From an uncultured Candidatus Sumerlaeota bacterium (lineage in GTDB: Bacteria > CAYMEV01), in assembly GCA_964389675.1 (NCBI GenBank), contig CAYMEV010000011.1:1-64000 (forward strand): a stretch of 64,000 bases of DNA, given 5' to 3'. The notes beneath the pieces were generated by a model. It saw nothing but the letters and a program-made list of their open reading frames with translations, was not told the origin of the DNA and did not search any database. Of the stretch, positions 1-64,000 are shown one piece after another; position 1 is the stretch's first letter; every line of letters starts with the position of its first letter. The translations under genes and the position numbers were made by a program.

Positions 1-1
1 T

Positions 2-742
2 ATGTTAATTAAAAGCAATGATAATTCAAATGATCAAAAAGAAGATGGTTTTTTTAACCTCATTGATCACTGCATTGATATAAAAACCCGCAAGAGCCCA
101 GTTAAAGCCAAAAGCTATAATCAGAAGCTGTATATTGATAAGATTATGGAAAATGACATAGTCTTTTCTATCGGTCCTGCAGGGACAGGAAAAACATACC
201 TGGCTGTTGCAATGGCTCTCAAGTACCTTTATTCTGAAAGCATAAAAAGGATAATACTTACAAGGCCCGCAATTGAGGCAGGGGAGAAGCTGGGCTATCT
301 TCCCGGCGACCTGTATGAAAAGATCAACCCTTACTTAAGGCCCCTTTATGATGCATTATACGATATGATGCCGCCTGACAAGCTCCAGAACTATATACAG
401 CGAAACCTTATCGAGATTGCTCCCCTTGCATACATGAGAGGAAGAACGCTCAACTCCAGCTTTATAATACTCGATGAGGCACAGAATACTACCCCTGAAC
501 AGATGAAAATGGTCCTGACCAGAATGGGTTTTAATTCAAAAATAATAATCACAGGGGATATTACTCAGATAGATCTGCCTCAGAATCAGGCATCAGGCCT
601 GATCGAAGTAATAAGTATCCTCAAGGATATCAAAGGGATTGGATTCATGTACTTTGATAAAAGGGATGTGGTAAGGCACAGATTGGTAAAGGATATTGTC
701 GCTGCCTATGAAAAATATAAAAAACCGCCTGAGAAACACTAA
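2..742 (+). CDS. phoH: PhoH family ATPase (probably 5'-truncated by window edge)
   Basis: GPAGTGKT Walker [41 protein letters not shown]; leads the usual phoH-HD-ybeY block. Confidence 0.95.
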
Positions 743-3108
743 TGGAAGAAGATAATACAATCCTGTATAATTTTAAGGAAAGCCTGGAATCATTCAAATT
801 CGATAAATATAAAAGTGGCACAAAGAATCTTATACATATACGAAATGCTGACAAGATTCCTTCAAAGAAACTCCTGAGATTTTTTATTTTCCTTATCCCT
901 TTTGCACTGATCCTGTCGTATTTTATTATCCCTAAGGACAGTTTCAGCCCCTATAAGCTTAATCTTGGCGAGATATCAGACCAGAACATCAAAGCACCCT
1001 TTGATATAGAGATTGAAGATATTAAGACAACAGACAGGAAAAAGCAGGAAAAGCTTGAATCAATACCCCCTGTGTTTGATTATGACCCATCGGTCTCTGA
1101 ACTTAAGAAAAAATTCATTGTATCTCTCTTTAAGTTCTTATCCAACTATTTCCAGGCTCTTATAGAAGAGAACAAGAATCAGAAGGAAATACCGCAGATC
1201 AGCTTTGAGGAATTGAATACTATTATAATAAGGGAATATGGCATTGATTTCACAGTAAAGGAATTAAAAGAGCTTTTCGGAATCATGAAGAACGGGCATA
1301 ATGATCAGCTTCTATCCTTCCTCAACAGCGATATTATCGATTATATATATGAAAAAAAGCTTATAAGGGATGTGTCAGAATTAAACAAATATGCCAATTC
1401 CGGCATCCTTATAAAAAACATTGAAACAGGTAAAGAGGAAGAAATTAATATCTTTACAGATATACTTGACTTAAGTAATATACAGGAACATATTAAGACC
1501 AAAATTGATATCTTTATCCTAAATTTTAATTATCCTGTAAAGCCTCTGCTTTATAAAATACTTAATAATATTATTGAACCAAACATTACTTTTAACCGGG
1601 CTGAATCTGAAAAAATCAAAAATGAACTGATTGAGGGTATTCCCAAGGTATTCTTCTCAAAGAAAAAGGGGGAAAAGATAATAGGAGAAGGGGAGAGGGC
1701 AACCGAAAGCCAGGTAATGCTCCTTGACGAGATAAACAGAAGGATATCCGTAGATAAAGCTACATATTCACAGTACTTTTATTTCTTCATCTATTCTTCC
1801 ATAATTGTTTTGATATTCTTTTTCCTGCTTCTTTTATTTCACCCCTGGCATGCTTTATCAAATTACTATAATTATTTCATGATACTTGCGCTGTTCCTTC
1901 TGAATATATTCATCATGAACATTCTATGGCATTTTTACATGCTTTTATCATCAGCATTTGACAAGGAACCATTTGTTACAGTTGACCTATACCTCTATGC
2001 CTTGCCCTATGCATTCGGGGTGCTGATGCTTTCTGTACTGCTGAATTCAAAGACTGCACTTACTTTTGGTATTTTCCAGATCTGTTTTTATGTGCTCCTT
2101 TTCAATCTGAACAGTTTTCAGATCATCTACATATTCATAGGTATTGCTTCAGCATCCATTATGCGCGAAATCATAAAGAAAAAGAATTTTTATATAAAGA
2201 GCGTCCTTATTCTAATACTTCTCCAGTCATCCTCGGCTGTTCTGAATTCTCTGATCTCCGGCAACCATGGCCTGCCTGCCGTAGGTTTTATCCTGCTTTT
2301 GGTAATTATATCAGGTTTCAGTGTTTATGTGCTTATAAACACTCTTATACCTCTTTTTGAATGGATTTTCAGGCTTTCTACTGATATGAAACTGCTTGAG
2401 CTTCTTGACTTCAAGCATCCATTATTAGAGAAACTCATGTTTACGGCAAGCGGGACACTCCATCATTCCATTGCAGTTGCAAACCTTGCGGAAGTTGCTG
2501 CAAGGAGCATTGGATGCAATGCTATTCTATGCAGGGTTGCATCTTATTATCACGATATCGGGAAAATAAACAAGCCTGAGTATTTTATTGAAAATATCAC
2601 AAGCAGGGAAAATAAGCATGACAGGCTTAAACCTTCCATGAGTGCCCTGATATTAATATCACATGTAAAATCAGGATATGACCTTGGCAAAAAATTCAGA
2701 CTGCCGGCACCTATACTGGAGATAATCCAGCAGCACCACGGTACTGCGCTTATTAAATTTTTCTATGATAAAGCAGTAAAAAATCAGCCTGATGATAATA
2801 AGGGATCTGTATCGGAGGATAATTTCAGATATCCGGGTCCAAAGCCATATACCAAGGAATCAGCAATAATACTGATTGCAGACAGGGTAGAGGCTACCAG
2901 CAGGATTCTTATAAACCCCTCAACAGCAAAAATAAAATCAATGGTTGAAAACATTGTTAAATCAGCATTACTGGATGGCGATCTTGATAATGCAAACCTT
3001 TCTTTATTTGAGCTTTCAAAAATAATTGAATCATTCTGCAATGTCCTTTATGGTTCATTTCACAAGCGAATTGATTATCCGGACCAGCCTGAAAGCTACA
3101 AGATCTGA
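742..3108 (+). CDS. 7TM-HD membrane phosphohydrolase (PgpH-like, putative c-di-AMP phosphodiesterase)
   Basis: N-terminal TM, large extracytoplasmic region, about 7 TM helices, then HD domain: HHS...YYHDIGK...QHHGT...YPGPKP...ADRVEA. Confidence 0.88.
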   Translation: MEEDNTILYNFKESLESFKFDKYKSGTKNLIHIRNADKIPSKKLLRFFIFLIPFALILSYFIIPKDSFSPYKLNLGEISDQNIKAPFDIEIEDIKTTDRKKQEKLESIPPVFDYDPSVSELKKKFIVSLFKFLSNYFQALIEENKNQKEIPQISFEELNTIIIREYGIDFTVKELKELFGIMKNGHNDQLLSFLNSDIIDYIYEKKLIRDVSELNKYANSGILIKNIETGKEEEINIFTDILDLSNIQEHIKTKIDIFILNFNYPVKPLLYKILNNIIEPNITFNRAESEKIKNELIEGIPKVFFSKKKGEKIIGEGERATESQVMLLDEINRRISVDKATYSQYFYFFIYSSIIVLIFFFLLLLFHPWHALSNYYNYFMILALFLLNIFIMNILWHFYMLLSSAFDKEPFVTVDLYLYALPYAFGVLMLSVLLNSKTALTFGIFQICFYVLLFNLNSFQIIYIFIGIASASIMREIIKKKNFYIKSVLILILLQSSSAVLNSLISGNHGLPAVGFILLLVIISGFSVYVLINTLIPLFEWIFRLSTDMKLLELLDFKHPLLEKLMFTASGTLHHSIAVANLAEVAARSIGCNAILCRVASYYHDIGKINKPEYFIENITSRENKHDRLKPSMSALILISHVKSGYDLGKKFRLPAPILEIIQQHHGTALIKFFYDKAVKNQPDDNKGSVSEDNFRYPGPKPYTKESAIILIADRVEATSRILINPSTAKIKSMVENIVKSALLDGDLDNANLSLFELSKIIESFCNVLYGSFHKRIDYPDQPESYKI

Positions 3109-3662
3109 TGAAAAACATAATAGAAATAATCAACAACTCAGGCATTAATCTGTCCGATTACTGCATTTCAACATTGAGGAGGATCATCACTGATTTTTTT
3201 TCACCCCTTGGATATGCTTATTATTTATCCGTAGTCCTTACTGATGACTTTCAGATAAGGAATATAAACAGAAAATTCCTTTCAAAAGATCAGGAAACCG
3301 ATGTAATAGCATTCAGCTTTCTAAATAATTATCCCGAAAAGATATTTTCTGTCTCAAAACTAAAAAGTAAAGATATATACAGGCTGAAAGATGACTTAAA
3401 CCGAGAAGCAATACAGCCTGTGCTTCAGATCGGAGAATCATATATCTCCGTTGAACAGGCAATTGCCTACAGCGAAATTAATAAAACATCCGTTAATAAA
3501 GAGCTCAACTGGCTTCTTTTGCACAGCCTTCTTCATTTGATAGGCTATAGGGATAATACCGACAGGCAGAGGAATATTATGTTTAAGAAGGCAGAATATT
3601 TCTTATCATCATTCTATAATAAGAATAAGCAATATAATAAAAAAAAGAGAGGAAAAGGTTAG
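3108..3662 (+). CDS. ybeY: rRNA maturation endoribonuclease YbeY
   Basis: INRKFLSKDQETDVIAF and HSLLHLIGYRD motifs; conserved position between HD and CBS genes. Confidence 0.85.
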   Translation: MKNIIEIINNSGINLSDYCISTLRRIITDFFSPLGYAYYLSVVLTDDFQIRNINRKFLSKDQETDVIAFSFLNNYPEKIFSVSKLKSKDIYRLKDDLNREAIQPVLQIGESYISVEQAIAYSEINKTSVNKELNWLLLHSLLHLIGYRDNTDRQRNIMFKKAEYFLSSFYNKNKQYNKKKRGKG

Positions 3663-3664
3663 AC

Positions 3665-4900
3665 ATGGACCCTGTACCGCTGGAAATTTATCAGGCAGGC
3701 TTATGGATTATTTATGCGATCGCTTCTGTTTCTTTCATAAGCCTTATTTCACTTGGCAGACTCACCATTAAAAGGTTTTTAAAGGATTCAAAATATGAAA
3801 CCGCTTTGCTGGAATTCTGGATTGAGAACATTGACCATGCATCTCTATCCTACTTTATACTTAAACTGATCTCACTGATTGCAGTCCTCCTGATAGGGAA
3901 CAGTTATCAATCCAGTTCGATTCTGATTATTTTTATACCGGTTGCTGTATTTGAGATCTTCATTTATGTTATATTCTACCACAGCAATATAAGGTCCCAT
4001 ATATCACTGTATTCTGTAATACTGCTCAGAAGCGTTCTACTGCCTTATTTTCTTCTGGTCAAATATCTTTATCTTTTTTTTGATAAGCTGTCCAGCAGGC
4101 TAAGAAGTGATAAAGGCGAAGATACGGAAGAATCTGAATCAGAAAATGAAATAGAGGATATCATAATTGAAGACAGCAATCTTCTGGATAAAGATGAAAG
4201 AAAAATGATAATGTCAATTATCCAGTTTAATGATACTACAGCAAAGGAAGTAATGACCCCCAGAACCGACCTTGCATGTATTGAAGTCAGTTCATCCGCT
4301 GCAGAGATCATAGAACTCATAAACCGGGAAGGTCACTCAAGAATACCTGTATATGAGGAGAAGATAGATAATATCGTCGGAATCTTTTATGCAAAGGATC
4401 TTCTAAAGGAGATAAAGAATAAAAGCCTGGATTCAATAAATATAGGGGATTTCTTAAGATCCGCATACTTCGTTCCTGAAACAAAAAACATCAGTACTTT
4501 ATTAAAGGAATTCATGCGTGATGAAGTACATATAGCAATTGTTGTTGATGAATATGGCGGCACAGCAGGAGTGGTCTCGATTGAAGACCTCATTGAAGAA
4601 ATAGTAGGTGAAATCAGGGATGAATACGATTACGACGAAGACCAGGTTTTCAAAAAGCTTGAGGATAACAGCGTGCTTTTTGATGCAAAAGCAGATATAG
4701 AGATTTTGGAAGACCTCTTTGACATCGAAGTCCCTGAGGATGACTTTGAATCTATTGGTGGCCTGGTTTTTTCTATCATCGGAAGGGTACCTAAGCCTGG
4801 AGAAATATTAAAATTTGAAAACCTCATTCTTGAAATTGTTGAAGCTGATGACAGGAAGATATCAAAGATTAAAGTAAAAAAAGACCTCCAGGTAGAGTAG
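3665..4900 (+). CDS. Hemolysin/CorC family CBS-domain membrane protein
   Basis: Hydrophobic N-terminus, EVMTPRT, GHSRIPVY, VVDEYGGTAG, EDLIEEIVGEI, C-terminal CorC/HlyC domain. Confidence 0.9.
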   Translation: MDPVPLEIYQAGLWIIYAIASVSFISLISLGRLTIKRFLKDSKYETALLEFWIENIDHASLSYFILKLISLIAVLLIGNSYQSSSILIIFIPVAVFEIFIYVIFYHSNIRSHISLYSVILLRSVLLPYFLLVKYLYLFFDKLSSRLRSDKGEDTEESESENEIEDIIIEDSNLLDKDERKMIMSIIQFNDTTAKEVMTPRTDLACIEVSSSAAEIIELINREGHSRIPVYEEKIDNIVGIFYAKDLLKEIKNKSLDSINIGDFLRSAYFVPETKNISTLLKEFMRDEVHIAIVVDEYGGTAGVVSIEDLIEEIVGEIRDEYDYDEDQVFKKLEDNSVLFDAKADIEILEDLFDIEVPEDDFESIGGLVFSIIGRVPKPGEILKFENLILEIVEADDRKISKIKVKKDLQVE

Positions 4901-5059
4901 AGGGATAAGTATTTTATAAATTAGCTTATGCTGGATTTAACGGCATTGTACATAATTTAACATAATATTCCTTATAGGCCATTATGTCTTTTATCGTAAT
5001 TTTTAGGAAACTTTATAGAACCTTATTCAGTATATAAACAAAAATATAAGGAGCTGAAT

Positions 5060-5302
5060 GTGTCAGAAGATAAAAAAGCAATAATTGAAAAGATCAAAGA
5101 GAAACTGGATGAAGTCAGGGTATACCTTCAGAATGATGGCGGTGATCTCGAACTTGTGGAGATCACTGATGATTATACTGTCAGGGTAAAACTCCAGGGA
5201 GCCTGCAAAGGATGCCCCGGAGCAGTATATACGCTGAAATATGGGATTGAGAACTATCTAAAGGAAAGAATTCCAGAGGTCAAGGAAGTCCAGTCTGTAT
5301 GA
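5060..5302 (+). CDS. NifU C-terminal (Nfu) Fe-S cluster carrier
   Basis: YLQNDGGDLELV...LQGACKGCPGA; GTG start behind AAGGAG. Confidence 0.9.
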   Translation: MSEDKKAIIEKIKEKLDEVRVYLQNDGGDLELVEITDDYTVRVKLQGACKGCPGAVYTLKYGIENYLKERIPEVKEVQSV

Positions 5303-5306
5303 TAAA

Positions 5307-5332
5307 TGCAAGGGGGTTAATTACCCCTTGCA
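5307..5332. terminator. Hairpin between convergent nfu and fabD
   Basis: Stem TGCAAGGGG / CCCCTTGCA right after the nfu stop. Confidence 0.65.
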
Positions 5333-5384
5333 CCTTATTTGATAAATATTTTATATATATAATAATAATATAAACTAAAATATA

Positions 5385-6302
5385 CTATCTGCCTTTCTGA
5401 TCTCTATACCTTGCAATGCTTTCATCATCTTCAATGTTAAACCTGAAAGCCTTCCTGTCAATCCTCTTAACAAGACCTGCAAGTACATTTCCCGGCCCGA
5501 TTTCCAGGAATGAGTCAATTCCTTCATCGTTCATGTTCAGAATGGTCTGAGTAAACAAAACAGGACTGCAGCACTGCTTGACCAGAAGGCCTTTAATCTC
5601 CTCTGTATTTCTGTATGGCCTTGCTGTAACATTGGAATATACCGGGAATGCCGGCATTTTAACTTCTGTCTTGTCCAGCTCGCATTTCAACCTTTCTGAA
5701 GCAGGCATCATAAGCCTGGAATGAAATGGTGCGCTGACCTTAAGCTCAATGACCTTGTAATCCTTGAATAATTCAGCTGCTGTCTCGATGCCCTCAGAGC
5801 TTCCCGAAAGGACAAACTGCCCTGGAGAGTTGATATTGGCGATATCGCAGGGTTTTCCGGCCTGGCTGAGCTTCTGTTCAATAATATCAAGCTCAGCTCC
5901 AATTACAGCGATCATCTTCCCCATACCTAGAGGGACAGCTTCCTGCATATATTTTCCCCTTTTATGAACAAGCTCGATCGCTGTTTCAACTGATATTGAC
6001 TCAGCTGCACAGAGGGCGGTAAACTCGCCTAAGCTGTGGCCTGCTGCACAGGATGGAGAAAATGGGAATATTTTATATGAAAGGATACTGGCCAGTAATA
6101 TGAGTGGCTGTGCATATTCTGTTTTAGTCAATTCCTCGATCGGCCCTTCAAACATGAGGTATTTCGCATCTTTCCCGATTATTTCAGATGTAATATTAAA
6201 AAGATGCTCAAATTCCGGATGCTCCTCAAATATCCTCTTCCCCATTCCTACATACTGGGAAGCCTGCCCAGGAAATAAAAACGCTGTTTTTTCAAGCTTC
6301 AT
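5385..6302 (-). CDS. fabD: Malonyl-CoA:ACP transacylase
   Basis: FPGQASQYVGMG, GHSLGEF catalytic Ser, SAPFHS, EIGPG. Confidence 0.95.
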   Translation of the reverse strand: MKLEKTAFLFPGQASQYVGMGKRIFEEHPEFEHLFNITSEIIGKDAKYLMFEGPIEELTKTEYAQPLILLASILSYKIFPFSPSCAAGHSLGEFTALCAAESISVETAIELVHKRGKYMQEAVPLGMGKMIAVIGAELDIIEQKLSQAGKPCDIANINSPGQFVLSGSSEGIETAAELFKDYKVIELKVSAPFHSRLMMPASERLKCELDKTEVKMPAFPVYSNVTARPYRNTEEIKGLLVKQCCSPVLFTQTILNMNDEGIDSFLEIGPGNVLAGLVKRIDRKAFRFNIEDDESIARYRDQKGR

Positions 6303-6516
6303 AAGACTTCTCCTAAAAATAAAAAATAAGAATATAGAAATTTTTGTTATACTTATTTCAAAGAGCTAAAAGAATCAAGAAATTTTTCCCCGCAAGCTCT
6401 ATTGCTGATAAAGGATCACTAATTTCCCGGACAATTTTATCTTGATTTCATATCATTATTATGATAGGAATAGAGATAATTAAATTCAATAAAACAAAAA
6501 ACAAAAGGAGAATCTC

Positions 6517-7653
6517 ATGATTACTAAAAGAGATCTTTTTAGGCTCTTTACTGTTTTAACAGTTGTCTTTGTAATTACATTCAGTATCTATGCCGAAACA
6601 GCTACTGAAACTGAAATACCCGAAAAAGCACAGAAATACTATCAGCAGGCCCTGGAGGATTTATCCAAAAAGGATTTTAAATCTGCAGAAAAAAACCTTA
6701 CAAAAAGCCTTGAAAATTATCCTGATTACTTTGAAGCATTGAAGGAGCTTGGAAAGATAAAAGCAATGCTTTTCCTCGGAAATGTTCAGAAAAATCCTGA
6801 ATATGAGGGTCTGGAAGGTAATCAGGCAGTTGAATACCTTAGCAAGGCAAGTTCCCTTAATGAAAAGGATTATGAAATTTACATGTTTCTGTCCCAGCTA
6901 TATACCATCGGCTATCTTGAAAACATTGAACTGGCCAAGGAAAACATAATGAAAGCGATTGCACTGGAAAAATCTGACCTCATGATGTATGATTTTGCTC
7001 TTAGCCTGATGGATCCAAAGATTGATATGGGCTATCTGAAGTGCCTGTATAAAGACCTTGTAAATATCGAACCGGAGAATATGGACAATTTAGTCCAATA
7101 TTTCAATATATGCCACTCGCTGAATGAAACTGAAGATATGATCTGGGCCCTTGAAAAGATAGTTGAGACAAATAAAGACAGCCTGCAGGATGTAAGAAAC
7201 CTTGCTGTATTATATATACAGACAAATAAAAAGGAAAAAGCACTTAAGATTCTGCCTGATCTGGTCAAGCTTGGCGATAATAACAAGGATATACTGAATG
7301 TAGCAGCCAAGGGCTATATCCAGTTTGAAGATTATAAAAAAGCACTGGATATTGTTGAGAAGCTTAAGAAGATTGATGAAAAGGATCCTGCTGTTATCTA
7401 TGACTATGCTTTTATTCTTGAAAAACTGGGAAAAACGGACGATGCATTGAAAAATTATCTTACTGTCGTAAATTCCCCGGAAAAAATAAAGAACAAAGAC
7501 CTTGCAATGAGTGCACTTATAAATCTTTACCTCGATAAGGGTGATTATAAAAACGCATACAGCTATTGTGAAAAATATATTAATGAATTTCCTGACAGCA
7601 AATTCCTGGATAAGGTTAAAACCATAAAGGAAGAAATAAAGGAAAAGCTGTAG
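6517..7653 (+). CDS. Exported tetratricopeptide-repeat protein
   Basis: Signal-peptide-like N-terminus, repeated helical TPR patterns, ends with YINEFPDS-type repeat. Confidence 0.75.
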   Translation: MITKRDLFRLFTVLTVVFVITFSIYAETATETEIPEKAQKYYQQALEDLSKKDFKSAEKNLTKSLENYPDYFEALKELGKIKAMLFLGNVQKNPEYEGLEGNQAVEYLSKASSLNEKDYEIYMFLSQLYTIGYLENIELAKENIMKAIALEKSDLMMYDFALSLMDPKIDMGYLKCLYKDLVNIEPENMDNLVQYFNICHSLNETEDMIWALEKIVETNKDSLQDVRNLAVLYIQTNKKEKALKILPDLVKLGDNNKDILNVAAKGYIQFEDYKKALDIVEKLKKIDEKDPAVIYDYAFILEKLGKTDDALKNYLTVVNSPEKIKNKDLAMSALINLYLDKGDYKNAYSYCEKYINEFPDSKFLDKVKTIKEEIKEKL

Positions 7654-7666
7654 ACTAGAACTTTTT

Positions 7667-7696
7667 GAGCTGCAGGCAAAAGCCTGCAGCTCTTTT
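7667..7696. terminator. Intrinsic terminator between convergent genes
   Basis: 11-bp stem GAGCTGCAGGC-AAAA-GCCTGCAGCTC followed by TTTT. Confidence 0.8.
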
Positions 7697-9569
7697 ACCA
7701 GAATCTCCCCCTGTAGACCTTGGGAAACTCAACCGGATTGTAAATCCTTTTTGACTGCTTCAGGCCAAAAAAACCAAAATCTATGCCATCATTTACATAC
7801 AGGCTGTCCTGTGATTCAATAAATTTATGCTTGAGAAAATAAGACAGCCCTCCAAAACTGTTATCACACTTCATAATAAATGCATTGGAATACCTGCTGT
7901 TCATCTTGCCGCCCATAATAAAGCCTATAATGCGCGAATCATACTCTGCAATCATTATATCGACATCCAGCCTGAGAAGGTCGTCAATCTTCCCCATGGC
8001 ATTTTCGGTATAATAGCTGTCATACAGGCTGGGATACTTTATGCTCTGGTCAGCCAGCCATCTTGTATAGGCTTTATCAAGCAGTATTGAGTCACCCATA
8101 TTGAATCCCCTGCATATTACAGGGCTCAGGTTCCTTCTAAACCTGTATATCTTTTTTCTTAATGCGCGAAAATGCCTGCCTTCCATTTCCAGCACATTTT
8201 TCCTTGAGTATATATATTCCCTTCCTGCAATTTCAATCTCTTTATTCTCATACTCCTCAAGCTTCAGGAGGTCACCCTCAGTCAAAAAGGATACAGCTGC
8301 CTGCCTTTCGTCGTTCAGGCTGGCTGTAAACCTGAAGAGGTCCACAAGGTCCCCGGATTCAGAAAGAGGATTTAAGAAAAGGAGGCTGATCTTTTCCTTT
8401 CCATCCTTGATCCTCCAGCTGAAGATCTGCCTTAAACCGTTAATTTCCTTTATCAGGATCCTGCGTGCCCTGCTCAGCCCGCTGAAGTAAATGAAAGGCA
8501 CATAATGAAACCAGCTGGGTTTTTCTATTTTGTCATAGACAAAGCTTCTATATAAAAGGGCATTTTCCAGATTGAAGACATTGAATACGGCTTTTCTGCT
8601 GATGAAGAGGTCTGTGTCGACAGGAAGGCTTTCCCGTATATCTGCGAAAATAGGGTCCTTGTTTTTTGAAAAAATATAGTACCTCCTATATCTGTCGCTT
8701 GACAGCTCTCCCTTAAGAAGCAGATCTTTCACCCTGCAGTTTTTTTCCTCGATGTGCATGCAGTCCCTGAACTCACAGGGGGTTTTCTCCTGCAGGTCAA
8801 AGAACTCCGGATAGCCGGACCTGATAATATCATAATCAATGCTGTTATGAGACATCTTTCCGAAACCTGGTGTATCATAAATATAGCTTTCCTTAAAAAG
8901 CCTGTACATGATCGAGGTACTTGTTGTATGAGACCCCCTCCTGGACCTGGTCAGTTTTCCGATCTTCAGATCAATTTCAGGATTGAGAGCCTTAAGAAGA
9001 GATGATTTCCCGCTCCCTGACGGACCGATAAGCACGGTTTTCTTTCCCAGTAATATATTCCTGACCTCTTTTATATTTTCATTCTTCCTGACTGAAGTCA
9101 GGATTATTTCAAAGCCAGCGTTTCCGTATGATTCGATAATATCCCTGAACTGCTCCAGGTCTGCTGCATCAGTCTTGTTGAATATTATGCAGGGATGAAT
9201 GCCGTTATAGTTTGCATGGCTTAAGACAAGGTCAAGGTAAAAGGGGTTGATATTGGGCTCAACAAAACTGAATACAGCCAAAAGCTGGTCACAATTGGCT
9301 GCAATTACCTGATTTCTGACCTCTCTGTCCCTTTTTTCAAGAAATCTTGTCAGCTCGCTCTTCCGCTTCAGTATTCCGGTGACCATATACCTGCCCCTGT
9401 TAACCTCAAGGGTACATATATCACCTGAAACTATGCTGTGTTTTGAATTTGCCTCTAAAAGCTTTCCCTTTACTGTAGCTTTTATGAGCTCATCTTTATA
9501 AAAAACACCAAGTTCCCTGCCATAGCAAGCAGATACTAATCCGGTTTCAGCTCTGCTTTTTTTCTGCAT
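7695..9569 (-). CDS. rsgA: RsgA ribosome small subunit-dependent GTPase fused to a C-terminal DUF2156 (LPG synthase C-like) domain
   Basis: aa 1-300: NKTD, GPSGSGKSS, GSHTT, DTPG, Zn motif CEFRDCMHIEEKNC. aa ~330-624: EYIY..EGRHFRALRKKIYRF and YVNDGIDFGFFGLKQSKRIYNP, matching the DUF2156 pattern. Confidence 0.85.
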   Translation of the reverse strand: MQKKSRAETGLVSACYGRELGVFYKDELIKATVKGKLLEANSKHSIVSGDICTLEVNRGRYMVTGILKRKSELTRFLEKRDREVRNQVIAANCDQLLAVFSFVEPNINPFYLDLVLSHANYNGIHPCIIFNKTDAADLEQFRDIIESYGNAGFEIILTSVRKNENIKEVRNILLGKKTVLIGPSGSGKSSLLKALNPEIDLKIGKLTRSRRGSHTTSTSIMYRLFKESYIYDTPGFGKMSHNSIDYDIIRSGYPEFFDLQEKTPCEFRDCMHIEEKNCRVKDLLLKGELSSDRYRRYYIFSKNKDPIFADIRESLPVDTDLFISRKAVFNVFNLENALLYRSFVYDKIEKPSWFHYVPFIYFSGLSRARRILIKEINGLRQIFSWRIKDGKEKISLLFLNPLSESGDLVDLFRFTASLNDERQAAVSFLTEGDLLKLEEYENKEIEIAGREYIYSRKNVLEMEGRHFRALRKKIYRFRRNLSPVICRGFNMGDSILLDKAYTRWLADQSIKYPSLYDSYYTENAMGKIDDLLRLDVDIMIAEYDSRIIGFIMGGKMNSRYSNAFIMKCDNSFGGLSYFLKHKFIESQDSLYVNDGIDFGFFGLKQSKRIYNPVEFPKVYRGRFW

Positions 9570-10719
9570 TAATCAGTTTTGGGTCAACTCTTTCAAATTT
9601 CAGCGTCCTGCACACATCGCAGCCGCTCTGCTTCAGTATTTCAATGCTCAGTTTGCCCGTTCCCGTTGCAAATATCTTATTGCATCCAGTACAGCGGTAG
9701 TATCTGATCTTTGGATTTACTTCAAAGGTATATATATCTTCATTAAATATATCGCTTTCTGCAATTATTGATCTGCTTGTCTGACAGGTAGATATCAGGT
9801 AGAGATCGCTCTGGTTTGAATACAGGGAATTCCCCTGGTATTTATTGAACCCGGGAAGAACAGACTCAATAAGCAGATTCATCTTCAGAATATCTTTCTG
9901 TATGCTCAAAAGGTCCTCGCGCATGATCCTGGGCAGATTCAAATATATCTTCCTGCCGGTACCCCACTTAAGCATTTCTACAGCCCTGGATAAAAAGAGC
10001 CTCACTCCATTTGCAGTATAGGGCGGGTCTGTGAAAACTATATCATTGATATCAAGATAAGCAGGCTCCATTTTTTCCTTAAGGTCCATATTTGTTACAT
10101 TTACAGGGTATTTATGCTTCCCTGCAATATTTGAAATATAGCATGTAAGCCTTTGATCACATTCATAAACCCTTATCCTGCATGGTATCGTTCCATTCCG
10201 GAATATATGCTGCAGGTACAGGCATATTGTGATCGAAGTGATATCATCATCACCCAGTATTGCAATATCTCTGCCAATCAGGGAATCATCAAAAAGCATA
10301 TGCTGCACTCTGTTTATCTGAGTTTCAATAGTGGAATGAGACTGATCAAGTGACCTGTCAGGCACGGGCCTTTCTTTTGAAAATTCTGAAAGCTCCCTTT
10401 TGATCTTTTCAATAACCCCTGTTTCTAATCTCAGGCATTCTGCTTTTGCATGAAACAGGTTTTCAGATAAATGGACCCCTTTTTCTGTCAGCACCAGGCC
10501 TGATGCTCTGTTTAAAATACCTGAATTTTCAAATTCTTTCCTGATTGCAGCAACAACAGGAAGAGGCAGTCTTGAAAAACGGGCGATCTCCTTTGTGGAA
10601 CCAGGTCCCAGAAAGAACAGGCAAAACAGCACTCTCCTGATACCCTCTTCCTTCTCAGCAAGCCCAATACTATCTGATATATCTTTAACTTTATAAAAGG
10701 GGTTTTCTAGATAGGACAT
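9547..10719 (-). CDS. Bis-aminopropyl spermidine synthase (BpsA/DUF43) family protein with C-terminal zinc ribbon
   Basis: RPVPDRSLDQ, ILGDDDITSI, VFTDPPYT..GVRLFLSRA, FNKY; C-terminal CTGC...CDVC. Confidence 0.82.
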   Translation of the reverse strand: MSYLENPFYKVKDISDSIGLAEKEEGIRRVLFCLFFLGPGSTKEIARFSRLPLPVVAAIRKEFENSGILNRASGLVLTEKGVHLSENLFHAKAECLRLETGVIEKIKRELSEFSKERPVPDRSLDQSHSTIETQINRVQHMLFDDSLIGRDIAILGDDDITSITICLYLQHIFRNGTIPCRIRVYECDQRLTCYISNIAGKHKYPVNVTNMDLKEKMEPAYLDINDIVFTDPPYTANGVRLFLSRAVEMLKWGTGRKIYLNLPRIMREDLLSIQKDILKMNLLIESVLPGFNKYQGNSLYSNQSDLYLISTCQTSRSIIAESDIFNEDIYTFEVNPKIRYYRCTGCNKIFATGTGKLSIEILKQSGCDVCRTLKFERVDPKLINAEKKQS

Positions 10720-10725
10720 TCAGTG

Positions 10726-11733
10726 CTATTGAAGTATCTCAACCTTGTATTTTTCTTGAAGCTCGGTAAAAAGCTCATTGACGAATTTGGATATCCTGCC
10801 CCTTTTAAGTGCATTTAAGATCTCTTCCCTTTTCTGGCCGAAATCATAAACACCCTCTCCCCTTTTATCTGTAACATAAATAATGTGATATCCAAACTTT
10901 GTTTTTACAGGTTCTGAGACTTTGCCTTTCTCCAGGCTGAAAGCAGAATCTTCAAATGGCTTCACCATCCTGCCTCTTTCAAAAAAACCCAGATCTCCGC
11001 CCTTTGATTTACTAGGGCAGTCCGAATACTCTTTAGCAATATTTTCAAAATCCTTGGAAGGATCCTTGATTTTGCCCTTTATCTCATTAATCCTTTTTAA
11101 TGCTTCTTCTTCGCCATACTTGTCAAAAGATACCAGGATATGCGAAGCCTTTACAGATTCTTTATGCTTAAATCTTTCTTTGTTGGAGTCATAGAAATCC
11201 TTGAGCTCCTGTTCTGTGGGATCGGTATAACCCCTTTCCTTGATGATCTTGTTAATTGCAAGCTCTCTGCTTATTTCCTTCTTAAAACTGTCCATGGTCA
11301 AACCCTGTTTGTTAATCAATTTTTCGAATGCTTCCATGGACTCAAAATTTTCTGTAATCTCTTTAATCCTTGTATTCAATTCCTCAGGAGACACAGCAAT
11401 ATTATTTTCAGCGATGTATAATTCAAGAACAGCATCATTGACAATTTTCCTGAGTATCTCTTTACTGTTGGCAGAAAGAACCTCCTGGGGTATATCCTCA
11501 ATCTTATGCCCGGTTAATGAAACAAGATCCTCTATCTTTTCATTAAGCTGTTTTTGTGTAATGACATCCGCGCCAATCCTCGCAACAATTTTTTCTTCAT
11601 CTTTAATAGCCTCAGTGGCCTTTTCTTCATCCTTGATTTCTTCACCAGTTTTTTCATCATTGGTTTCAGCTAAAGTAAAGGTAAACGAAAAAAATAAAAA
11701 TATTATCATACAAAAAATCAAAACTCTTTGCAT
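10726..11733 (-). CDS. Exported parvulin-type PPIase (SurA/PrsA-like)
   Basis: Signal peptide, SurA N-like region, ASHILV, YSDCPSKSKGGDLGFF, MVKPFE, FGYHII. Confidence 0.92.
   Translation of the reverse strand: MQRVLIFCMIIFLFFSFTFTLAETNDEKTGEEIKDEEKATEAIKDEEKIVARIGADVITQKQLNEKIEDLVSLTGHKIEDIPQEVLSANSKEILRKIVNDAVLELYIAENNIAVSPEELNTRIKEITENFESMEAFEKLINKQGLTMDSFKKEISRELAINKIIKERGYTDPTEQELKDFYDSNKERFKHKESVKASHILVSFDKYGEEEALKRINEIKGKIKDPSKDFENIAKEYSDCPSKSKGGDLGFFERGRMVKPFEDSAFSLEKGKVSEPVKTKFGYHIIYVTDKRGEGVYDFGQKREEILNALKRGRISKFVNELFTELQEKYKVEILQ
11591..11660 (-). repeat. Imperfect 30-nt tandem repeat (about 2.3 copies) encoding an acidic linker
   Basis: TTTTC(T/A)TCAT at 11591, 11621, 11651; encodes NDEKTGEEIK-DEEKATEAIK-DEEK. 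Confidence 0.6.
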
Positions 11734-12413
11734 AAACTTCCTCCATTATTTATTTGTAAAATTCCCGATTCAGCAAAACATTCATATATATAATTGATTG
11801 CTTCAAAATCTGAGCTTTCATCTTCCAGTTTAATATATTTGCTATAGAAAATATCGATGCTGTTTTCAGGTATATCGCAAATCACAGATATTATAAGCAG
11901 GATCTTTGCCACCATGAAATCCAGGATCAGCCTTTTTCCGGGCTGATTATTATCAAGCTTTATCATCTTCTTCTTTATTAGGCGGTTAAAAGACATTGCC
12001 CGGCTTATCCTCGATCCGGAAAGCTTATTGAAAAGTATCGAATATTCCCTGTTGACTATATGTGAAATAAGGCCGTCACTTATAAGCAGATGGTCGCTTC
12101 TGCGGAAGCTGTCATCTGTATAACCGGACTCACAGCTCTTTTCAATATTTTTTATTGATATATGATAAAGCTCGCATAGGGTTATTAATTCATCAATAAC
12201 ATCCCCCTCTAAAAGACCTGCGGGATTATTCTTCAATATCAGGAGAAGAAGAACTGATGCAGGGCTGTATTCACAGCATCCGGGCAAATGGCTCAGGCTT
12301 CCAATACCATAGTGCTCATCTAATGAAAGAAGCCTTCTGCTTTCCATCATTCTCGATATGGAATCTTTTCCCAGATCAACTTCTTCCTTGCTAAACACGG
12401 CTGAATTCGCCAT
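11718..12413 (-). CDS. Hypothetical helical protein, possibly a degenerate prenyltransferase fold
   Basis: Fills operon between bactofilin and PPIase; ATG 12413 has GGAG upstream; CELYH...RR...LLISDGL pattern. Confidence 0.55.
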   Translation of the reverse strand: MANSAVFSKEEVDLGKDSISRMMESRRLLSLDEHYGIGSLSHLPGCCEYSPASVLLLLILKNNPAGLLEGDVIDELITLCELYHISIKNIEKSCESGYTDDSFRRSDHLLISDGLISHIVNREYSILFNKLSGSRISRAMSFNRLIKKKMIKLDNNQPGKRLILDFMVAKILLIISVICDIPENSIDIFYSKYIKLEDESSDFEAINYIYECFAESGILQINNGGSLCKEF

Positions 12414-12822
12414 CAAATACTGCTCCCTCTTCAATTATGAATGTTTTTCCTTTAATACTTGAATTCACTGCACAGTTCGGGAAGAGCTTTACCATATTTT
12501 TGGCTATTATTTCCCCTCTGCATTTTCCATAGATAATGATATCCTGCGCTTCTACCCTGCCGTCAATCTGACTTCCTTCAAGGCTGACAACAGTGTTGTT
12601 GCAGATAATATTGCCTTTGAACCTGCCTGCAATAAATATTGCCTGGCTGGAGTTAATGTCCCCCTTGATATTGCATTGTCTTGATATAATGCTGAATGCA
12701 GACTCAGAATCCATTTCAGTTCTGGATAACAGCTTATTCTTGTTGATAAGGTCATCAGGCATTGTATGAAGATTTGCAGATTTAGAAAGCTTGTCAACCA
12801 TATCATTTATTTTCGAATTCAT
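12391..12822 (-). CDS. Bactofilin (polymer-forming cytoskeletal protein)
   Basis: SIIS..CNIKGDI...IAGRFKGNI...IDGRVEA..IIIYG...IIEEGAVFDG beta-helix pattern; ATG 12822 follows GAGG. Confidence 0.88.
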   Translation of the reverse strand: MNSKINDMVDKLSKSANLHTMPDDLINKNKLLSRTEMDSESAFSIISRQCNIKGDINSSQAIFIAGRFKGNIICNNTVVSLEGSQIDGRVEAQDIIIYGKCRGEIIAKNMVKLFPNCAVNSSIKGKTFIIEEGAVFDGEFSRV

Positions 12823-13007
12823 AGAACACCTCTCTGTGTTATTGGAAAACCTGCCAGCAGACACATTTTCATTTAATGATCCCAATAAAGGGATATCATT
12901 AAAAAACTATTACTAATTAATATGAAAAGCAAGATATTTTATAAACCTTAAACTGAAAGAAGCTTTTGACTTTTTATCTTATACATATATTATCTGTATA
13001 TAATTTC

Positions 13008-13532
13008 ATGATTAATGATATAAAAAAGATAAAAGCCTGTATATTTTTTGCATTAATGGCCAGGACAAACGATGAAATGGACAGATTCTCCTCATTGTAT
13101 TCAAAGGAGATAAATGCAAATATTATTTATTCCAGCAATACAGTTATTTTTACGGACTTCAGCTGTTATTACAATAAAGAGATGGGTAATAAGATCTTTA
13201 AGAAACTGTTTTTGACCGACAAAATAGTAGACTGTCATAAAATCTCATCTCTGAAGGACATCTCAAATAATCTCGAAACAAGATTTTCCACTGATAATAA
13301 AAGAATTTTCAATATTGACCCCGGCTATATGAACTCTCATCAGATAGTACTTCTTACCACCAAGTTCTCACCGCACAGGATACCCATAGACGCCCAGCTG
13401 TGGGCAGAGATAACTCTTCTCAGGCACAACAGGATGTGGTACCCGCTTCTTTGGACATATAAGGATTACAGGTCAGAGGAATTCATATCATTCTTTGATG
13501 AAGCCAGGATAATTATAAAAAAGTCGGGTTAA
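13008..13532 (+). CDS. DUF4416 family protein
   Basis: YYNKEMG, RIFNIDPGY, TTKFSPHRI, WTYKDY. Confidence 0.85.
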   Translation: MINDIKKIKACIFFALMARTNDEMDRFSSLYSKEINANIIYSSNTVIFTDFSCYYNKEMGNKIFKKLFLTDKIVDCHKISSLKDISNNLETRFSTDNKRIFNIDPGYMNSHQIVLLTTKFSPHRIPIDAQLWAEITLLRHNRMWYPLLWTYKDYRSEEFISFFDEARIIIKKSG

Positions 13533-13540
13533 TACAGGAT

Positions 13541-15049
13541 ATGGATAGAAAAGTAACACTTCTTTCTCCCTATACTGATCTGACATCTTTCGGACTGCGT
13601 TCTGTCTCGGCAAACCTGAAAAAAAGCGGCATAGGGACATCTATTGTCTTTATGATCGACCCGGAAGACCTGCATATAAAATCCAACAGGCAAATGAATT
13701 TCTACAGTGAAAAGATCATACAGGAGATAGCTGAAATCTCGGAAGGCTCCTTGTTCATCGGAATCTCATTAATGTCCTGCTTCTTTGATAAAATCAGAGA
13801 CCTGACTGTACGTTTGAAAAATTATACTGACATTCCGGTTGTATGGGGAGGGATCCATGCTTTCATAGACTGGGAGGAATCATGCCGATATGCTGATTTT
13901 ACGGTTGTGGGAGATGGCGAGATCACCGCCTGCAGGCTTGCTTCCCTGCTTCTGGAAAAGGATAGAGATAATATTAAGGAATCTGACATTAAAAGCATAC
14001 CCAACCTCACTTATGCCAAAAAAGGGGAATTAATATATAAATCTGACACTCTGGGGCTTGTTATTGAAAATCTTGATTCCATCCCCATACCGGATATAGA
14101 TCCCGAAAACAAATATTTAACCTGGAACAATGAATTAATCCCTTTTACCAGTGAATATTACTATGATTTTCAGATAAAGAATCCATTATACGGCCTTGAA
14201 GGTGAAATATACTATCAGACATTGTCTTCCAGAGGATGCCCGCATTCCTGTACATACTGCTCCAATAATCTCCTCAGGAGATTGAGCAGGGGAAAATACC
14301 TGAGGTTCAGAAGCCCAGGGCATATAATCGAGGAGCTCCGGCTTGCAATTAAGATATATGATAAAACATCCTACATAGTGTTCAGTGATGATTCTTTCTT
14401 TGCAATGTCCAGAAAGAATATTGCTGAATTTGCATCTCTCTATAAAAAACTGATCAAGCTTCCCTTCAGATGCCTTGTTTCACCTACAACTATAGATGAA
14501 GAAAAACTGGATTTATTCGTTGAATGCGGCCTGAAAAGCATTCAGATGGGTATTGAATCCGGATCGCCTGAAACACTTGAATTATATAAAAGAGCTGGAA
14601 GCCTGAAGGCTGTTGAAAATTCAATAAATATGCTGAACAGGTTCAAGGACAGGATTGATCCTCCAATATATGATTTTATAGTGGATAATCCTTTTGAACC
14701 TGAAAAAAACAGGATCGAAACGCTAAAATTTATGCTTAATATTCCCAGGCCTTTCAGAATTCAGCTATTTTCATTAATATTATTTCCAAAAACAGAGCTT
14801 TATGATAAATACATTAAAGAAAACCTGTCAAACAGCAGGAGCATTGATATTAAAAACAGGCAGTTTTTTGAAATTGAAATTAATTATATAAATATTCTCA
14901 TGATAATGATAAGAAAAAACTTTCCATTACCGATAATAAAGATCTTTTCAAATAAGCTGGCCATAAGGCTTTTTGGTTTCAGGCCAGTTGGCCGTGCTCT
15001 TTATCTGCTTATTGCAGCTTTAAAAAAAATAAAAAGGATCTATTCATGA
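13541..15049 (+). CDS. B12-binding domain radical SAM protein
   Basis: VVWGGIHA, VGDGE, SRGCPHSCTYC, FSDDSF, MGIESGS. Confidence 0.9.
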   Translation: MDRKVTLLSPYTDLTSFGLRSVSANLKKSGIGTSIVFMIDPEDLHIKSNRQMNFYSEKIIQEIAEISEGSLFIGISLMSCFFDKIRDLTVRLKNYTDIPVVWGGIHAFIDWEESCRYADFTVVGDGEITACRLASLLLEKDRDNIKESDIKSIPNLTYAKKGELIYKSDTLGLVIENLDSIPIPDIDPENKYLTWNNELIPFTSEYYYDFQIKNPLYGLEGEIYYQTLSSRGCPHSCTYCSNNLLRRLSRGKYLRFRSPGHIIEELRLAIKIYDKTSYIVFSDDSFFAMSRKNIAEFASLYKKLIKLPFRCLVSPTTIDEEKLDLFVECGLKSIQMGIESGSPETLELYKRAGSLKAVENSINMLNRFKDRIDPPIYDFIVDNPFEPEKNRIETLKFMLNIPRPFRIQLFSLILFPKTELYDKYIKENLSNSRSIDIKNRQFFEIEINYINILMIMIRKNFPLPIIKIFSNKLAIRLFGFRPVGRALYLLIAALKKIKRIYS

Positions 15050-16368
15050 AAATTCTATTTCTGCAGTCATATACATATGGAAAAGAAAATATCATATACC
15101 CCATAGGGATTGTAAATATCGGAACTGTATTAAAACAGGAGAAACACAATGTAAAGCTTATTGACCTGAACCTTTTGGGTGAGTCATATATGCCTGAGGT
15201 CAGGGGTATTATAAACAGTTTTGATCCTGATATAATCGGTGTATCAATAAGGAATATTGATTCCACTCATGAAAGCAGGGTAAAGTTCTTTTATGAATAT
15301 GTCCCTTCACTAATAAAACTGATAAAAGATTCGAAAGAAAGCGCTCTTTTAATAGCAGGCGGTCCTGGTTTCAGCCTTTTTTCAAAAGAGATAATGGGTG
15401 AGAACCCTGAAATTGATTTTGGAATTATAGGCGAGGGAGAACAAACCATTCTTAGACTGCTTCTGAATATGGATGACCTGGATAATGTCGAGAATATTTG
15501 TTTCAGGAAGGAAAGTGAAGTTGTTTTCACGCCAAGAAACTATAAAAATGAGATATTTGAGTATATCAGCCCTGACTATTCCCTTTTATCACCTTCTCAG
15601 TATTATAAGGATGGAGAATATGCAATTGGAATTGAGACAAAAAGAGGGTGCGCCATGAAATGCTCATACTGCTCATATCCATATCTTAATGGTTCCAGTT
15701 TCAGATACAGAAAAACCAGCCTTATTCTGGATGATATAAAAAAGCTGTATCATGAATACGGCATCCGGAGCTTTACTTTCATTGATTCAGTATTCAACCG
15801 CCCGTTGAAATACAGCATTGATCTTGTATTGGGCATAAAAGAAATGAACCTCCCGGTAAACTGGTCTGCATGGTTCTCCGAACAGGGCTTTACCAGGGAT
15901 TATGCAAAATTGTGCAACGAAGCAGGGTGCAATTTCTTTACATTTTCTCCTGATGGTTTCTCAAAAGAGACGCTTATTGCACTTAAAAAGGGAATTAAAA
16001 CAAGCGAGATAGTAAAGATGCCTTATATAATGAAGGATTTTAAGAACATATCAATAATAATAAACTTTTTCAGGTTTCCTCCCAATCAGACCCTGATGGG
16101 ATTTATCAGGCTTCTGGTCTTCTACATTAAGACCAAACTGATCCTCAAGGGGAAGCTGAGAGGAATTGGTTTAAACAGGATCAGGATTGAACCCTTTACT
16201 GATATTTACAAAAGGGCTCTGAATGAAGGCATTATTGAAAAGGAAAGAAGCCTGCTTCGGCCTGTATTTTACAAAAACAGGAGAATGCACATATTTGAAA
16301 ATGCATTTAATATCCTTATCACTGTAAAGAACTTTTTAAAGGATGCATTCCGGCACAGCAGGCCATGA
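15046..16368 (+). CDS. B12-binding radical SAM protein, resembling the lipid-biosynthesis-associated type
   Basis: YPIGI, IGVSIRNIDS, GGPGFSLF, GEGE, TKRGCAMKCSYCSYPYLNG, FIDSVFN; ATGA overlap with upstream gene. Confidence 0.88.
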   Translation: MKILFLQSYTYGKENIIYPIGIVNIGTVLKQEKHNVKLIDLNLLGESYMPEVRGIINSFDPDIIGVSIRNIDSTHESRVKFFYEYVPSLIKLIKDSKESALLIAGGPGFSLFSKEIMGENPEIDFGIIGEGEQTILRLLLNMDDLDNVENICFRKESEVVFTPRNYKNEIFEYISPDYSLLSPSQYYKDGEYAIGIETKRGCAMKCSYCSYPYLNGSSFRYRKTSLILDDIKKLYHEYGIRSFTFIDSVFNRPLKYSIDLVLGIKEMNLPVNWSAWFSEQGFTRDYAKLCNEAGCNFFTFSPDGFSKETLIALKKGIKTSEIVKMPYIMKDFKNISIIINFFRFPPNQTLMGFIRLLVFYIKTKLILKGKLRGIGLNRIRIEPFTDIYKRALNEGIIEKERSLLRPVFYKNRRMHIFENAFNILITVKNFLKDAFRHSRP

Positions 16369-17258
16369 AGACGAATGAATCTTTCCTGAGGGACCTGGCA
16401 AGGCTTGTTGTATGGTATCCCATAAGGTATATCATTGCTGTTCTTCCCTTAAGGGTTTCTTTTAAGATTATTGACCTTATCTCTTTTATTCATTATTTAA
16501 TCCTCCCTCGTGAAAAGATCAGAATACTGGAATATAATATATCCCTGATAAATCCTGGACTGGAATCCAGTCAAAAATCCATTATTAAAAAGTATATAAA
16601 AAATCATTACAGAAACCAGCTGTTCATCTTCTGCATCAAGAAGCTGAAAGCAGAAAAAGGAATAATAGCTGCCGATAAATCCATAAATATCATCAGGGAT
16701 GCTCAGAAATCCAGGACCGGGGTAATTATAATCCATCTTCATTTCTGCATTCCTCAGCTGGCATTATTGTATTTTAATTCTCTCGGCTATGAAACAGGCC
16801 AGATATACCATATCAATGATGAAGATATCTCTTGTGTGGGAGAAAAGGTTCAAAAACGGATACGTGAAAAGCTCGAAAGAAAAATTGGCTCAAGAATGTT
16901 TCCGGCAAGGTTCTTTATACGCGATGTAATCAAATGGCTAAATGAAGGCAAAATACTTTTTATTTCAGGAGATGGCGCAGGCTATGGAAGAAATTTCGGA
17001 AAAACCGCTGAATCTCTCCTTTTTGGAAACAGATACGATTTTCCTGCTGATTATGTCAGAATTGCACAGAAAACTGGCAGTATACTGTTAAGCATGGAGA
17101 TTTCAGAACTTAAACCTTATCATTACAGGGCTTTTTTCAGGCCGTTTCCGAAGGGTGCAAGCACACAGGCCGCTATTCAATGGTATTCAGAAGAGGCTGA
17201 AAATCAGATAAGCAAAGCACCTCATTCATGGCATTTCCTGGACTGGAAAAGAGATTAG
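16365..17258 (+). CDS. LpxL/HtrB-like lipid acyltransferase family protein (divergent)
   Basis: N-terminal membrane segment LPLRVS, GVIIIHLHF, LNEGKILFISGD, C-terminal ISKAPHSWHF resembling the PEQW motif. Confidence 0.65.
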   Translation: MKTNESFLRDLARLVVWYPIRYIIAVLPLRVSFKIIDLISFIHYLILPREKIRILEYNISLINPGLESSQKSIIKKYIKNHYRNQLFIFCIKKLKAEKGIIAADKSINIIRDAQKSRTGVIIIHLHFCIPQLALLYFNSLGYETGQIYHINDEDISCVGEKVQKRIREKLERKIGSRMFPARFFIRDVIKWLNEGKILFISGDGAGYGRNFGKTAESLLFGNRYDFPADYVRIAQKTGSILLSMEISELKPYHYRAFFRPFPKGASTQAAIQWYSEEAENQISKAPHSWHFLDWKRD

Positions 17259-18106
17259 AAAACCCTAAACTTGAAATATGTATTAGCGATCTGTATTATA
17301 TCCCCATCTCCGACGGACATGCAGTTTTCAACCCGATTCCCGTTTACAAATGTACCATTTGTGCTTTTTAGGTCTTCTATAATAAAACACCCCTCATCCT
17401 TTGAATATTTGATTATAGCATGTTTTTTGCTCATCCTTGGGTCCATAACGGATATATCCGTAAATCCCCTTCCTATGCTTGCCTCTTCATCTTTGTTTAT
17501 TTCAAAGGTAATACTCTCGTCGTCAGATTCCATGATTAAACTGGCCCTGGAAACATTTAAAGCTATGCTTTCATCATCTTTTTTCTCAGCATAATCTTTC
17601 CATTTCTCTTTATTATTGCCGATATTAAGTTCAAGTGTTTCCGCACCTGAAGTCAGTTCTCTCTCTTTGGAGGCTTCATTATTGAACAGGTATCCATCAA
17701 GATAAATCAATCTCATATTCTCTTTATTAATGCTGTCTCCAAGGGAGAGAAGCTTTTTACCCGCTGCAAGATTATTAACAGAGACATTTTTCTTTTCATT
17801 TATGAAAAGATACCCGCCAGGAGTCTTCTGGAGCACAAAATCAGGGTCTTTATTTTCCTGAAGAAGCTCACCATCCTTAATCTTAAAACCATAATAATTT
17901 TCCTGCAAAAGGAGGCTCCTGCCATTTACAATGAGATAGTGGAAAGGCTTATAATCCGGTTTTTTAACCGGATTATACGGCAGTATCTGTGAATCCTTGT
18001 ATAAAAGTATATTTTTACACCTTGGACATTTAAATGCTACATTGTTTTTATTTTTTTTGCTTTTTATTTTAAGCCTTGACTGACAGTATACACATCTTAA
18101 TTCCAT
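17255..18106 (-). CDS. Zinc-ribbon and FHA domain protein
   Basis: N-terminal CVYC...CPRC; C-terminal FHA SIGRG...MSKKHA...DLKSTNGTFVNG. Confidence 0.85.
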   Translation of the reverse strand: MELRCVYCQSRLKIKSKKNKNNVAFKCPRCKNILLYKDSQILPYNPVKKPDYKPFHYLIVNGRSLLLQENYYGFKIKDGELLQENKDPDFVLQKTPGGYLFINEKKNVSVNNLAAGKKLLSLGDSINKENMRLIYLDGYLFNNEASKERELTSGAETLELNIGNNKEKWKDYAEKKDDESIALNVSRASLIMESDDESITFEINKDEEASIGRGFTDISVMDPRMSKKHAIIKYSKDEGCFIIEDLKSTNGTFVNGNRVENCMSVGDGDIIQIANTYFKFRVF

Positions 18107-18257
18107 AATTTTAAGGTTTTCCTTTCCTCCATAATACATTCAGCAATTAATTAATCAACATTTTTAATGAAGAGTCCTTAATATTATTTACTCTTGACTG
18201 AAGACAGGCAAAATATTAATATCTTTAATATAGTACCTGTCAAGGAGCGTTAATTTA

Positions 18258-19175
18258 ATGTCAAAAAAATTGCTGATATCTCTGATGTTTATAATGAGCA
18301 TTTTCCCATGTTTTTTCTACAGCTATAATATTGTACTGGAACCCGAAAAGGACTTCTATTATATAAATGAAGCCATAAATATCAGGTTTATTCTCTCCTC
18401 TGAAAATAATACAGCTGATGAGAAGATCGATATAAGTTCCATAAGCATTAACGATATGGCCCTGATGGCCGATTCCCAGGAAGTAAAGAAAAATAATGGC
18501 ATCAGCTCAGTCTTTCAGCCTGTACCTGACATTCTCAAACCAGGCACCCAGATAATCCAGACTCTTGACCTGAAGAAGATATTCTCGATCGATCATACCG
18601 GCAAATACATTCTTATATACAGAAACACAGAACTTGAGTTTGATATAATACCGGATTACAACCCTGACCTGGATTACATTGCCATTATCAGAACTGATTT
18701 CGGCGATATAAAAGTTAAATTCTTTAAGAAGACAGCCCCGGGCACTGTCAAAAATTTTATAGATCTGGCAAACAGGGGCTTCTACAATAATCTTACATTT
18801 CACAGGGTTATACCCGGTTTTGTTATACAGGGAGGATGCCCTAACGGGGATGGTACCGGAGGGCCGGGCTACACAATCGATGCAGAAATAAGCGACACAA
18901 AACATCTGAGGGGATCATTATCCATGGCAAGGGGCGACGATATAAATTCAGCCGGAAGCCAGTTCTTTATCTGCCTTGAGGATCTGCCGAGGCTGGATTT
19001 CAGATATACTGTCTTTGGCCAGGTATTCGAAGGAATGGAAGCAGTGGATAAGATTTCATCTGTAAAAACGACAGGGCATGAGAAAGAGCCGTATGACAGC
19101 CCTTTAGAACCGGTTTACATAAGGAAAATAGTGATAGATGATTCAGAACAGGGTAATGCCCTTTCAGAGAAATAA
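18258..19175 (+). CDS. Exported cyclophilin-type PPIase with extra N-terminal domain
   Basis: Signal peptide; [39 protein letters not shown]. Confidence 0.92.
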
Positions 19176-19331
19176 TACTGCAATCCATGCTATTGCAATT
19201 GCAGCAGCCAGCAGAATCACATATTCTCTGAGCCCCTTTTTCAATCCTGCAGAAAAATCAGGGTTGATAATAACATTGTATACAAGGCTGTAGACAAGCA
19301 GGATAAATGCAAACAGAAGAAACTGTATCAT
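19164..19331 (-). CDS. Small two-TM membrane protein (55 aa, absent from ORF track)
   Basis: Own translation [59 protein letters not shown] overlap with the upstream gene's stop. Confidence 0.7.
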
Positions 19332-19717
19332 TTTTCAGTACTTTTTCCCTTCCGATAGGTATCTATCACATCCAGGACTACCAGAAAATTAAGCAGGCCG
19401 GGGACAATATTGTATATAACGCCTGAATCATAGTAAAAACCTGTCAGATTGTCCTTAAAAAGGTCAAAGGAAGCAGAAATGATATATATGCCTCCATTTA
19501 GAGATTCAGCAATAAACGCAAGAAATGTAAAATAGGAGGCTGTATCAAGAAAAAAGCTTCTGCCTCCAAGGAAGAGCCCGGTAATAAATGTGCCGGTCAG
19601 CACGGTAAAGAAGAACAAAGCCTTGTTTTTCTTTGATAACAGATAATGGCCGGACCCGGGCACCAGCCATGATAAGATGACCAGAAAAAATATATTGTTC
19701 CTGAAACTGATTTTCAT
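19328..19717 (-). CDS. DUF6677-like membrane protein
   Basis: LSWLVPGSGHYLL and GVIYNIVPGLLNFLVVLD; start placed at ATG 19717 just behind a promoter-like element. Confidence 0.7.
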   Translation of the reverse strand: MKISFRNNIFFLVILSWLVPGSGHYLLSKKNKALFFFTVLTGTFITGLFLGGRSFFLDTASYFTFLAFIAESLNGGIYIISASFDLFKDNLTGFYYDSGVIYNIVPGLLNFLVVLDVIDTYRKGKSTEK

Positions 19718-19812
19718 TTCTTGCATATTATTAAATAATGTATTATTGTCAAGTAAAGTTTTGCACTCATAAATAGTTAATATTTTCACAAACTGCTGGG
19801 TTGGCTGCTTGA

Positions 19813-21090
19813 ATGAAAAAACTGCTAAAAATTCTGAATAAGGCAGACATTAAGAGGGTCCTCTTAATACTGATAATATTCAATCTATTGCTGAAAATAA
19901 TCCTGATGTTCTTTCTAAGCCCGAACATGCCTCCGGTTGATGATGGAAAGGACTATTTTGAAATAGCTGAGAATCTTATAACCAGAGGACGGTTTGCAGG
20001 CATATTTGGAATAACATCAGTAAGAGCACCGCTTTACCCGTTTTTCCTTTCTCTGCTATTTCTTGCTTCAGGCGGGGACATTGCTGTTATGCGCATAATT
20101 CAGATACTGATATCATTGACAATGATTCCCCTGATATATCTGCTCTTAAAAAAGCTGGACCAAAAGAAACCTGCAGTAATAATTGCTTTATTTATCTATT
20201 CATTTTATCCTGCCTTTATATATCTCCCCTACAGGCTGCTTACCGAGAACCTTTTCATAATACTATTAATGATTTTTTCACTGGTATTCCTGAAATACAG
20301 GGGGCTTAAGGATTGTGCGATCTGCGGTATCACAGCGGGACTCCTGTCTCTGACCAGGCCTATGTTCCTGCTTTATCCGATTTTTGCGCTGATCTATATA
20401 TTCTACCATAGAAAAAAGAATTTCAGGCTTATAATAAGTGATTTTCTGGTTATTGTAATATTAATGGCATTAACAATACTGCCATGGACCATCAGGAACT
20501 ATATGCTGTGGGGAGGCTTCTGCCTGATTACCACCAATAGCGGCAATACTGTCATGATCAATAATAATGACCTGCTGTTTGATATAGAGGGGCCTGCCCC
20601 TCAGAACAGGGTTTTTAAGATGGAACTCCTGCACCCTGATTTTATGCCGGGGACTCCTCTATGGGACAGCATGAACGAACTGCAGAGGGACAGAGAGCTC
20701 CAGAAAAGGACATTTGCCTGGATAAAGAATAATCCCGGTTCATTTTTAAGGCTTATACCGATAAAAATATATTCCTTCTGGCACTATAGCCAGAATCCGC
20801 AGACACCTGAAGTCAGGAAATCCCTTCAGGATTTAGGATCAATTTTCTCATATTTAGCATTGCTTCCATTCATGATCTATGGCTTTTTTAAATCCTTTAA
20901 ATATATACATTTCCCTGATTCTCTATATCCCTTGTCTCTGCTTTTGCTGTTTCTCTTTACTACCATTATCTTTGGCGGCAGCCTAAGGTTCAGAATGCCT
21001 TTTGACATCTTCCTTATTATCTGGGGAAGCATAGGCATGTACAGTATAATATTAAAATTAGCCGGGAAAAGGCATGATATCAGATCCTGA
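19813..21090 (+). CDS. GT-C fold glycosyltransferase (ArnT/PMT, family 39-like)
   Basis: DDGKDYFEIAENL, RAPLYPFFL, LTENLF, LTRP, LPWTIRNY, LRFRMP; many TM helices. Confidence 0.85.
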   Translation: MKKLLKILNKADIKRVLLILIIFNLLLKIILMFFLSPNMPPVDDGKDYFEIAENLITRGRFAGIFGITSVRAPLYPFFLSLLFLASGGDIAVMRIIQILISLTMIPLIYLLLKKLDQKKPAVIIALFIYSFYPAFIYLPYRLLTENLFIILLMIFSLVFLKYRGLKDCAICGITAGLLSLTRPMFLLYPIFALIYIFYHRKKNFRLIISDFLVIVILMALTILPWTIRNYMLWGGFCLITTNSGNTVMINNNDLLFDIEGPAPQNRVFKMELLHPDFMPGTPLWDSMNELQRDRELQKRTFAWIKNNPGSFLRLIPIKIYSFWHYSQNPQTPEVRKSLQDLGSIFSYLALLPFMIYGFFKSFKYIHFPDSLYPLSLLLLFLFTTIIFGGSLRFRMPFDIFLIIWGSIGMYSIILKLAGKRHDIRS

Positions 21091-22765
21091 AAACGAAAAA
21101 GAGATCAGCACTATTGCTGAAGAGCTCTATAATTATTACAAGGGCCACCCAAGGATTAATACTGAGATCTGGCTGGAGTCACTGCTTATAGAGCTTTCAA
21201 AATCCCTGAAATTAACCAGGAATGACATTGAGGAACTGCTTGAGGATATAATACGCACTGATAAGAAGATCCCGCTTGAAAACCTTTCAGATCAGGATAA
21301 AAAAGAGCTTTTCAGGGAGATATCCGAGTGGCTTGTTGCAGAAGGGATCCTTAAAATGATAAAAGATTATGATTCAAGGATCAAGGAAGACACCAGAAAT
21401 GGAAAGCTTATCAGGATCGATGATATAATAAAGGTAAGCGTTATAAAAGAGCTTGAGAACATACCCCGTTTTGAAAATACAGATGAGCTGAAATCCTACC
21501 TTATGGATAATTATCTTATTGACACAGATAACCTAATAGGCAGTGGAAAGAGAATGAATGTATATGATTTCGTACCGGTCAGTTTCCCTCTTCCCTTCCC
21601 CAGGGAGGACAACCTGACAAAGGCGATAGTATTCAGATACCCAAATAAATTCCTCGTTATACGGATTATGAATAATATATACCGTGAGTTTCTAAGCGAT
21701 AAGCTTGAAGAATCAGAGGATGAATCAATAAAGGACTTTAATACAATAAACCCGTTTTTTACTTATCAGAAGGTGAAACTGTCCAATGATTCAGATAATA
21801 GGGCAAGAATGGCAAAATCCATCATTAAAAGCGGCCACCTGCTGAAGGATCACCTGACGGGAAGGTCTTTCCAGAAGAAAACCTTCAGTTTTATCCCGCC
21901 TCTTATAATTCTCAAGGTAAAGCTCCAGAACTCAAATACAGAAGAGTATGTAACCATACAGCAGAAGATATTCAAAAGGGGCGAAATTAGCATCCTGGAC
22001 AGCAATTTTAAGAATGACCTGCTCTCATCAAAAAGCTTCAGATATAAGGTAAAAGGCTTTATTAAGGCATTTAAGAGGCTTTTTCTCCAGAAGGGCCTGA
22101 TGCCTGACCTTATCGGAAGCGGCAACCTGCTTTACAATCAGTATAAGAATATATACCTTGTGGATATAAATAATGTAAGCAGAGAGCCCCAGTTTGAGAT
22201 ACTGGCAAATATGCTCCTTTTGAGGGATATAAAGATATCCATAATGGAAGGTCTCGGCATACCGGTAATTAAAAGGATAAGCATAAAGAAGCTGAAAGAG
22301 CTTAATGAAGAAAAACAGGGCTCTACAGGGCTCTTAAATGATTTTCTTAAAAACTACAATGATTTCTATAAACAAACCCGCATCAGCCTAAGGGATGCTG
22401 AACATATCATTGATTTTGAAAACTATCAGGACCGGAACCTTCTGAAATTCTTAAAGGATATAAGATTCCTTGATGACCTGAATGAGCCCATATTTCTTCA
22501 TAACCTTGACAAGGTTTATCAGATTGAAAGATATTTAATCAGTCTAAAAAAGGGCAATTACATGCCTGACGATGAGTTTAAGCCTTCAAATGATCCTTTC
22601 TATACGATAATGGATTACAAAAAGGGGGACTGGGAAAACAAGAACACCTATGGGCTTGATGATATGCTCGAGAATAAGAACAAAGGATATACTAACTGGG
22701 TTTCCTTCTATGTAATGAACTTTTATAACAGCTTCGTTTCCAGCAGGCATACAGGAGGCCTTTAA
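21074..22765 (+). CDS. Hypothetical protein with protein-kinase-like motif
   Basis: 563-aa ORF overlapping the GT gene; PDLIGSGNLL...IYLVDINN resembles a kinase catalytic loop plus Mg-binding Asp. Confidence 0.55.
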   Translation: MISDPENEKEISTIAEELYNYYKGHPRINTEIWLESLLIELSKSLKLTRNDIEELLEDIIRTDKKIPLENLSDQDKKELFREISEWLVAEGILKMIKDYDSRIKEDTRNGKLIRIDDIIKVSVIKELENIPRFENTDELKSYLMDNYLIDTDNLIGSGKRMNVYDFVPVSFPLPFPREDNLTKAIVFRYPNKFLVIRIMNNIYREFLSDKLEESEDESIKDFNTINPFFTYQKVKLSNDSDNRARMAKSIIKSGHLLKDHLTGRSFQKKTFSFIPPLIILKVKLQNSNTEEYVTIQQKIFKRGEISILDSNFKNDLLSSKSFRYKVKGFIKAFKRLFLQKGLMPDLIGSGNLLYNQYKNIYLVDINNVSREPQFEILANMLLLRDIKISIMEGLGIPVIKRISIKKLKELNEEKQGSTGLLNDFLKNYNDFYKQTRISLRDAEHIIDFENYQDRNLLKFLKDIRFLDDLNEPIFLHNLDKVYQIERYLISLKKGNYMPDDEFKPSNDPFYTIMDYKKGDWENKNTYGLDDMLENKNKGYTNWVSFYVMNFYNSFVSSRHTGGL

Positions 22766-22775
22766 AAGGCCGGTC

Positions 22776-24254
22776 CTAACGGAGTTTATATATTATATAC
22801 CTGATATAGTCCTTAAGCTTAATTATGAACTCATCAGTATCAAATAAAGGGTATCCTGCAAAAAACAGCATCCTGGGGACCCACCTGAACCCCTTTTTTG
22901 TAAAAAGCTTCATAAGAGGAAGGAATTTCTCCGGAAGGATAGAAAATATCGGAATAAGCTGTTTGATGGCGTTTGCCTGTTTTTTATAAGGGTGGCTCAG
23001 GAGAGAGATCTTATTCCATGTATTAAAGCCCTTTTTGCCAAGCATCACATTCCGGAAGCCCCCTTCATCAAGAAGCCCAAGCTTCAGAGATTCTTCTGTA
23101 AGTTTTACACCTGGAAAGGGATAAAAATTAAATGATGCAGTATTATTCGGTTTTAAGGATTTATTCAACTTAACGGTTTGCCACATCTCCTCTTCTGTTT
23201 CTGTCGGCACAGCAAATATCAGCTCTGTCAGGAGCTTTATACCAGCCCTATGTACAAGTTCCGCTGCATAGACTATATCAGCATTATCCATTTTACGACC
23301 CATGATATTTTCCCTTATTCTGCTGCTTCCGGACTGAACTCCCATGGATACCGCCCTGCAACCGCTTTCCTTGAGCATTTTCAATGTATCAGGATCGGTG
23401 CTTGTAGGTGATATATTGCACTGAAACGGAATTCTTATCTTTGAGCTGTATTTTGAACAGAAATCCTCAAGCCATCTTTTATTAACTGTAAAGACATCAT
23501 CATAAAACCTGATCTTCTTTATTTTATACCTGTCCTTAAAACACAGAAGCTCCTCTATGACATTGTCAACACTCCTTCTTCTGACAACAGGCTGGCCTTT
23601 ATACAGCCTGTGGTAAAGGTCATTGATACAATAGGTACATTTAAAGGGGCAACCTCTTGAGGTCATTATTGTATACCTTGTTGAAAATACCTTTTCATTA
23701 TAATACATATCCTTATCCGGGAAAGGAAGGTCATCAAGATCCCTGTAAAGAGGCGCAAGGGGATTCTTAACAGTTTCTGTGCCCCTTTTATACCAGATAT
23801 TGGGTATATCAAAATCCCTTTTTCCCATAACAGCCATTACCAGCTCAAGCAGGGCATGCTCCCCCTCCCCTATGCATAGATAGTCAAAACAACCCATTTC
23901 AAATATCTTTTCCTGCAGCGTAGTTGCATGTACACCACCCAGAACGGTAGGTATGCCAAAACTTTCCTTTATATGATCAGCCAGATCCCTGATAGAAGCA
24001 AAGGTAAGCGTCACACTTGTAAAGGCGATCAGATGAGGTTTGAATTCCTTAATAAGCTTTTCAAGTTTCCTGATCTTCTTATCAGACCTTCCCAATTTTA
24101 TAAAAAAAATATCATCAAAACCCGGATCATAGAAGAGCCTTGTCATTATATTTTTGCTTTTTAGAAAGGATGAGAGGTATTCTACACCCAGATTCTCCTC
24201 GCCCCTGGAAATAAATAAGACCCTGGCCTGTTCATCTTTCTTTATCTTATTCAT
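22776..24254 (-). CDS. B12-binding domain radical SAM protein
   Basis: LGGVHAT, GEGE, TSRGCPFKCTYC, FYDDVF, MGVQSGS. Confidence 0.9.
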   Translation of the reverse strand: MNKIKKDEQARVLFISRGEENLGVEYLSSFLKSKNIMTRLFYDPGFDDIFFIKLGRSDKKIRKLEKLIKEFKPHLIAFTSVTLTFASIRDLADHIKESFGIPTVLGGVHATTLQEKIFEMGCFDYLCIGEGEHALLELVMAVMGKRDFDIPNIWYKRGTETVKNPLAPLYRDLDDLPFPDKDMYYNEKVFSTRYTIMTSRGCPFKCTYCINDLYHRLYKGQPVVRRRSVDNVIEELLCFKDRYKIKKIRFYDDVFTVNKRWLEDFCSKYSSKIRIPFQCNISPTSTDPDTLKMLKESGCRAVSMGVQSGSSRIRENIMGRKMDNADIVYAAELVHRAGIKLLTELIFAVPTETEEEMWQTVKLNKSLKPNNTASFNFYPFPGVKLTEESLKLGLLDEGGFRNVMLGKKGFNTWNKISLLSHPYKKQANAIKQLIPIFSILPEKFLPLMKLFTKKGFRWVPRMLFFAGYPLFDTDEFIIKLKDYIRYIIYKLR

Positions 24255-24720
24255 CTATCAAGAGCTCCTTTATACTGCTTATTATCTCGGGAGTTTTTTC
24301 CTTTAACTCATCCGATATCCTGAAAGTAATATTCATATCTTTAGGCTGTATACAGACATAGCTTATTTTCCTGCCCGGATACATCCTGCATGAAAGATCA
24401 ACAGCATCAACTATTGAAAAGCTGTGGACAGACCTTATTGATTTCTCGTGTTTCTTGATATTTTCAGAATCTACAATAATGAATTCACCCGGCTTTTTAT
24501 CTATCATAGCACAGTCAACAATTATCACCTTTTCATATTTCTCAATAATGCCTATTATAAAAAAGGGATCCTGCCCGGCATTAAAAAGCTGTATCCTATC
24601 CTTCTCCAGTGTTTCATCCATCTCCAGAGCGGAAATTATATACGAGCCTATTCCGTCATCCCCCCTTAATTCATTTCCAATGCCCACAACTGCAGTTAAA
24701 TTGCCTTTATTCTCTTCCAT
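24247..24720 (-). CDS. Hydrogenase maturation protease family protein
   Basis: VVGIGNELRGDDGIG, VIIVDC, KPGE, SVHSF, CIQP. Confidence 0.88.
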   Translation of the reverse strand: MEENKGNLTAVVGIGNELRGDDGIGSYIISALEMDETLEKDRIQLFNAGQDPFFIIGIIEKYEKVIIVDCAMIDKKPGEFIIVDSENIKKHEKSIRSVHSFSIVDAVDLSCRMYPGRKISYVCIQPKDMNITFRISDELKEKTPEIISSIKELLIDE

Positions 24721-25058
24721 ATCCTGGTCTCTGTGAATTTAAAATTATGATAATATACTTCAAACTTATATTTATATCAAGACTATTAATTCCCTGTTTT
24801 ATTGTAAGAATTTATATATCAGGCAATATTTCCATGATATTGCCGTAATTCTTCTGGCCTGCATAACCCCATTATATTTTCCAGTGAAAATTCATGGCAT
24901 GTCACTTTGATATTTTATATCCGGAAAATTTTAAGAGAAAACCAGTTTTTTTATCTTAATGAGTATTTTATTTTCCTTAATTTTTAAATAGATATTAACA
25001 TTTGTCCTTAATTGTGTTATCCTAAAACTTATTGAATATTAAAAGAAGGAGGATTTAT

Positions 25059-26129
25059 ATGGCGAAGAATTCTAATACAGAAGGAAAACGCACTGATTTT
25101 CTGGGCATGATCAGGATAGCTCTCTTTATTACAATCCTTATAATACTTGTCTTTGTTATCCTGTTCAATATGTTCTTTGTGTATATCCAGCCCTATGAAA
25201 GCGGAGTGCTGATTGTTAAGGTACCTATTATAAGATCCAGGGGTGTAAAGGAAAAGGTATATGAACCGGGACTGCATTTTGTTCTACCATTCAACCTTGA
25301 GACAATGCACAGGTTCAATAAAAAGTCACAGGTTCTTGAATTGACTGAGTACCCTACTCAAAATCCCTATGCATTATTCCAGAATGCGGCAAATATACAG
25401 ACATCTGATGGCTTTTTTGTAACTGTTGATGTTTCAATTATTTACAAAATTGATGATCCTTATAAGATATTCACCAACCTGGGCCCGGGTGACAATTATA
25501 TTACTCAGGGACTGCTTCCAAAAGTGGAGCCTATCTTAAAGGAATCTTTCGGGAAACTGGATACTGAAGAATTCTACATCTCTCCCCTGAGAGTGAAACA
25601 GTCGCTTGAAGCAAGGGATAATCTGAATAAGGACCTGAATCCCATGGGTATCAAGATTGAACATGTACTCGTCAGATACTTCAAATACTCAGATGAGATC
25701 CAGAAGAACATTGAAGAGAAAAAGCTGATGGACCAGCTGGTCTTCAAGAATCAGTCCGAAGCAAAAGCAGCTGCTGAGGCAGCAGAGGTAAGAAAGGTAA
25801 ATGAGGAAGGCGAGGCGCTGTATAAGATAAAGCTGGAAGAAGGCAAAGCCTATGTTCAGAAAAGAAATGCCGAAAAGGACCTTTATGTAAGGACAAAAAA
25901 GGCTGAGGCTGACCTTCTTGTTGCCCTGGCTGAAGCAAAGAGAACAGAACTGAAGAATGAAGCATTGAGAGCTTCAATTGCAGGGGCAAACAACCTTGTG
26001 GGGCTTGACCTGGCAGGGCTCCTTGCTAATATAGATGTCATTGTTCTACCTTCGGACGGTGCTAACGGAGTCAACCCCCTTGATATTGACTCAGTGCTGA
26101 AAATGCTTGAAGTGAGAGGAGGTAAATAA
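25059..26129 (+). CDS. SPFH/band 7 membrane protein
   Basis: Single TM, YEPGLHFVLPF, IQTSDGFFVTVDVSIIY, Ala/Glu-rich coiled coil; AGGAGG RBS. Confidence 0.88.
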   Translation: MAKNSNTEGKRTDFLGMIRIALFITILIILVFVILFNMFFVYIQPYESGVLIVKVPIIRSRGVKEKVYEPGLHFVLPFNLETMHRFNKKSQVLELTEYPTQNPYALFQNAANIQTSDGFFVTVDVSIIYKIDDPYKIFTNLGPGDNYITQGLLPKVEPILKESFGKLDTEEFYISPLRVKQSLEARDNLNKDLNPMGIKIEHVLVRYFKYSDEIQKNIEEKKLMDQLVFKNQSEAKAAAEAAEVRKVNEEGEALYKIKLEEGKAYVQKRNAEKDLYVRTKKAEADLLVALAEAKRTELKNEALRASIAGANNLVGLDLAGLLANIDVIVLPSDGANGVNPLDIDSVLKMLEVRGGK

Positions 26130-26130
26130 G

Positions 26131-27168
26131 ATGATGTCGAGTGTAAAATGGATCATTACTATAATATTAATAGCAATACTTGTTGTAATTCTCTTATACC
26201 CGCACAGGACCGGGAACACAGAGTTAGGCGTCAGAACTGTCAAATTCGGGATCTTCGGGAAAAGAGGAGTTGTGGATAAGGTCTATGAACCTGCTTCGGT
26301 TTACTTCTTCCCTGCCATATTTAATGACTGGCATGTCTTTGATAAAAGGATACTCAACCTGGAAATGACCTTCTCGGGAGAAACCGGGGACAGAAGATTC
26401 AGGGACGACCTTCTATTTAAGACCATAGACGGAAATGATATATCCCTTGATGTAATACTTACATACAGGATAATACCGGAAAAGGTACCCTATATTCTGC
26501 AGTATGTGGCAGCTGATATGGAAGAACTGAAGGATAATATAGTCAGGACCATAGGCAGAAGCAAACCAAGGGATATTTTCGGCGAGCTTACTACGGAAGA
26601 GTTCTATGAATCAGAAAAAAGAGAGAGCAAATCATCAGAAGCCAAAGATGTTCTTAATAATATTCTTAATGATTACGGGGTCCATGTGGAAAGGGTATCC
26701 ACCAAGGATTACAGGTTCAGCACTGATTACACAAAAGCAATTGAAGATAAAAAGATTGCCGATCAGATGGTTGAAAAGAACCGTTCAGAAAAAAATGCTG
26801 TAATTGAGGATTATAAAAGAAAGCTCCAGGATGCTGTCGGAGAAGTCAATACAATGATAGCAGCTGTAGATGGCGTTTATGAACAGGCAAAAATTGAGGC
26901 TGATGCCTATTATGAAAAACAGCAGCTTTTAGCCCAGGCAATTGAGAATGAGGGAAAGGCTGAAGCCGAAGGCATAAGGAAAATGAATGAGGCCCTGTCA
27001 GGAGCCGGCGGTGAGGTCATGGTCAAGATGAAAATAGCAGAAGCCCTTAAAGATAAGAAGATAATCCTGATCCCTACATCAGGCGAGGGCGGAGTCAATT
27101 TTAAGACCCTGAACATCAATGACCTGCTTTCAATGCAGGGCTTAAAAAGCATATCTGAAGAAAAATAA
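26131..27168 (+). CDS. SPFH/band 7 membrane protein (second of an HflK/C-like pair)
   Basis: TM, FKTIDGNDISLDV, coiled coil with EADAYY and EGKAEAEG. Confidence 0.88.
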   Translation: MMSSVKWIITIILIAILVVILLYPHRTGNTELGVRTVKFGIFGKRGVVDKVYEPASVYFFPAIFNDWHVFDKRILNLEMTFSGETGDRRFRDDLLFKTIDGNDISLDVILTYRIIPEKVPYILQYVAADMEELKDNIVRTIGRSKPRDIFGELTTEEFYESEKRESKSSEAKDVLNNILNDYGVHVERVSTKDYRFSTDYTKAIEDKKIADQMVEKNRSEKNAVIEDYKRKLQDAVGEVNTMIAAVDGVYEQAKIEADAYYEKQQLLAQAIENEGKAEAEGIRKMNEALSGAGGEVMVKMKIAEALKDKKIILIPTSGEGGVNFKTLNINDLLSMQGLKSISEEK

Positions 27169-27177
27169 ATACAGACC

Positions 27178-27235
27178 GGCGGGGGTAATCCCACGCCCTT
27201 ACCGGGAGCAGGGGTAAACCCCTGCTCCGCTTCTT
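27178..27235. terminator. Tandem hairpins between convergent genes
   Basis: GGCGGGGG-TAAT-CCCACGCC then GGAGCAGGGG-TAAA-CCCCTGCTCC. Confidence 0.7.
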
Positions 27236-27240
27236 ACATC

Positions 27241-27399
27241 TTAGAACAATGTATAAATAAATGGCGCAAAGGCTGACTTTTCACCGAAAAGTATCAACAG
27301 CCCGAGAAGAAGCAATACTACTATGATCGGAATAAGCCAGAACTTCTTTCTTTCTTTTAAGAATAAGAGAAATTCCTTTACAATTGTAAGCTTGCTCAT
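27241..27399 (-). CDS. DUF5989 family small membrane protein (52 aa, absent from ORF track)
   Basis: Own translation MSKLTIVKEFLLFLKERKKFWLIPIIVVLLLLGLLILFGEKSAFAPFIYTLF with RKKFWLxP and APFIYTLF; AGGAG RBS. Confidence 0.88.
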   Translation of the reverse strand: MSKLTIVKEFLLFLKERKKFWLIPIIVVLLLLGLLILFGEKSAFAPFIYTLF

Positions 27400-27408
27400 T
27401 TTTAACTC

Positions 27409-28125
27409 CTAATTCTGTCTTTCAATTGCATATATAAGCATCTGTGTATAATTTTCAAACCTCTTATAATCCTCAGCGGGGCCGAATAAGCTGTCATCTG
27501 TTTCAAAAGATATGTCACTGAAATTAAATGTCATCCTGGTCTGCTGCCTGGCTGATCTGAGTTCAATTTTAACGGGAAAATTAAGATATTTTGATGATTC
27601 CAGCAGATACCCCTCCCAGTTGTCATTATTATCTTTATGCCTTATAGCTATTTTATACCTGATAATTTTATCACCAGATACTGACTCTTCATCTTCAATA
27701 ATCTTTTCATACTCATAGTCTTTTTTGTCTACGAGGAAGGTATAGTCGGAAACCCTTTCCTGCATTCTGGCATCCTCAACAATATAAGCCTTTATATCCG
27801 GGAAAATATAGTAGGTTAATAATTCTTCCGTATCAAACATGATAATGTTTTTATCAATGCCAAGCTTCCTCAGATTATCTGCTTCATAGGTATCATCAAT
27901 GAATTCGCTGAGATTATAGCTTATCTTGATCTGCTTTCCCTTTCTTGATATAAAGTAAATCAGCCTGGTAGTCTGACTCTTATATTGAACCATGATATCA
28001 GACCTGCATGAAAAGTCTCTCTGGACATTATCCTCCAGGACGAAGAATGGCTGAGAGTAGGCATCAATACAGGAGGCAAGGATTATTATCAATAAAACCC
28101 AATAATACCTTTTTAATGCTTCCAT
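27409..28125 (-). CDS. Exported hypothetical protein (DUF4412/LolA-like appearance)
   Basis: Signal peptide; YIFPDIKAY, FPVKIE, C-terminal DDSLFGPAEDYK. Confidence 0.55.
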   Translation of the reverse strand: MEALKRYYWVLLIIILASCIDAYSQPFFVLEDNVQRDFSCRSDIMVQYKSQTTRLIYFISRKGKQIKISYNLSEFIDDTYEADNLRKLGIDKNIIMFDTEELLTYYIFPDIKAYIVEDARMQERVSDYTFLVDKKDYEYEKIIEDEESVSGDKIIRYKIAIRHKDNNDNWEGYLLESSKYLNFPVKIELRSARQQTRMTFNFSDISFETDDSLFGPAEDYKRFENYTQMLIYAIERQN

Positions 28126-28196
28126 ACTAAATTTATCCCTCCGATGAACCTATTATCTATAAACATTAAGCCTTTTTATGTCAAAATAAATCATGC

Positions 28197-30557
28197 TCAT
28201 ATGACAATGGATATAATATCCCTGTCCATCCTTCCAATACATTCCTTCAGCTTTGAATACATTTTATCATCATTTCTGTAAGCACTCATTACCTGCCTGA
28301 GAATATCAATTCCTCTTCTGAATGAATATACAAGGTCCCCTGAAACTGATATGGGGCTCTCATAGCTGCTTAGATAGCTCATCATATCGCTCCAGGAAAT
28401 TCCTGATGACCACATATAAGCATAACCGCTGAGCCCAAAGTCATATTCTATCTCATTCTTTGAATCTACAGCACCGATCTTCACAAGCTTATCTGCTATC
28501 CTGCTGACAAGGTCCATGTATGGCACCAGCAGTTCTATCTGATAATCAAAAGCAGATTTTTTGCTTGCCCTTGAGCCCAAAGATGCACAAAGGGCATTAA
28601 TCTCATTGTGGTCAAGTTTTTCAAAAACATTTTCAAGAATGATCTCTGTAAGAAGCAGTTCGTTTATCTGTATCTCTTTGAGTATATAGGCTCCTGATTC
28701 AAAAGAGAGGTCCTCTGTCAGATATCCAAGGCCTTTTAATATATCGACCTTTCCCCAGAATTCATTGGAAAGGTACCCCTCCTTTTCCTTTATGGATTTA
28801 TTAAGATGATTAATCTGGCTTCTCAGCTTCAGTATGCTTTTTTTGGAAAGGGCGCATTTTTCATAATGGATACAATCCCTGCATATATATTCTTCTGAGT
28901 TGTTTATTAAATGATCGCGCCTTTTCTCCAGGTTATTAAGGTGAAGCCTTTTTTTATTCAGCATCTTCATGTTCTTTGAGACAATGTCTGTATCGTCCCT
29001 TGTAATATTTTCCAGATGCCTTATACGCCTTTTTGCATCCCTTATCTGTTTCAGTATCGACCTGAGCCTTCTTTTATCGTTTTTAATCCTGTTCTCATGC
29101 AGGTCACTGTCAAAAGTGCAGACAAAGCTTGTCAGGCTGCTTAAGTTCTCTTTTTTAGCCTGGAGCTCTTTATTCTGCATCCTTATATCGGGTTTTTCCT
29201 GAAACGCCCAGAAGCTTTGCAGTAGAACACTGTCTATCGTTTCGGGAGGATTTAAATAAAGCAGGTTTATGATAGAATTAAATGAGAGGTCAAAAGCGCT
29301 TTTTACCTTTTCCGTATAACCGGTTATATATTTCATCAGTATTTCAGCGTTAAAGTCCCTCAATTTTGATGTGATGATCACATGGCCAACATCATCAATA
29401 CCCCTTCTGCCTGCCCTTCCAGCCTTCTGATGAAATTGCTGAGAGGTCAGTGGCATTGTTGCAACACCATTGAATTTTGATATAGAACCGAAGACGACTG
29501 TTTTAACTGGAAAATTCAGCCCTAAAGCAAATGTTGAAGTACAGTAAAGAACCTTAATAAGCCCTTTTTCTACCAGGATCTCTACAAGCCTTTTATAGAC
29601 AGGGTTCATTCCTGAATGATGAAATCCTATTCCCTTTTCCAGAATGGAGTGAAGGTCCTGGATTTCTTTAAGGTACATGTCAGCATAGGATTCACTGATA
29701 ACTGCAATTTCCTTATTTATCGCCCCTTTTTCAGAAGGGGACAGATAATCAAAATTCTCTGCAAGAAGTCTGGCATATTCTTCACACTGTTTTCTGTTAA
29801 AATTGAAATAAAGAAGAGGGAAATAGCCTGTTCCAAGGTATTTGACCGTTTCCATATGATTTGCTGTCTGGCTGTTCTTCCTGACAGACGTACTGCCATG
29901 CCCCAGCCTGGTATAAAAGGAGCTAATAAACTCCTTTATGTCTTCGCTTTTCCTTATTTCTGTCAGATCATGCCCCCTGGCAAATATATAATATTTCAAA
30001 GGCACATATCTTTTTGTTTCCCTTACATAATATACCCTTTTGCCTTTAATATATGAAATCCACTCTGCCAGTTCCTTTATATTGGGGATTGTGGCTGAAA
30101 GCCCTATAATCTGTACCTCCGACGGCAGTTTAATTATGGATTCCTCCCATGCAACACCTCTGTCCTCATCCCCGATATAATGGATCTCGTCAAAGATCAC
30201 AGACACTATGGATTCTATGTAATCATTATCATCTGAATAAAGTATGTTTCTCAGTATCTCAGTTGTCATTATTACAAAGGAAGCATTAATATTTATCTTA
30301 AAATCGCCTGTCATCAATCCGATATTATTGCTTCCAAAAAAATCGCAGTATTCCCTGTATTTCTGGTTTGATAGCGCTTTGATAGGTGATGTATATATAA
30401 CTCTTCCTGATCTGAATATGTGATTTTCAGTTACAAAATCAGCGATAAGAGTCTTGCCTGTTCCGGTAGGAGCAGATATAAGAACGCTGTGTCCGTTCTT
30501 TATGTGATTTATTGCTTTTTCCTGAAAAGCATCAAGAACCAGATTCTTAAAGATCAT
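28197..30557 (-). CDS. Ski2-like DExH RNA helicase (HelY family)
   Basis: APTGTGKT, SPIKALSNQK, MTTEILRN, DEIH, LSAT, HHSG, TFALGLNFP, QKAGRAGRRG, DSHCT-like C-terminus. Confidence 0.9.
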   Translation of the reverse strand: MIFKNLVLDAFQEKAINHIKNGHSVLISAPTGTGKTLIADFVTENHIFRSGRVIYTSPIKALSNQKYREYCDFFGSNNIGLMTGDFKININASFVIMTTEILRNILYSDDNDYIESIVSVIFDEIHYIGDEDRGVAWEESIIKLPSEVQIIGLSATIPNIKELAEWISYIKGKRVYYVRETKRYVPLKYYIFARGHDLTEIRKSEDIKEFISSFYTRLGHGSTSVRKNSQTANHMETVKYLGTGYFPLLYFNFNRKQCEEYARLLAENFDYLSPSEKGAINKEIAVISESYADMYLKEIQDLHSILEKGIGFHHSGMNPVYKRLVEILVEKGLIKVLYCTSTFALGLNFPVKTVVFGSISKFNGVATMPLTSQQFHQKAGRAGRRGIDDVGHVIITSKLRDFNAEILMKYITGYTEKVKSAFDLSFNSIINLLYLNPPETIDSVLLQSFWAFQEKPDIRMQNKELQAKKENLSSLTSFVCTFDSDLHENRIKNDKRRLRSILKQIRDAKRRIRHLENITRDDTDIVSKNMKMLNKKRLHLNNLEKRRDHLINNSEEYICRDCIHYEKCALSKKSILKLRSQINHLNKSIKEKEGYLSNEFWGKVDILKGLGYLTEDLSFESGAYILKEIQINELLLTEIILENVFEKLDHNEINALCASLGSRASKKSAFDYQIELLVPYMDLVSRIADKLVKIGAVDSKNEIEYDFGLSGYAYMWSSGISWSDMMSYLSSYESPISVSGDLVYSFRRGIDILRQVMSAYRNDDKMYSKLKECIGRMDRDIISIVI

Positions 30558-30735
30558 GCTGTATTCTGCCTGCTGCTATTCTAATAATGAACAATAAAAA
30601 CATCCTTTAGGGAGGCATTAATAAAATCAAATAATGCAATTCCTGACTTGATTATAGGTATATTGGCAAATAAATGCAAAAAAAAAATCCATGAGGTTTA
30701 TATCCAATTTTTTTGTCAAAACTCATGATTAATTA

Positions 30736-30764
30736 TTGACATATAATCAGCTTATTTTTATAAT
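30736..30764 (+). promoter_or_regulatory. Consensus sigma70 promoter of ackA
   Basis: TTGACA-N17-TATAAT, 38 nt upstream of the ackA ATG, AGGAGG RBS between. Confidence 0.8.
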
Positions 30765-30802
30765 CATAAAAAATTCACATTACTTAGGAGGCTTTCTTTC
30801 TA

Positions 30803-31999
30803 ATGAAAATATTAGTTATAAATAGCGGCAGCTCTTCCATCAAATACCAGCTTATTGAATCACCTGGAGGCAAAGTATATGCAAAAGGCCTGGTTGAAAG
30901 GATCGGCATTAATGATTCAAGGCTCAAGCATAAAAATATAATTAATGCCAGAGAGACAGTGATCTCCGAAAACATTCCGGATCATACCAAGGGTCTTAAA
31001 ATGATTATAAATATTCTTCTTGACAAGGAATACGGAGTATTAAATGCACTTTCAGAAATTGGGGCAGTAGGGCACCGGGTTGTCCATGGAGGATCTCTTT
31101 ATTCCGACAGCGTGGTTATTGATGATAAAGTCAAAGAACAGATCAAAGAATACTTTGTTTGTGCACCGCTCCACAATCCTGCCAATCTTCTGGGCATAGA
31201 AGCCTCCGAAAAGATAATCCCCAATACAAAAAATATAGCAGTTTTTGACACAGCATTCCATCAGACCATGCCCCAGGAAAGCTATGTATATGCACTGCCA
31301 TATTCTTACTATGCAGATAAAAAGATCCGAAGGTATGGCTTTCACGGCATATCTCATAAATATGTAGCACTCAGGCTTGCTGAGATAATGAAGAAGGACC
31401 TGGGCCAGCTTAAGATAATAACCTGCCATCTTGGCAACGGAGCTTCCCTTACTGCAGTTGACAGGGGAAAGAGTATTGATACAAGCCTCGGTTTCGGGAC
31501 CATGTGCGGTCTGACAATGGGCACCAGGTCCGGTGATATTGATCCCTTTATCCTTATATTCCTGATGCAGAATTACAATATGTCTTCAGAAGAGATAAAT
31601 GATGTCATTTATAAGAAAAGCGGGGTATTCGGCATAACTGGAATAAGCAATGATATGAGGGACATTGAGGATGCAGCGGAAGCCGGTGATAAAAAAGCAC
31701 AGCTTGCCCTTGATATCTATGTGCACAACCTAAAGAAGTATATCGGTGCATATATATCCATAATGAACGGTGTTGATGCCATAGTATTCACCGCAGGGGT
31801 AGGCGAGAACAGCCCTTATGTCAGGGAGAAGACCCTGGAGAATATGGAGTTTTTCGGGATCAGCCTTGATCGGGAAGCTAATGACTTTAAAGGGAAAGAA
31901 AGGGTTGTTACTACAAAAGACAGTAAGGTCATGGGCATAGTGATCCCTACAAATGAAGAGCTTATGATAGCAAAAGATACATATCGCCTGGTGGTATAG
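30803..31999 (+). CDS. ackA: Acetate kinase
   Basis: INSGSSSIKY, GHRVVHGG, APLHNP, FDTAFH, RYGFHG, CHLGNG, FTAGVGEN, TNEELMIA. Confidence 0.97.
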   Translation: MKILVINSGSSSIKYQLIESPGGKVYAKGLVERIGINDSRLKHKNIINARETVISENIPDHTKGLKMIINILLDKEYGVLNALSEIGAVGHRVVHGGSLYSDSVVIDDKVKEQIKEYFVCAPLHNPANLLGIEASEKIIPNTKNIAVFDTAFHQTMPQESYVYALPYSYYADKKIRRYGFHGISHKYVALRLAEIMKKDLGQLKIITCHLGNGASLTAVDRGKSIDTSLGFGTMCGLTMGTRSGDIDPFILIFLMQNYNMSSEEINDVIYKKSGVFGITGISNDMRDIEDAAEAGDKKAQLALDIYVHNLKKYIGAYISIMNGVDAIVFTAGVGENSPYVREKTLENMEFFGISLDREANDFKGKERVVTTKDSKVMGIVIPTNEELMIAKDTYRLVV

Positions 32000-32208
32000 C
32001 AGTTTTTTTTTGTCATCCTGCCCATTTGCCAGAATCTTTAAGGCATTTTCCTTTCTCAGACAGGCTTTAAGGTAAAGGCTTATTCATTTTCTCTGTAAAT
32101 CGAACGTATTTGTATTCAGGTCCATAAAAATGAAAACCAATGGATCCTGCTTCTTATCAAAGCGCTATTTATAATCGATATATCAATACTGGTTCAGGAG
32201 TTATTCTT

Positions 32209-33855
32209 TTATAAGGTCTCCGTAACCTTATAAATATTATTTCCTTCCCTGACTGCCAGGTAAAGAAGCCTGTTCTGTCCATCAAACCTGAACCTGGCGC
32301 CTCCTGTTGATATAAGTGAATCATATGCACTGCCTGGCTTGTCATTTATATAAACATATGACAGATCTTCCATAAATACCCCATATACTATATATTTACT
32401 GTCATTTGAGAATATTGGGGGCAGTGAGCTGAAACCCTCAAATTTGCCGATCTCTTCGCCATTCAGCACCGGTATCCATTCTTCGCCGTTTATCCCGACA
32501 TAAAAGATGCTCCTGCTGTCCGGGCTGAATACAGGTGTCTTCTCCATAATTCCGTCATATATTGCCTCTTCCTTGCCGTCAACTACCATAACCCACTTTT
32601 CATTCTCCATACCGGCATAGGCAAACCTTTTGGAATCCGGGCTGAATACAGGTGTCTCCTGGAGAATATCCCTGTACTTCTTCTGTTCAACACCATCAAC
32701 TATTACCATCCAATCCTCGCCGCTTTTAACACAGTATGCATATCTCCTGCTGTCTTCGCTCCAGATCAGGGGCTCAGCAATAATCTTTTCATAGGTTTTA
32801 CCCTTATCGCCATTTATTACATAAGTATTCTTCTCATCCTCTATTGCTATCAGCGACCACTTGGAGCTGTCAGGACTGAAACTGAGCGTCTCGACAATAC
32901 AGTCATCATACTCTCCTGCAATACTGCCATCAACAATGACATACAGATTTTCCCCCTCAACTGCCCAATATGCATATTTTCTGCTGTCAGGGCTGAAGAT
33001 CAGGTCACCTACATTGTCATATGGCTTTTCCTCTTTGCCGTCAATTACAGCAATCCATTTCCCATCTTTAAAACCCGCATAAATATAGCGGTTGCCATCA
33101 GGGCTGAACAGAGGTGTCCCCTTCAGTATCCCTTCGTAACTGGAAGGGTCTTCAGTTCCGTTACGGACCACTACCCAGTTTTCGCCATTAACTGCCCCGT
33201 AGATATAGTTTTTGCTGTTGCTGGAGTATAAAGGTGTATTTTCGAGAATACCATCATATGAATTATTATCCTCCTTTCCATTTACAACCATTACCCATTT
33301 ATCCCCTTTAAGCCCGGAATAGATATATGATCTGCTGTCAGGAGAAAAAAACGGGGTGCCTTCCAGAAGTCCGTCATACATTGTGCTGTTCTCTTTTTCA
33401 TCTACTACTACAACCCATTTTTCTTCATTAAAGGCTGCATATAATACCCTGCTGCTGTCAGCGCTGAATACAGGACAGTTTGCAAGTATGCCGTCATATT
33501 CCTTACCCTCTTTTTCATCAGTTACAATAAACCACTTTGCATTCTCCGCCAGGTAATTGCTGGCCCCGTAGGAGGTTCTCCTGCTGTCGGGACTGAAGAT
33601 GGCCGGGCCAAGGAACATGTTTTTATATGCCTTGTGAGTCTTGCTGTCAATTACCATATTGTAATCATCGTTCTTAAACATGACATATGCTGTTCTTGCA
33701 CCGTCAGGACTGACCTGGAATGTGTCCTCAAGCCCGTTGTCATAGTCGATCTGGGACAGGAACTCTTCATTTACCGTTCTTTTACCCTCTTTTTTACAGA
33801 AGGAAAAGAATAATAGGCAGCATACTGCTAAAGCCGTAAAAAGCCTGAATTTCAT
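32209..33855 (-). CDS. Probable lipoprotein of about 13 PD40/WD-like beta-propeller repeats
   Basis: Signal ending FFSFC; ~39-aa unit FSPDS.....Y......KW..VVDGKE...YDGI...TP repeated. Confidence 0.8.
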   Translation of the reverse strand: MKFRLFTALAVCCLLFFSFCKKEGKRTVNEEFLSQIDYDNGLEDTFQVSPDGARTAYVMFKNDDYNMVIDSKTHKAYKNMFLGPAIFSPDSRRTSYGASNYLAENAKWFIVTDEKEGKEYDGILANCPVFSADSSRVLYAAFNEEKWVVVVDEKENSTMYDGLLEGTPFFSPDSRSYIYSGLKGDKWVMVVNGKEDNNSYDGILENTPLYSSNSKNYIYGAVNGENWVVVRNGTEDPSSYEGILKGTPLFSPDGNRYIYAGFKDGKWIAVIDGKEEKPYDNVGDLIFSPDSRKYAYWAVEGENLYVIVDGSIAGEYDDCIVETLSFSPDSSKWSLIAIEDEKNTYVINGDKGKTYEKIIAEPLIWSEDSRRYAYCVKSGEDWMVIVDGVEQKKYRDILQETPVFSPDSKRFAYAGMENEKWVMVVDGKEEAIYDGIMEKTPVFSPDSRSIFYVGINGEEWIPVLNGEEIGKFEGFSSLPPIFSNDSKYIVYGVFMEDLSYVYINDKPGSAYDSLISTGGARFRFDGQNRLLYLAVREGNNIYKVTETL

Positions 33856-33899
33856 GTTATTCTCCTTAAAAAGTTTATTTTATATAAAATCATGGATTG

Positions 33900-34958
33900 C
33901 TATTTTTCTCTTCCGCATACAATAATATTTTCAATATTATTGCCCTTGCCTTTAATCAAAGAAACAGACAGCTCGATCATTCTTGATTCATCTTTGCCGA
34001 CATTGAACTGAAATCCCTGACTGTTAAACAGATTTTCATCTGATATCAGGTTTTCGATCCTGGATAAAAAATCATTTTTTTCCTTGTCCAGGGTGAAATA
34101 TGATAAAAATGGCCTGCCAGTAATTTTCCCGTCTCCAGTTCTGGAAAACACCTCCCCTGCATATCTGTTTGCATATATCACCCTGCATGATTCATCGAGT
34201 ATAAATATCAGTTCATTTGCAGCAAGAAGTATTTTCTCAATCAGCCTGCAAACCGGTATTGAATACTGATCCAATACATATCTGTTTTTAAGTATTATGC
34301 TTATCTGGTCTGCAATTATCTCTATCGTGGCTACAGATTCATCAGGGAAAAAATCCGTATCCTTATGGCCAATATTCAATACACCAAATACCTCTTTTTT
34401 ATAGAAAAGGGGAAAACACATAAAACTGAAAGGCAGCATATCCAAATGTTCATATACAGGATGCTCCTGGGTATTATGTATGTACAATGGCTTCATTTCC
34501 TTCAGCGCATGCTCAGCCACCTCTTCCCACATCGGGAACAGCTGGTTTACAGGCTTGGAGCTGACAATTGTATTCTTTACGAACTTAAGATGCCCGCCTT
34601 CGCAATCTGCATTGAATAAGACTATTGAAGCGTGCTGGGCTTGTGTTTCATAAGTTATTGTATCAAGAATAGAATCAAAAAGCTCCTTTATGTTAATATG
34701 GGTCAGCCCTTTCTGTGCCGTCAGCCTCAGGAACCTGTAATCACTGATCTGCTGATCAAGCTTGTTTGATGTATCCTGAAGCAGGCTTACAAGTGTATCG
34801 ATTGATTTATTATTTTCTCTGGTAAGCTTAAAATCATCAATCAGGATGTTTATATTCTTTATAAGGAACTTCTCCTCAATTGTAAGCCTGCTTTCATTTT
34901 CAATATCAATATTGCTTTTATGGATTATTGAATTTGTGAGAAGTTTAATATCAATCAT
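33900..34958 (-). CDS. GAF and PAS domain protein without output domain
   Basis: Coiled coil, GAF (SFMCFPL...VFGVLNI...IIADQISI), PAS (IFILDESCRVIYANRYA). Confidence 0.75.
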   Translation of the reverse strand: MIDIKLLTNSIIHKSNIDIENESRLTIEEKFLIKNINILIDDFKLTRENNKSIDTLVSLLQDTSNKLDQQISDYRFLRLTAQKGLTHINIKELFDSILDTITYETQAQHASIVLFNADCEGGHLKFVKNTIVSSKPVNQLFPMWEEVAEHALKEMKPLYIHNTQEHPVYEHLDMLPFSFMCFPLFYKKEVFGVLNIGHKDTDFFPDESVATIEIIADQISIILKNRYVLDQYSIPVCRLIEKILLAANELIFILDESCRVIYANRYAGEVFSRTGDGKITGRPFLSYFTLDKEKNDFLSRIENLISDENLFNSQGFQFNVGKDESRMIELSVSLIKGKGNNIENIIVCGREK

Positions 34959-35022
34959 AAAAAACCTTTCATTATCCTGCAGACAGGGATATTATAACTG
35001 AAAACCTGATTATAAATCTACA

Positions 35023-35706
35023 TTATTTTACTGATAAAGAAAAGATTTTTTTACGAAGCATATGCTCGATTATAAAAGCTGGCAGGTCAAAAACGAGGTC
35101 AGAACTGCTGATTATTACAGAATCTGATGTGCATACGACCTGATCAGAATTTTTGAGCAGATAATCAGGTGATTTGTCTGTATACGCATAACCTTCAATA
35201 CCTGATTCTGAAAATTTCCTGTTCATGGTGTCCGCAATTTCACCGCTCATTGATACAGGATTATCGAATATTATTGTCACGAAACCGGGGCCAAGCTCTA
35301 AAAATGCATCTATAAGCAATGAGACTGCTTTTCTGCATATCTCCGGCCTGCTTTTATATGAGTGTATTCCTGCAATATCCCTGGTAATATTATCAATCCC
35401 CCGAAAAACAATGACCCCTTTCAGATAGCTTTCAACAGTGATAAGAACATTAAATCCATCCACTATGATCTTGTTCTGCCTGATGCAGGAATGTTCAACG
35501 GGATTGATGCTTTTTCTGTAGGTCTTCTTGGAAATTCCCCTGTAGAGTATCATCCTTTCCTGCCTGCTCAGCCGGTACCTGTTTCCTACTGCCTGTATAA
35601 CAGTCTTTTCAGGATAATTTCTGTCATAAAGATAAATTACATCCTTTATGGCTGACTGGAAATTTTTGCTCTCTAAAATTTTCTCTATCTCTGAAACCAT
35701 AAACAT
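35023..35706 (-). CDS. DUF434 domain protein (PIN/NYN-like)
   Basis: YLYDRNY..VGNRYRL, IVDGFNVLITVE, D..TRDIAG, PVSMSG, CTSDS. Confidence 0.85.
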   Translation of the reverse strand: MFMVSEIEKILESKNFQSAIKDVIYLYDRNYPEKTVIQAVGNRYRLSRQERMILYRGISKKTYRKSINPVEHSCIRQNKIIVDGFNVLITVESYLKGVIVFRGIDNITRDIAGIHSYKSRPEICRKAVSLLIDAFLELGPGFVTIIFDNPVSMSGEIADTMNRKFSESGIEGYAYTDKSPDYLLKNSDQVVCTSDSVIISSSDLVFDLPAFIIEHMLRKKIFSLSVK

Positions 35707-35734
35707 AATTCAGATATAAATATAGATTTATATG

Positions 35735-35923
35735 CTACTCTATATCAATTTTATGAAATTTTTTGCCTTCATTTTTTTTCGATTTAGAAGTGGATGCTTT
35801 TCCTGTGTCATCGATCTCTCTTTCAAGAAAGCCTATTCCAAAGTCCACAATACCTCTCAAGATCCTTAAAGAGGTAATCGAATGCCTGATGATATCTCTT
35901 TTTATCTCTTCATATTTCTTCAT
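35735..35923 (-). CDS. Small protein (62 aa) coupled to the ArsA-family ATPase
   Basis: ATG 35923 behind GGAG, overlapping the ATPase stop; amphipathic helix then KKFHKIDIE. Confidence 0.65.
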   Translation of the reverse strand: MKKYEEIKRDIIRHSITSLRILRGIVDFGIGFLEREIDDTGKASTSKSKKNEGKKFHKIDIE

Positions 35924-37124
35924 TTTTCTCTCCAAATTCAATACAAAGGTAATCGTCATTCTTTTTAGCTGACATTACATCCAGCTTTCTCAAAGCATCA
36001 GGAAGAAACAGGTGTTTCTTGAAGGACCCTATTCCGATTATCAACTCCTCAGAATTCCTGTACAGGTTTATATCGCCCTTATGAATTATGGGAAGAAATA
36101 TTCTCAGAAGGTAATTTCCCCTGCTGCCGCTTATCTCTATAACCTTTTTTGAAAAGAGTACATTTTCAGGATTCTCATGCCCCTGGTATACCAGACCGGC
36201 AAATTCAAGAAGCCTGTCCTTTCCAAGAACCTCATTATCAAGAAGAGGTACATCAATTACAGGGATAGGATAAAAGAATTCATTAACCTGGTTTTTGTAT
36301 TTTTCCTGTATTTCTTTCCATGTTTTAAAGAAAGGGTCGGATATATTCTCAGCAAGCACCCTGTTTATATATACTGCGTCTATATTAATGTTGAAGAGGC
36401 TGAAATACATATATGCCCTTTTTGTCTCCTGCAGTACCATTTTCTCAAGGTTTACGACCAGTCTTCCTGTTGTGATCTCCGGATTGAAAAGGACCTCATT
36501 GATACCATCAAGCTGGAGGAATAAATCCTTAATGGATCCGAAATAGTCATCTTCCGGAAGAGGCAGATCAGTAAGCTTCTTCACAAAAGGGCGGGCGATC
36601 TTTGCTATATTTCTTTCAAGCCTGAACAGCTTCTTTATATACCATTCAAGTATATCAGGCATTGCGATAAACTGAATAGATTCGCCAGTGGGAGGGCAGT
36701 CAAGTATAATTACATCAAAATCATTGCCCTTATAGTATTTATTTATATACAGAAGCCCGACTAACTCACTCATACCGGGAATAACTGCCAGTTCCTCTGT
36801 TACAGCATCCTCAAACCCCATTGTTTTGAAAAGCGAGAACAGGTAACCGGAAATTTTGCTCCAGTTTTTCTCGATCTCTGTCTGGACATCTATCTCCTGA
36901 ATAAAAAGGCTGTTATTTATTCTGACAGGCCTGCCGGGTTCAGAATCAAAAAGATCCTTATCTGATAGATCAAGTGAATCCCTGAGGCTGTGAGCCTGGT
37001 CAAGGGAAATTACTATTGTTTTTTTCCCTTTCTGAGCTGTCTTAATTCCGGTAGCAAGGGAAATGGTGGTTTTTCCAACACCTCCCTTACCGCTGAAAAG
37101 GATTATCCTCTTTTTATATTTCAT
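35910..37124 (-). CDS. ArsA/Get3 family ATPase with C-terminal HSP20-like domain
   Basis: GKGGVGKTT, SLDQAHSL, DCPPTGE, LVVNLEKMV; tail LLRIFLP...EELIIGIGSFKKHLFLP...AKKNDDYLCIEF. Confidence 0.88.
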   Translation of the reverse strand: MKYKKRIILFSGKGGVGKTTISLATGIKTAQKGKKTIVISLDQAHSLRDSLDLSDKDLFDSEPGRPVRINNSLFIQEIDVQTEIEKNWSKISGYLFSLFKTMGFEDAVTEELAVIPGMSELVGLLYINKYYKGNDFDVIILDCPPTGESIQFIAMPDILEWYIKKLFRLERNIAKIARPFVKKLTDLPLPEDDYFGSIKDLFLQLDGINEVLFNPEITTGRLVVNLEKMVLQETKRAYMYFSLFNINIDAVYINRVLAENISDPFFKTWKEIQEKYKNQVNEFFYPIPVIDVPLLDNEVLGKDRLLEFAGLVYQGHENPENVLFSKKVIEISGSRGNYLLRIFLPIIHKGDINLYRNSEELIIGIGSFKKHLFLPDALRKLDVMSAKKNDDYLCIEFGEKNEEI

Positions 37125-37161
37125 ACAATAAGTATAATTCTATAAACAGACCTGACTAAAT

Positions 37162-37743
37162 TTAAGATACCAGGTCAATACCCGCTAAAAACCCTTTTTC
37201 ATTAATCTCCTGAGTTCCCTTTGGTGCCTTTTTCAAGATTACATCGAGAAAAATATCTCTGTCAAGGTCGAGAATAACAGATAAACACCCCATCATCAGG
37301 GTATTGAGGATCTTTGTATTTCCCAGATCCTTAAGTGCCTTATCCGAGTCGATAAGGTGGATTTTCCATAAGCTCTGGTCAACATCGCTGTAGGGGTCAT
37401 CAGGATAACTCATTCCCGGCAGGTTTGCGGTTGGCGGTATAAGCCTGGTATTTGCTATAATTGCACTTCCCCCTGGCTTAAGGCAATTGAGAGATCTTCT
37501 GCCTTCAAGTATCTCAAAGGAGAGAAGTACATCCGCCTGTCCGTCAGGAATTGAAGGGGAATAAACATTTTCCGATGCCCTTACAAATGATGTAACGACA
37601 CCCCCCCTCTGCGCCATTCCGTGCGTTTCTGATTTTTTGACATCAAAGCCTGTCTTAATCAGCACTTCAGAAATAATATCAGAAGCAAGAACAATCCCCT
37701 GCCCCCCTACACCGCTCATAACTATATTATATGAATTTTCCAT
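37162..37743 (-). CDS. iorB: Indolepyruvate ferredoxin oxidoreductase beta subunit
   Basis: GVGGQGIVLAS, SETHGMAQRGG; follows iorA. Confidence 0.93.
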   Translation of the reverse strand: MENSYNIVMSGVGGQGIVLASDIISEVLIKTGFDVKKSETHGMAQRGGVVTSFVRASENVYSPSIPDGQADVLLSFEILEGRRSLNCLKPGGSAIIANTRLIPPTANLPGMSYPDDPYSDVDQSLWKIHLIDSDKALKDLGNTKILNTLMMGCLSVILDLDRDIFLDVILKKAPKGTQEINEKGFLAGIDLVS

Positions 37744-37744
37744 A

Positions 37745-39550
37745 TTAATTCGTTTTAACCTCCTTGATGGCATTGACAGGGCATACCTGATAGCAGAGAG
37801 AACAGCCTATGCAGACCGATTCGGAAATTACAGATTTATTCTTGTTTTTCTCTGTAAGCTCTTTGCCCTTTGATATGGCCGGACAGCCAATACTGACGCA
37901 TGTCCCGCATCCAATGCATTTATCAGAATCAACAGTGAATTTTGAGTACCTCACCTTTTTTGGGTAAAGGGTGCATACTCTTCTTGCTATTATGACACTT
38001 AACTCTTCCCTTTTTGATTCTTCTTTGAAAGCCTGCAGTGTTTCCTTGTAATTGTAGGGATCAACGACCCTGATATGTTTTACCCCAAGGCCCTCCAGTG
38101 TTTTCACTATATCAATCGAAGGTGCTGATTGCCTGCAGAGGTCTTTCCCGGTACCGGGGTGCTCCTGCCCCCCCGTCATTGCAGTAATGCCATTGTCCAG
38201 GATTACCACAGTGATGGAGCTTTTATTATATACTGCATCCATGATGCCCGGTACGCCTGAATGAACAAATGTACTGTCCCCTATAAGGGCAAATATATTC
38301 TCTTTCTTTCCAAGGGCCCTTTCAAGGCCAAGTGCTGTCCCGATAGAAGCGCCCATGGAAAAGCATGTCTCAATAACCTCCATCGGCGGCATCAGCCCTA
38401 ATGTATAGCACCCTATATCCCCCATTGATATTCTGTCCTTTGCTCCTACAGCCTTCCTCAGGGCAAAATAGGTGCCAAGATGCGGGCACCCCGGGCAGAG
38501 TGTCGGCGGCCTTTTAAGCAGATGGCCAATTTTTAGAGGTTCTTTCTTTTCAGGGTATTCAGATCCCATAAAAGAATAAACAGACTTTTTTACAATCTCC
38601 GTATCCAGTTCCCCGCAAACAGGAACATACTCTTTGCCCTTCACATCGATACCGAGGTTTCTGACACCTTCCTCTATATAAGGTTCAAGCTCTTCAACTA
38701 CCAGCAAAGCGGAAACCTTCTGATTAAATTCGCTGATAATTTTGTCAGGAAGCGGGTTTAGCATTCCAAGCTTGAGAATGCTTGCAGCAGGATAAGCTTC
38801 CTTTACATACTGATAGGATATACCTGAGGTAATTACTCCAATCTCCTTTGAATTTATCTCTACTCTATTTATGCCTGAACGGTTTGAGTATTCCCTTAGC
38901 TTTATAAGCCTGTCCTCCAGGATTACGTGCCTTTTCTTTGCATTATTCGGAACCATTACATATTTCGGTATATCCTTAATATAGGTCCTTTCCTCAGGTT
39001 CGATCTTTTCAAAAGGCTTTACAAGACCCTTCGAATGGCATACCCTCGTTGACAGCCTGAGCATTACAGGAGTATCATATCTTTCTGATATCTCGAGCCC
39101 CAGTTTTGTAAAGTCAAGGGCTTCCTGGCTGTCAGAAGGCTCCAGCACAACCATTTTTGCAAACCTGCCCAGTACACGGTTATCCTGTTCATTCTGAGAA
39201 GAAGCCATGCCGGGATCATCAGCACTGACAAGCAGAAACCCTCCATTAACTCCTGTATAGACAAATGTCATAAGGGGATCCATTGCTACATTTACGCCTA
39301 CATGCTTCATGGCGACAAGAGACCTTTTACCTGCAATTGATGCACCTATAGCTATTTCCATAGCAGTTTTCTCATTGGGAGCCCAGTTGGCTTTAATATC
39401 TTCAAAGTACCGTATTGCTTCTAATATCTCCGTACTCGGTGTTCCTGGATAGGCAGATGCAACTCTAACTCCTGAAAGGTAAGCGCCAAGTGCTACAGCC
39501 TCATTCCCGGAAAGAAAATGCTTACCGTTAAAAGACTCAATTTTTACCAT
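37745..39550 (-). CDS. iorA: Indolepyruvate ferredoxin oxidoreductase alpha subunit
   Basis: GNEAVA, YPGTPSTE, MKHVGVNVA, SSQNEQD, CPGCPH, GDIGCY, GDSTF, two C-terminal ferredoxin motifs. Confidence 0.95.
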   Translation of the reverse strand: MVKIESFNGKHFLSGNEAVALGAYLSGVRVASAYPGTPSTEILEAIRYFEDIKANWAPNEKTAMEIAIGASIAGKRSLVAMKHVGVNVAMDPLMTFVYTGVNGGFLLVSADDPGMASSQNEQDNRVLGRFAKMVVLEPSDSQEALDFTKLGLEISERYDTPVMLRLSTRVCHSKGLVKPFEKIEPEERTYIKDIPKYVMVPNNAKKRHVILEDRLIKLREYSNRSGINRVEINSKEIGVITSGISYQYVKEAYPAASILKLGMLNPLPDKIISEFNQKVSALLVVEELEPYIEEGVRNLGIDVKGKEYVPVCGELDTEIVKKSVYSFMGSEYPEKKEPLKIGHLLKRPPTLCPGCPHLGTYFALRKAVGAKDRISMGDIGCYTLGLMPPMEVIETCFSMGASIGTALGLERALGKKENIFALIGDSTFVHSGVPGIMDAVYNKSSITVVILDNGITAMTGGQEHPGTGKDLCRQSAPSIDIVKTLEGLGVKHIRVVDPYNYKETLQAFKEESKREELSVIIARRVCTLYPKKVRYSKFTVDSDKCIGCGTCVSIGCPAISKGKELTEKNKNKSVISESVCIGCSLCYQVCPVNAIKEVKTN

Positions 39551-39664
39551 AGAGTTTCCTCCTCGAATTATTTATATTAGGACATTTATGGGAATTAAGA
39601 TATAGTATTAAATACCTGTGTCAATAAATAATTGCCGGGTATTATAATATAACACCTTGCAATA

Positions 39665-40270
39665 TCACTTGTCAGACCGGTTTCTATACAGCCCGGGGTC
39701 AACTATATTAGCCATGGATTCAAAATCCAGGTCCCTTTTAAGGAATTTGCCCACCCTTTTTGCACAGTTCAGGGGATCATTAATAATATCCCGATGGTTT
39801 ATATAAAGGACATCCATGTTCTTTCTCATTTTAATTATGGATTTTACTTCATTAAGGTGGCTCTGGTATATTACCTTCATTCTTTCGTCTTCTTCAGGAT
39901 TGGCCTCTTCACCGAGCCTTATGAGCATTTTGTTCTGGGAGGCCATTACCTCATTCAGATTCCTCTCCAGGAATATAATGCTGTAATTATTTTCCCTGGG
40001 CAGGTATTTAAGAAGGTAGGATATGATTTTAACGACCTGGCCCCGCTTTTCCCTTAACCATGATCTATCTTTATCCTTATCCAGTTCCTTGACCCTTTCC
40101 AGTTCATAATAGCCCCTTGGATTGTCATTATCAGCAGTTCTTATGCCGTCTGTCGATATATTCAGTTCTGCCGCCCTGAGCATGTCCATCATCATTGATG
40201 TGCCGGAACGCGGCAATCCCGATACAATTATAACCGGTTCTTTTTTCTTAAATAATCTGTCAAAAAACAT
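39665..40270 (-). CDS. Sulfotransferase family protein
   Basis: VSGLPRSGTSMMM PAPS-binding loop, DNPRGYYE, R..EVMASQ. Confidence 0.82.
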   Translation of the reverse strand: MFFDRLFKKKEPVIIVSGLPRSGTSMMMDMLRAAELNISTDGIRTADNDNPRGYYELERVKELDKDKDRSWLREKRGQVVKIISYLLKYLPRENNYSIIFLERNLNEVMASQNKMLIRLGEEANPEEDERMKVIYQSHLNEVKSIIKMRKNMDVLYINHRDIINDPLNCAKRVGKFLKRDLDFESMANIVDPGLYRNRSDK

Positions 40271-40349
40271 TAGATTTGCTCCCCGCTCATTTATAAGCAA
40301 ACATTATTATCATTTATAGATAATGTGTCAAATAAAACAGAAGCAGGAA

Positions 40350-41027
40350 TTAGCTTTCTGTCTTATCAGGGCTCAGCTCAATATTATGATGCTTTATGAC
40401 CTTGCCTTTAATTATGTAAATAACATCTTCGCAGATATTGGTTGAAAGATCCGATATCCTCTCAAGGTTCCTCGCAATGTTCATAAGCTGAAGAGCCCTG
40501 TCAATACATGAAGGAGATGATGCCATATAGGTGCTGAGTTCACGGAAAACCTGATCCCGAAGCCCGTCGACAATGTCATCACGCTTAAACACAGACTCAG
40601 CAAGGCCGGAGTCAAGGTTTATATATGAAGTTATGCTGTCAAACAGTATCCTGATTGTTTCCTCTGCCATCCTTGGAACATCGATCAGCGGCTTTAAGGC
40701 TGGCCTGTCAATTATAAAACTGGCGCTTTCAGCAATGTTCACTGCATGATCGGCCATTCTTTCCAGGTCATTGTTGATCTTCAGGATCATTATGATTTTT
40801 CTTAGATCCCCGGCAAGAGGCTGGAACTGTGCTATTGTTGAAATACACAGGTCCTCCAGCTCCAGTTCTGTACTGTTTGCCTTTGCTTCATCAGAATCAA
40901 TAACATCAATAAGCTCATCCTTATTCTTATTGAGAAGGCCGTTAATGCTCTTTTCAATCATTTTCTGAACGAAAGTCGCATATTTTGTTATCTTCTCATC
41001 CAAAATGCCTAATCTGGAACTTAACAT
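40350..41027 (-). CDS. phoU: Phosphate signalling protein PhoU
   Basis: QPLAGDLR, DLERMADHAVNIAE, DDIVD, RNLERISDLSTNICE. Confidence 0.95.
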   Translation of the reverse strand: MLSSRLGILDEKITKYATFVQKMIEKSINGLLNKNKDELIDVIDSDEAKANSTELELEDLCISTIAQFQPLAGDLRKIIMILKINNDLERMADHAVNIAESASFIIDRPALKPLIDVPRMAEETIRILFDSITSYINLDSGLAESVFKRDDIVDGLRDQVFRELSTYMASSPSCIDRALQLMNIARNLERISDLSTNICEDVIYIIKGKVIKHHNIELSPDKTES

Positions 41028-41039
41028 ATTTTTCTCCTC

Positions 41040-41798
41040 TTAACCGAATTTTCCCGTAAGATATTCTTCTGTCCTCTTGTCTTTCGGGACTGTAAAAAGC
41101 CTTTCAGTCTGGCCGTATTCAACAAGGTCCCCCAGGTACAGGAATACCGTATAGTCAGAAACCCTTGATGCCTGTGCGATATTGTGAGTAACAAGCATTA
41201 TCGTTACATACTGCTTCAATTCTACAATCAGTTCTTCAATTTTTGATGTTGCCTTCGGATCCAGGGCTGATGTCGGCTCATCAAGCAATAGTATCTCGGG
41301 ATTCATAGCAAGGGCCCTTGCGATGCACAGCCTCTGCTGCTGCCCGCCCGAGAGGAAAGTTCCCTTTCTCATCAGGCTGTCCTTGACTTCATCCCATAAT
41401 GCAGCCTTCTTCAGCGAATCCTCTACAATCATATCCCTTTTGCTTTTCTTCAATCTGATTCCGTTTAATTTATATCCGGCAATAACATTATCATATATTG
41501 TCATGGTTGGAAAGGGGTTTGGCTTCTGGAATACCATTCCAACTTTCCTCCTGACTACTATTGGATTCATCTGGTTAAGGTCCTGGTCATTCAGGAATAT
41601 CTGCCCTACAGTCCTGACATTACCGCTTAATTCATGCATTCTGTTGACACAGCGTAGCAGTGTGGTCTTACCGCATCCTGAAGGGCCCATTATCGCAGTC
41701 ACAACCCTTTTTTCGATTTTCAGGTTTATATTGCTGAGAGCTTTAGTATCTCCGTAATATACGGACAGATCCTTTATATTCAGTACTGCACTTTCCAT
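41040..41798 (-). CDS. pstB: Phosphate ABC transporter ATPase
   Basis: [45 protein letters not shown]. Confidence 0.96.
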
Positions 41799-42628
41799 TT
41801 CTTTGCTCCTAATTTTGATAGCAGGTTAAGTATAAGAATAATTATTATCAGCACAAATGATGCGCCCCATGCAAGCTTATGCCACTCAGGGAACGGGCTC
41901 ATCGCATAATTGTAGATCTCCAGAGGCAGAGAGCTTACAGGTTTTGTTATATTAAGGTTCCAGAAGGGATTTCCGAAGGCAGTAAACAGCAGAGGAGCGG
42001 TTTCTCCGCTGATCCTTGCGATACTGAGCAGAACCCCTGAGAGAATACCGCTGAACCCGGTGGGAAGTATGACCTTCAATATAGTCTTATAATAAGGGAC
42101 GCCAAGCGCCATAGATGCCTCCTTAAGGCTGTAAGGAAGAAGGTTAAGCGTTTCTTCAGTTGATCTTACAATTATTGGAAGCATCATAACTGCAAGGGCA
42201 ATTCCTCCTGACAGGGCTGAGAAACCCCCGAAAGGAACAACGATCCAGAGATATGCAAAAATTCCGATCACTATTGATGGAACCCCCTGTAGAATTTCAA
42301 CAAACATTCTTATATATGAAGCAATACTGCTCTTTTTATTCTCTGAAAGGTAGATGCCTCCTGTGACACCGACAGGGATGGATATTAAAGAAGAGATAAG
42401 GATCAGCATAAGCGTACCTGCAATTGCATTCGCAAGACCTCCTCCCTCCTCTCCCACAGGTTTGGGAAGATTCACAAGAAAATCAAGGTTAACAGCTGAT
42501 AAGCCATTCTTTATAAGATAAAAGAATATAAGAACGAGAGGAAGCGCACAGATCAGAGAGAATAATACTATAAAAAACATAAACAGCCTGTCCTTTATAA
42601 TCCTGAGCCTGATTCCTTTTTCAATCAT
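41780..42628 (-). CDS. pstA: Phosphate ABC transporter permease
   Basis: [23 protein letters not shown]. Confidence 0.95.
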
Positions 42629-42645
42629 TGATTATCTCCATACAG

Positions 42646-43521
42646 CTATTGTGGCATACCCCTCTGAAGCCTTTTCATAATTATTTTTCCTAAAAAGCTG
42701 ATTACAGCAGTAACAAAAAGAAGCACCAATGCTATCTCTATAAGAGTTGAGTGATACAGATTACTTGATGCCTCTGCAAACTCATTTGCAATTATGCTTG
42801 CCATTGTATTTGCGGGATCAAAAATACTTTTTGGTATTGTATTTCTGTTTCCGATAACCATTGTAACAGCCATAGTTTCACCTAAAGCCCTGCCAAGGGA
42901 TAACAATATCCCGGCAAAGATACCCGATTTCGCATAAGGAAGGCTGACCTTTTTTATAACCTCATACCTTGTTGCTCCCAGAGAATAGGCGGCCTCTTTA
43001 AGGTCCCTGGGCACCATATTAATGACCTCCTTGGATATTGAGGCTGAATATGGTATTATCATGATGGACAGTATTATTGCCGATGTCAGCATGCCCACTC
43101 CATATGGTATCACCCCCAGCTTAAGCTGGAGTTTCTGAATAAGGGGGACCAGTACAAAAAGACCCCAAAACCCGTATATTACTGAAGGTATCCCGGCAAG
43201 CAGTTCAATAATCGTCTTCAAGGCACTGCTTAAAAAACCGGTCTTAATGTATTCTCCCAACAGGACAGCCAGTGAAATAGCAAAGGGGATAGAGATAAAA
43301 AGCGCCAGAAAAGACGTAATAAGAGTGCCTGCTAAAAATGGCACAGCACCATATTCATCATTGACAGGGTCCCATATCCCGCTGAAAAGAAAACTGAATC
43401 CGCTGTGCCTTATTGATGGAACTGATTTATAAAGAAGTGTCAGAAATAATAACAGGAGTATGACTGCAATAATCAATCCTGAAAACTTCAATATCCATCT
43501 GAATGCTTTCTCCCGGATCAT
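42646..43521 (-). CDS. pstC: Phosphate ABC transporter permease
   Basis: ELLAGIPSVIYGFWG, GRALGETMAVTMVIGN. Confidence 0.95.
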   Translation of the reverse strand: MIREKAFRWILKFSGLIIAVILLLLFLTLLYKSVPSIRHSGFSFLFSGIWDPVNDEYGAVPFLAGTLITSFLALFISIPFAISLAVLLGEYIKTGFLSSALKTIIELLAGIPSVIYGFWGLFVLVPLIQKLQLKLGVIPYGVGMLTSAIILSIMIIPYSASISKEVINMVPRDLKEAAYSLGATRYEVIKKVSLPYAKSGIFAGILLSLGRALGETMAVTMVIGNRNTIPKSIFDPANTMASIIANEFAEASSNLYHSTLIEIALVLLFVTAVISFLGKIIMKRLQRGMPQ

Positions 43522-43573
43522 CTTTATTTTCTCCGCTATCCTCTCATAACTATATTCTTTTCATTATCACATT

Positions 43574-43610
43574 ATATAATTGGGGGATGGGTCCCCTCCC
43601 CCAATTATAT
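43574..43610. terminator. 14-bp perfect hairpin between pstS and pstC
   Basis: ATATAATTGGGGGA-N9-TCCCCCAATTATAT. Confidence 0.7.
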
Positions 43611-43626
43611 CTCAGCTGATTTTATC

Positions 43627-44673
43627 CTAAAGAATTTTTTTGCCGTCAAATACAACGGATTTCAGCAGTGCCTCAGCCTTTTTCAGCACAGAAGGTGCAA
43701 GGTCAGCATAATGCAAAGGTTCAGCATATTTCTGGCCATCTTCCAGCATCCACAATATAAGCTTCAATGTTTCTTCTGCCTGCTTTCTATTTCTTTTTCC
43801 ATAGTTCTGTTCCTGGTATAATATGATCCAGGTGAAGCCTGATATAGGATAACCATTCTCTGCATCAGTATCCGTTATGCTTACACGTGTATCATCAGGT
43901 ATCTCAATATCAGCAGACATTTTAACAGATTCTATGGACGGTGCAATAAAATTGCCTGACCTGTTCCTGATTATTCCAGCTGGAAGATTATTGCTCGATG
44001 CATATATATACTCAACATATCCCAGTGATCCCGGTATCTGCCTGATTAATCCTGCAACTCCCGGATTTCCCTTCCCTCCAAGGCCAAGAGGCCATCTTAA
44101 TGATTTCCCTCTGCCAACTTTATTTTCCCACTCATCACTGACCTTGGAAAGGTAGTCGCTGAATATGGCTGTCGTACCGCTGCCGTCTGACCTGTGTACA
44201 ACTACTATTTCCATATCTGGAAGGGACACACCGGGGTTTAATTCCTGTATTCTTTTATCATTCCATCTGGTAATCTTTCCCAAAAATATATCAGCTATTA
44301 CATCAGATGAAAAATTAAGTTCCGGGCTGTCAGGAAGGTTGTATGTGATTACAACAGCCCCCAGGCATGTAGGGATATGGACTATGTGTGCCCCTGCTTC
44401 CCTGATAGCCTCATCATCCATAAATGCATCAGTTCCACCGAAATCCACGGTCTTGTTCAGCATCTGCCTGATACCTCCCCCGGAACCGATTGCCTGATAA
44501 TTTACCTTTATTTTTGTCTGATTATAATATTCATCAAACATTTTTGAATAAAGCGGGTAAGGGAATGTAGCACCCGCCCCCGTGAGCTCGGTCTGCTGGG
44601 CATATATGCTGAATACGCTGCCTGTCATTATTATAAGAATTGCTGAAATAATTAAAGTATTATACAGTTTCAT
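43627..44673 (-). CDS. pstS: Phosphate-binding protein
   Basis: GAGATFPYPLY, IGSGGG, HRSDGSGTT, YPISGFTW. Confidence 0.96.
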   Translation of the reverse strand: MKLYNTLIISAILIIMTGSVFSIYAQQTELTGAGATFPYPLYSKMFDEYYNQTKIKVNYQAIGSGGGIRQMLNKTVDFGGTDAFMDDEAIREAGAHIVHIPTCLGAVVITYNLPDSPELNFSSDVIADIFLGKITRWNDKRIQELNPGVSLPDMEIVVVHRSDGSGTTAIFSDYLSKVSDEWENKVGRGKSLRWPLGLGGKGNPGVAGLIRQIPGSLGYVEYIYASSNNLPAGIIRNRSGNFIAPSIESVKMSADIEIPDDTRVSITDTDAENGYPISGFTWIILYQEQNYGKRNRKQAEETLKLILWMLEDGQKYAEPLHYADLAPSVLKKAEALLKSVVFDGKKIL

Positions 44674-44692
44674 TTTTATCCTCCTTTTTTTA

Positions 44693-45691
44693 TTAGAATT
44701 TATATGAAAAAGTAAGCCTGGCTATAAGGTCTGAATCTGTTTCAATTCCATCTTCATCATCATAAAATGTATATTCTACATTGGGTATTACCTGGAGATT
44801 TTTTATAATTGAATAAGAAAACCCTGCAATAACAAGGTTTGACGGGTTAAGCTCGGACATCCTGAGATATGCTATGTCGTCAGCTTTCGGGTTCGGGTCA
44901 AGAACTTTGTCGTACCTCATTATAAGGTCAAGCTTCTTTGATAATGAAAAGACCCCGAATACTGAAAAAAGGCTGTAGTCGCTTTCTGTATCATCAGTTT
45001 CCACATTTTTCCTGGCATACATAGCGCCAAGCCTTCCCCAATCTCTCTTATAGGCTATTAAAGCTGACATATTGGTTTCACTTTCATCGCTTTCCTTGCC
45101 GGTATAATTGAAATATCCCTCGATGTAAAGCCCTTCCTTCTGCCCGTAAGAAAGCAGAGCATGGAGCGATTTCCCTTTGTTCTTTTCATTTTTATTGCTC
45201 TCACCGTTTCCATAAAGGGCCGTAAAGCCAAATCCACCGGAGTTATATGAATATGATATGCCCAGGTCCCTTGAGCTCATAAATTTCTGGACGTCTGCCG
45301 GGGATTTCTCAACATTTCTGTATCCCCAGTATTTTTCATAACCGCTGAATGCCGGATTTCCTATTATGCCTAACCCAAAAGTGCTGTTACCCATTTTATA
45401 ACTGATAGCAGCATCCTTTACGAATGGTTCTAATTTATCGCTTGATTCAAAGTCTCCGGGATGGTTCATCTCAAACCTCAGTACCCCGGACCATTCATCG
45501 TTCAGCTTATATTTGTATCGGAAATATATCCTTCTTACGACAAAGCCGTGCAATCCTTCAATATCCTCCAGGTGATGGCTGCTGACATAATAATAATCCC
45601 CGAATAATAAGCCGTCAAAAGTTCCCTCTGCCCTGCAGATAACTGGCATGATAATCAAAAGTGCAAGCATTACCAGAATTGCTTTTTTCAT
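44693..45691 (-). CDS. Outer-membrane beta-barrel, putative phosphate porin
   Basis: Signal peptide, FVVRRIYF, FVKDA, SSRDLG, amphipathic strands, terminal Phe; directly upstream of pstS. Confidence 0.75.
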   Translation of the reverse strand: MKKAILVMLALLIIMPVICRAEGTFDGLLFGDYYYVSSHHLEDIEGLHGFVVRRIYFRYKYKLNDEWSGVLRFEMNHPGDFESSDKLEPFVKDAAISYKMGNSTFGLGIIGNPAFSGYEKYWGYRNVEKSPADVQKFMSSRDLGISYSYNSGGFGFTALYGNGESNKNEKNKGKSLHALLSYGQKEGLYIEGYFNYTGKESDESETNMSALIAYKRDWGRLGAMYARKNVETDDTESDYSLFSVFGVFSLSKKLDLIMRYDKVLDPNPKADDIAYLRMSELNPSNLVIAGFSYSIIKNLQVIPNVEYTFYDDEDGIETDSDLIARLTFSYKF

Positions 45692-45735
45692 TTTTTTCTC
45701 CTTTTTCAGTTTTTTATTTATTATTACATGGAGAA

Positions 45736-45774
45736 ATTTAAGGGATTATAATTATTATATTAATTTTCTGTTAA
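45736..45774 (-). promoter_or_regulatory. Pho-box-like direct repeats upstream of porin-pst operon
   Basis: Minus strand TTAACA, TTAATA (+11), TTATAA (+23), TTAAAT (+33). Confidence 0.55.
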
Positions 45775-47519
45775 TTTTCTGATGCTGGAAGATGTATGGT
45801 AAAAACAGTCCCTGAATTGATACTGCTTTCAACATTTATTTTTCCATTGTGCAGCAGGACAATCTGCTTTACTATCGACAGCCCAAGCCCGGAACCTGCA
45901 TTTTCCCTGGAACGGCTTTTCTCAGCGACAAAGAACCGGTCAAATATCCTTGGCAGGTCCTTGTCAGATATGCCTATGCCTGTATCCCTGACAGTCAACA
46001 GGGCATGCCCATTCTCAGGCCTGACCGAAACGGAAATAGACCCTTTTTTTGTATACCTGACTGCATTATCTATAAGGTTTATAAGCATCTGCTCAATTTT
46101 ATCAGCACAGCCCAAAACCCCCGGCGTATCATCAGAAATATCAATATTCAGATTCAGGTGCTTCTTCTCCAGGGAATATTTAAAAAGAACGATAATATTA
46201 TCCAGAACCTCCCTAAGATCCACATATTCAAAGTCCTCTCCCGATTTATGCTGGTCCAGTTCGGAGATCATTATCAAATCCTTTACTATCTTTATAAGCC
46301 TGTCTACATGCTTCTGGATAATATCCAGATAGCCCTTATGTTTCTCTTCTACTTCTTCATAAAGGGTTTCAGCAAAGCCTTTTATTGCTGTAAGAGGTGT
46401 TTTCAGTTCATGTGATGCATTGGCATAAAACTCCCTTTTCTGCTTTTCAAAGGCTTTTATATCTGAAATATCTGAAAAAATGAGTAATACACATTCAATA
46501 TTGGGCAAAAATATTGAATTGCAGACGAAGAACCTGTTATCATGCTTGATCTCAGCCCTGGAATTCATCCTTGTTTTCCTGGTATGCTCGATCAGGCTGT
46601 TAAGATCAGAATCTCTGAATATTTCCCAGTATTTTCTGTTTTTGTAATGCTCATTGAACATGCAAGCAAAGGTTTTATTGCCCGAATAAATCTCGTCATT
46701 ATTATTAATGATTACACTGGCATCTTCAATATTCTGTATTATTGAACAAACTGAATCATAAGGCTTTTTTTCCGAATATTTCTGACTTATTGAGTCAAGC
46801 ATGCTGTTTACTGCCGAATGCAGAGGGTATAACTCATCCCCGGGCCTGGATATGATCCTCAATGAGCTGTCCTTTTCTCTTACATTATAAAAAAAGCTTA
46901 TCAGCTCCGAAAGCTTTTTTGTGGTATCCCTGGACAGAAAATATGCAGCCAGGACAGATAGCACTGTCACTAATATCCCGAGAAGTGCAATATTGAAAAT
47001 CCATTTCTTTGCAAGGGTGTAGACATCTGATAAAGGGACGCTTATTCTGATATAACCTGTTTTTTGGCCTTCATAAAGATTCTCGACAGCATGATACAGC
47101 ATTTTTCTTCTTATGGATGTGCTGTACCTTACGGAATAACCGAATCTGTTATCATCTGACTCTGATAATTCAGCTCTGTTAAGATGATTATCCATAATAT
47201 GATAATCCATTTCTGAATCGAATAATACAGAACCTTTTCTGTCTATAATTGTAATTCTGTGTTTAAGCTTTTCTGCAGTATCCTGGAGTATGTTCCGTGC
47301 TGTTTCTGCTTCTTCATGTTTTTTTTCGTCGCCCTCCGCATTAAGCAGGATATCCGCCTGGGGCTTTATGGATAATGCTATGCTGAATAACCTTTCATTC
47401 AGCTGTTCAATATAAAATTTATATAGATAATTGGAAAATAAGATCCCGTTGATCAGGATAACTGATAATATAATGAACAGATACCCGCTGAAAATCCTTG
47501 TTATAAGTTTTTTTCTCAT
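45771..47519 (-). CDS. phoR: Sensor histidine kinase PhoR
   Basis: Two TM, MDNHLNRAE periplasmic motif, HAMP/PAS, ANASHELKTPLTAIKGF, NLIDNAVRY, DTGIGI, GSGLGLSIVK. Confidence 0.9.
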   Translation of the reverse strand: MRKKLITRIFSGYLFIILSVILINGILFSNYLYKFYIEQLNERLFSIALSIKPQADILLNAEGDEKKHEEAETARNILQDTAEKLKHRITIIDRKGSVLFDSEMDYHIMDNHLNRAELSESDDNRFGYSVRYSTSIRRKMLYHAVENLYEGQKTGYIRISVPLSDVYTLAKKWIFNIALLGILVTVLSVLAAYFLSRDTTKKLSELISFFYNVREKDSSLRIISRPGDELYPLHSAVNSMLDSISQKYSEKKPYDSVCSIIQNIEDASVIINNNDEIYSGNKTFACMFNEHYKNRKYWEIFRDSDLNSLIEHTRKTRMNSRAEIKHDNRFFVCNSIFLPNIECVLLIFSDISDIKAFEKQKREFYANASHELKTPLTAIKGFAETLYEEVEEKHKGYLDIIQKHVDRLIKIVKDLIMISELDQHKSGEDFEYVDLREVLDNIIVLFKYSLEKKHLNLNIDISDDTPGVLGCADKIEQMLINLIDNAVRYTKKGSISVSVRPENGHALLTVRDTGIGISDKDLPRIFDRFFVAEKSRSRENAGSGLGLSIVKQIVLLHNGKINVESSINSGTVFTIHLPASEN

Positions 47520-48193
47520 TCCTGTATCTTATAGCCTACCCCTCTAATATTTTTTATCATATTTCCTGAATTTCCCATTTTATCCCTCAGGTGTGTAATA
47601 TGAACATCAATTGTCCTGTCCACCACGATTTTCTCATTGCCCCATAGCAGGTCAAGAAGGTAATCCCTTGAGAAAACCCTCCCCTTTCTTTCAGCCAGGA
47701 TTTGAAGAAGCCTGAATTCAGTGGCTGTAAGATCAATCCTGTTTCCTTCCACATAAACCTCATGCCTTCCCGGATCTATCCTGACAGAACCAATGATCAG
47801 CAGGTCACTTTCCTTTTCCTTCCGTTCTCTTCTGAATATTGCCTTTACTCTCGCTGCAAGTTCTTTTGGTGAAAAGGGCTTTGTAACATAATCATCAGCG
47901 CCTAATTCAAGCCCTACAACCTTATCAACTTCATCATCCCTTGCTGTAAGCATAATGATATAGGCTGACTGAAATCTTTCATCTGCTCTTAAAAATCTGC
48001 ATATCTCAAGCCCGTCAGCATCGGGGAGCATCAGGTCCAGAACAACAAGATCAGGGACATTTGCCTTCAGATACTGGTAAAAATCTTCAGCATTATGGAA
48101 GCCCTTTGTGGAAAACCCGGCCTTTTTCAGATTAATTGAGACCAGCTCTATTATATCGGGCTCATCATCCACTATTGCTATAAGTCTCGACAT
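47516..48193 (-). CDS. phoB: OmpR-family response regulator PhoB/PhoP
   Basis: VDDE, LDLMLP, GADDYVTKPFS, RTIDVHI, IRGVGY; context with phoR and pst. Confidence 0.88.
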   Translation of the reverse strand: MSRLIAIVDDEPDIIELVSINLKKAGFSTKGFHNAEDFYQYLKANVPDLVVLDLMLPDADGLEICRFLRADERFQSAYIIMLTARDDEVDKVVGLELGADDYVTKPFSPKELAARVKAIFRRERKEKESDLLIIGSVRIDPGRHEVYVEGNRIDLTATEFRLLQILAERKGRVFSRDYLLDLLWGNEKIVVDRTIDVHITHLRDKMGNSGNMIKNIRGVGYKIQE

Positions 48194-48284
48194 TTTTACT
48201 CCTTAAATATAAAATTAATTATATTTACTTTTCATTCTCCAGTGTTAATAATATAACGAATTTATTATTAATTAATAATATCAT

Positions 48285-48325
48285 CAATTTAATTTTTTCA
48301 TAATTTTTTGTTAAGTTTTGGTTAA
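48285..48325 (-). promoter_or_regulatory. Four Pho-box-like repeats upstream of phoB
   Basis: Minus strand TTAACCAAAAC TTAACAAAAAA TTATGAAAAAA TTAAAT, exact 11-bp period. Confidence 0.65.
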
Positions 48326-48327
48326 AA

Positions 48328-49680
48328 ATGAAAAATGTGCTTCTTGTAAACCCTCTAATAAGTGATTTTGCAGCCTATGACCTTTGGCTGCACCCTTTCG
48401 GCCTGGAATTCATAGAATATATTATCAGGAAGCATACCGGCTTCAATGTGTATTATATAGATTTTCTAAGAGTAAACAAAGACCTGTATCCTGCCTATTA
48501 TAAAAAGAAGATTTATGGGCAGGGCAAATTTCATAAGACTCATCTCCGTAAGGTAGAAAGCTGTTTTCAGGACCAGTACAGCTTCTACTCTCTTTATGGA
48601 ATGCCTGAAAATATCATTACAGATGCCCTTCTGAAACTCGAAAATATAGACATTATCCTGATAACCTCACTTATGTCATACTGGTATGAAGGAGTAATGC
48701 ACTCGATCAGTATTCTCAGAAAAACACTGGGCAACCTTCCGGTAGTGGTAGGGGGAATGTGGCCCATCCAATACCCCGTCCACAGCCAAAAAATGCTTGG
48801 CAAAACAGAAGACTGCCATGTTATAAATACTCCGGACCTGAACCAGCTTCTAAAATTATTTAAATCCTTACGCCTTATAGAGCATTCAGATAAAATTGAT
48901 ATATATAAAGAATTCAGGGAATTCAGCCAGCAGGAGATTCCCGGTTATATTGATTTTTCACCCGTGATTACATCACTGGGATGCCCCTTTAGCTGTGCTT
49001 TCTGCCTGTCGCCTGTCATGCACAGACACAACTGTATTCAAAGAAATTACGATAATGTCATAAAGGATATATTAAAGGGTGCTTTAATGAATAAGGATAT
49101 TGTTTTCTTTGACGACGCACTGCTTCACAATAAGGAAAAGCATATAAAGCCTGTTCTTTATGAACTGGCCAGAAGAGGGATCAGGGACAGCAGATTCCAT
49201 CTTCCCAACGGCTTAAATACGTCTTTACTCGATGAAGAACTGGCATTCTTGTTAAAAAAGCTCAATTTTACTACCATAAGGCTTTCTGTGGAGGGATTTG
49301 ACACCGCGACAATGCAATATTCAAACAAGAAAATAAATTACAGCAGATTCATTGAGGTACTGAATATCCTTGAGAATGCTGGAATAGAAAGGTCAAAGAC
49401 AGGTTTCTACCTTCTCTTCGGCCTGCCGGGCCAGGATTTTGATGAGCTCAGGGAGTTTGCAGTTGAATATGCAAAAAAAGGGTATTATGTAGGATTAAGC
49501 GAGCTGACACCGGTTCCCGGCACAGAGGTTTTTGATCTGCTGAAAGGAAATAATCCTGAAATATCCCAGGATCCCATAAATATTAATAATTCAACATTTA
49601 TACATAACTTTATGGACATCTCAGAAAAGTTTTTTAGGCTGAAAAAAGAAATCAGATCAATTAGAATGCTTAATAATTAA
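48328..49680 (+). CDS. B12-binding domain radical SAM protein
   Basis: LLVNPLISDFAAYDLWLHPFGL, TSLMSYWY, TSLGCPFSCAFC, FFDDALL, FHLPNGL. Confidence 0.88.
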   Translation: MKNVLLVNPLISDFAAYDLWLHPFGLEFIEYIIRKHTGFNVYYIDFLRVNKDLYPAYYKKKIYGQGKFHKTHLRKVESCFQDQYSFYSLYGMPENIITDALLKLENIDIILITSLMSYWYEGVMHSISILRKTLGNLPVVVGGMWPIQYPVHSQKMLGKTEDCHVINTPDLNQLLKLFKSLRLIEHSDKIDIYKEFREFSQQEIPGYIDFSPVITSLGCPFSCAFCLSPVMHRHNCIQRNYDNVIKDILKGALMNKDIVFFDDALLHNKEKHIKPVLYELARRGIRDSRFHLPNGLNTSLLDEELAFLLKKLNFTTIRLSVEGFDTATMQYSNKKINYSRFIEVLNILENAGIERSKTGFYLLFGLPGQDFDELREFAVEYAKKGYYVGLSELTPVPGTEVFDLLKGNNPEISQDPININNSTFIHNFMDISEKFFRLKKEIRSIRMLNN

Positions 49681-49696
49681 ATAAGGAGTATATAAT

Positions 49697-50530
49697 ATGG
49701 ATATTAAATACCCCAGGGTCAATATCCCGCTGGAACATGCAATTACCCGGAGCCCCAACAGATATACAGTAAGGCCTGGAGATACCCTGGCGCAGATCGC
49801 CAGGAGATTTGACATCACAGCTGATGACCTGATCAGGTATAATAATCTCAAAAACAGGCACAGCCTGACCCCCGGAATGGAGATTGAGATCCCTCCCCAA
49901 AGCAAGGCAATGACTCTTGAAAAGGCAATAAGCATATCCGGTGGAAGTACTTATGCAGCTGCATCAAGGGTAAACCAGTCATGGAATAATTTCATAGGCC
50001 AGAACCATACAAAGGAGATTACAAAAATAAAGGATCATTTAGGGTTTTCAGGAGACATATCGATATCCTACTCAAAGAGATCATATTTTTCCTTAAAGCT
50101 TTTGCATACCATATCATTCAATAATTTTGGAATACAGAGGCCGGAGCCTTTTCTCTCTGCACTTACTATTTTTTATAATGAATCCAGGGATCTGCTTCAA
50201 AAAGCCAGCACAGCCGGCAATACCCCTGTTTCACAGATATCCCGCAGGTCGCTTCAGACACTCCATAATGCTGTAGACTACCTTTCAAAAAGGGATTTTT
50301 CCAAAACAGGCGCAAAACCCTCCAAAATGAATAAAATATCAGATTACTACGGCAAGACAGGATTCAGAAATCTTTCAAATGAAGAAAACAAAAGAAGTAT
50401 TGTAAATGCCCTTATAGAGGTGTTAAACAGTGAAGGTATCACTAATTCAGTTATTTCTGAACCGAATAAGAGTGATTTGACCCAGCTGGATGTTTTTCTT
50501 GCAGGTTTTGGCACAATACTGGGATGGTAA
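49697..50530 (+). CDS. LysM domain protein
   Basis: YTVRPGDTLAQIARRFDITADDLIRYNNL...LTPGMEIEIP; rest unrecognised. Confidence 0.8.
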   Translation: MDIKYPRVNIPLEHAITRSPNRYTVRPGDTLAQIARRFDITADDLIRYNNLKNRHSLTPGMEIEIPPQSKAMTLEKAISISGGSTYAAASRVNQSWNNFIGQNHTKEITKIKDHLGFSGDISISYSKRSYFSLKLLHTISFNNFGIQRPEPFLSALTIFYNESRDLLQKASTAGNTPVSQISRRSLQTLHNAVDYLSKRDFSKTGAKPSKMNKISDYYGKTGFRNLSNEENKRSIVNALIEVLNSEGITNSVISEPNKSDLTQLDVFLAGFGTILGW

Positions 50531-50538
50531 CATATTAA

Positions 50539-51873
50539 TTGAAGACAATAAATTTTGTACCTCCAGATTCCATTTCACTAAATCCGGTATACTCAAATGC
50601 AATCAGGATAATAAAGGTTATTAGAGATGCAGGGCATACAGCCTATATTGCAGGAGGTTTTGTAAGGGATCTCATACTGGAGAGGCTGGACAGAAATGAC
50701 TTCGATATCGATATTGCAACAGAGGCATCCCCTGAAAAAATAAAAAGCCTGTTTAAAAACACAATAGAGGTCGGTATCCAGTTTGGTGTAATAATTGTGA
50801 TCAAGAATGGCCACCAGTATCAGATAGCTACATTCAGGAAGGATGACGAATATCTGGACGGCAGAAGGCCAAAAAAGGTCATATTCACAGAACCTGAAAT
50901 TGATGCAAAAAGAAGGGATTTTACAATCAACGGGCTTTTTTTTGATCCTGTATGCGCAAAAATAATGGATTATGTTGGAGGATTATCAGATACTAAAAAA
51001 GGAGTGATAAGGGCAATTGGCGACCCCTTTCAGAGAATCAGCGAAGACAGGTTAAGAATGCTCAGAGCAGTAAGATTTTCAGCAGTGCTTGGCTTCAGGA
51101 TTGAAGACGCAACACTCAGGGCAATAATAAGCGAAAATGACAGGATCAGGTCCGTCAGCGGGGAAAGAATCAGTGAGGAATTAAAAAAAGCACTTCTGTA
51201 CAATCCCAGACCATCCAGATTCATTAATCTGCTTGATGAATCAGGCCTGTTAAGCCGTATAATCCCTGAAATCCTGCCCCTGAAGGATATAGCCACAGTT
51301 GCCGGTACAAATACGGTTTTAGGGAATATTCTGATCATGCTTGATAATAACGCCTTTAAGGATGACCTTGCAATTATATTTGCAATACTGCTGCATAAAA
51401 CAGGAGCAGAAGCAGGCACAGGCGATCCATTGCAAAGGTCATGTTCTGCAGCCAGAAAGGTCTTATCCAGATTGAGATTCAAAAATAATATCATTAAAGA
51501 TGCGGTCGACATTATTCAAAGCCAGTCAATCCTTGCAGAAGCGAAAGATTTCAGTTCATCGGAGATAAAACGCTTCTATCTGAAGCCAAATATTTTAAAG
51601 CACCTGGAGTTTCTCCGCACCTCCCTGATTGCAGAAAAAAAAGATCCTACGCCATACCTGAATGCCCTGAATGCTTATATCCTCCTTCAAAAAACCTCTG
51701 CTCCCGAACCGCTGATAAACGGCAGAGACCTTATCATGCTGGGAATTGAAAAGGGGCCTGTATATTCTGAGATAATAGATCATATCTTTAACCTTCAGCT
51801 TGAAGATAAAATAGGCAATAAAGCTGAAGCCATTGATTATATCAGGAAGAAGTACCACTTTTTATTTAATTGA
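50539..51873 (+). CDS. cca: Class II tRNA nucleotidyltransferase (CCA-adding/poly(A) polymerase family)
   Basis: GGFVRD, DIDIAT, RRDFTINGL, EDRLRMLRAVRF, SGERISEEL, LINGRDL. Confidence 0.85.
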   Translation: MKTINFVPPDSISLNPVYSNAIRIIKVIRDAGHTAYIAGGFVRDLILERLDRNDFDIDIATEASPEKIKSLFKNTIEVGIQFGVIIVIKNGHQYQIATFRKDDEYLDGRRPKKVIFTEPEIDAKRRDFTINGLFFDPVCAKIMDYVGGLSDTKKGVIRAIGDPFQRISEDRLRMLRAVRFSAVLGFRIEDATLRAIISENDRIRSVSGERISEELKKALLYNPRPSRFINLLDESGLLSRIIPEILPLKDIATVAGTNTVLGNILIMLDNNAFKDDLAIIFAILLHKTGAEAGTGDPLQRSCSAARKVLSRLRFKNNIIKDAVDIIQSQSILAEAKDFSSSEIKRFYLKPNILKHLEFLRTSLIAEKKDPTPYLNALNAYILLQKTSAPEPLINGRDLIMLGIEKGPVYSEIIDHIFNLQLEDKIGNKAEAIDYIRKKYHFLFN

Positions 51874-52007
51874 TTTTCTCTTTAATTCCCTGAAAAGCCT
51901 TTTAATTTAACACTTTGAATATAATTCCTCTGTCTAATTTTTTTTTGACTTAAATATTTAAGGGTTTAATATCAAGGAAGGAATTTTAGAAATTTAAGGA
52001 GGGACCT

Positions 52008-53375
52008 ATGAATGCTCATATATTCCGGGAATATGATATAAGGGGTATTTTTCCTGATGACCTTACAAGAGAGACCGTATCAGATATCGGCAGAGCATTT
52101 GCAAAAAAGATAGTCGATTCCGGCGGTAAGAAAGTAGCTATTGGAAGGGACTGCAGGAACAGCTCAGATGCAGTCTATAACTATCTGATCGAAGGAATAA
52201 TGTCATCAGGGGTAAATGTCGTCAATATAAGCACAGTTCCAACCCCTGTATTATATTTTGCCCTGCATAATCTTGATGTAGCAGGCGGGATTATGATAAC
52301 TGGAAGCCATAATCCTCCGGAATACAACGGGCTTAAGCTGTGCATAGGCAAAGAAGGGCTTTATGGACAGCAGATACAGGAACTTGCAGATATCATCAGG
52401 GCTCAGGACTTCATTACACCTACCTGCTGCGGCAAAGAAGAGGTCTACAATCTGCTTGCCGACTACAGAGAATACCTTTACCAGCATTTCAGCTTTAAGA
52501 AGAAAATAAAGGTGGTTGTGGATTGCGGTAATGGAACCGGGTCAATTATTATCGGGGATGTCCTCAACCACTTTAACCATAATATTACTGAATTATTCTG
52601 CGTTATGGACGGGAACTTTCCAAACCACCACCCTGATCCCACTGTTGAGAAAAATCTCGTATCACTCATTGAAAAGGTCAAAAGTGAAAAGGCTGATATT
52701 GGAATAGCTTTTGATGGGGATGCTGACCGCCTTGGCGCTATTGATGAAAACGGCAGGATAATCTGGGGGGATGAGCTTCTTCTTTTCTTTGCCCTTGATA
52801 TAATTGAAAAGAATAAGGATGCAAAGATAATCGGAGAAGTAAAATGTTCAATGAACCTTTACAATGAGATAAAGAAAGCCGGAGCCAGCCCCATCATGTG
52901 GAAGGCCGGGCATTCCCTTATAAAAGCCAAGATGAAGGAGGAAAAGGCTGTTCTTGCCGGAGAAATGAGCGGTCATCTCTTTTTTGCAGACAGGTATTTC
53001 GGTTATGATGATGCTGTTTACAGTGCTTTAAGGCTTGTGGAAATATTATCCAATACAAATAAAACACTCGGCAAATTCAAAGATTCACTGCCTAAAACCT
53101 TCTCTACTCCTGAAATTAGAATTGACTGCCCTGAAGATATAAAGTTCAAGGTGGTTGATAGGGTGACCAGGCATTTCAAAAATGAATATGATATAATAGA
53201 TATAGACGGGGTAAGGGTAAATTTTCCGAAAGGATGGGGCCTTTTAAGGCCTTCCAATACTCAGCCTGTCCTGGTTTTGCGTTTTGAAGCTTCTACAAAA
53301 GAGGATCTCGATAAATATCAGGCAATATTTGAGGAGGTACTTAAAAACCAGCTGGAGATTCTAAAAAATGACTGA
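52008..53375 (+). CDS. Phosphomannomutase/phosphoglucomutase (AlgC-like)
   Basis: FREYDIRG, ITGSHNP, FPNHHPDP, FDGDADR, GEMSGH, RPSNTQP. Confidence 0.95.
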   Translation: MNAHIFREYDIRGIFPDDLTRETVSDIGRAFAKKIVDSGGKKVAIGRDCRNSSDAVYNYLIEGIMSSGVNVVNISTVPTPVLYFALHNLDVAGGIMITGSHNPPEYNGLKLCIGKEGLYGQQIQELADIIRAQDFITPTCCGKEEVYNLLADYREYLYQHFSFKKKIKVVVDCGNGTGSIIIGDVLNHFNHNITELFCVMDGNFPNHHPDPTVEKNLVSLIEKVKSEKADIGIAFDGDADRLGAIDENGRIIWGDELLLFFALDIIEKNKDAKIIGEVKCSMNLYNEIKKAGASPIMWKAGHSLIKAKMKEEKAVLAGEMSGHLFFADRYFGYDDAVYSALRLVEILSNTNKTLGKFKDSLPKTFSTPEIRIDCPEDIKFKVVDRVTRHFKNEYDIIDIDGVRVNFPKGWGLLRPSNTQPVLVLRFEASTKEDLDKYQAIFEEVLKNQLEILKND

Positions 53376-54174
53376 TCCAATACAAAAAAAGGCTGTACTC
53401 TATTTTCAAAGCCCATTGTTCAAAGAGCTTGAAAAAAAAATAAGCTATGGATTTTTAACCAGATCCGGCAGATTATCAGACGGGACCCAAATCGATCTTG
53501 ATATATCTCAAAGGCCTTCAAATAAGACCAACAGCCTTCTGCTGTATCAGATTATTGCAGACAGCTTTGATATTCTTCACAAAAAGCCCATCTTTTTAAG
53601 CCAGCCTCATAAGAGCGAGATTGCTATAATAAAGGACACACCGAACATGTCAATGATATCTGGTTATGATGCTGTAATAACCACAAACAGGGAAATAATA
53701 GTCAATATACTTACAGCTGACTGCGTGCCTGTCCTTATTACGAACAAAACAGCATCCTTTATCGCTGCACTCCATTGCGGATGGAAATCCCTGCATGCTA
53801 ATATAATACCCAGGACTGTAGAGAAATTCATGCAGATGAGAATAGACCCGGAGGATATCCTTGTATCTGCCGGGCCTGCAATACAATCCTGCTGCTATGA
53901 AGTCAAGGAAGAAATAAGGTATAAAATGAATCTGTTATTTAACCAGGATATAGATGATCTTTTCACAGAACGCGAAAGCAGTCTTTATTTCGATCTTCCG
54001 GGCGCGGTCAGGAAACATTTCCTGATTTCCGGAATTCCCCTGGAAAACATATATATCAACAAGAAATGCACATCCCACAATAAAGGCCTCTTCTTTTCCA
54101 ACAGGAGGGACAAAGACCAGGCAAGGCTTCTGAATTTTATCAGTCTTTCTTATGATATCCAAAAAAACATATAA
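53368..54174 (+). CDS. pgeF: Peptidoglycan editing factor PgeF (YfiH/LACC1 family)
   Basis: QPH, DAVIT, TADCVPV, ALHCGWK, GPAIQSCCYEV, FFSNRR. Confidence 0.9.
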   Translation: MTDPIQKKAVLYFQSPLFKELEKKISYGFLTRSGRLSDGTQIDLDISQRPSNKTNSLLLYQIIADSFDILHKKPIFLSQPHKSEIAIIKDTPNMSMISGYDAVITTNREIIVNILTADCVPVLITNKTASFIAALHCGWKSLHANIIPRTVEKFMQMRIDPEDILVSAGPAIQSCCYEVKEEIRYKMNLLFNQDIDDLFTERESSLYFDLPGAVRKHFLISGIPLENIYINKKCTSHNKGLFFSNRRDKDQARLLNFISLSYDIQKNI

Positions 54175-54652
54175 TATTCTCATATTCTTTCTGCCCTCAA
54201 TAGTAATATTGGCTATCATCATATTCTTTATTATGAAGTCAGAAGCCAAAAGCTATGTAGAGTCCTTAAAGAACAGTTTTGAAAGCAGTAATGTTGACCT
54301 CCTTGTAAGCAACCTGTCCAGATCATTCTACCAGGAAAACAATCTGCTGGAGGATGATGTCAGAAAATGGCTTGAAAATTTTTTTGAAAACTATCATTTT
54401 CCGGAGGTTTATATAAGATACAGAAAGATTGAGAGAATTTCAGATGAAGAATATCAGCTGAAGCTGCTGGTAAGAGTGCTTGCAGTTCCGCAAAAGGGTA
54501 CAGTTGCAGGCATTTATGGAGACAGGAGGGTAATTGTTTTCGGAGATGGGCTGAGAGGGCGCTCAGTCATCCTTAATATCAGCAGGACTTCTGAAGGATT
54601 CATTGTTGACAGTCTTGACATTGGAAAATCCCTTGAAGAGAAGATAAAATGA
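54152..54652 (+). CDS. Membrane-anchored hypothetical protein
   Basis: Single N-terminal TM; overlaps both neighbours. Confidence 0.6.
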   Translation: MISKKTYNILIFFLPSIVILAIIIFFIMKSEAKSYVESLKNSFESSNVDLLVSNLSRSFYQENNLLEDDVRKWLENFFENYHFPEVYIRYRKIERISDEEYQLKLLVRVLAVPQKGTVAGIYGDRRVIVFGDGLRGRSVILNISRTSEGFIVDSLDIGKSLEEKIK

Positions 54653-55341
54653 AATACGGGCATATAATAAAAAACCTGAGATCTGTAAAATCAGAGATTG
54701 ATGAAATACTGGAAAAATCCGGCCGTGAACCTGGAAGCTGCGAACTCCTGGTTGTGACAAAGACCAGGGATGCTGATGAAATAAAGGCTGTTATTGAATC
54801 CGGGCATTTTCTCCTTGGAGAGAACCGGGTGCAGGAGCTTCAGAGGAAACTTGAGCTGTTTCAGGATCATAAGGATATAAGATGGCATATGATAGGCCAC
54901 CTGCAGTCCAACAAATACAAGTACATAGCGGGAAAGGTCAGGCTGATCCACTCTGTTGATTCCTTCAGGCTGATTGATTTTCTTGATACATACTCAGGCA
55001 GGACAGGCCAGGCTCAGGAGATACTCCTTGAATTCAATATTTCTGGAGAAACCAGCAAATATGGATTTGATAAGGATAACATATATCAGCTGATGAAGAC
55101 TATACCTCTGAAGAATAACCTGAAGGTAAAAGGGCTGATGACAATGGCACCATACAGCAGCGATTATGATTTAATATCAGGTATATTCAGGTCCCTTAAG
55201 AAGATTTCAGATCAATTTATGGAGAATAATATACCTGGCTATGAAGGGTCCCTTTCCATGGGAATGAGCAATGACTACCGGGCTGCCATAAAGGAAGGCT
55301 CGACAATAGTCAGGGTAGGGTCAAGGATATTTGAAAAGTAG
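54649..55341 (+). CDS. yggS: PLP homeostasis protein YggS
   Basis: VTKT, GENRVQE, WHMIGHLQSNK, GLMTMAP, LSMGMSND, VRVGSRIF. Confidence 0.95.
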   Translation: MKYGHIIKNLRSVKSEIDEILEKSGREPGSCELLVVTKTRDADEIKAVIESGHFLLGENRVQELQRKLELFQDHKDIRWHMIGHLQSNKYKYIAGKVRLIHSVDSFRLIDFLDTYSGRTGQAQEILLEFNISGETSKYGFDKDNIYQLMKTIPLKNNLKVKGLMTMAPYSSDYDLISGIFRSLKKISDQFMENNIPGYEGSLSMGMSNDYRAAIKEGSTIVRVGSRIFEK

Positions 55342-55406
55342 ATCCTGTTTCATAATTATTGCTTCATATAAATGCTTAAAAAAAATAATAAAAGAGATGA
55401 TGTTTT

Positions 55407-56549
55407 ATGAAGATCAACAGCTTTGAAGAAATAGATATAAAAACCCTTGATCCACTGCCAACCAGTGAAGATCTTGATATATTCAGACAGATCACAAGGA
55501 CAGAGATCACAAAAGAACAGGAAGAGATTATAAAAACACCCCCTGAAAGCTTTCCGGAGTGCAGGACTGTAATGGCAGTTCACTGGCATCCCGAGACTAT
55601 CAGCATGGAACTGATAAGATACCGCATATCCGCCACATTCCCAAATATGAAAAACAGCATCATCATTCCCACCCAGCACAATGTAATGATGTCATGGGAT
55701 GATTATTCAGGGGTTGAAATAGACTGCATGTCAAAGGAATTCAATCGCAAGATACAGCTGCTTATACATATGAAGAATAAAAACAGGGACAGGTCCGCCA
55801 CATTTCTCAATATGCTGAATCACACATTGAGATACAGGTCCAACCAGCTCTATGAATTTATAGATTCAGCGCTCAAACCTGCTCTGGAAGGTAGGCTGGA
55901 GTCTGCAGCAAAAAAAACAGGGACTGAAAAAAAGCTGATACTTTTCATAAGGCATTATATGAGTATTATCAAACAGCTTCTGGACATTAATCAGGAAAAT
56001 TTAACCATAGAAATGGTAAAAAACCGTATTGTAAGAGATTTCTTCGACTGTCTCAGGTACAAATACAGCGATTATATGATTAACAGGTGCCAGGTATTCC
56101 TGAATGAATTAAAATCAATAGTAAAGGATAATTTCAGCCTGAAATATTTCTATAAAGCTCAGGACGTAATATCAGAGGCCAGGATGCTTAACGGAGGTAT
56201 CATAATACCCCACCCGGAACAATTCTGGCCTGTACTTCTTACTGATTATGATGTTGATGGGATAGAGGTATGGAATCCCCGGTCGAGACAGTATTCTGAT
56301 TTCCTTATTGATGTTGTCAATAAAAAGAACCGGTCAGCAGACCATAAGAAGCATCTGCTTGTATTTATGGGAGATGATACTCACATGAGTGAAAAGCTAA
56401 GGCCCCCCCATCTGCAGGACAGGGAAAAATCAGGAAGAGAAATTGGTATTCAGGCTGGCTGGAATGATCCTTCTATCATCAAAAGCCTGAAAAATGCAAA
56501 TTCCAGTAAGGCGGGGATCATTTCAGAATATAAAAGCAGATTAGAATAG
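55407..56549 (+). CDS. Divergent PHP-fold metallophosphoesterase (GAK-associated)
   Basis: VHWHPE, PTQHN, SGVEID, IPHPEQFWP, DGIEVWNP, MGDDTH in PHP motif order. Confidence 0.65.
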   Translation: MKINSFEEIDIKTLDPLPTSEDLDIFRQITRTEITKEQEEIIKTPPESFPECRTVMAVHWHPETISMELIRYRISATFPNMKNSIIIPTQHNVMMSWDDYSGVEIDCMSKEFNRKIQLLIHMKNKNRDRSATFLNMLNHTLRYRSNQLYEFIDSALKPALEGRLESAAKKTGTEKKLILFIRHYMSIIKQLLDINQENLTIEMVKNRIVRDFFDCLRYKYSDYMINRCQVFLNELKSIVKDNFSLKYFYKAQDVISEARMLNGGIIIPHPEQFWPVLLTDYDVDGIEVWNPRSRQYSDFLIDVVNKKNRSADHKKHLLVFMGDDTHMSEKLRPPHLQDREKSGREIGIQAGWNDPSIIKSLKNANSSKAGIISEYKSRLE

Positions 56550-56561
56550 GGAGATTAAAAC

Positions 56562-56795
56562 ATGAAAAGCGAGAAGGATGATTTCAGGTTTGAGTCGTAT
56601 CAGGATAAAGAGACTGTAATAAAGTATCTGACTGCCTTAAAAGACGGCTTTGAAAAAGATGAAATAATACTCAGGACAGCCAAAAATGACCTGAAACTAA
56701 AACCCGGGGGCCTTATACATTTTAAAATCCTGTCAGAACACAGGGAAAACCGTAAAAAGCTTGTTCTGTCATTTTCCTGGAAAGAGGAGGATTAA
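56562..56795 (+). CDS. Amphi-Trp domain protein
   Basis: FRFESYQD....KYLTALKDGF...LKP...LSFSW; 77 aa; context. Confidence 0.8.
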   Translation: MKSEKDDFRFESYQDKETVIKYLTALKDGFEKDEIILRTAKNDLKLKPGGLIHFKILSEHRENRKKLVLSFSWKEED

Positions 56796-56806
56796 TTACT
56801 GGAATT

Positions 56807-58453
56807 ATGTCTGTTGCTGGTCTGATAAATGAGATTGAAGAAAATTTCCGCTTCCTGATGATCGAAGTGAGCAAACAGCTTGAAGATGCAAGGGAATCCC
56901 TCGATCACCCGCACCACAGGATTGCTGACCGTGTTTTGCTGAGGGATGACCATATCGATAACCTGAAGAGCATTATTGAAAAAAAGGTATACCTGGCTAT
57001 TATCTACTCAGAAACCGGCAATAAGAAGCTTATGGATTTCTCAAAATCCTTGAATGTGATTACTGCAAACCTTGAAAGGATAGGTGATTTCTGCGTAAAC
57101 ATTGTCAATCAGGTACAGTATTTCAATAATCCCGCTTCTATAAAAGATTATGATTATCAGGCTTTCTTTGATGAAATAAACTCAGCTTTTGAGATCATAA
57201 CCGAAGCAGTATTCAGAAATGATATAAGCCTGGCAATTAATATATGCCACAGCGAATACAGCCTTGACCAGCTTTACAAGAATAATTTTGAAGTGATACT
57301 CAAGAAACTGCAGGAGCAGAAAGATACACAGAACCTGCTCACTGTTCTTTTTATATTGAGATACCTGGAAAGAATAGGCGATTCTCTTCTGAATATCGGG
57401 GAAGCAGTAATAAGCTCAATCATTGGGGAAAAACTGAAAATACACCAGATCCATGCTCTCGGTGAATCTCTGGAATCCACTGAATATGATTACCCTGACC
57501 CGGACTTCAGCTTTGAATCCATTGGTGAAACAAAATCAGGCTGTAAGATTGGTATTGTCCAGCTTTCAGACAGGAACGGAGAGACCCATGAAATAATATT
57601 TAAAGAGGGAAAGAGGTATAAGATAGAAAAAGAATACCATAATCTCCATAAATGGAATAAAATCTCTCCAGGAACACCACCAGGTGTTCATGGTTTCCAT
57701 GTCCACAGCCTGAATGCCTCTCTTCTGCTGGAAAAGCTTGAAGGACTGACATTCCAGGAACTTATACTGGAGGAGGATATGTCCTATGCCAGGTCAGCCT
57801 CTGATATTCTTATAAAGCACGTGAGGAATATGTGGCAGAAGACAAAAAGGTCAGGATCCAGGCAATCAAGCCTGTTTTCTCAGGTTACAAAAAGAATTGA
57901 TGACGTACTGAAAGTCCACCCCGGATTCAACAATCCCGAAAGGATTATCGGAAACATCAGAGAGCCTTCTTTCAAGGAACTGATGAGTTTTGCAATAAAC
58001 ATAGAAAAAAAGGTTGCCCTGCCCTTCACTACATTCATACACGGAGATTTTAACGTTGATAATATAATATGTGATATGGAGAAGGGGAAAATACACTATA
58101 TCGACCTGTACAGGTCAAAATACAGCGATTATGTCCAGGATGCCTCAGTTTTTATCGTATCCAATTACAGGATCCCTCATTTCGGAAAGGATGTAAGAGA
58201 CAGGATTGACTGCATGATCAGTAATTTCTACAGGTTCTCCAGGGATTATGCATCTGAAAATAATGATAAATCTTTTGATTTCCGCTTTTCTCTCGGCATA
58301 ATAAGGTCTTTTCTGACCTCAACAAGGTTCCACCTGGATGATGAATTTGCAAAATCAATGTATTACAGGGCTATTTATCTTCTCCTGAAGATATATCATT
58401 ATACCGGAAGGATAGAGGACTTCAGGTTCCCCGAAGACATCATCTATTATTAA
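56807..58453 (+). CDS. PhoU domain fused to an APH-like phosphotransferase
   Basis: RDDHIDNLK, NLERIGD, YLERIGD PhoU repeats; TKSGCKI, IFKEG, FIHGDFNVDNII, IHYID. Confidence 0.85.
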   Translation: MSVAGLINEIEENFRFLMIEVSKQLEDARESLDHPHHRIADRVLLRDDHIDNLKSIIEKKVYLAIIYSETGNKKLMDFSKSLNVITANLERIGDFCVNIVNQVQYFNNPASIKDYDYQAFFDEINSAFEIITEAVFRNDISLAINICHSEYSLDQLYKNNFEVILKKLQEQKDTQNLLTVLFILRYLERIGDSLLNIGEAVISSIIGEKLKIHQIHALGESLESTEYDYPDPDFSFESIGETKSGCKIGIVQLSDRNGETHEIIFKEGKRYKIEKEYHNLHKWNKISPGTPPGVHGFHVHSLNASLLLEKLEGLTFQELILEEDMSYARSASDILIKHVRNMWQKTKRSGSRQSSLFSQVTKRIDDVLKVHPGFNNPERIIGNIREPSFKELMSFAINIEKKVALPFTTFIHGDFNVDNIICDMEKGKIHYIDLYRSKYSDYVQDASVFIVSNYRIPHFGKDVRDRIDCMISNFYRFSRDYASENNDKSFDFRFSLGIIRSFLTSTRFHLDDEFAKSMYYRAIYLLLKIYHYTGRIEDFRFPEDIIYY

Positions 58454-58468
58454 AAAAGGAATGCAGGA

Positions 58469-59341
58469 ATGTATATAGGAGTAATAGGAATACCTGACGG
58501 GTGGTCTACAAAGGTTCTTGTAAGCGCACTTGAGAGCAGGAATATAAGAAGCACCCTGATAGACATGAATGAGACAGTGTGGGACATCAGCAATGACAGA
58601 TTCTGTTTCAATAAGATCAATATAATGGGCCTTGATGCTGTAATCATTAAAAAACTGGGTTCTGAGTACAATCCTCATTTTCTTGATAAGTTGTCAATCC
58701 TTGAATACTTCAGTTCACTCGGGCTCAGATTTTTTTCCAGACCAGAAAATATTAAAACTGCAGTAAACAGATTGACCTGTACATCCCGGCTTAAAAGAGA
58801 CAGCATACCAATCCCTCCCACTACAATTACCGAGAACCTCGATGAAGCAGAGAAAGCAGTGCAAAGATACCATAAGGCCGTAATAAAGCCTCTCTTCACC
58901 TCAAAAGCAAAAGGAATGATGCTTGTAGAATATGATTCACTTACAAGGGATAAATTAGCCAGTTTTAAGAAAAAAGACAACCCTGTCCTGTATATACAGA
59001 AAATGGTAGAGATTCCGGGAAGGGACCTGGGCATAGTATTTATGGGAGGAAAATACCTTGCCACATATTCAAGGGTTATGCAGACAGATTCCTGGAATAC
59101 GACAATAAGGACCGGAGGAAAATATGAGCCTTTCCAGCCTTCAAAACATATAATTGACATCGCAGAAAGGGCACAGCAGATTTTCGGCCTTGATTTTACA
59201 TGTGTAGATATAGCTGAAACACCGGATGGCCCGGTCGTATTTGAGGTATCTCCATTCGGGGGTTTTAGAGGACTGAAGGAAGCAAATAATATCGATGCTG
59301 CATCCCTTTATGCAGATTTTATTATTGCAAGACTGGGTTAA
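58469..59341 (+). CDS. RimK-like ATP-grasp enzyme, GAK-system type
   Basis: IGVIGIPDGWST, IIKKLG, KPLFTSKAKGM, YIQK, RDLG, WNTTI, FEVSPFGGFRGL. Confidence 0.85.
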   Translation: MYIGVIGIPDGWSTKVLVSALESRNIRSTLIDMNETVWDISNDRFCFNKINIMGLDAVIIKKLGSEYNPHFLDKLSILEYFSSLGLRFFSRPENIKTAVNRLTCTSRLKRDSIPIPPTTITENLDEAEKAVQRYHKAVIKPLFTSKAKGMMLVEYDSLTRDKLASFKKKDNPVLYIQKMVEIPGRDLGIVFMGGKYLATYSRVMQTDSWNTTIRTGGKYEPFQPSKHIIDIAERAQQIFGLDFTCVDIAETPDGPVVFEVSPFGGFRGLKEANNIDAASLYADFIIARLG

Positions 59342-59790
59342 TTTCCTGTTTTTTTGTATCTGTATTCTCTGAAATTATATATAAGCTTAAATGATATATG
59401 CCTTTGCATGACAAGTTCATCAAGTAAACACCTGCTGTCTGACAGTTCCCTCAGATAAAAATAAAATAGAAACAGGGACCTTTCTGCCCAATACACATCT
59501 CCGGATATCTCCTTTTCATGTTTTTCATTCATATCCTCCTGATAACCAGGCATTATAAGCAGATGTCCAAGATAGTCCCTGAACGGTTTGCTCCGGGATT
59601 TATTCAGAGATTTAGCGAGCTTTTCACTGATGCTTCTTATTTTTTGCAGGATATTTTCCTCTTTCCTCTTAAGAATATATATCATGTTCAGGAATGAGGC
59701 AGAAAGCTTCCTGTCATCTGAAAGCATGTCTTCATAATACTTCAGCAAAGCTGATTCATGCTCTATAAGGTTTTTAAGAATTTCATCCAT
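59338..59790 (-). CDS. Hypothetical helical protein, possibly degenerate ferritin/rubrerythrin-like
   Basis: IEHESALLKYY and AERSLFLFY helix pairs without ExxH. Confidence 0.45.
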   Translation of the reverse strand: MDEILKNLIEHESALLKYYEDMLSDDRKLSASFLNMIYILKRKEENILQKIRSISEKLAKSLNKSRSKPFRDYLGHLLIMPGYQEDMNEKHEKEISGDVYWAERSLFLFYFYLRELSDSRCLLDELVMQRHISFKLIYNFREYRYKKTGN

Positions 59791-60442
59791 TCAAAAATTC
59801 CTCTGTTATGCTGAAAATTTCATCACCATAAGATCCATATCCGGGATTTCTGTGCAGAAATGCCCTCTCCCTCTTTGTTTTTGACTGATAAAAATAGGAT
59901 ACTTTCAGCCTCTTAAAAAGGCCTGTGATTATTCTTTCAGCCTTAATATGATCACTGTTTTCACATTCCACTTCATATTCAGTAATTTCATCAGGGTATC
60001 TTATGCTGTCCAGAACAATAATGATACCGCTGAATGAGAATTCCTTCCGTATGGTAGCACAGTAGGATTCAATTTTTATCCCCTTATCGGGTATATTTAT
60101 ATCATCATGGCCCAGTATTTTTAATAAATGATCAATATCATTTTCTCTGCATAAAATATCCTTCGCCTCTAAATCTGTAATTATTTTCTCATTCTCCTGA
60201 GAAATAAACAGATTATCCTTCCTTTGTATTCCCGTTTTGGAAGAAAGGATATAGAATGTGTCTCCTCCGGCCTTCTTTATCCTGAGCCTTATGGAACAGC
60301 CAAGGGCCTTGAGTATTCCGCCGGAAGTGTCAAGATAGAGATTAAGGAGCTTTTCATCACTGGAAAGGTCCTTTAAACTGGATAGAACAGAATTATAATC
60401 CCTGAAATTCTCAAGGCTGTATTTCAGCTCTATCTCCTGCAT
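59783..60442 (-). CDS. CYTH (triphosphate tunnel metalloenzyme) domain protein
   Basis: EIELKY, NLYLDT, SIRLR, YEVECE, SKTKRERA. Confidence 0.85.
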   Translation of the reverse strand: MQEIELKYSLENFRDYNSVLSSLKDLSSDEKLLNLYLDTSGGILKALGCSIRLRIKKAGGDTFYILSSKTGIQRKDNLFISQENEKIITDLEAKDILCRENDIDHLLKILGHDDINIPDKGIKIESYCATIRKEFSFSGIIIVLDSIRYPDEITEYEVECENSDHIKAERIITGLFKRLKVSYFYQSKTKRERAFLHRNPGYGSYGDEIFSITEEFLNG

Positions 60443-60447
60443 GAAGC

Positions 60448-61524
60448 TCAGTCCTTTACAAGAACTGCAAGATAGACCTTGTAAAGCACAATTTTCCTTG
60501 AATATTCATTCAGGCGCCATAGAATGTCGTCTATTTCCTCCTGAAGCGTGAAACCTTTTTCCCTGGCCAGGATTTTCAATGCTTCTATCTCATTTTCGTT
60601 TATGCTTCGAAGCTTGCTGACGCTCTTTGATGATTCTATGAAGGGTGTTGAAAGAATGACAGCCCCTCCCCTTTTCATGATCCTGGCAAGCTCAGTCATG
60701 AAAAGTTCCGGGTCGGCAACTATATCAACCATATTTAAAGCCAGTGAAAAATCAATGCTCCCCGAATCAAATGGAATATTTTCAGCCTCTGAGACAAAAA
60801 ATGATGGCTTTTTTCTATATTTAAGCGGTTTTCTTAAATCAAATGCTCCGTGTGAGAAGCATATCTCTTGCTTATCAGCTGATATGCTGGCACTGTGGAT
60901 TGCTTCGAAGGATGTATCCAGGCCGCAGGAATTCGCGGAAAAACCGGACAGAAGGAATGTATACCCGCCAAGGTTTGAGCCGATATCCAGGGATCTGCCA
61001 TAATCCTCTTTACAATATCTTTTGATAAGGGAATTCACACATTTATACAGGGTATTCTTACTGCCTGTCTCAATCTTTCCAATACTGAACATATCACTGT
61101 CCCACTCCATTCCCATATGTGATTCGTAATATGTCCTGAACCTGGACATAACACCGTCCATAAATCTGTCTTCATATCCTTTCCTGTTTGGGATCACCGG
61201 TTCATTCGGGCTTTTGATCTGTTCCAGGAATATAGAGTACAGGCTTTTTCTTATTTCTGAAGGAAAAGGCCTGCCTATATATTTCAGGTATGAATCAATA
61301 ATGGAGAAATTATTCCTTAAATAATAAAATGCTTTTGGTATCAGCACAGGGACAAAATCTATGACTGGAAATTCAGAACCGCAGGAACTGCATGCTAAAG
61401 ATCCGTACTGAACCCTGTCCCCGATCTCTATTACGGGCATACGGCCCGATGAGCTTTCTTTCAGCTCGCCTGAGCAACGGCCTTCATCTGTTTTATTGGT
61501 ACATACAAATCTGCAGCTGTCCAT
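60448..61524 (-). CDS. Class I SAM-dependent methyltransferase with Trm112-like N-terminal zinc domain
   Basis: C..C...GSLACSSCGSEFPVIDFVPVL; LDIGSNLGG; AENIPF.SGSID; RIMKRGG..ILSTP. Confidence 0.8.
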   Translation of the reverse strand: MDSCRFVCTNKTDEGRCSGELKESSSGRMPVIEIGDRVQYGSLACSSCGSEFPVIDFVPVLIPKAFYYLRNNFSIIDSYLKYIGRPFPSEIRKSLYSIFLEQIKSPNEPVIPNRKGYEDRFMDGVMSRFRTYYESHMGMEWDSDMFSIGKIETGSKNTLYKCVNSLIKRYCKEDYGRSLDIGSNLGGYTFLLSGFSANSCGLDTSFEAIHSASISADKQEICFSHGAFDLRKPLKYRKKPSFFVSEAENIPFDSGSIDFSLALNMVDIVADPELFMTELARIMKRGGAVILSTPFIESSKSVSKLRSINENEIEALKILAREKGFTLQEEIDDILWRLNEYSRKIVLYKVYLAVLVKD

Positions 61525-61533
61525 GATTAGAAC

Positions 61534-61609
61534 AATATATTTTATTAAACTGATAGTGTCAAAATATTTAAAGATTTTAATTGAAAATATCTGCCTGCAA
61601 TAATATAAT
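61534..61609. promoter_or_regulatory. Back-to-back sigma70-like promoters
   Basis: Minus: TTGACA(61562-57)-N17-TATATT; plus: TTGAAA(61581)-N17-TATAAT(61604-09). Confidence 0.6.
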
Positions 61610-61617
61610 CCCTTTCG

Positions 61618-62661
61618 ATGAATGCCCGTGCAGAAAAAATTCTAATAAAATCTACAAACTGGATAGGGGATGTCGTAATATCCCTTCCGGCTGTAAAAGC
61701 GATCAGGAAAATTTACCCGGATTCCAGCATTACCATTCTATGCAAATCCTATCTTGAGGAAATATATAAGAACCTCGGGTTTATTGATAATGTGACCTGC
61801 ATGGATAATAATTCACCAAAAGCTTTTTTCCATATGATAAAAGAGATAAGATCAGGCGGTTATGACCTCGGAATACTGCTTCAAAATGCCATTAACGGCG
61901 CATTACTCTTCTATTTCGGGAATGTGAAGAAAAGGGTGGGATATCCCACTGATGCAAGAGGGATTTTCCTCACTGACAAACCGAAAGATAAGTATGGAAA
62001 CTCCCATCAGATGCATCGGTATATGGGACTGGCAAAATACCTGGGATATCAAGGCGCAGAACCTGGCCCCTATATACCAACACCCCTGGATGATCACATT
62101 GGCGATAAGGTCTTCCTTTACCGTTTTATCTCAAAAAGGCTTGAAAGAAATATCACAGTCAGGAAACACACGATAGGAATAGCTCCGGGAGCCAAGTACG
62201 GCCCTGCAAAGATGTGGGGCGAGGGAAATTTCAGAAATCTCATTAGCCTCCTCCTTAAGATCAGGGATATAAACATTATTATGATAGGCTCAAGGGAAGA
62301 TTATCAGCTTTCAGAGAAAATCAGGGAACCATTTTCTGAAAACCCGCATGTAATTAACTCATCCGGATATTTCAGCCTGATTGAGAGCCTGTATATTATA
62401 GGCGAACTGGATCTGCTGGTATCAAATGACTCAGGAGCAATGCACATGGCGTCTGCAAGGGATACAAATATTGCAGCAATATTCGGGCCTACCGTCTTTT
62501 CCCATACATCTCCGATATCTCAGAAAGCGACGATCTTTTTCAAAAAGGTTGACTGCTGGCCGTGCAGGTTCAGGAAATGCCCCAGGAAAACCCACAAATG
62601 CATGGATCAGATAAAACCCGAAGAGGTATATGATAATATTCTTCAGAGGTTAGGGCTCTGA
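61618..62661 (+). CDS. waaF: LPS heptosyltransferase II (GT9)
   Basis: NWIGDVV, APGAKYGPAKMW, VSNDSGAMH, IFGPT, CWPC...C...HKCM. Confidence 0.9.
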   Translation: MNARAEKILIKSTNWIGDVVISLPAVKAIRKIYPDSSITILCKSYLEEIYKNLGFIDNVTCMDNNSPKAFFHMIKEIRSGGYDLGILLQNAINGALLFYFGNVKKRVGYPTDARGIFLTDKPKDKYGNSHQMHRYMGLAKYLGYQGAEPGPYIPTPLDDHIGDKVFLYRFISKRLERNITVRKHTIGIAPGAKYGPAKMWGEGNFRNLISLLLKIRDINIIMIGSREDYQLSEKIREPFSENPHVINSSGYFSLIESLYIIGELDLLVSNDSGAMHMASARDTNIAAIFGPTVFSHTSPISQKATIFFKKVDCWPCRFRKCPRKTHKCMDQIKPEEVYDNILQRLGL

Positions 62662-63132
62662 AATGGATTGTTTTCTCTCCATACCAATAAGATACTCTTT
62701 TCTCCACAAACCACAGGAAAAGCCGGTCAGATTGCCATTCTTTCCAATTACCCTGTGGCATGGGATTATTATAACATAGGGGTTTCTTTTAAGTATCTGC
62801 CCGACAGCCCTGGCAGACTCAGGCCTGTTTGCCCTTTGTGCAAGACAGCTGTAACTTATCGTATGCCCATACGGGATCCTGGAACACTCCTGCAGAACGC
62901 TTTTCTTAAAATTACTGCCTTGCAGCGCAATTTTCAGGTCAAATTTTGTTCTTTCACCCTTGAAATACTGATCCAGCTGGCTGACAGCAGCATTTATGAT
63001 CCTGTTTTTACGTTCACTGCTGATTGACTCACCATTATCGCAAAATCCTGCTTTCAAAAGATGCTTTTCATCTGCCTCCAGGACAATCAACCCGGCAGGG
63101 CATCTGTAATATCCCCTGAATATATCGGCCAT
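62650..63132 (-). CDS. ogt: Methylated-DNA-protein-cysteine methyltransferase
   Basis: IPYGHTISY, ARAVG, NP..IIIPCHRVIG. Confidence 0.93.
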   Translation of the reverse strand: MADIFRGYYRCPAGLIVLEADEKHLLKAGFCDNGESISSERKNRIINAAVSQLDQYFKGERTKFDLKIALQGSNFKKSVLQECSRIPYGHTISYSCLAQRANRPESARAVGQILKRNPYVIIIPCHRVIGKNGNLTGFSCGLWRKEYLIGMERKQSISEP

Positions 63133-63134
63133 AT

Positions 63135-63998
63135 CTACCTGAGCTTTTTATTCAGGTATTTGCCGACAGCCTTCATTGCCCTGTCAGCTGACCTGAAGAC
63201 AGCAAAACCCTTCTTCCTCAATGCAGCAACATAATCATTAAAAAGGTCCCCTGAATCAACTACAAACAGGATCGGTTTATTGCTTCTGCCGGCAAGGTCC
63301 GCTATCCTTTCCGGAAGGTTGCCTGGATCTGCTATATCGCTTCTTAGGGTCTTCATTGCTGCAGTCAGGGGAACTGCCCCGACAATTACCATATCAACTG
63401 ATTCTTCACCGTTTACATACCTGATAATATCTTCATATGCAGCGTCAGTAGCCATAGGCGTAATATCAAGGGGATTGCTGCAGTTCACAAGGGTATTGAT
63501 CTTATTTTTTTCAAGTATGCTGTAGAGCCCCTTGTTAAAAGCATTATCATTCTTGTATAAAAAGACATCTCCGCCGGATCTTAGATTGTCAGCCATTCCT
63601 ACAGCTTCGTAGCCTGCATTGGAGATACAGAAAACCATATTGCCCTTTATGGCTTTATCATGGAAAGAACCAGCAATCTGCAGGATATCTTCAAATTCAT
63701 TAAAATTGTCGCAAACCACAGCTCCGCAGTCAGATAAAATAGACTCACATACATTGTAATCGCCGGCAATAGAAGCAGTATGCCCGCTTGTAGCTGTCTT
63801 TCCCTCAGGTGACCTGCCTGCCTTATAGAATATAACATCTATATCAAGATCTCTGGCGATCTTTACACTCCTTGCAAACTCAATACCGTCAAAATCATTG
63901 AAGCCCTCTACATAGATTCCAATCACCCTTATATCGCTGTCATCCTTTACATAGGCCAGAAAATCAGTCGTTGACAGATCGATCTGGTTCCCTGTTGA
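63135..63998 (-). CDS. ADP-forming acetate/acyl-CoA ligase family, C-terminal part (runs off window)
   Basis: Frame open to the edge (STGNQIDL...IGIYVEG); KAGRS...SGHTASIAG phospho-His motif; SNAG; NPLDIT. Confidence 0.85.
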   Translation of the reverse strand, partial: STGNQIDLSTTDFLAYVKDDSDIRVIGIYVEGFNDFDGIEFARSVKIARDLDIDVIFYKAGRSPEGKTATSGHTASIAGDYNVCESILSDCGAVVCDNFNEFEDILQIAGSFHDKAIKGNMVFCISNAGYEAVGMADNLRSGGDVFLYKNDNAFNKGLYSILEKNKINTLVNCSNPLDITPMATDAAYEDIIRYVNGEESVDMVIVGAVPLTAAMKTLRSDIADPGNLPERIADLAGRSNKPILFVVDSGDLFNDYVAALRKKGFAVFRSADRAMKAVGKYLNKKLR

Positions 63999-64000
63999 AA

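Follow-up and report, generated by a model that had tools for sequence, protein, structure and literature searches.

RsgA is a near-universal bacterial assembly factor that has so far been described as a stand-alone GTPase; it checks the decoding center of late pre-30S subunits. The characterized DUF2156 dual-GNAT modules all transfer the aminoacyl group of an aminoacyl-tRNA to an acceptor, and to our knowledge DUF2156 enzymes have so far been known only as lipid or sterol aminoacylases. Lipids or sterols are also the acceptors of the characterized enzymes in the available parts of PMC7334510, PMC6103681, and PMC8913301, the first two of which describe an α(+) helix between the GNAT halves that binds the tRNA acceptor arm. 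According to the accessible portions of PMC5499641 and PMC4436671, the C-terminal helix α6 of Escherichia coli RsgA enters the 30S P-tRNA site and buttresses switch 2, and this helix is required for 30S-stimulated GTPase activity and RbfA release.

The window analyzed here (the whole stretch of 64,000 nucleotides) encodes both modules in one gene. The RsgA-DUF2156 fusion P0001 lies on the minus strand at positions 7695..9569, including the stop codon, and comprises 624 amino acids from an ATG start; in the ORF listing, open reading frames in other frames across this interval reach at most 129 amino acids. A first-pass annotation made from the sequence alone had described one uninterrupted frame of this length with a complete RsgA followed by a DUF2156 GNAT domain, had known of no such fusion, and had proposed a profile scan, a structure prediction, a look for the same architecture in related genomes, and mapping of reads over the junction. 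The single frame was borne out, and every motif quoted in that annotation was found in the P0001 translation. Our literature search likewise retrieved no description of an RsgA-DUF2156 fusion; the supplementary files of PMC7334510 and PMC8913301, which lay outside that search, may hold architecture surveys. The host is an uncultured bacterium from marine sediment, and its phylum consists of two genomes.

The first 301 residues form a complete RsgA, as had been claimed, with the OB fold, the permuted GTPase, the Cys3His zinc site, and the two closing helices. The N-terminal β-barrel of the OB-fold domain (residues 8 to 66; 9372..9548, minus strand, as are all features below) is formed in the full-length model by five strands at residues 8-16, 19-24, 27-33, 51-57, and 60-66 and agrees with the RsgA structure matches. 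It is followed by the GTPase domain (residues 66 to 239; 8853..9374), which matched Pfam RsgA_GTPase (PF03193) with an E value of 3.3e-42 and 144.7 bits against a cut-off of 30; a genome-wide search placed the PF03193 match at the same position. The motifs NKTD (G4; residues 131 to 134, 9168-9179), GPSGSGKS (G1; residues 182 to 189, 9003-9026), and DTPG (G3; residues 232 to 235, 8865-8876) follow each other in the circularly permuted order G4-G1-G3. The zinc site C265-x4-C270-x-H272-x5-C278 (8736..8777) precedes the last two RsgA helices (residues 279 to 285 and 291 to 301; 8667..8735), which were delimited by the secondary structure of the model and by the end of the NCBIfam RsgA equivalog TIGR00157. 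In the model, helix 291-301 corresponds to the C-terminal helix α6 of RsgA. TIGR00157 matched residues 47 to 298 with 174.5 bits (cut-off, 100), while two narrower RsgA models stayed under their cut-offs (NF008931, aligned to residues 7 to 299, 141 versus 360; NF008932, 128 versus 483), and the Pfam scan gave no match to RsgA_N (PF16745) in P0001 itself. The full-length model (pLDDT 92.3; pTM 0.88) returned RsgA structures as fold matches for this half (7boi_W, E value of 7e-21; 6h4d, TMt of 0.85; 5no2_Z), with TMt values of 0.75 to 0.85 overall. In genome G000 (93.8% complete) and in the same-genus genome G001 (91% complete), that is, in both genomes of the two-genome phylum, the fusion is the sole PF03193 match above the cut-off and also the sole PF09924 match. 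The RsgA half very probably works as an RsgA.

A short linker (residues 302 to 317; 8619..8666) that is partly helical (helix 311-319) and has a pLDDT of about 78 to 79 in the full-length model leads into the second half. Residues 318 to 624 (7698..8618) form a DUF2156/LPG_synthase_C dual-GNAT domain, as delimited by the Pfam match, the match to Protein Data Bank (PDB) entry 2hqy, the model, and an hmmsearch envelope of 318-624. LPG_synthase_C (PF09924) itself matched residues 393 to 617 (E value of 3e-12; 46.7 bits against a cut-off of 27.5; profile positions 42 to 294 of 298) and scored 46 bits in the genome-wide search. An AlphaFold2 model of residues 301 to 624 (pLDDT 94.1; pTM 0.90) showed a GNAT I at about residues 318 to 461 and a GNAT II at about residues 482 to 624. 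Thus, both the profile scan and the structure prediction agreed with the assignment of the C-terminal ~290 residues in the first-pass annotation. Between the GNAT halves lies a basic helix (residues 464 to 481, GRHFRALRKKIYRFRRNL; 8127..8180; helix 465-481 in the model) with 8 Arg or Lys residues. The stretch EYIY...GRHFRALRKK occupies residues 451 to 473, and the helix has a basic character throughout the 15 fused proteins described below. By analogy, we take it to be the counterpart of the acceptor-arm-binding α(+) helix of DUF2156 enzymes. The C-terminal family motif N593-D-G-x-D597...G602-L-x-x-x-K607...P612 (7731..7799) was recognized in alignments, and residues 591 to 612 read YVNDGIDFGFFGLKQSKRIYNP. 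Twenty positions that at least 70% of 105 unfused DUF2156 domains have in common are kept in at least 13 of the 15 fused proteins; they include R471 in the basic helix, W504, N593, G602, and K607, the last being invariant in 54 of 54 aligned sequences. This conservation of presumed active-site positions suggests that the C-terminal half is likely an active transferase.

The GNAT superfamily also contains acyl-CoA-dependent enzymes, and RimI, RimJ, and RimL are ordinary GNAT enzymes that acetylate ribosomal proteins. The C-terminal domain could in principle use acyl-CoA instead of aminoacyl-tRNA in the same way: it has the superfamily fold, and the tandem-GNAT acetyltransferases 2wpw, MshD (1ozp), and VipF appeared lower in the fold list. 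The ranking, however, points the other way. The best Foldseek match in the PDB was the soluble DUF2156 protein 2hqy (E value of 8e-18; TM scores of 0.75/0.81), which was also closest by sequence (E value of 2e-6 with the single sequence and 2e-35 with a profile), followed by MprF synthase domains (5vrv, 6lv0, 4v36, and 4v35), Sbb17/Sba18, and FemX. All of the top folds belonged to the tRNA-dependent DUF2156, Sbb17, and FemX types, with TM values of 0.53 to 0.75, whereas the acyl-CoA tandem GNATs gave 0.33 to 0.48. PF09924 was the sole GNAT-type Pfam match, and indeed the only Pfam family matched by this half, at an E value of ≤0.01 (hence no FemAB match); searched against the ESM Atlas, the domain retrieved PF09924 clusters with scores of 0.96 to 0.97. 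Since a basic inter-GNAT helix is, in addition, typical of aminoacyl-tRNA transferases, we regard acyl-CoA as a very improbable donor and consider it reasonably probable that the domain catalyzes aminoacyl-tRNA-dependent transfer.

The fusion is not confined to the genome that encodes P0001. We found 15 distinct fused protein clusters, which fall into clade A (P0001 to P0006) and clade B (P0016, P0160 to P0166, and P0011). P0001 and P0016 are collinear through both halves at 28% identity (E value of 2e-70); identity of the linker within clade A is 40 to 50% versus 58 to 70% in the N-terminal half. The four zinc ligands are present in all 15 proteins and the GTPase motifs are intact in 14 of them, the exception being P0011, which has a degenerate P-loop and lacks DTPG and the OB part but has a normal-looking C-terminal domain. 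Collinear fused loci were L022, in G001, and L046, on a JGI metagenome contig. An alignment-based contig search (A1) recovered L022 as the one fused locus among 24 relatives, while a single-protein search of genome contigs found no relative among 202 pattern matches. The ESM Atlas queried with the whole protein returned RsgA clusters only, the best of them scoring 0.85; no cluster with at least 50 members was fused. One candidate, a 621-amino-acid frame at the RsgA locus of G016, was rejected as a high-GC artifact; the actual gene there encodes 304 amino acids and is unfused.

These homologs bear on the concern that two genes had been joined by misassembly or by a sequencing error at the junction. 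For the exact P0001 sequence, a Logan contig of run X1 covers the entire stretch, including the junction, with 0 differences, but X1 is the sole record spanning the junction and may itself be the source of the window DNA. An independent run, X2, contains identical pieces at 7813-8094, 8130-8620, 8747-8955, and 8949-9309 and leaves 8621-8746 uncovered; thus, the junction is spanned by the possible source only. Among the records listed for the stretch, none was an RNA data set. The fused homologs, on the other hand, are collinear, come from independent assemblies and sources (NCBI, ENA, JGI, and Logan), and have neither a stop codon nor a frameshift at the junction. Because the 15 proteins form two deep clades that are only ~28% identical, the joint is not an assembly error: such an artifact is extremely improbable, and we are practically certain that the fusion is real. 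The gene product is a true two-enzyme protein, and it is conserved.

Each clade was monophyletic in a tree of 120 C-terminal domains (SH-aLRT, 100), and holding all 15 fused domains together raised the likelihood (+12.05 lnL) and was not rejected (p-AU, 0.643). In a tree of 37 RsgA halves (15 fused and 22 unfused), the 15 fused sequences fell on one side of one branch with a support of 85. The trees of the two halves both accommodate one old fusion event. No split form was seen among 272 relatives of the C-terminal domain (E value of ≤0.001, 50%-identity library), and the closest unfused relatives among the 150 matches listed were at most 33% identical. This record speaks against the idea that the two halves have unrelated jobs. 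In that case, rsgA would have lost the stop codon that separated it from the neighboring gene of a soluble DUF2156 enzyme for a lipid or another metabolite, the fusion would be kept only for coexpression, and the ribosome would take no part in the transfer. Soluble DUF2156 domains are promiscuous in their fusion partners, free-standing fungal DUF2156 enzymes modify membrane sterols without a membrane domain (available part of PMC8913301), and P0011 combines its degenerate GTPase with an intact-looking transferase domain, which could mean that the transferase does not need a working GTPase or that P0011 is a decaying or truncated copy. We nevertheless consider unrelated jobs unlikely, as the fusion persists across a divergence to ~28% identity with compatible trees, no split form was seen among those relatives, the fusion is the sole RsgA in both genomes, and the linker is short.

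Further evidence on function came from the neighborhood of the fusion. Immediately upstream lies a gene for 390 amino acids (9547..10719), the end of which overlaps the fusion start by 23 nt; the overlap is 1 nt in L022 and L046. Its product matched Pfam BpsA_C (PF01861; E value of 2e-35; 122.6 bits against a cut-off of 27) and the PDB entries 5xnc (E value of 1.9e-21 over residues 38 to 295) and 2qm3 (E value of 1e-22). It has an N-terminal winged-helix-like part, visible GDDD and DPPY motifs, and a C-terminal CxxC...CxxC ribbon, and by sequence it is a BpsA-like, predicted aminopropyltransferase. The protein, zinc ribbon included, is collinear with residues 1 to 378 of P0051 (30% identity; E value of 6e-58), which after residue 378 runs into a DUF2156 domain. 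Such BpsA-DUF2156 fusions were P0051 (from G142), P0053, and one in G402, for which our literature search likewise yielded no description. Both loci examined (G142 and G402; 47% identical) have the order PNP_UDP_1 phosphorylase gene, fusion, SAM decarboxylase gene, and then infC, and this arrangement identifies them as putative SAM-decarboxylase/MTA-phosphorylase operons. In the C-domain tree, the BpsA-fused domains do not group as sisters of the RsgA-fused domains. The BpsA-like neighbor of the RsgA fusion is documented in one genus (G000, G001, and L046, with the L046 protein nearly identical to that of G001), and G000 also encodes a SAM decarboxylase, at another locus. In G165, a BpsA-like gene of this same subtype occurs with no DUF2156 gene next to it. 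A general polyamine link for the stand-alone relatives was rejected, since SAM decarboxylase was absent in four of five genomes and on another contig in the fifth. According to the available part of PMC12979288, Thermus requires long and branched polyamines to maintain its ribosomes and tRNA.

Which acceptor the transferase serves can be narrowed from this context. P0001 has no membrane segment (maximum Kyte-Doolittle 19-residue mean, 1.02), in line with the earlier remark that a flippase or membrane domain is missing, and the nine fused proteins checked all lack a hydrophobic segment (19-residue mean of <1.6). The nearest relatives of the C-terminal domain are soluble, and the partner modules seen in its relatives are RimK-like ATP-grasp, Mur ligase, PGA_cap, kinase, methyltransferase, formyltransferase, and BpsA_C modules. 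Because a membrane segment is lacking and soluble relatives are fused to ATP-grasp, Mur ligase, PGA_cap, kinase, and BpsA-like modules, the context favors a nonlipid acceptor, which the first-pass annotation had put forward as a possibility.

One candidate of this kind is the ribosome itself. The tethered domain would then add an amino acid to an amine of a ribosomal protein or to a nucleotide of 16S rRNA close to the decoding center or P site while RsgA holds the late pre-30S particle, much like the late-assembly modifications of the small subunit by KsgA and Tsr3. The covalent tie to a 30S checkpoint factor, kept over two clades at 28% identity, would fit such a role, as would the conserved family core positions and the start of the domain 16 residues past the helix with which E. 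coli RsgA reaches into the P site. A RimK-like ATP-grasp is fused to some relatives, but the RimK Pfam match is that of a generic ATP-grasp. We know of no DUF2156 enzyme that acts on protein or RNA, and a ribosomal acceptor accounts for neither the overlapping BpsA-like gene, which is conserved, nor the BpsA-DUF2156 fusions; we rate it as unlikely. With the BpsA-like gene and these fusions taken into account, a polyamine-type acceptor appears at least as likely as a ribosomal one.

We therefore tentatively favor, at less than even confidence for the whole chain, a tRNA-dependent aminoacyl transferase that acts on a soluble amine, probably a polyamine, and is coupled to the late 30S checkpoint. 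The first-pass annotation had inferred a tRNA-dependent aminoacyl transferase tethered to immature 30S subunits, a reading that our results support in part. The C-terminal half would be active with aminoacyl-tRNA as the donor. Its acceptor would be a soluble amine and not a membrane lipid, most likely a polyamine made or extended by the BpsA-like enzyme, which would yield an aminoacyl-polyamine. Because the domain starts ~16 residues past the helix that sits in the E. coli 30S P site, the chemistry may take place on or beside the late pre-30S particle; alternatively, it may be gated by the GTPase cycle of RsgA. Small-subunit maturation would in this way be linked to the supply of modified polyamine.

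A different use of the same parts would be sensing. The C-terminal domain might bind charged tRNA at its acceptor end, whether or not turnover follows, and tune the RsgA GTPase or 30S release to the aminoacyl-tRNA supply, which would place a nutrient gate on ribosome production. The basic helix of the tRNA-binding type is kept in 15 of 15 fused proteins. The C-terminal helix of E. coli RsgA, needed for GTPase stimulation, buttresses switch 2, which would allow a domain joined at that point to pass on a signal, and Staphylococcus aureus RsgA binds ppGpp (title of PDB 6zhl). For a pure binding module, however, the conserved K607 and the N593/D597 motif would be superfluous, and the BpsA-like partner would again have no part; we hold sensing to be quite improbable. 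An extension of the aminoacyl-polyamine reading would go further: the BpsA-like enzyme, RsgA, and DUF2156 would make up one machine that puts an amino-acid-bearing polyamine at the decoding center or P site of the nascent 30S subunit, with charged tRNA as the donor and the RsgA GTPase cycle as a quality gate. This polyamine could be attached covalently, as an adduct on 16S rRNA or on a ribosomal protein, or it could be a tailored ligand that is bound tightly. We regard this as rather improbable; if true, it would establish a new class of ribosome modification that depends on tRNA, together with a new metabolite family, the aminoacyl-polyamines.

Taken together, the fusion and its BpsA-like neighbor point to a so far undescribed connection of ribosome assembly with charged tRNA and polyamines. 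For some lineages, in which the conserved fusion is the only RsgA, this would imply a physical coupling between small-subunit maturation and a charged-tRNA-consuming reaction. Polyamine synthesis enters as a third partner through the independent BpsA-DUF2156 fusions and the overlapping BpsA-like gene. From the two kinds of fusion and this gene, aminoacylated polyamines or an aminoacylated ribosomal component can be predicted as a new product, and three cloneable proteins are available. The partner range of soluble DUF2156 domains is widened to ATP-grasp, Mur ligase, PGA_cap, kinase, and aminopropyltransferase modules.

Compared with known systems, the BpsA-DUF2156 fusions unite in one chain the same two modules that are adjacent genes here, but they have no RsgA module, and their C-terminal domains belong to another branch of the DUF2156 tree. 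The closest solved structure, 2hqy from Bacteroides thetaiotaomicron, is soluble and of similar size; it is, however, a free-standing protein of 305 amino acids with only ~15% identity to the C-terminal half. The C-terminal domain of MprF/aminoacyl-phosphatidylglycerol synthase (4v35, 4v36, 5vrv, 6lv0, and 7duw) shares PF09924, the dual-GNAT fold (TM of ~0.62), the basic helix, and the C-terminal motif, although a sequence profile (A2) searched against the PDB reached 2hqy and RsgA chains and no MprF chain at an E value of ≤0.001. MprF carries an N-terminal multipass flippase domain where P0001 has RsgA and no membrane segment. FemX and Sbb17/Sba18 (1ne9, 4ii9, and 9wqx) are tandem-GNAT aminoacyl-tRNA transferases with a fold match to the C-terminal half (TM of 0.52 to 0.58), and by acylating amines (a peptidoglycan precursor and streptothrisamine) they provide a chemical precedent for an amine acceptor; they nevertheless belong to different sequence families, are more distant fold relatives, the only ones known to have amine acceptors, and have no link to ribosome assembly. 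In fungal ErdS (AspRS-DUF2156), the DUF2156 domain is likewise C-terminal to a protein of the translation apparatus, and the fusion raises activity, which its authors credit to aminoacyl-tRNA channeling (available part of PMC7334510). The partner in ErdS is the synthetase, which itself produces the substrate, and ergosterol serves as the acceptor, whereas the partner in P0001 is an assembly GTPase that neither makes aminoacyl-tRNA nor binds lipid. RsgA/YjeQ/EngC of E. coli, Salmonella, and Pseudomonas (PDB 5no2, 7boi, 2rcn, 6h4d, and 1u0l) has the same full build as residues 1 to 301; the known RsgA proteins stop after the C-terminal helix, at ~280 to 350 amino acids, whereas P0001 runs 323 residues further into an enzyme domain.

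The fusion gene occupies 7695-9569 on the (-) strand as a single uninterrupted frame of 624 codons with an ATG start, as the first-pass annotation had described, and open frames overlapping this interval in other frames reach at most 129 aa. A Pfam scan of the product (P0001) matched RsgA_GTPase (E 3.3e-42) at residues 66-239 and, at residues 393-617, LPG_synthase_C (PF09924, previously DUF2156; E 3e-12, 46.7 bits versus a gathering score of 27.5), the two families for which that annotation had advised an HMM scan. The NCBIfam RsgA equivalog TIGR00157 covered residues 47-298 with 174.5 bits (cut-off, 100). The GTPase motifs stand in permuted order (NKTD, 131-134; GPSGSGKS, 182-189; DTPG, 232-235), the zinc ligands are C265, C270, H272, and C278, and the two DUF2156 motifs lie at residues 451-473 and 591-612, so that every motif quoted at first pass was located. 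The lack of a membrane domain also held, since the protein has no stretch with the hydrophobicity of a membrane helix.

The C-terminal domain was modeled with AlphaFold2 from an alignment of 54 sequences (the C-terminal 324 residues and relatives), resulting in a mean pLDDT of 94.1 and a pTM of 0.90. The best PDB match in Foldseek was the soluble DUF2156 protein 2hqy (E 8e-18; TM 0.75/0.81), and the C-terminal half thus adopts the DUF2156 fold that had been predicted for it. A group of MprF-type synthase domains ranked second (5vrv, 6lv0, 4v36, 4v35, and 7duw; TM ~0.62), followed by the aminoacyl-tRNA-dependent peptide synthases Sbb17 and Sba18 and by FemX. Tandem GNATs using acyl-CoA share the general arrangement at TM 0.33-0.48 and ranked lower; that the C-domain is itself an acyl-CoA GNAT is very improbable. 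A full-length model (alignment of 74 rows; pLDDT 92.3, pTM 0.88) matched 2hqy again with its C-terminal half, while its N-terminal half resembled the RsgA structures 7boi_W (E 7e-21), 6h4d and 1u0l (TMt 0.85), and 5no2_Z. Families, motifs, and fold therefore agree on a complete RsgA at the N terminus. In this model, the closing RsgA helices span residues 279-285 and 291-301, and a partly helical linker of 16 residues (pLDDT ~78) leads to the first GNAT half.

A word-indexed protein search retrieved four more fused proteins of 622-634 aa, collinear with P0001 and 52-63% identical to it. One of them is encoded both in the only other genome of the genus in the genome set searched and on a JGI metagenome contig, and the gene order in both is that of the window. 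This phylum is represented in that set by two genomes, both of one genus, and the fusion is present in each. Run exhaustively with just the C-domain, HMMER found 272 relatives at E <= 0.001; among the best 150 of these, a Pfam scan of 29 multi-domain relatives (matches of ~300 aa are too short for a fusion) revealed at least three further RsgA-DUF2156 fusions (P0006, P0011, and P0016). Seeding a search with the P0016 C-domain added seven full-length fusions (P0160-P0166; 616-643 aa), all metagenomic and labelled by IMG merely "ribosome biogenesis GTPase." The total of at least 15 distinct fused proteins falls into two clades, an AT-rich clade A that resembles the window and a GC-rich clade B; P0001 and P0016, which belong to A and B, respectively, align end to end (28% identity, E 2e-70). 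The architecture is thus present in related genomes from independent assemblies, which answers the check proposed at first pass, and an assembly error joining two genes is hardly conceivable. The fusion is genuine and of long standing.

In a maximum-likelihood tree of 120 DUF2156 domains, clades A and B were each monophyletic (SH-aLRT 100). A constraint uniting all 15 fused C-domains scored 12.05 lnL above the free quick search and was not rejected (p-AU 0.643). The 15 fused RsgA halves fell on one side of a branch with a support of 85, below the tool's mark of 95, in a tree of 37 sequences whose 22 unfused members form a small and biased outgroup sample. Because the C-domain and RsgA-half trees allow one origin, a single ancient fusion, although not proven, is the simplest reading of these sequences.

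Judged from sequence conservation, both halves of the fusion look functional. It is the sole PF03193 match above the cut-off and the sole PF09924 match in the source genome (93.8% complete) and in the same-genus genome (91% complete); as the only RsgA, it must therefore provide whatever RsgA function those organisms need. All three GTPase motifs (G1, G3, and G4) are preserved in 14 of the 15 fused proteins, and every one of the 15 has the zinc ligands. The exception, P0011, is a 518-aa clade-B-like protein from an ENA metagenome that lacks the OB domain; its P-loop is degenerate (GPSGVGRLS) and DTPG is absent, with zinc ligands and DUF2156 domain intact, and it could represent a pseudo-GTPase variant, or its gene may be truncated or decaying. 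Twenty positions that at least 70% of 105 unfused relatives have in common are retained in 13 or more of the 15 fused C-domains, only four positions are fusion specific, and K607 is invariant (54/54 aligned C-domain sequences). The helix between the GNAT halves is strongly basic in every fused protein; passages of two papers on DUF2156 describe this helix as the element that binds the tRNA acceptor arm (PMC7334510, PMC6103681). A C-domain that merely senses aminoacyl-tRNA and tunes the GTPase would share such a helix, and, alongside the positions retained from unfused relatives, we regard this reading as unlikely.

The gene upstream of the fusion (9547-10719, (-) strand) encodes a BpsA-like aminopropyltransferase (PF01861, E 2e-35; PDB 5xnc, E 2e-21) that carries an additional CxxC...CxxC ribbon at its C terminus. 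Its overlap with the fusion start is 23 nt in the window and 1 nt in the sister species, and neither of the two genomes has another PF01861 gene. The Pfam scan of C-domain relatives also uncovered BpsA_C-DUF2156 fusions (P0051, 702 aa; P0053, 713 aa). Residues 4-377 of the upstream protein correspond to residues 1-378 of P0051, ribbon included (30% identity, E 6e-58), beyond which P0051 runs on into its own DUF2156 domain. A fusion 47% identical to P0051 of genome G142 is carried by G402, which belongs to another genus within that family. Both genomes have the fused gene between genes for a PNP_UDP_1 phosphorylase, which from its family name may be MTA phosphorylase-like, and a SAM decarboxylase, with infC following. 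From its gene content, this operon is a putative supply-and-salvage set for dcSAM-dependent aminopropyl transfer, and DUF2156 in these organisms would therefore be wired into polyamine synthesis. The single-chain form (702-762 aa; 1501-3609 of locus L048 and 1351-3639 of L063) came from two genera belonging to a small phylum, with 13 genomes in the genome set. Zinc-ribbon BpsA-like enzymes occur in two forms, either encoded by a gene of their own that overlaps the one for RsgA-DUF2156 or as part of a BpsA-DUF2156 chain; no description of the latter was found in the literature searched.

The SAM decarboxylase of the source genome is present elsewhere in that genome. Two spermidine-synthase-domain matches (G000:C14:38473-38925 and G000:C20:37199-37615) lie there within open frames of unusual length (841 and 864 aa). 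The BpsA-like neighbor of RsgA-DUF2156 was seen in one genus only, the BpsA-fused C-domains were not sisters of the RsgA-fused ones in the 120-domain tree, and genome G165 has a BpsA-like gene of the same subtype with no DUF2156 alongside. SAM decarboxylase was absent from four of five genomes with stand-alone DUF2156 relatives and on another contig in the fifth. That two unrelated activities were joined for co-expression we consider rather unlikely.

According to parts of two papers (PMC5499641, PMC4436671), the C-terminal helix of E. coli RsgA enters the 30S P-tRNA site near C1400, buttresses switch 2, and is required for 30S-stimulated GTP hydrolysis and RbfA release. The DUF2156 domain of P0001 begins 16 residues past the counterpart of that helix. 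A ribosomal protein or rRNA might be the acceptor at such a site, and this option we likewise consider rather unlikely beside the BpsA-like partner. The reading that we favor, tentatively as a whole chain, is that the RsgA half would operate as a normal RsgA and the C-terminal half as an active aminoacyl-tRNA-dependent transferase whose acceptor would be a soluble amine (most probably a polyamine that the putatively co-transcribed BpsA-like enzyme handles), with the fusion positioning or gating transfer at the late pre-30S particle. Branched and long polyamines are required in Thermus to maintain ribosomes and tRNA, according to a review (PMC12979288) whose text does not contain the word "fusion."

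DUF2156 was also met in other architectures. P0007, P0008, P0009, and P0018 are giant soluble proteins (950-1285 aa) with two or three tandem DUF2156 domains, followed by a RimK-like ATP-grasp in all three that were scanned with Pfam (P0007, P0008, and P0009). Other partners are a Mur ligase (P0019, P0029, P0031, and P0048), Mur ligase plus PGA_cap (P0044), PGA_cap (P0050), a Ser/Thr kinase (P0032), a CPT-like kinase (P0062), a methyltransferase (P0061), a formyltransferase (P0103), and a CxxCxxCC domain (P0126 and P0129). In the ESM Atlas, two "RsgA family" clusters of 513-523 aa (134 and 58 members), commonest in Bacillota, are ~200 residues longer than normal RsgA, and RsgA may therefore bear other, different extensions elsewhere. 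Within the window, a co-directional block at 2-4900 on the (+) strand, ~3 kb from the fusion, encodes a PhoH-like protein, a 7TM-HD membrane hydrolase, YbeY, and a CorC/CBS protein; since YbeY is a 16S rRNA maturation endoribonuclease, a second ribosome-maturation gene lies close to the fusion. On the (-) strand at 11718-12885, a bactofilin gene (164 aa, PF04519) extends into the start of an ORF of 238 aa that matches no Pfam family, and a DUF4416 gene (12966-13532) is divergent from this pair. The runs containing the window DNA are marine-sediment metagenomes.

A literature search of main texts found no paper that names DUF2156 together with RsgA and none that names RsgA together with an aminoacyl-tRNA transferase; PF09924 or LPG_synthase_C was named in three papers only, none of which, judged by title and abstract, deals with this architecture. 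The N-terminal half of P0001 belongs to the RsgA family and shows all the sequence and fold features tested. The C-terminal half belongs to PF09924; lacking the membrane domain, it is not an MprF-type protein, nor is it a member of the FemAB family. In logic, the closest counterparts are the BpsA-DUF2156 fusions. The locus thus brings together two known families in an architecture that is conserved and, as far as the search goes, undescribed, and adds a third partner that was unexpected.

Follow-up and report, generated by a model that had tools for sequence, protein, structure and literature searches.

A BpsA-like aminopropyltransferase gene overlapping an RsgA::DUF2156 fusion gene in an uncultured Candidatus Sumerlaeota bacterium: a candidate amine-modifying module

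The window analyzed in this report is a stretch of 64,000 nucleotides from an uncultured Candidatus Sumerlaeota bacterium (contig CAYMEV010000011.1, positions 1 to 64,000). On its minus strand, a gene for a protein related to BpsA runs into a gene in which RsgA is fused to a DUF2156 domain (a double colon hereafter marks single-chain fusions). According to the open reading frame coordinates, the end of the first gene and the start of the second overlap by 23 nt (9547-9569). Both this overlap and the domain assignments had been proposed in a preliminary description of the locus. The coordinates bear out the former, and the latter are upheld by Pfam, TIGR00157 and solved BpsA chains. The features of the locus are listed below, from upstream to downstream on the minus strand.

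12391..12885, minus strand: bactofilin gene, upstream of the 238-aa open reading frame
11718..12434, minus strand: 238-aa open reading frame with no assigned family, upstream of the PpiC/SurA-type gene
10726..11733, minus strand: PpiC/SurA-type isomerase gene, upstream of the BpsA-like gene
9547..10719, minus strand: BpsA-family aminopropyltransferase-like gene, 390 aa (P0005), based on the open reading frame, PF01861 and PDB matches
10405..10719, minus strand: N-terminal winged-helix-like region of P0005, residues about 1-105, based on structure alignment and Pfam matches of homologues
9787..10404, minus strand: BpsA_C catalytic (Rossmann) domain of P0005, residues 106-311, based on PF01861
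9595..9702, minus strand: C-terminal CxxC...CxxC zinc-ribbon-like segment of P0005, residues about 340-375, read from the sequence
7695..9569, minus strand: RsgA::DUF2156 fusion gene, 624 aa (P0001), based on the open reading frame, Pfam and TIGR00157
8853..9569, minus strand: RsgA OB-fold (residues 1-66) and circularly permuted GTPase (66-239) of P0001, with PF03193 over 66-239 (8853-9374 in the genome search)
8736..8777, minus strand: RsgA zinc-finger motif of P0001, C265-x4-C270-x-H272-x5-C278
8610..8666, minus strand: linker between RsgA and DUF2156, residues 302-320, a low-confidence stretch of the full-length model
7698..8609, minus strand: soluble DUF2156 tandem-GNAT domain of P0001, residues 321-624, based on PF09924, a structure model and Foldseek
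8127-8177, minus strand: basic helix between the GNAT halves, residues 465-481, within the DUF2156 domain
7667..7692, no strand assigned: GC-rich hairpin with a perfect 11-bp stem and a 4-nt loop, between convergent gene ends

The operon probably extends beyond the 7695-10719 span to include the further minus-strand genes upstream. Proceeding outward from the BpsA-like gene, the first junction is a gap of 6 nt, and the next two are overlaps of 16 and 44 nt. At the downstream end, the preliminary description had placed a strong terminator (7667-7696). The hairpin is indeed strong, with a folding energy of -24.4 kcal/mol on the minus strand (a second value is -23.5 kcal/mol) and z = -3.9 relative to shuffled sequences. 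However, it does not have the form of a canonical terminator on the operon strand, where the sequence 3' of it is AAAAAGUU, with no U-tract, and it is absent from the output of a consensus terminator scan on both strands. On the plus strand, the hairpin is followed by UUUU, and it also closes a TPR gene (6517..7653) that is convergent with the operon.

The BpsA-like protein matches PF01861 (BpsA_C) over residues 106-311; it scores 122.6 bits (cut-off 27), and the genome search gave 123.8 bits. The solved BpsA chains 2qm3 and 5xnc match it at E-values of 1e-22 and 2e-21, in alignments that cover residues 38-295 only. The PF01861 E-value of this gene is 1e-35, versus 1e-65 to 1e-108 for canonical BpsA genes of ~350 aa, and no NCBIfam model, hence no equivalog, matches the protein. 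In a tree of the BpsA family, the clade of the window lies on a long branch (1.34), and the characterized members of the family are only distant relatives, making a branched polyamine a tentative product assignment at most.

An alignment of 19 sequences of the ~390-aa BpsA-like family from archaea and bacteria (A1) has 31 invariant columns, all of which are kept in the window's protein. The GDDD motif (G156-D157-D158-D159, nt 10243-10254) is invariant in all 19 rows, and a TDPPYT segment is present at residues 230-235. In Tk-BpsA, the GDDD motif (G157-D160) is described as positioning the aminopropyl group of dcSAM, and a flexible C-terminal acidic cluster (E339, D342-E345) as carrying that group (PMC12979288). 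Acidic residues of the window's protein (E320, D322, E327, D328 and E332) lie outside the alignment to solved BpsA chains; they precede a conserved YT motif and then the zinc ribbon, rather than forming a free tail. All four ribbon cysteines (C343, C346, C367 and C370) are present, two of which (C343 and C370) show at least 90% conservation in A1. This predicted ribbon is thus not peculiar to the window's gene. Nor does it mark out a subfamily linked to DUF2156. At the other end of the protein, residues 38-105 align with the N-terminal domain of the solved chains, and homologues have precomputed Pfam matches to MarR and HTH_24 in this region, where Pfam found no match in the window's protein itself (residues ~1-105). 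A source of dcSAM is present in the genome, in the form of an AdoMetDC (G000:C16, 72.6 bits).

RsgA proteins are circularly permuted, such that the G4 motif (NKxD) precedes G1 (GxxGxGKS) and G3 (DxxG), and they carry a C-terminal zinc finger. Residues 1-300 of the fusion match RsgA (PF03193, 144.7 bits; TIGR00157, 174.5 bits against a cut-off of 100, residues 47-298). The permuted GTPase motifs are NKTD at 131-134, GPSGSGKS at 182-189 and DTPG at 232-235. In an alignment of 12 RsgA::DUF2156 fusions (A5), the motif positions show little or no variation, with N131, K132 and D134 invariant, as are C265, C270, H272 and C278, which we take to be the RsgA zinc-finger pattern. A structure model of the fusion has the beta strands of the OB-fold at residues 8-66. 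Confidence in the full-length model drops at the linker, to pLDDT 57-59 in blocks 301-320 and below 50 at residues 310-314. Together with the BpsA-like enzyme and the DUF2156 domain described below, all three catalytic modules look intact.

The fusion is the single match above the cut-off in its genome for PF03193, and likewise for PF09924. An RsgA::DUF2156 fusion is also the only RsgA in both examined genomes of the phylum (the window's own, G000, and G001), which makes a link to the small ribosomal subunit plausible. Such fusions occur in two further, deeply diverged lineages, represented by P0125 (42% identity) and by P0130 and P0135 (28-30%), and seven fused RsgA parts cluster together in a tree that contains 12 other RsgAs (SH-aLRT 97). 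Given the lack of any other RsgA, the recurrence of the fusion and the grouping of the fused parts, the involvement of RsgA does not appear to be accidental. No BpsA-like gene was found upstream in the one other RsgA::DUF2156 contig examined (L139), which is 3.5 kb long and cut inside the gene.

The RsgA part might have a metabolic or purely regulatory role instead of tethering the transferase, for example hydrolyzing a phosphorylated by-product or making the transferase responsive to GTP and 30S availability. The Bacillus subtilis RsgA-family protein CpgA is described as also being a metabolite-proofreading phosphatase (PMC6449344, PMC12445079), and a fused homologue is labeled "ribosome biogenesis GTPase / thiamine phosphate phosphatase" in one source. 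We nevertheless regard such a role as very improbable, because the module has no need for a phosphatase, and because the sole RsgA must supply the housekeeping function anyway, if the organism needs one.

Evidence that the BpsA-like enzyme and DUF2156 belong together comes from another small phylum, in which two genomes (G142 and G402) encode single-chain BpsA::DUF2156 proteins. These have PF01861 followed by PF09924, are 702 and 713 aa long and 47% identical to each other, and are the sole relatives of 684-2000 aa that were found for the BpsA-like query. The G142 gene lies between an upstream gene for a PNP_UDP_1 phosphorylase (MTA-phosphorylase-like, by Pfam) and a downstream AdoMet_dc gene, and G402 has a similar phosphorylase-like open reading frame upstream, judged by eye only. 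No RsgA was detected in G142 or G402, which implies that RsgA is not required for the module as such. The BpsA::DUF2156 and RsgA::DUF2156 fusions are independent of each other. Nearer to the window, G001 keeps both genes, which share one base at their junction (63% and 60% identity), and metagenome assemblies contain three more fusion clusters (622-634 aa) and three BpsA-like clusters, at 52-63% identity. The existence of a single-chain form in another phylum supports functional coupling of the BpsA-like enzyme to this type of DUF2156, and the G142 and G402 proteins corroborate the coupling that had been proposed from the window.

A survey of gene neighborhoods for conserved linkage of the two families, as had been suggested earlier, gave a divided answer: the linkage exists elsewhere (G142, G402 and G001), but it is rare. 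In a sample of 401 genomes, 3 of the 38 that bear BpsA_C also hold this DUF2156 subfamily, and 35 do not; the genes are adjacent or fused in all three. By chance, about 4.7 genomes (50 x 38 / 401) would be expected to hold both. Among the best 80 BpsA-like relatives, which provide 79 loci besides the window's own, G001 is the single case of a DUF2156 gene within 6 kb. Conversely, when 27 stand-alone DUF2156 loci were inspected out to 1.5 kb, neither a BpsA-like gene nor an RsgA gene turned up at any of them. Also, the window's clade is not joined with the DUF2156-fused BpsA proteins in the BpsA tree. The linkage is therefore not general and is restricted to a few lineages.

This rarity, with co-occurrence no higher than chance and linkage missing from most BpsA-bearing and most DUF2156-bearing genomes, would fit a situation in which the position of the BpsA-like gene upstream of rsgA is a coincidence and DUF2156 serves RsgA alone. 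We consider this absence of joint function the least probable of the explanations discussed here, since it does not account for the single-chain proteins of another phylum, for genes that overlap or abut in both genomes of the window's phylum, or for adjacency or fusion in every one of the three genomes that have both families.

Acyltransferases are also found with BpsA-like enzymes more widely. We fetched 80 loci of the ~390-aa family, and the gene was retained in 78. A classical GNAT is fused to it (4 loci) or is its immediate neighbor (20 loci) in 24 of the 78, and AdoMetDC is fused in 11 and lies within two genes in 20. Among the matches listed, 8 of 120 BpsA-like homologues have a C-terminal PF00583 or PF13508 domain. 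The ~390-aa family thus generally pairs with GNAT-fold acyltransferases.

The DUF2156 domain itself matches PF09924 (LPG_synthase_C/DUF2156) over residues 393-617 with 46.7 bits against a cut-off of 27.5, and its model has a pLDDT of 92.1. Pfam detected nothing in the fusion beyond RsgA, DUF2156 and a generic P-loop NTPase, and so neither a flippase nor an aminoacyl-tRNA synthetase domain. By both sequence profile and fold, the closest solved relative of the domain is BT_3689 (2HQY). It was matched by phmmer at E 4.9e-5 and at E 5.3e-29 with a profile of the domain (A4), which found no MprF chain among solved chains at E <= 0.01. In Foldseek searches with the model, 2hqy was matched at E 6e-18 (TM 0.78/0.83) and the MprF soluble domains 5vrv, 6lv0 and 4v36 at TM about 0.64. 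Other Foldseek matches were Sbb17/Sba18 (TM 0.53), aminoacyl-tRNA-dependent amide synthases acting on streptothrisamine, and FemX.

To our knowledge, the biochemically characterized PF09924 enzymes all use aminoacyl-tRNA. This use is described for MprF-type synthases and fungal ErdS (PMC7334510, PMC8913301), and a positively charged helix between GNAT I and GNAT II is implicated in aminoacyl-tRNA binding in one of these accounts (PMC7334510). In the window's protein, the helix RHFRALRKKIYRFRRNL has 8 K/R among 17 residues, compared with a family median of 6 K/R, and zero D/E; R471 is kept in 50 of 50 aligned rows. The module could therefore work as an amino acid transferase, in which DUF2156 would move an amino acid from aminoacyl-tRNA to an aminopropylated amine to give an aminoacyl-polyamine, and RsgA would position the enzyme on the small subunit. 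Consistent with this idea, the streptothrisamine-directed enzymes have a small-molecule amine as acceptor, and the same soluble DUF2156 subfamily additionally occurs in fusions with Mur-ligase and RimK-like ATP-grasp domains, amino-acid ligase domains that hint at amino-acid chemistry. However, the window's domain is much nearer to BT_3689 than to any structure that uses aminoacyl-tRNA. Also, 2HQY has a basic inter-GNAT helix too, so the helix cannot discriminate between aminoacyl-tRNA and acyl-CoA donors, and none of the sequence features examined in the domain distinguishes the two kinds of user. The sole functional hints for the BT_3689 type concern acetyl transfer: one paper remarks that 2HQY holds acetyl-CoA and reports that the Helicobacter pylori DUF2156 homologue HPB8_1270 is involved in acetylating lysines of RNase J (PMC10700544). 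On the basis of this remark, the closeness to 2hqy in profile and fold, and the classical acyl-CoA GNAT that is the partner in sister loci, acyl-CoA (for example, acetyl-CoA) is somewhat more likely to be the donor. An aminoacyl-tRNA-dependent module is a possibility worth keeping in mind, if on the whole an unlikely one.

We therefore tentatively favor aminopropylation followed by N-acylation of an amine, with the module tethered to the 30S subunit through RsgA. The chemistry of each step, the identity of acceptor and donor, and the idea that the fusion serves tethering are inferred from sequence comparisons, as follows. The two overlapping genes would make one enzyme module. The BpsA-like protein would move the aminopropyl group of dcSAM, supplied by the AdoMetDC encoded elsewhere in the genome, onto an acceptor amine that is most likely a polyamine. 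The tandem-GNAT DUF2156 domain would next N-acylate an amino group on the same molecule. Because a flexible linker of about 20 residues would join this acyltransferase to the cell's only RsgA, acylation may be delivered to the late 30S subunit, the binding partner of RsgA, or be gated by it.

A different use of the same enzymes is conceivable, in which the ribosome is the target. With the transferase docked by RsgA on the 30S subunit during its maturation, both enzymes would aminopropylate and/or acylate a small-subunit protein or 16S rRNA, and the outcome would be a mark coupled to assembly, not a free metabolite. Fusion of a transferase to the genome's only RsgA, and the age of that fusion, are compatible with this scheme, as are the reported link of the H. 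pylori protein to lysine acetylation (PMC10700544) and the covalent aminopropyl intermediates that BpsA is described as forming on its own acidic residues (PMC12979288). The winged-helix-like region and zinc ribbon of the BpsA-like protein are both common nucleic-acid-binding modules, although canonical BpsA, which acts on free polyamines, shares the winged helix. G412 has a second copy of RsgA immediately upstream of a BpsA::AdoMetDC gene that is followed by two GNAT genes, but this arrangement is not retained in G432, the sole other genome with a BpsA::AdoMetDC fusion among 81 of its family. Moreover, the BpsA::DUF2156 proteins occur without detectable RsgA, and we know of no modified residue or nucleotide that would fit. 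We therefore think it improbable that the ribosome is the target, and equally so that an assembly-coupled step consists of a covalent aminopropyl or acyl mark on a 30S protein or 16S rRNA, or of a tailor-made acylated polyamine loaded into the decoding region. If true, a ribosomal mark would be a maturation step or checkpoint without a known counterpart.

In literature searches, we found no paper describing a BpsA-like/RsgA::DUF2156 module and none containing both "RsgA" and "DUF2156". Because the same enzyme pairing is one fused protein in another phylum, the pairing of an aminopropyltransferase with an RsgA-acyltransferase is probably a real and undescribed pathway.

Known systems resemble the module in parts. 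BpsA is the N4-bis(aminopropyl)spermidine synthase (EC 2.5.1.128) of Thermococcus kodakarensis and Thermus thermophilus (PDB 5xnc, 6j27, 2qm3); it converts spermidine, with dcSAM, to N4-aminopropylspermidine or N4-bis(aminopropyl)spermidine. The window's protein shares its Pfam family, fold region, N-terminal winged-helix-like region, GDDD and TDPPYT, and has a dcSAM source in its genome. It differs in its low identity, in the zinc ribbon that takes the place of the free acidic tail of Tk-BpsA, and in belonging to a ~390-aa class of archaea and bacteria that is often paired with GNAT and AdoMetDC genes. The BpsA-like::GNAT fusions and BpsA-like and GNAT (and AdoMetDC) gene pairs of Bacillota, Spirochaetales and archaea have the same class of aminopropyltransferase, with the acyltransferase fused at, or encoded right behind, its C-terminus. 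However, the acyltransferase in these cases consists of one classical GNAT (about 150 aa) instead of a DUF2156 tandem, and RsgA is not involved, except in G412.

BT_3689 (2HQY) and HPB8_1270 are likewise soluble DUF2156 proteins, the former also being a tandem GNAT with the basic connecting helix. Unlike these stand-alone proteins of about 300 aa, the window's domain is the C-terminal half of an RsgA fusion that is translationally coupled to an aminopropyltransferase gene. The C-terminal domain of MprF and fungal ErdS (AspRS::DUF2156) share PF09924, the double-GNAT fold and the basic helix, and ErdS is a precedent for fusing DUF2156 to a protein of the translation apparatus. In contrast to MprF and ErdS, the window's fusion has no membrane flippase and no aminoacyl-tRNA synthetase domain, and a lipid acceptor is unlikely, because the partners are polyamine enzymes. 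Finally, the fusion has the full OB fold, permuted GTPase motifs and zinc finger of RsgA/YjeQ/CpgA, but extends beyond them by about 320 C-terminal residues that constitute an enzyme domain.

The BpsA-like gene and the RsgA::DUF2156 fusion gene of the window, together with a gene for AdoMetDC, make up a small module that is real and conserved, is built from known protein families, and is undescribed. Searches of the literature found no paper treating DUF2156 together with RsgA, and none combining an aminopropyltransferase with DUF2156. The genes and their surroundings are as follows.

9547..10719, minus strand: BpsA-like gene, an ORF of 390 aa
7695..9569, minus strand: RsgA::DUF2156 fusion gene, an ORF of 624 aa
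7667-7692: stable hairpin (-24.4 kcal/mol), with a U-tract on the plus strand only
10726-12885, minus strand: three genes upstream of the BpsA-like gene (PpiC/SurA-type isomerase, 238-aa ORF, bactofilin)

The two ORFs overlap by 23 nt. The preliminary description ended the operon at a strong terminator (7667-7696); a stable hairpin is indeed present, but its U-tract lies on the wrong strand for these genes, and the list produced by a terminator scan does not include it. Because three more minus-strand genes abut upstream, the operon may comprise five genes. These three encode a peptidyl-prolyl isomerase of 335 aa, the ORF of 238 aa, which has no Pfam or NCBIfam match, and a bactofilin of 164 aa; at the junctions there is a gap of 6 nt, then overlaps of 16 nt and of 44 nt.

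Judged by its sequence, the 390-aa protein is an aminopropyltransferase homologue of the BpsA family. It scores 122.6 bits against PF01861 (Pfam cut-off, 27), its residues 38-295 match the solved BpsA chains 2qm3 (E 1e-22) and 5xnc (E 2e-21), and it retains the GDDD motif (positions 156-159). In an alignment of 19 family members it conforms at all 31 invariant columns. No NCBIfam model matched it, and in the BpsA tree the window clade is a long branch whose position relative to the others is not resolved. The RsgA part of the 624-aa protein is complete (TIGR00157, 174.5 bits; cut-off, 100), with NKTD, GPSGSGKS and DTPG motifs and a zinc finger of the form C-x4-C-x-H-x5-C. A linker of about 20 residues, of low confidence in the structure model, leads to the DUF2156/LPG_synthase_C domain (PF09924, 46.7 bits; cut-off, 27.5).

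In the window's genome, the fusion is the sole above-cut-off RsgA match and the sole PF09924 match, and the BpsA-like gene is the sole PF01861 match. An AdoMetDC gene (72.6 bits) is present on another contig, and therefore dcSAM can be made. This gene is small (122 aa; G000:C16, L104 1456-1824), lies away from the BpsA-like gene, and adjoins a 335-aa ORF; two long SpeE-like frames are also present in the genome. The window's phylum is represented in the genome set searched by two genomes only, both of one genus. The second (G001) carries both genes as well, joined at one shared base; its proteins are 63% (fusion) and 60% (BpsA-like) identical to those of the window, and there too the fusion is the sole RsgA. 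Near-identical DNA to the window genome is also listed in sediment metagenome contigs, and no RNA run is among the matches listed.

To follow the DUF2156 domain more widely, a profile of it was searched in 401 diverse bacterial genomes, of which 50 had matches. The top match outside the window's genus comes from G142, a genome of another small phylum: a protein of 702 aa whose BpsA-like enzyme part continues directly into DUF2156. The BpsA-like half has a winged helix, GDDD, TDPPYT and a zinc ribbon, and the gene is flanked by genes for a PNP_UDP_1 phosphorylase (MTA-phosphorylase-like) and AdoMet_dc. Both genomes of G142's family in the set, G142 and G402, carry the fusion (47% identical), and it is found in none of the 11 remaining genomes of their phylum (13 in the set). 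When longer forms of the window's BpsA-like protein were sought, exactly these two proteins were recovered. Since the two enzymes occur as a single chain in G142 and G402, the Rosetta-stone argument supports the view that they work together, and the functional coupling proposed in the preliminary description is supported. (The infC-rpmI-rplT-like genes read by eye follow the module in G142 but not in G402, and we regard that adjacency as chance.)

The linkage does recur elsewhere: the genes are fused in G142 and G402 and adjacent in G001. Such arrangements are rare among other BpsA-bearing genomes, and the link is not general. A DUF2156 gene was sought within 6 kb at 80 loci, those encoding the nearest relatives of the window's BpsA-like protein, and G001 alone has one, with the same result by phmmer and by profile HMM. 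PF01861 is found in 38 of these 401 genomes, mostly as canonical BpsA genes of about 350 aa; three of the 38 (G000, which is the window's genome, G001 and G142) also have the DUF2156 subfamily, adjacent or fused in every case. At 27 stand-alone DUF2156 loci in other genomes, neither a BpsA-like gene nor RsgA lies within 1.5 kb. A predicted complex between the DUF2156 domain and the BpsA-like protein scored 0.11 (mark, 0.32) and was weighed neither way.

What is general for the BpsA-like class of about 390 aa is a GNAT-fold partner. With neighbours counted by HMMs grown from Pfam-checked seeds, a classical GNAT is fused to the BpsA-like gene in 4 of 78 loci and is its immediate neighbour in 20, and AdoMetDC is fused in 11 and within two genes in 20. 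C-terminal GNAT domains also occur in 8 of 120 BpsA-like homologues among the matches listed. Because such partners are general for the class, the window's arrangement is a variant of a family-wide theme of aminopropyltransferase plus acyltransferase, the acyltransferase here being the tandem GNAT of DUF2156. An ORF of about 150 aa after Bacillota BpsA-like genes was considered as AdoMetDC and rejected, as Pfam gave GNAT in the two cases scanned. In the Paenibacillus locus L025 (1-11559), the BpsA-like gene is preceded by a 1939-aa ORF and followed by genes for a GNAT, a HAD-type hydrolase-like protein, a carrier protein (PP-binding) and a DMFA2_C-like protein; similar gene orders repeat in other Paenibacillus loci, and these look like natural-product clusters.

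A search of 5.8 billion proteins with the C-terminal domain of the fusion found only three other clusters of near-length relatives (622-634 aa), all RsgA plus DUF2156, at 54-57% identity. Two proteins, P0004 and P0007, share the same longest-contig figure (17188 nt), which fits a single shared contig. With the domain only as the query, HMMER run exhaustively over 1.84 billion representatives gave 272 matches at E <= 0.001, and Pfam architectures were read for 19 of the 150 matches listed. Among these 19, P0125 (619 aa), P0130 (518 aa) and P0135 (617 aa) are RsgA::DUF2156, and P0170 and P0172 are BpsA_C::DUF2156; P0130 and P0135 are Arg/Ala/Gly-rich, very unlike the window protein in composition, and 28-30% identical to it. 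The same 19 include proteins with a Mur-ligase middle domain (Mur_ligase_M::DUF2156; P0138, P0148, P0149 and P0167), a RimK-like ATP-grasp with two or three DUF2156 copies (P0126 and P0127), and a Ser/Thr protein kinase fused to DUF2156 (P0151). P0180 has a methyltransferase domain beside a DUF2156 region; its Pfam table gives methyltransferase families only, and the DUF2156 region is known from domain searches. Most of the remaining matches among the 150 stand alone and are about 300 aa long.

In a quick tree of 110 domains with arbitrary roots, the window clade and P0125 form one group (100), the next branch holds P0130, P0135 and one stand-alone protein, and, set against the other labelled groups, the RsgA label requires one change (support 93). 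A tree of 19 RsgA rows places the seven fused RsgA parts together (SH-aLRT 97), apart from the 12 ordinary RsgAs. By these trees both halves are consistent with a single old fusion, given a small outgroup sample and arbitrary roots. On a 3.5-kb metagenome contig found with the P0135 C-terminal domain and ending inside the fusion gene, the upstream side has no BpsA-like gene.

RsgA is known as a GTPase that stands alone and acts as a check on late 30S assembly. Two RsgA genes occur in one genome of the Bacteroidota (G412), an ordinary one on another contig and a second (386 aa) directly upstream of, and overlapping, a BpsA::AdoMetDC gene (543 aa), in the following cluster.

L039 3341-10930: MFS transporter, RsgA, BpsA::AdoMetDC, methyltransferase, GNAT, GNAT::methyltransferase, methyltransferase

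No RsgA lies beside the fusion in G432, the only other BpsA::AdoMetDC genome among 81 of the family, so the order in G412 is a single case and was set aside as a recurrent arrangement. G142 and G402 (94-95% completeness) have no RsgA match (PF03193 at E <= 1e-10; TIGR00157 at E <= 0.001), and therefore the BpsA-DUF2156 module does not need RsgA.

The DUF2156 domain is modelled confidently (pLDDT 92.1). Foldseek places first the soluble stand-alone protein BT_3689 (2HQY; TM 0.78/0.83), second the MprF soluble domains (TM about 0.64), and then the aminoacyl-tRNA-dependent amide synthases Sbb17/Sba18 and FemX. A 50-row domain profile matches 2HQY (E 5.3e-29), whereas at E <= 0.01 it matches no MprF chain. 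Between its GNAT halves the domain has a conserved basic helix of the kind that PMC7334510 ties to aminoacyl-tRNA binding; because 2HQY has such a helix too, it leaves the donor undecided. According to PMC10700544, 2HQY contains acetyl-CoA and its H. pylori homologue has a part in lysine acetylation. Because of this acetyl-CoA statement, the closeness to 2HQY and the pairing of sister loci with classical GNATs, we slightly prefer acyl-CoA as the donor. Aminoacyl-tRNA, which the aminoacylation proposed earlier would use, is slightly less favoured: within this subfamily, fusions to Mur-ligase and ATP-grasp domains speak for it, but the sister-locus partners are classical GNATs and the profile matches 2HQY rather than MprF.

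With acyl-CoA as the preferred donor, we tentatively propose a scheme that we consider possible, if somewhat short of probable. The BpsA-like enzyme would aminopropylate an amine, the DUF2156 acyltransferase would then N-acylate an amine, and fusion to the genome's only RsgA would tether the acyltransferase to the 30S subunit. A branched polyamine is a candidate product, and aminoacylation a candidate step, of the chemistry proposed earlier. A sole RsgA permanently bearing an enzyme domain would couple maturation of the small subunit to the chemistry of amines or polyamines. RsgA aside, the repeated pairing and fusion of BpsA-class and GNAT-fold proteins points to an undescribed family of acylated or aminoacylated polyamines, and the module would give the large class of soluble DUF2156 proteins its first functional context.

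A second, metabolic role for RsgA-family proteins has a precedent in B. subtilis CpgA, according to PMC6449344 and PMC12445079. For BpsA, a 2026 review (PMC12979288) terms GDDD indispensable for dcSAM positioning and describes how, in the Thermococcus enzyme, the aminopropyl group is carried on a free acidic tail. In contrast to that free tail, the window's BpsA-like protein has some acidic residues and, after them, a ribbon of the form CxxC...CxxC.
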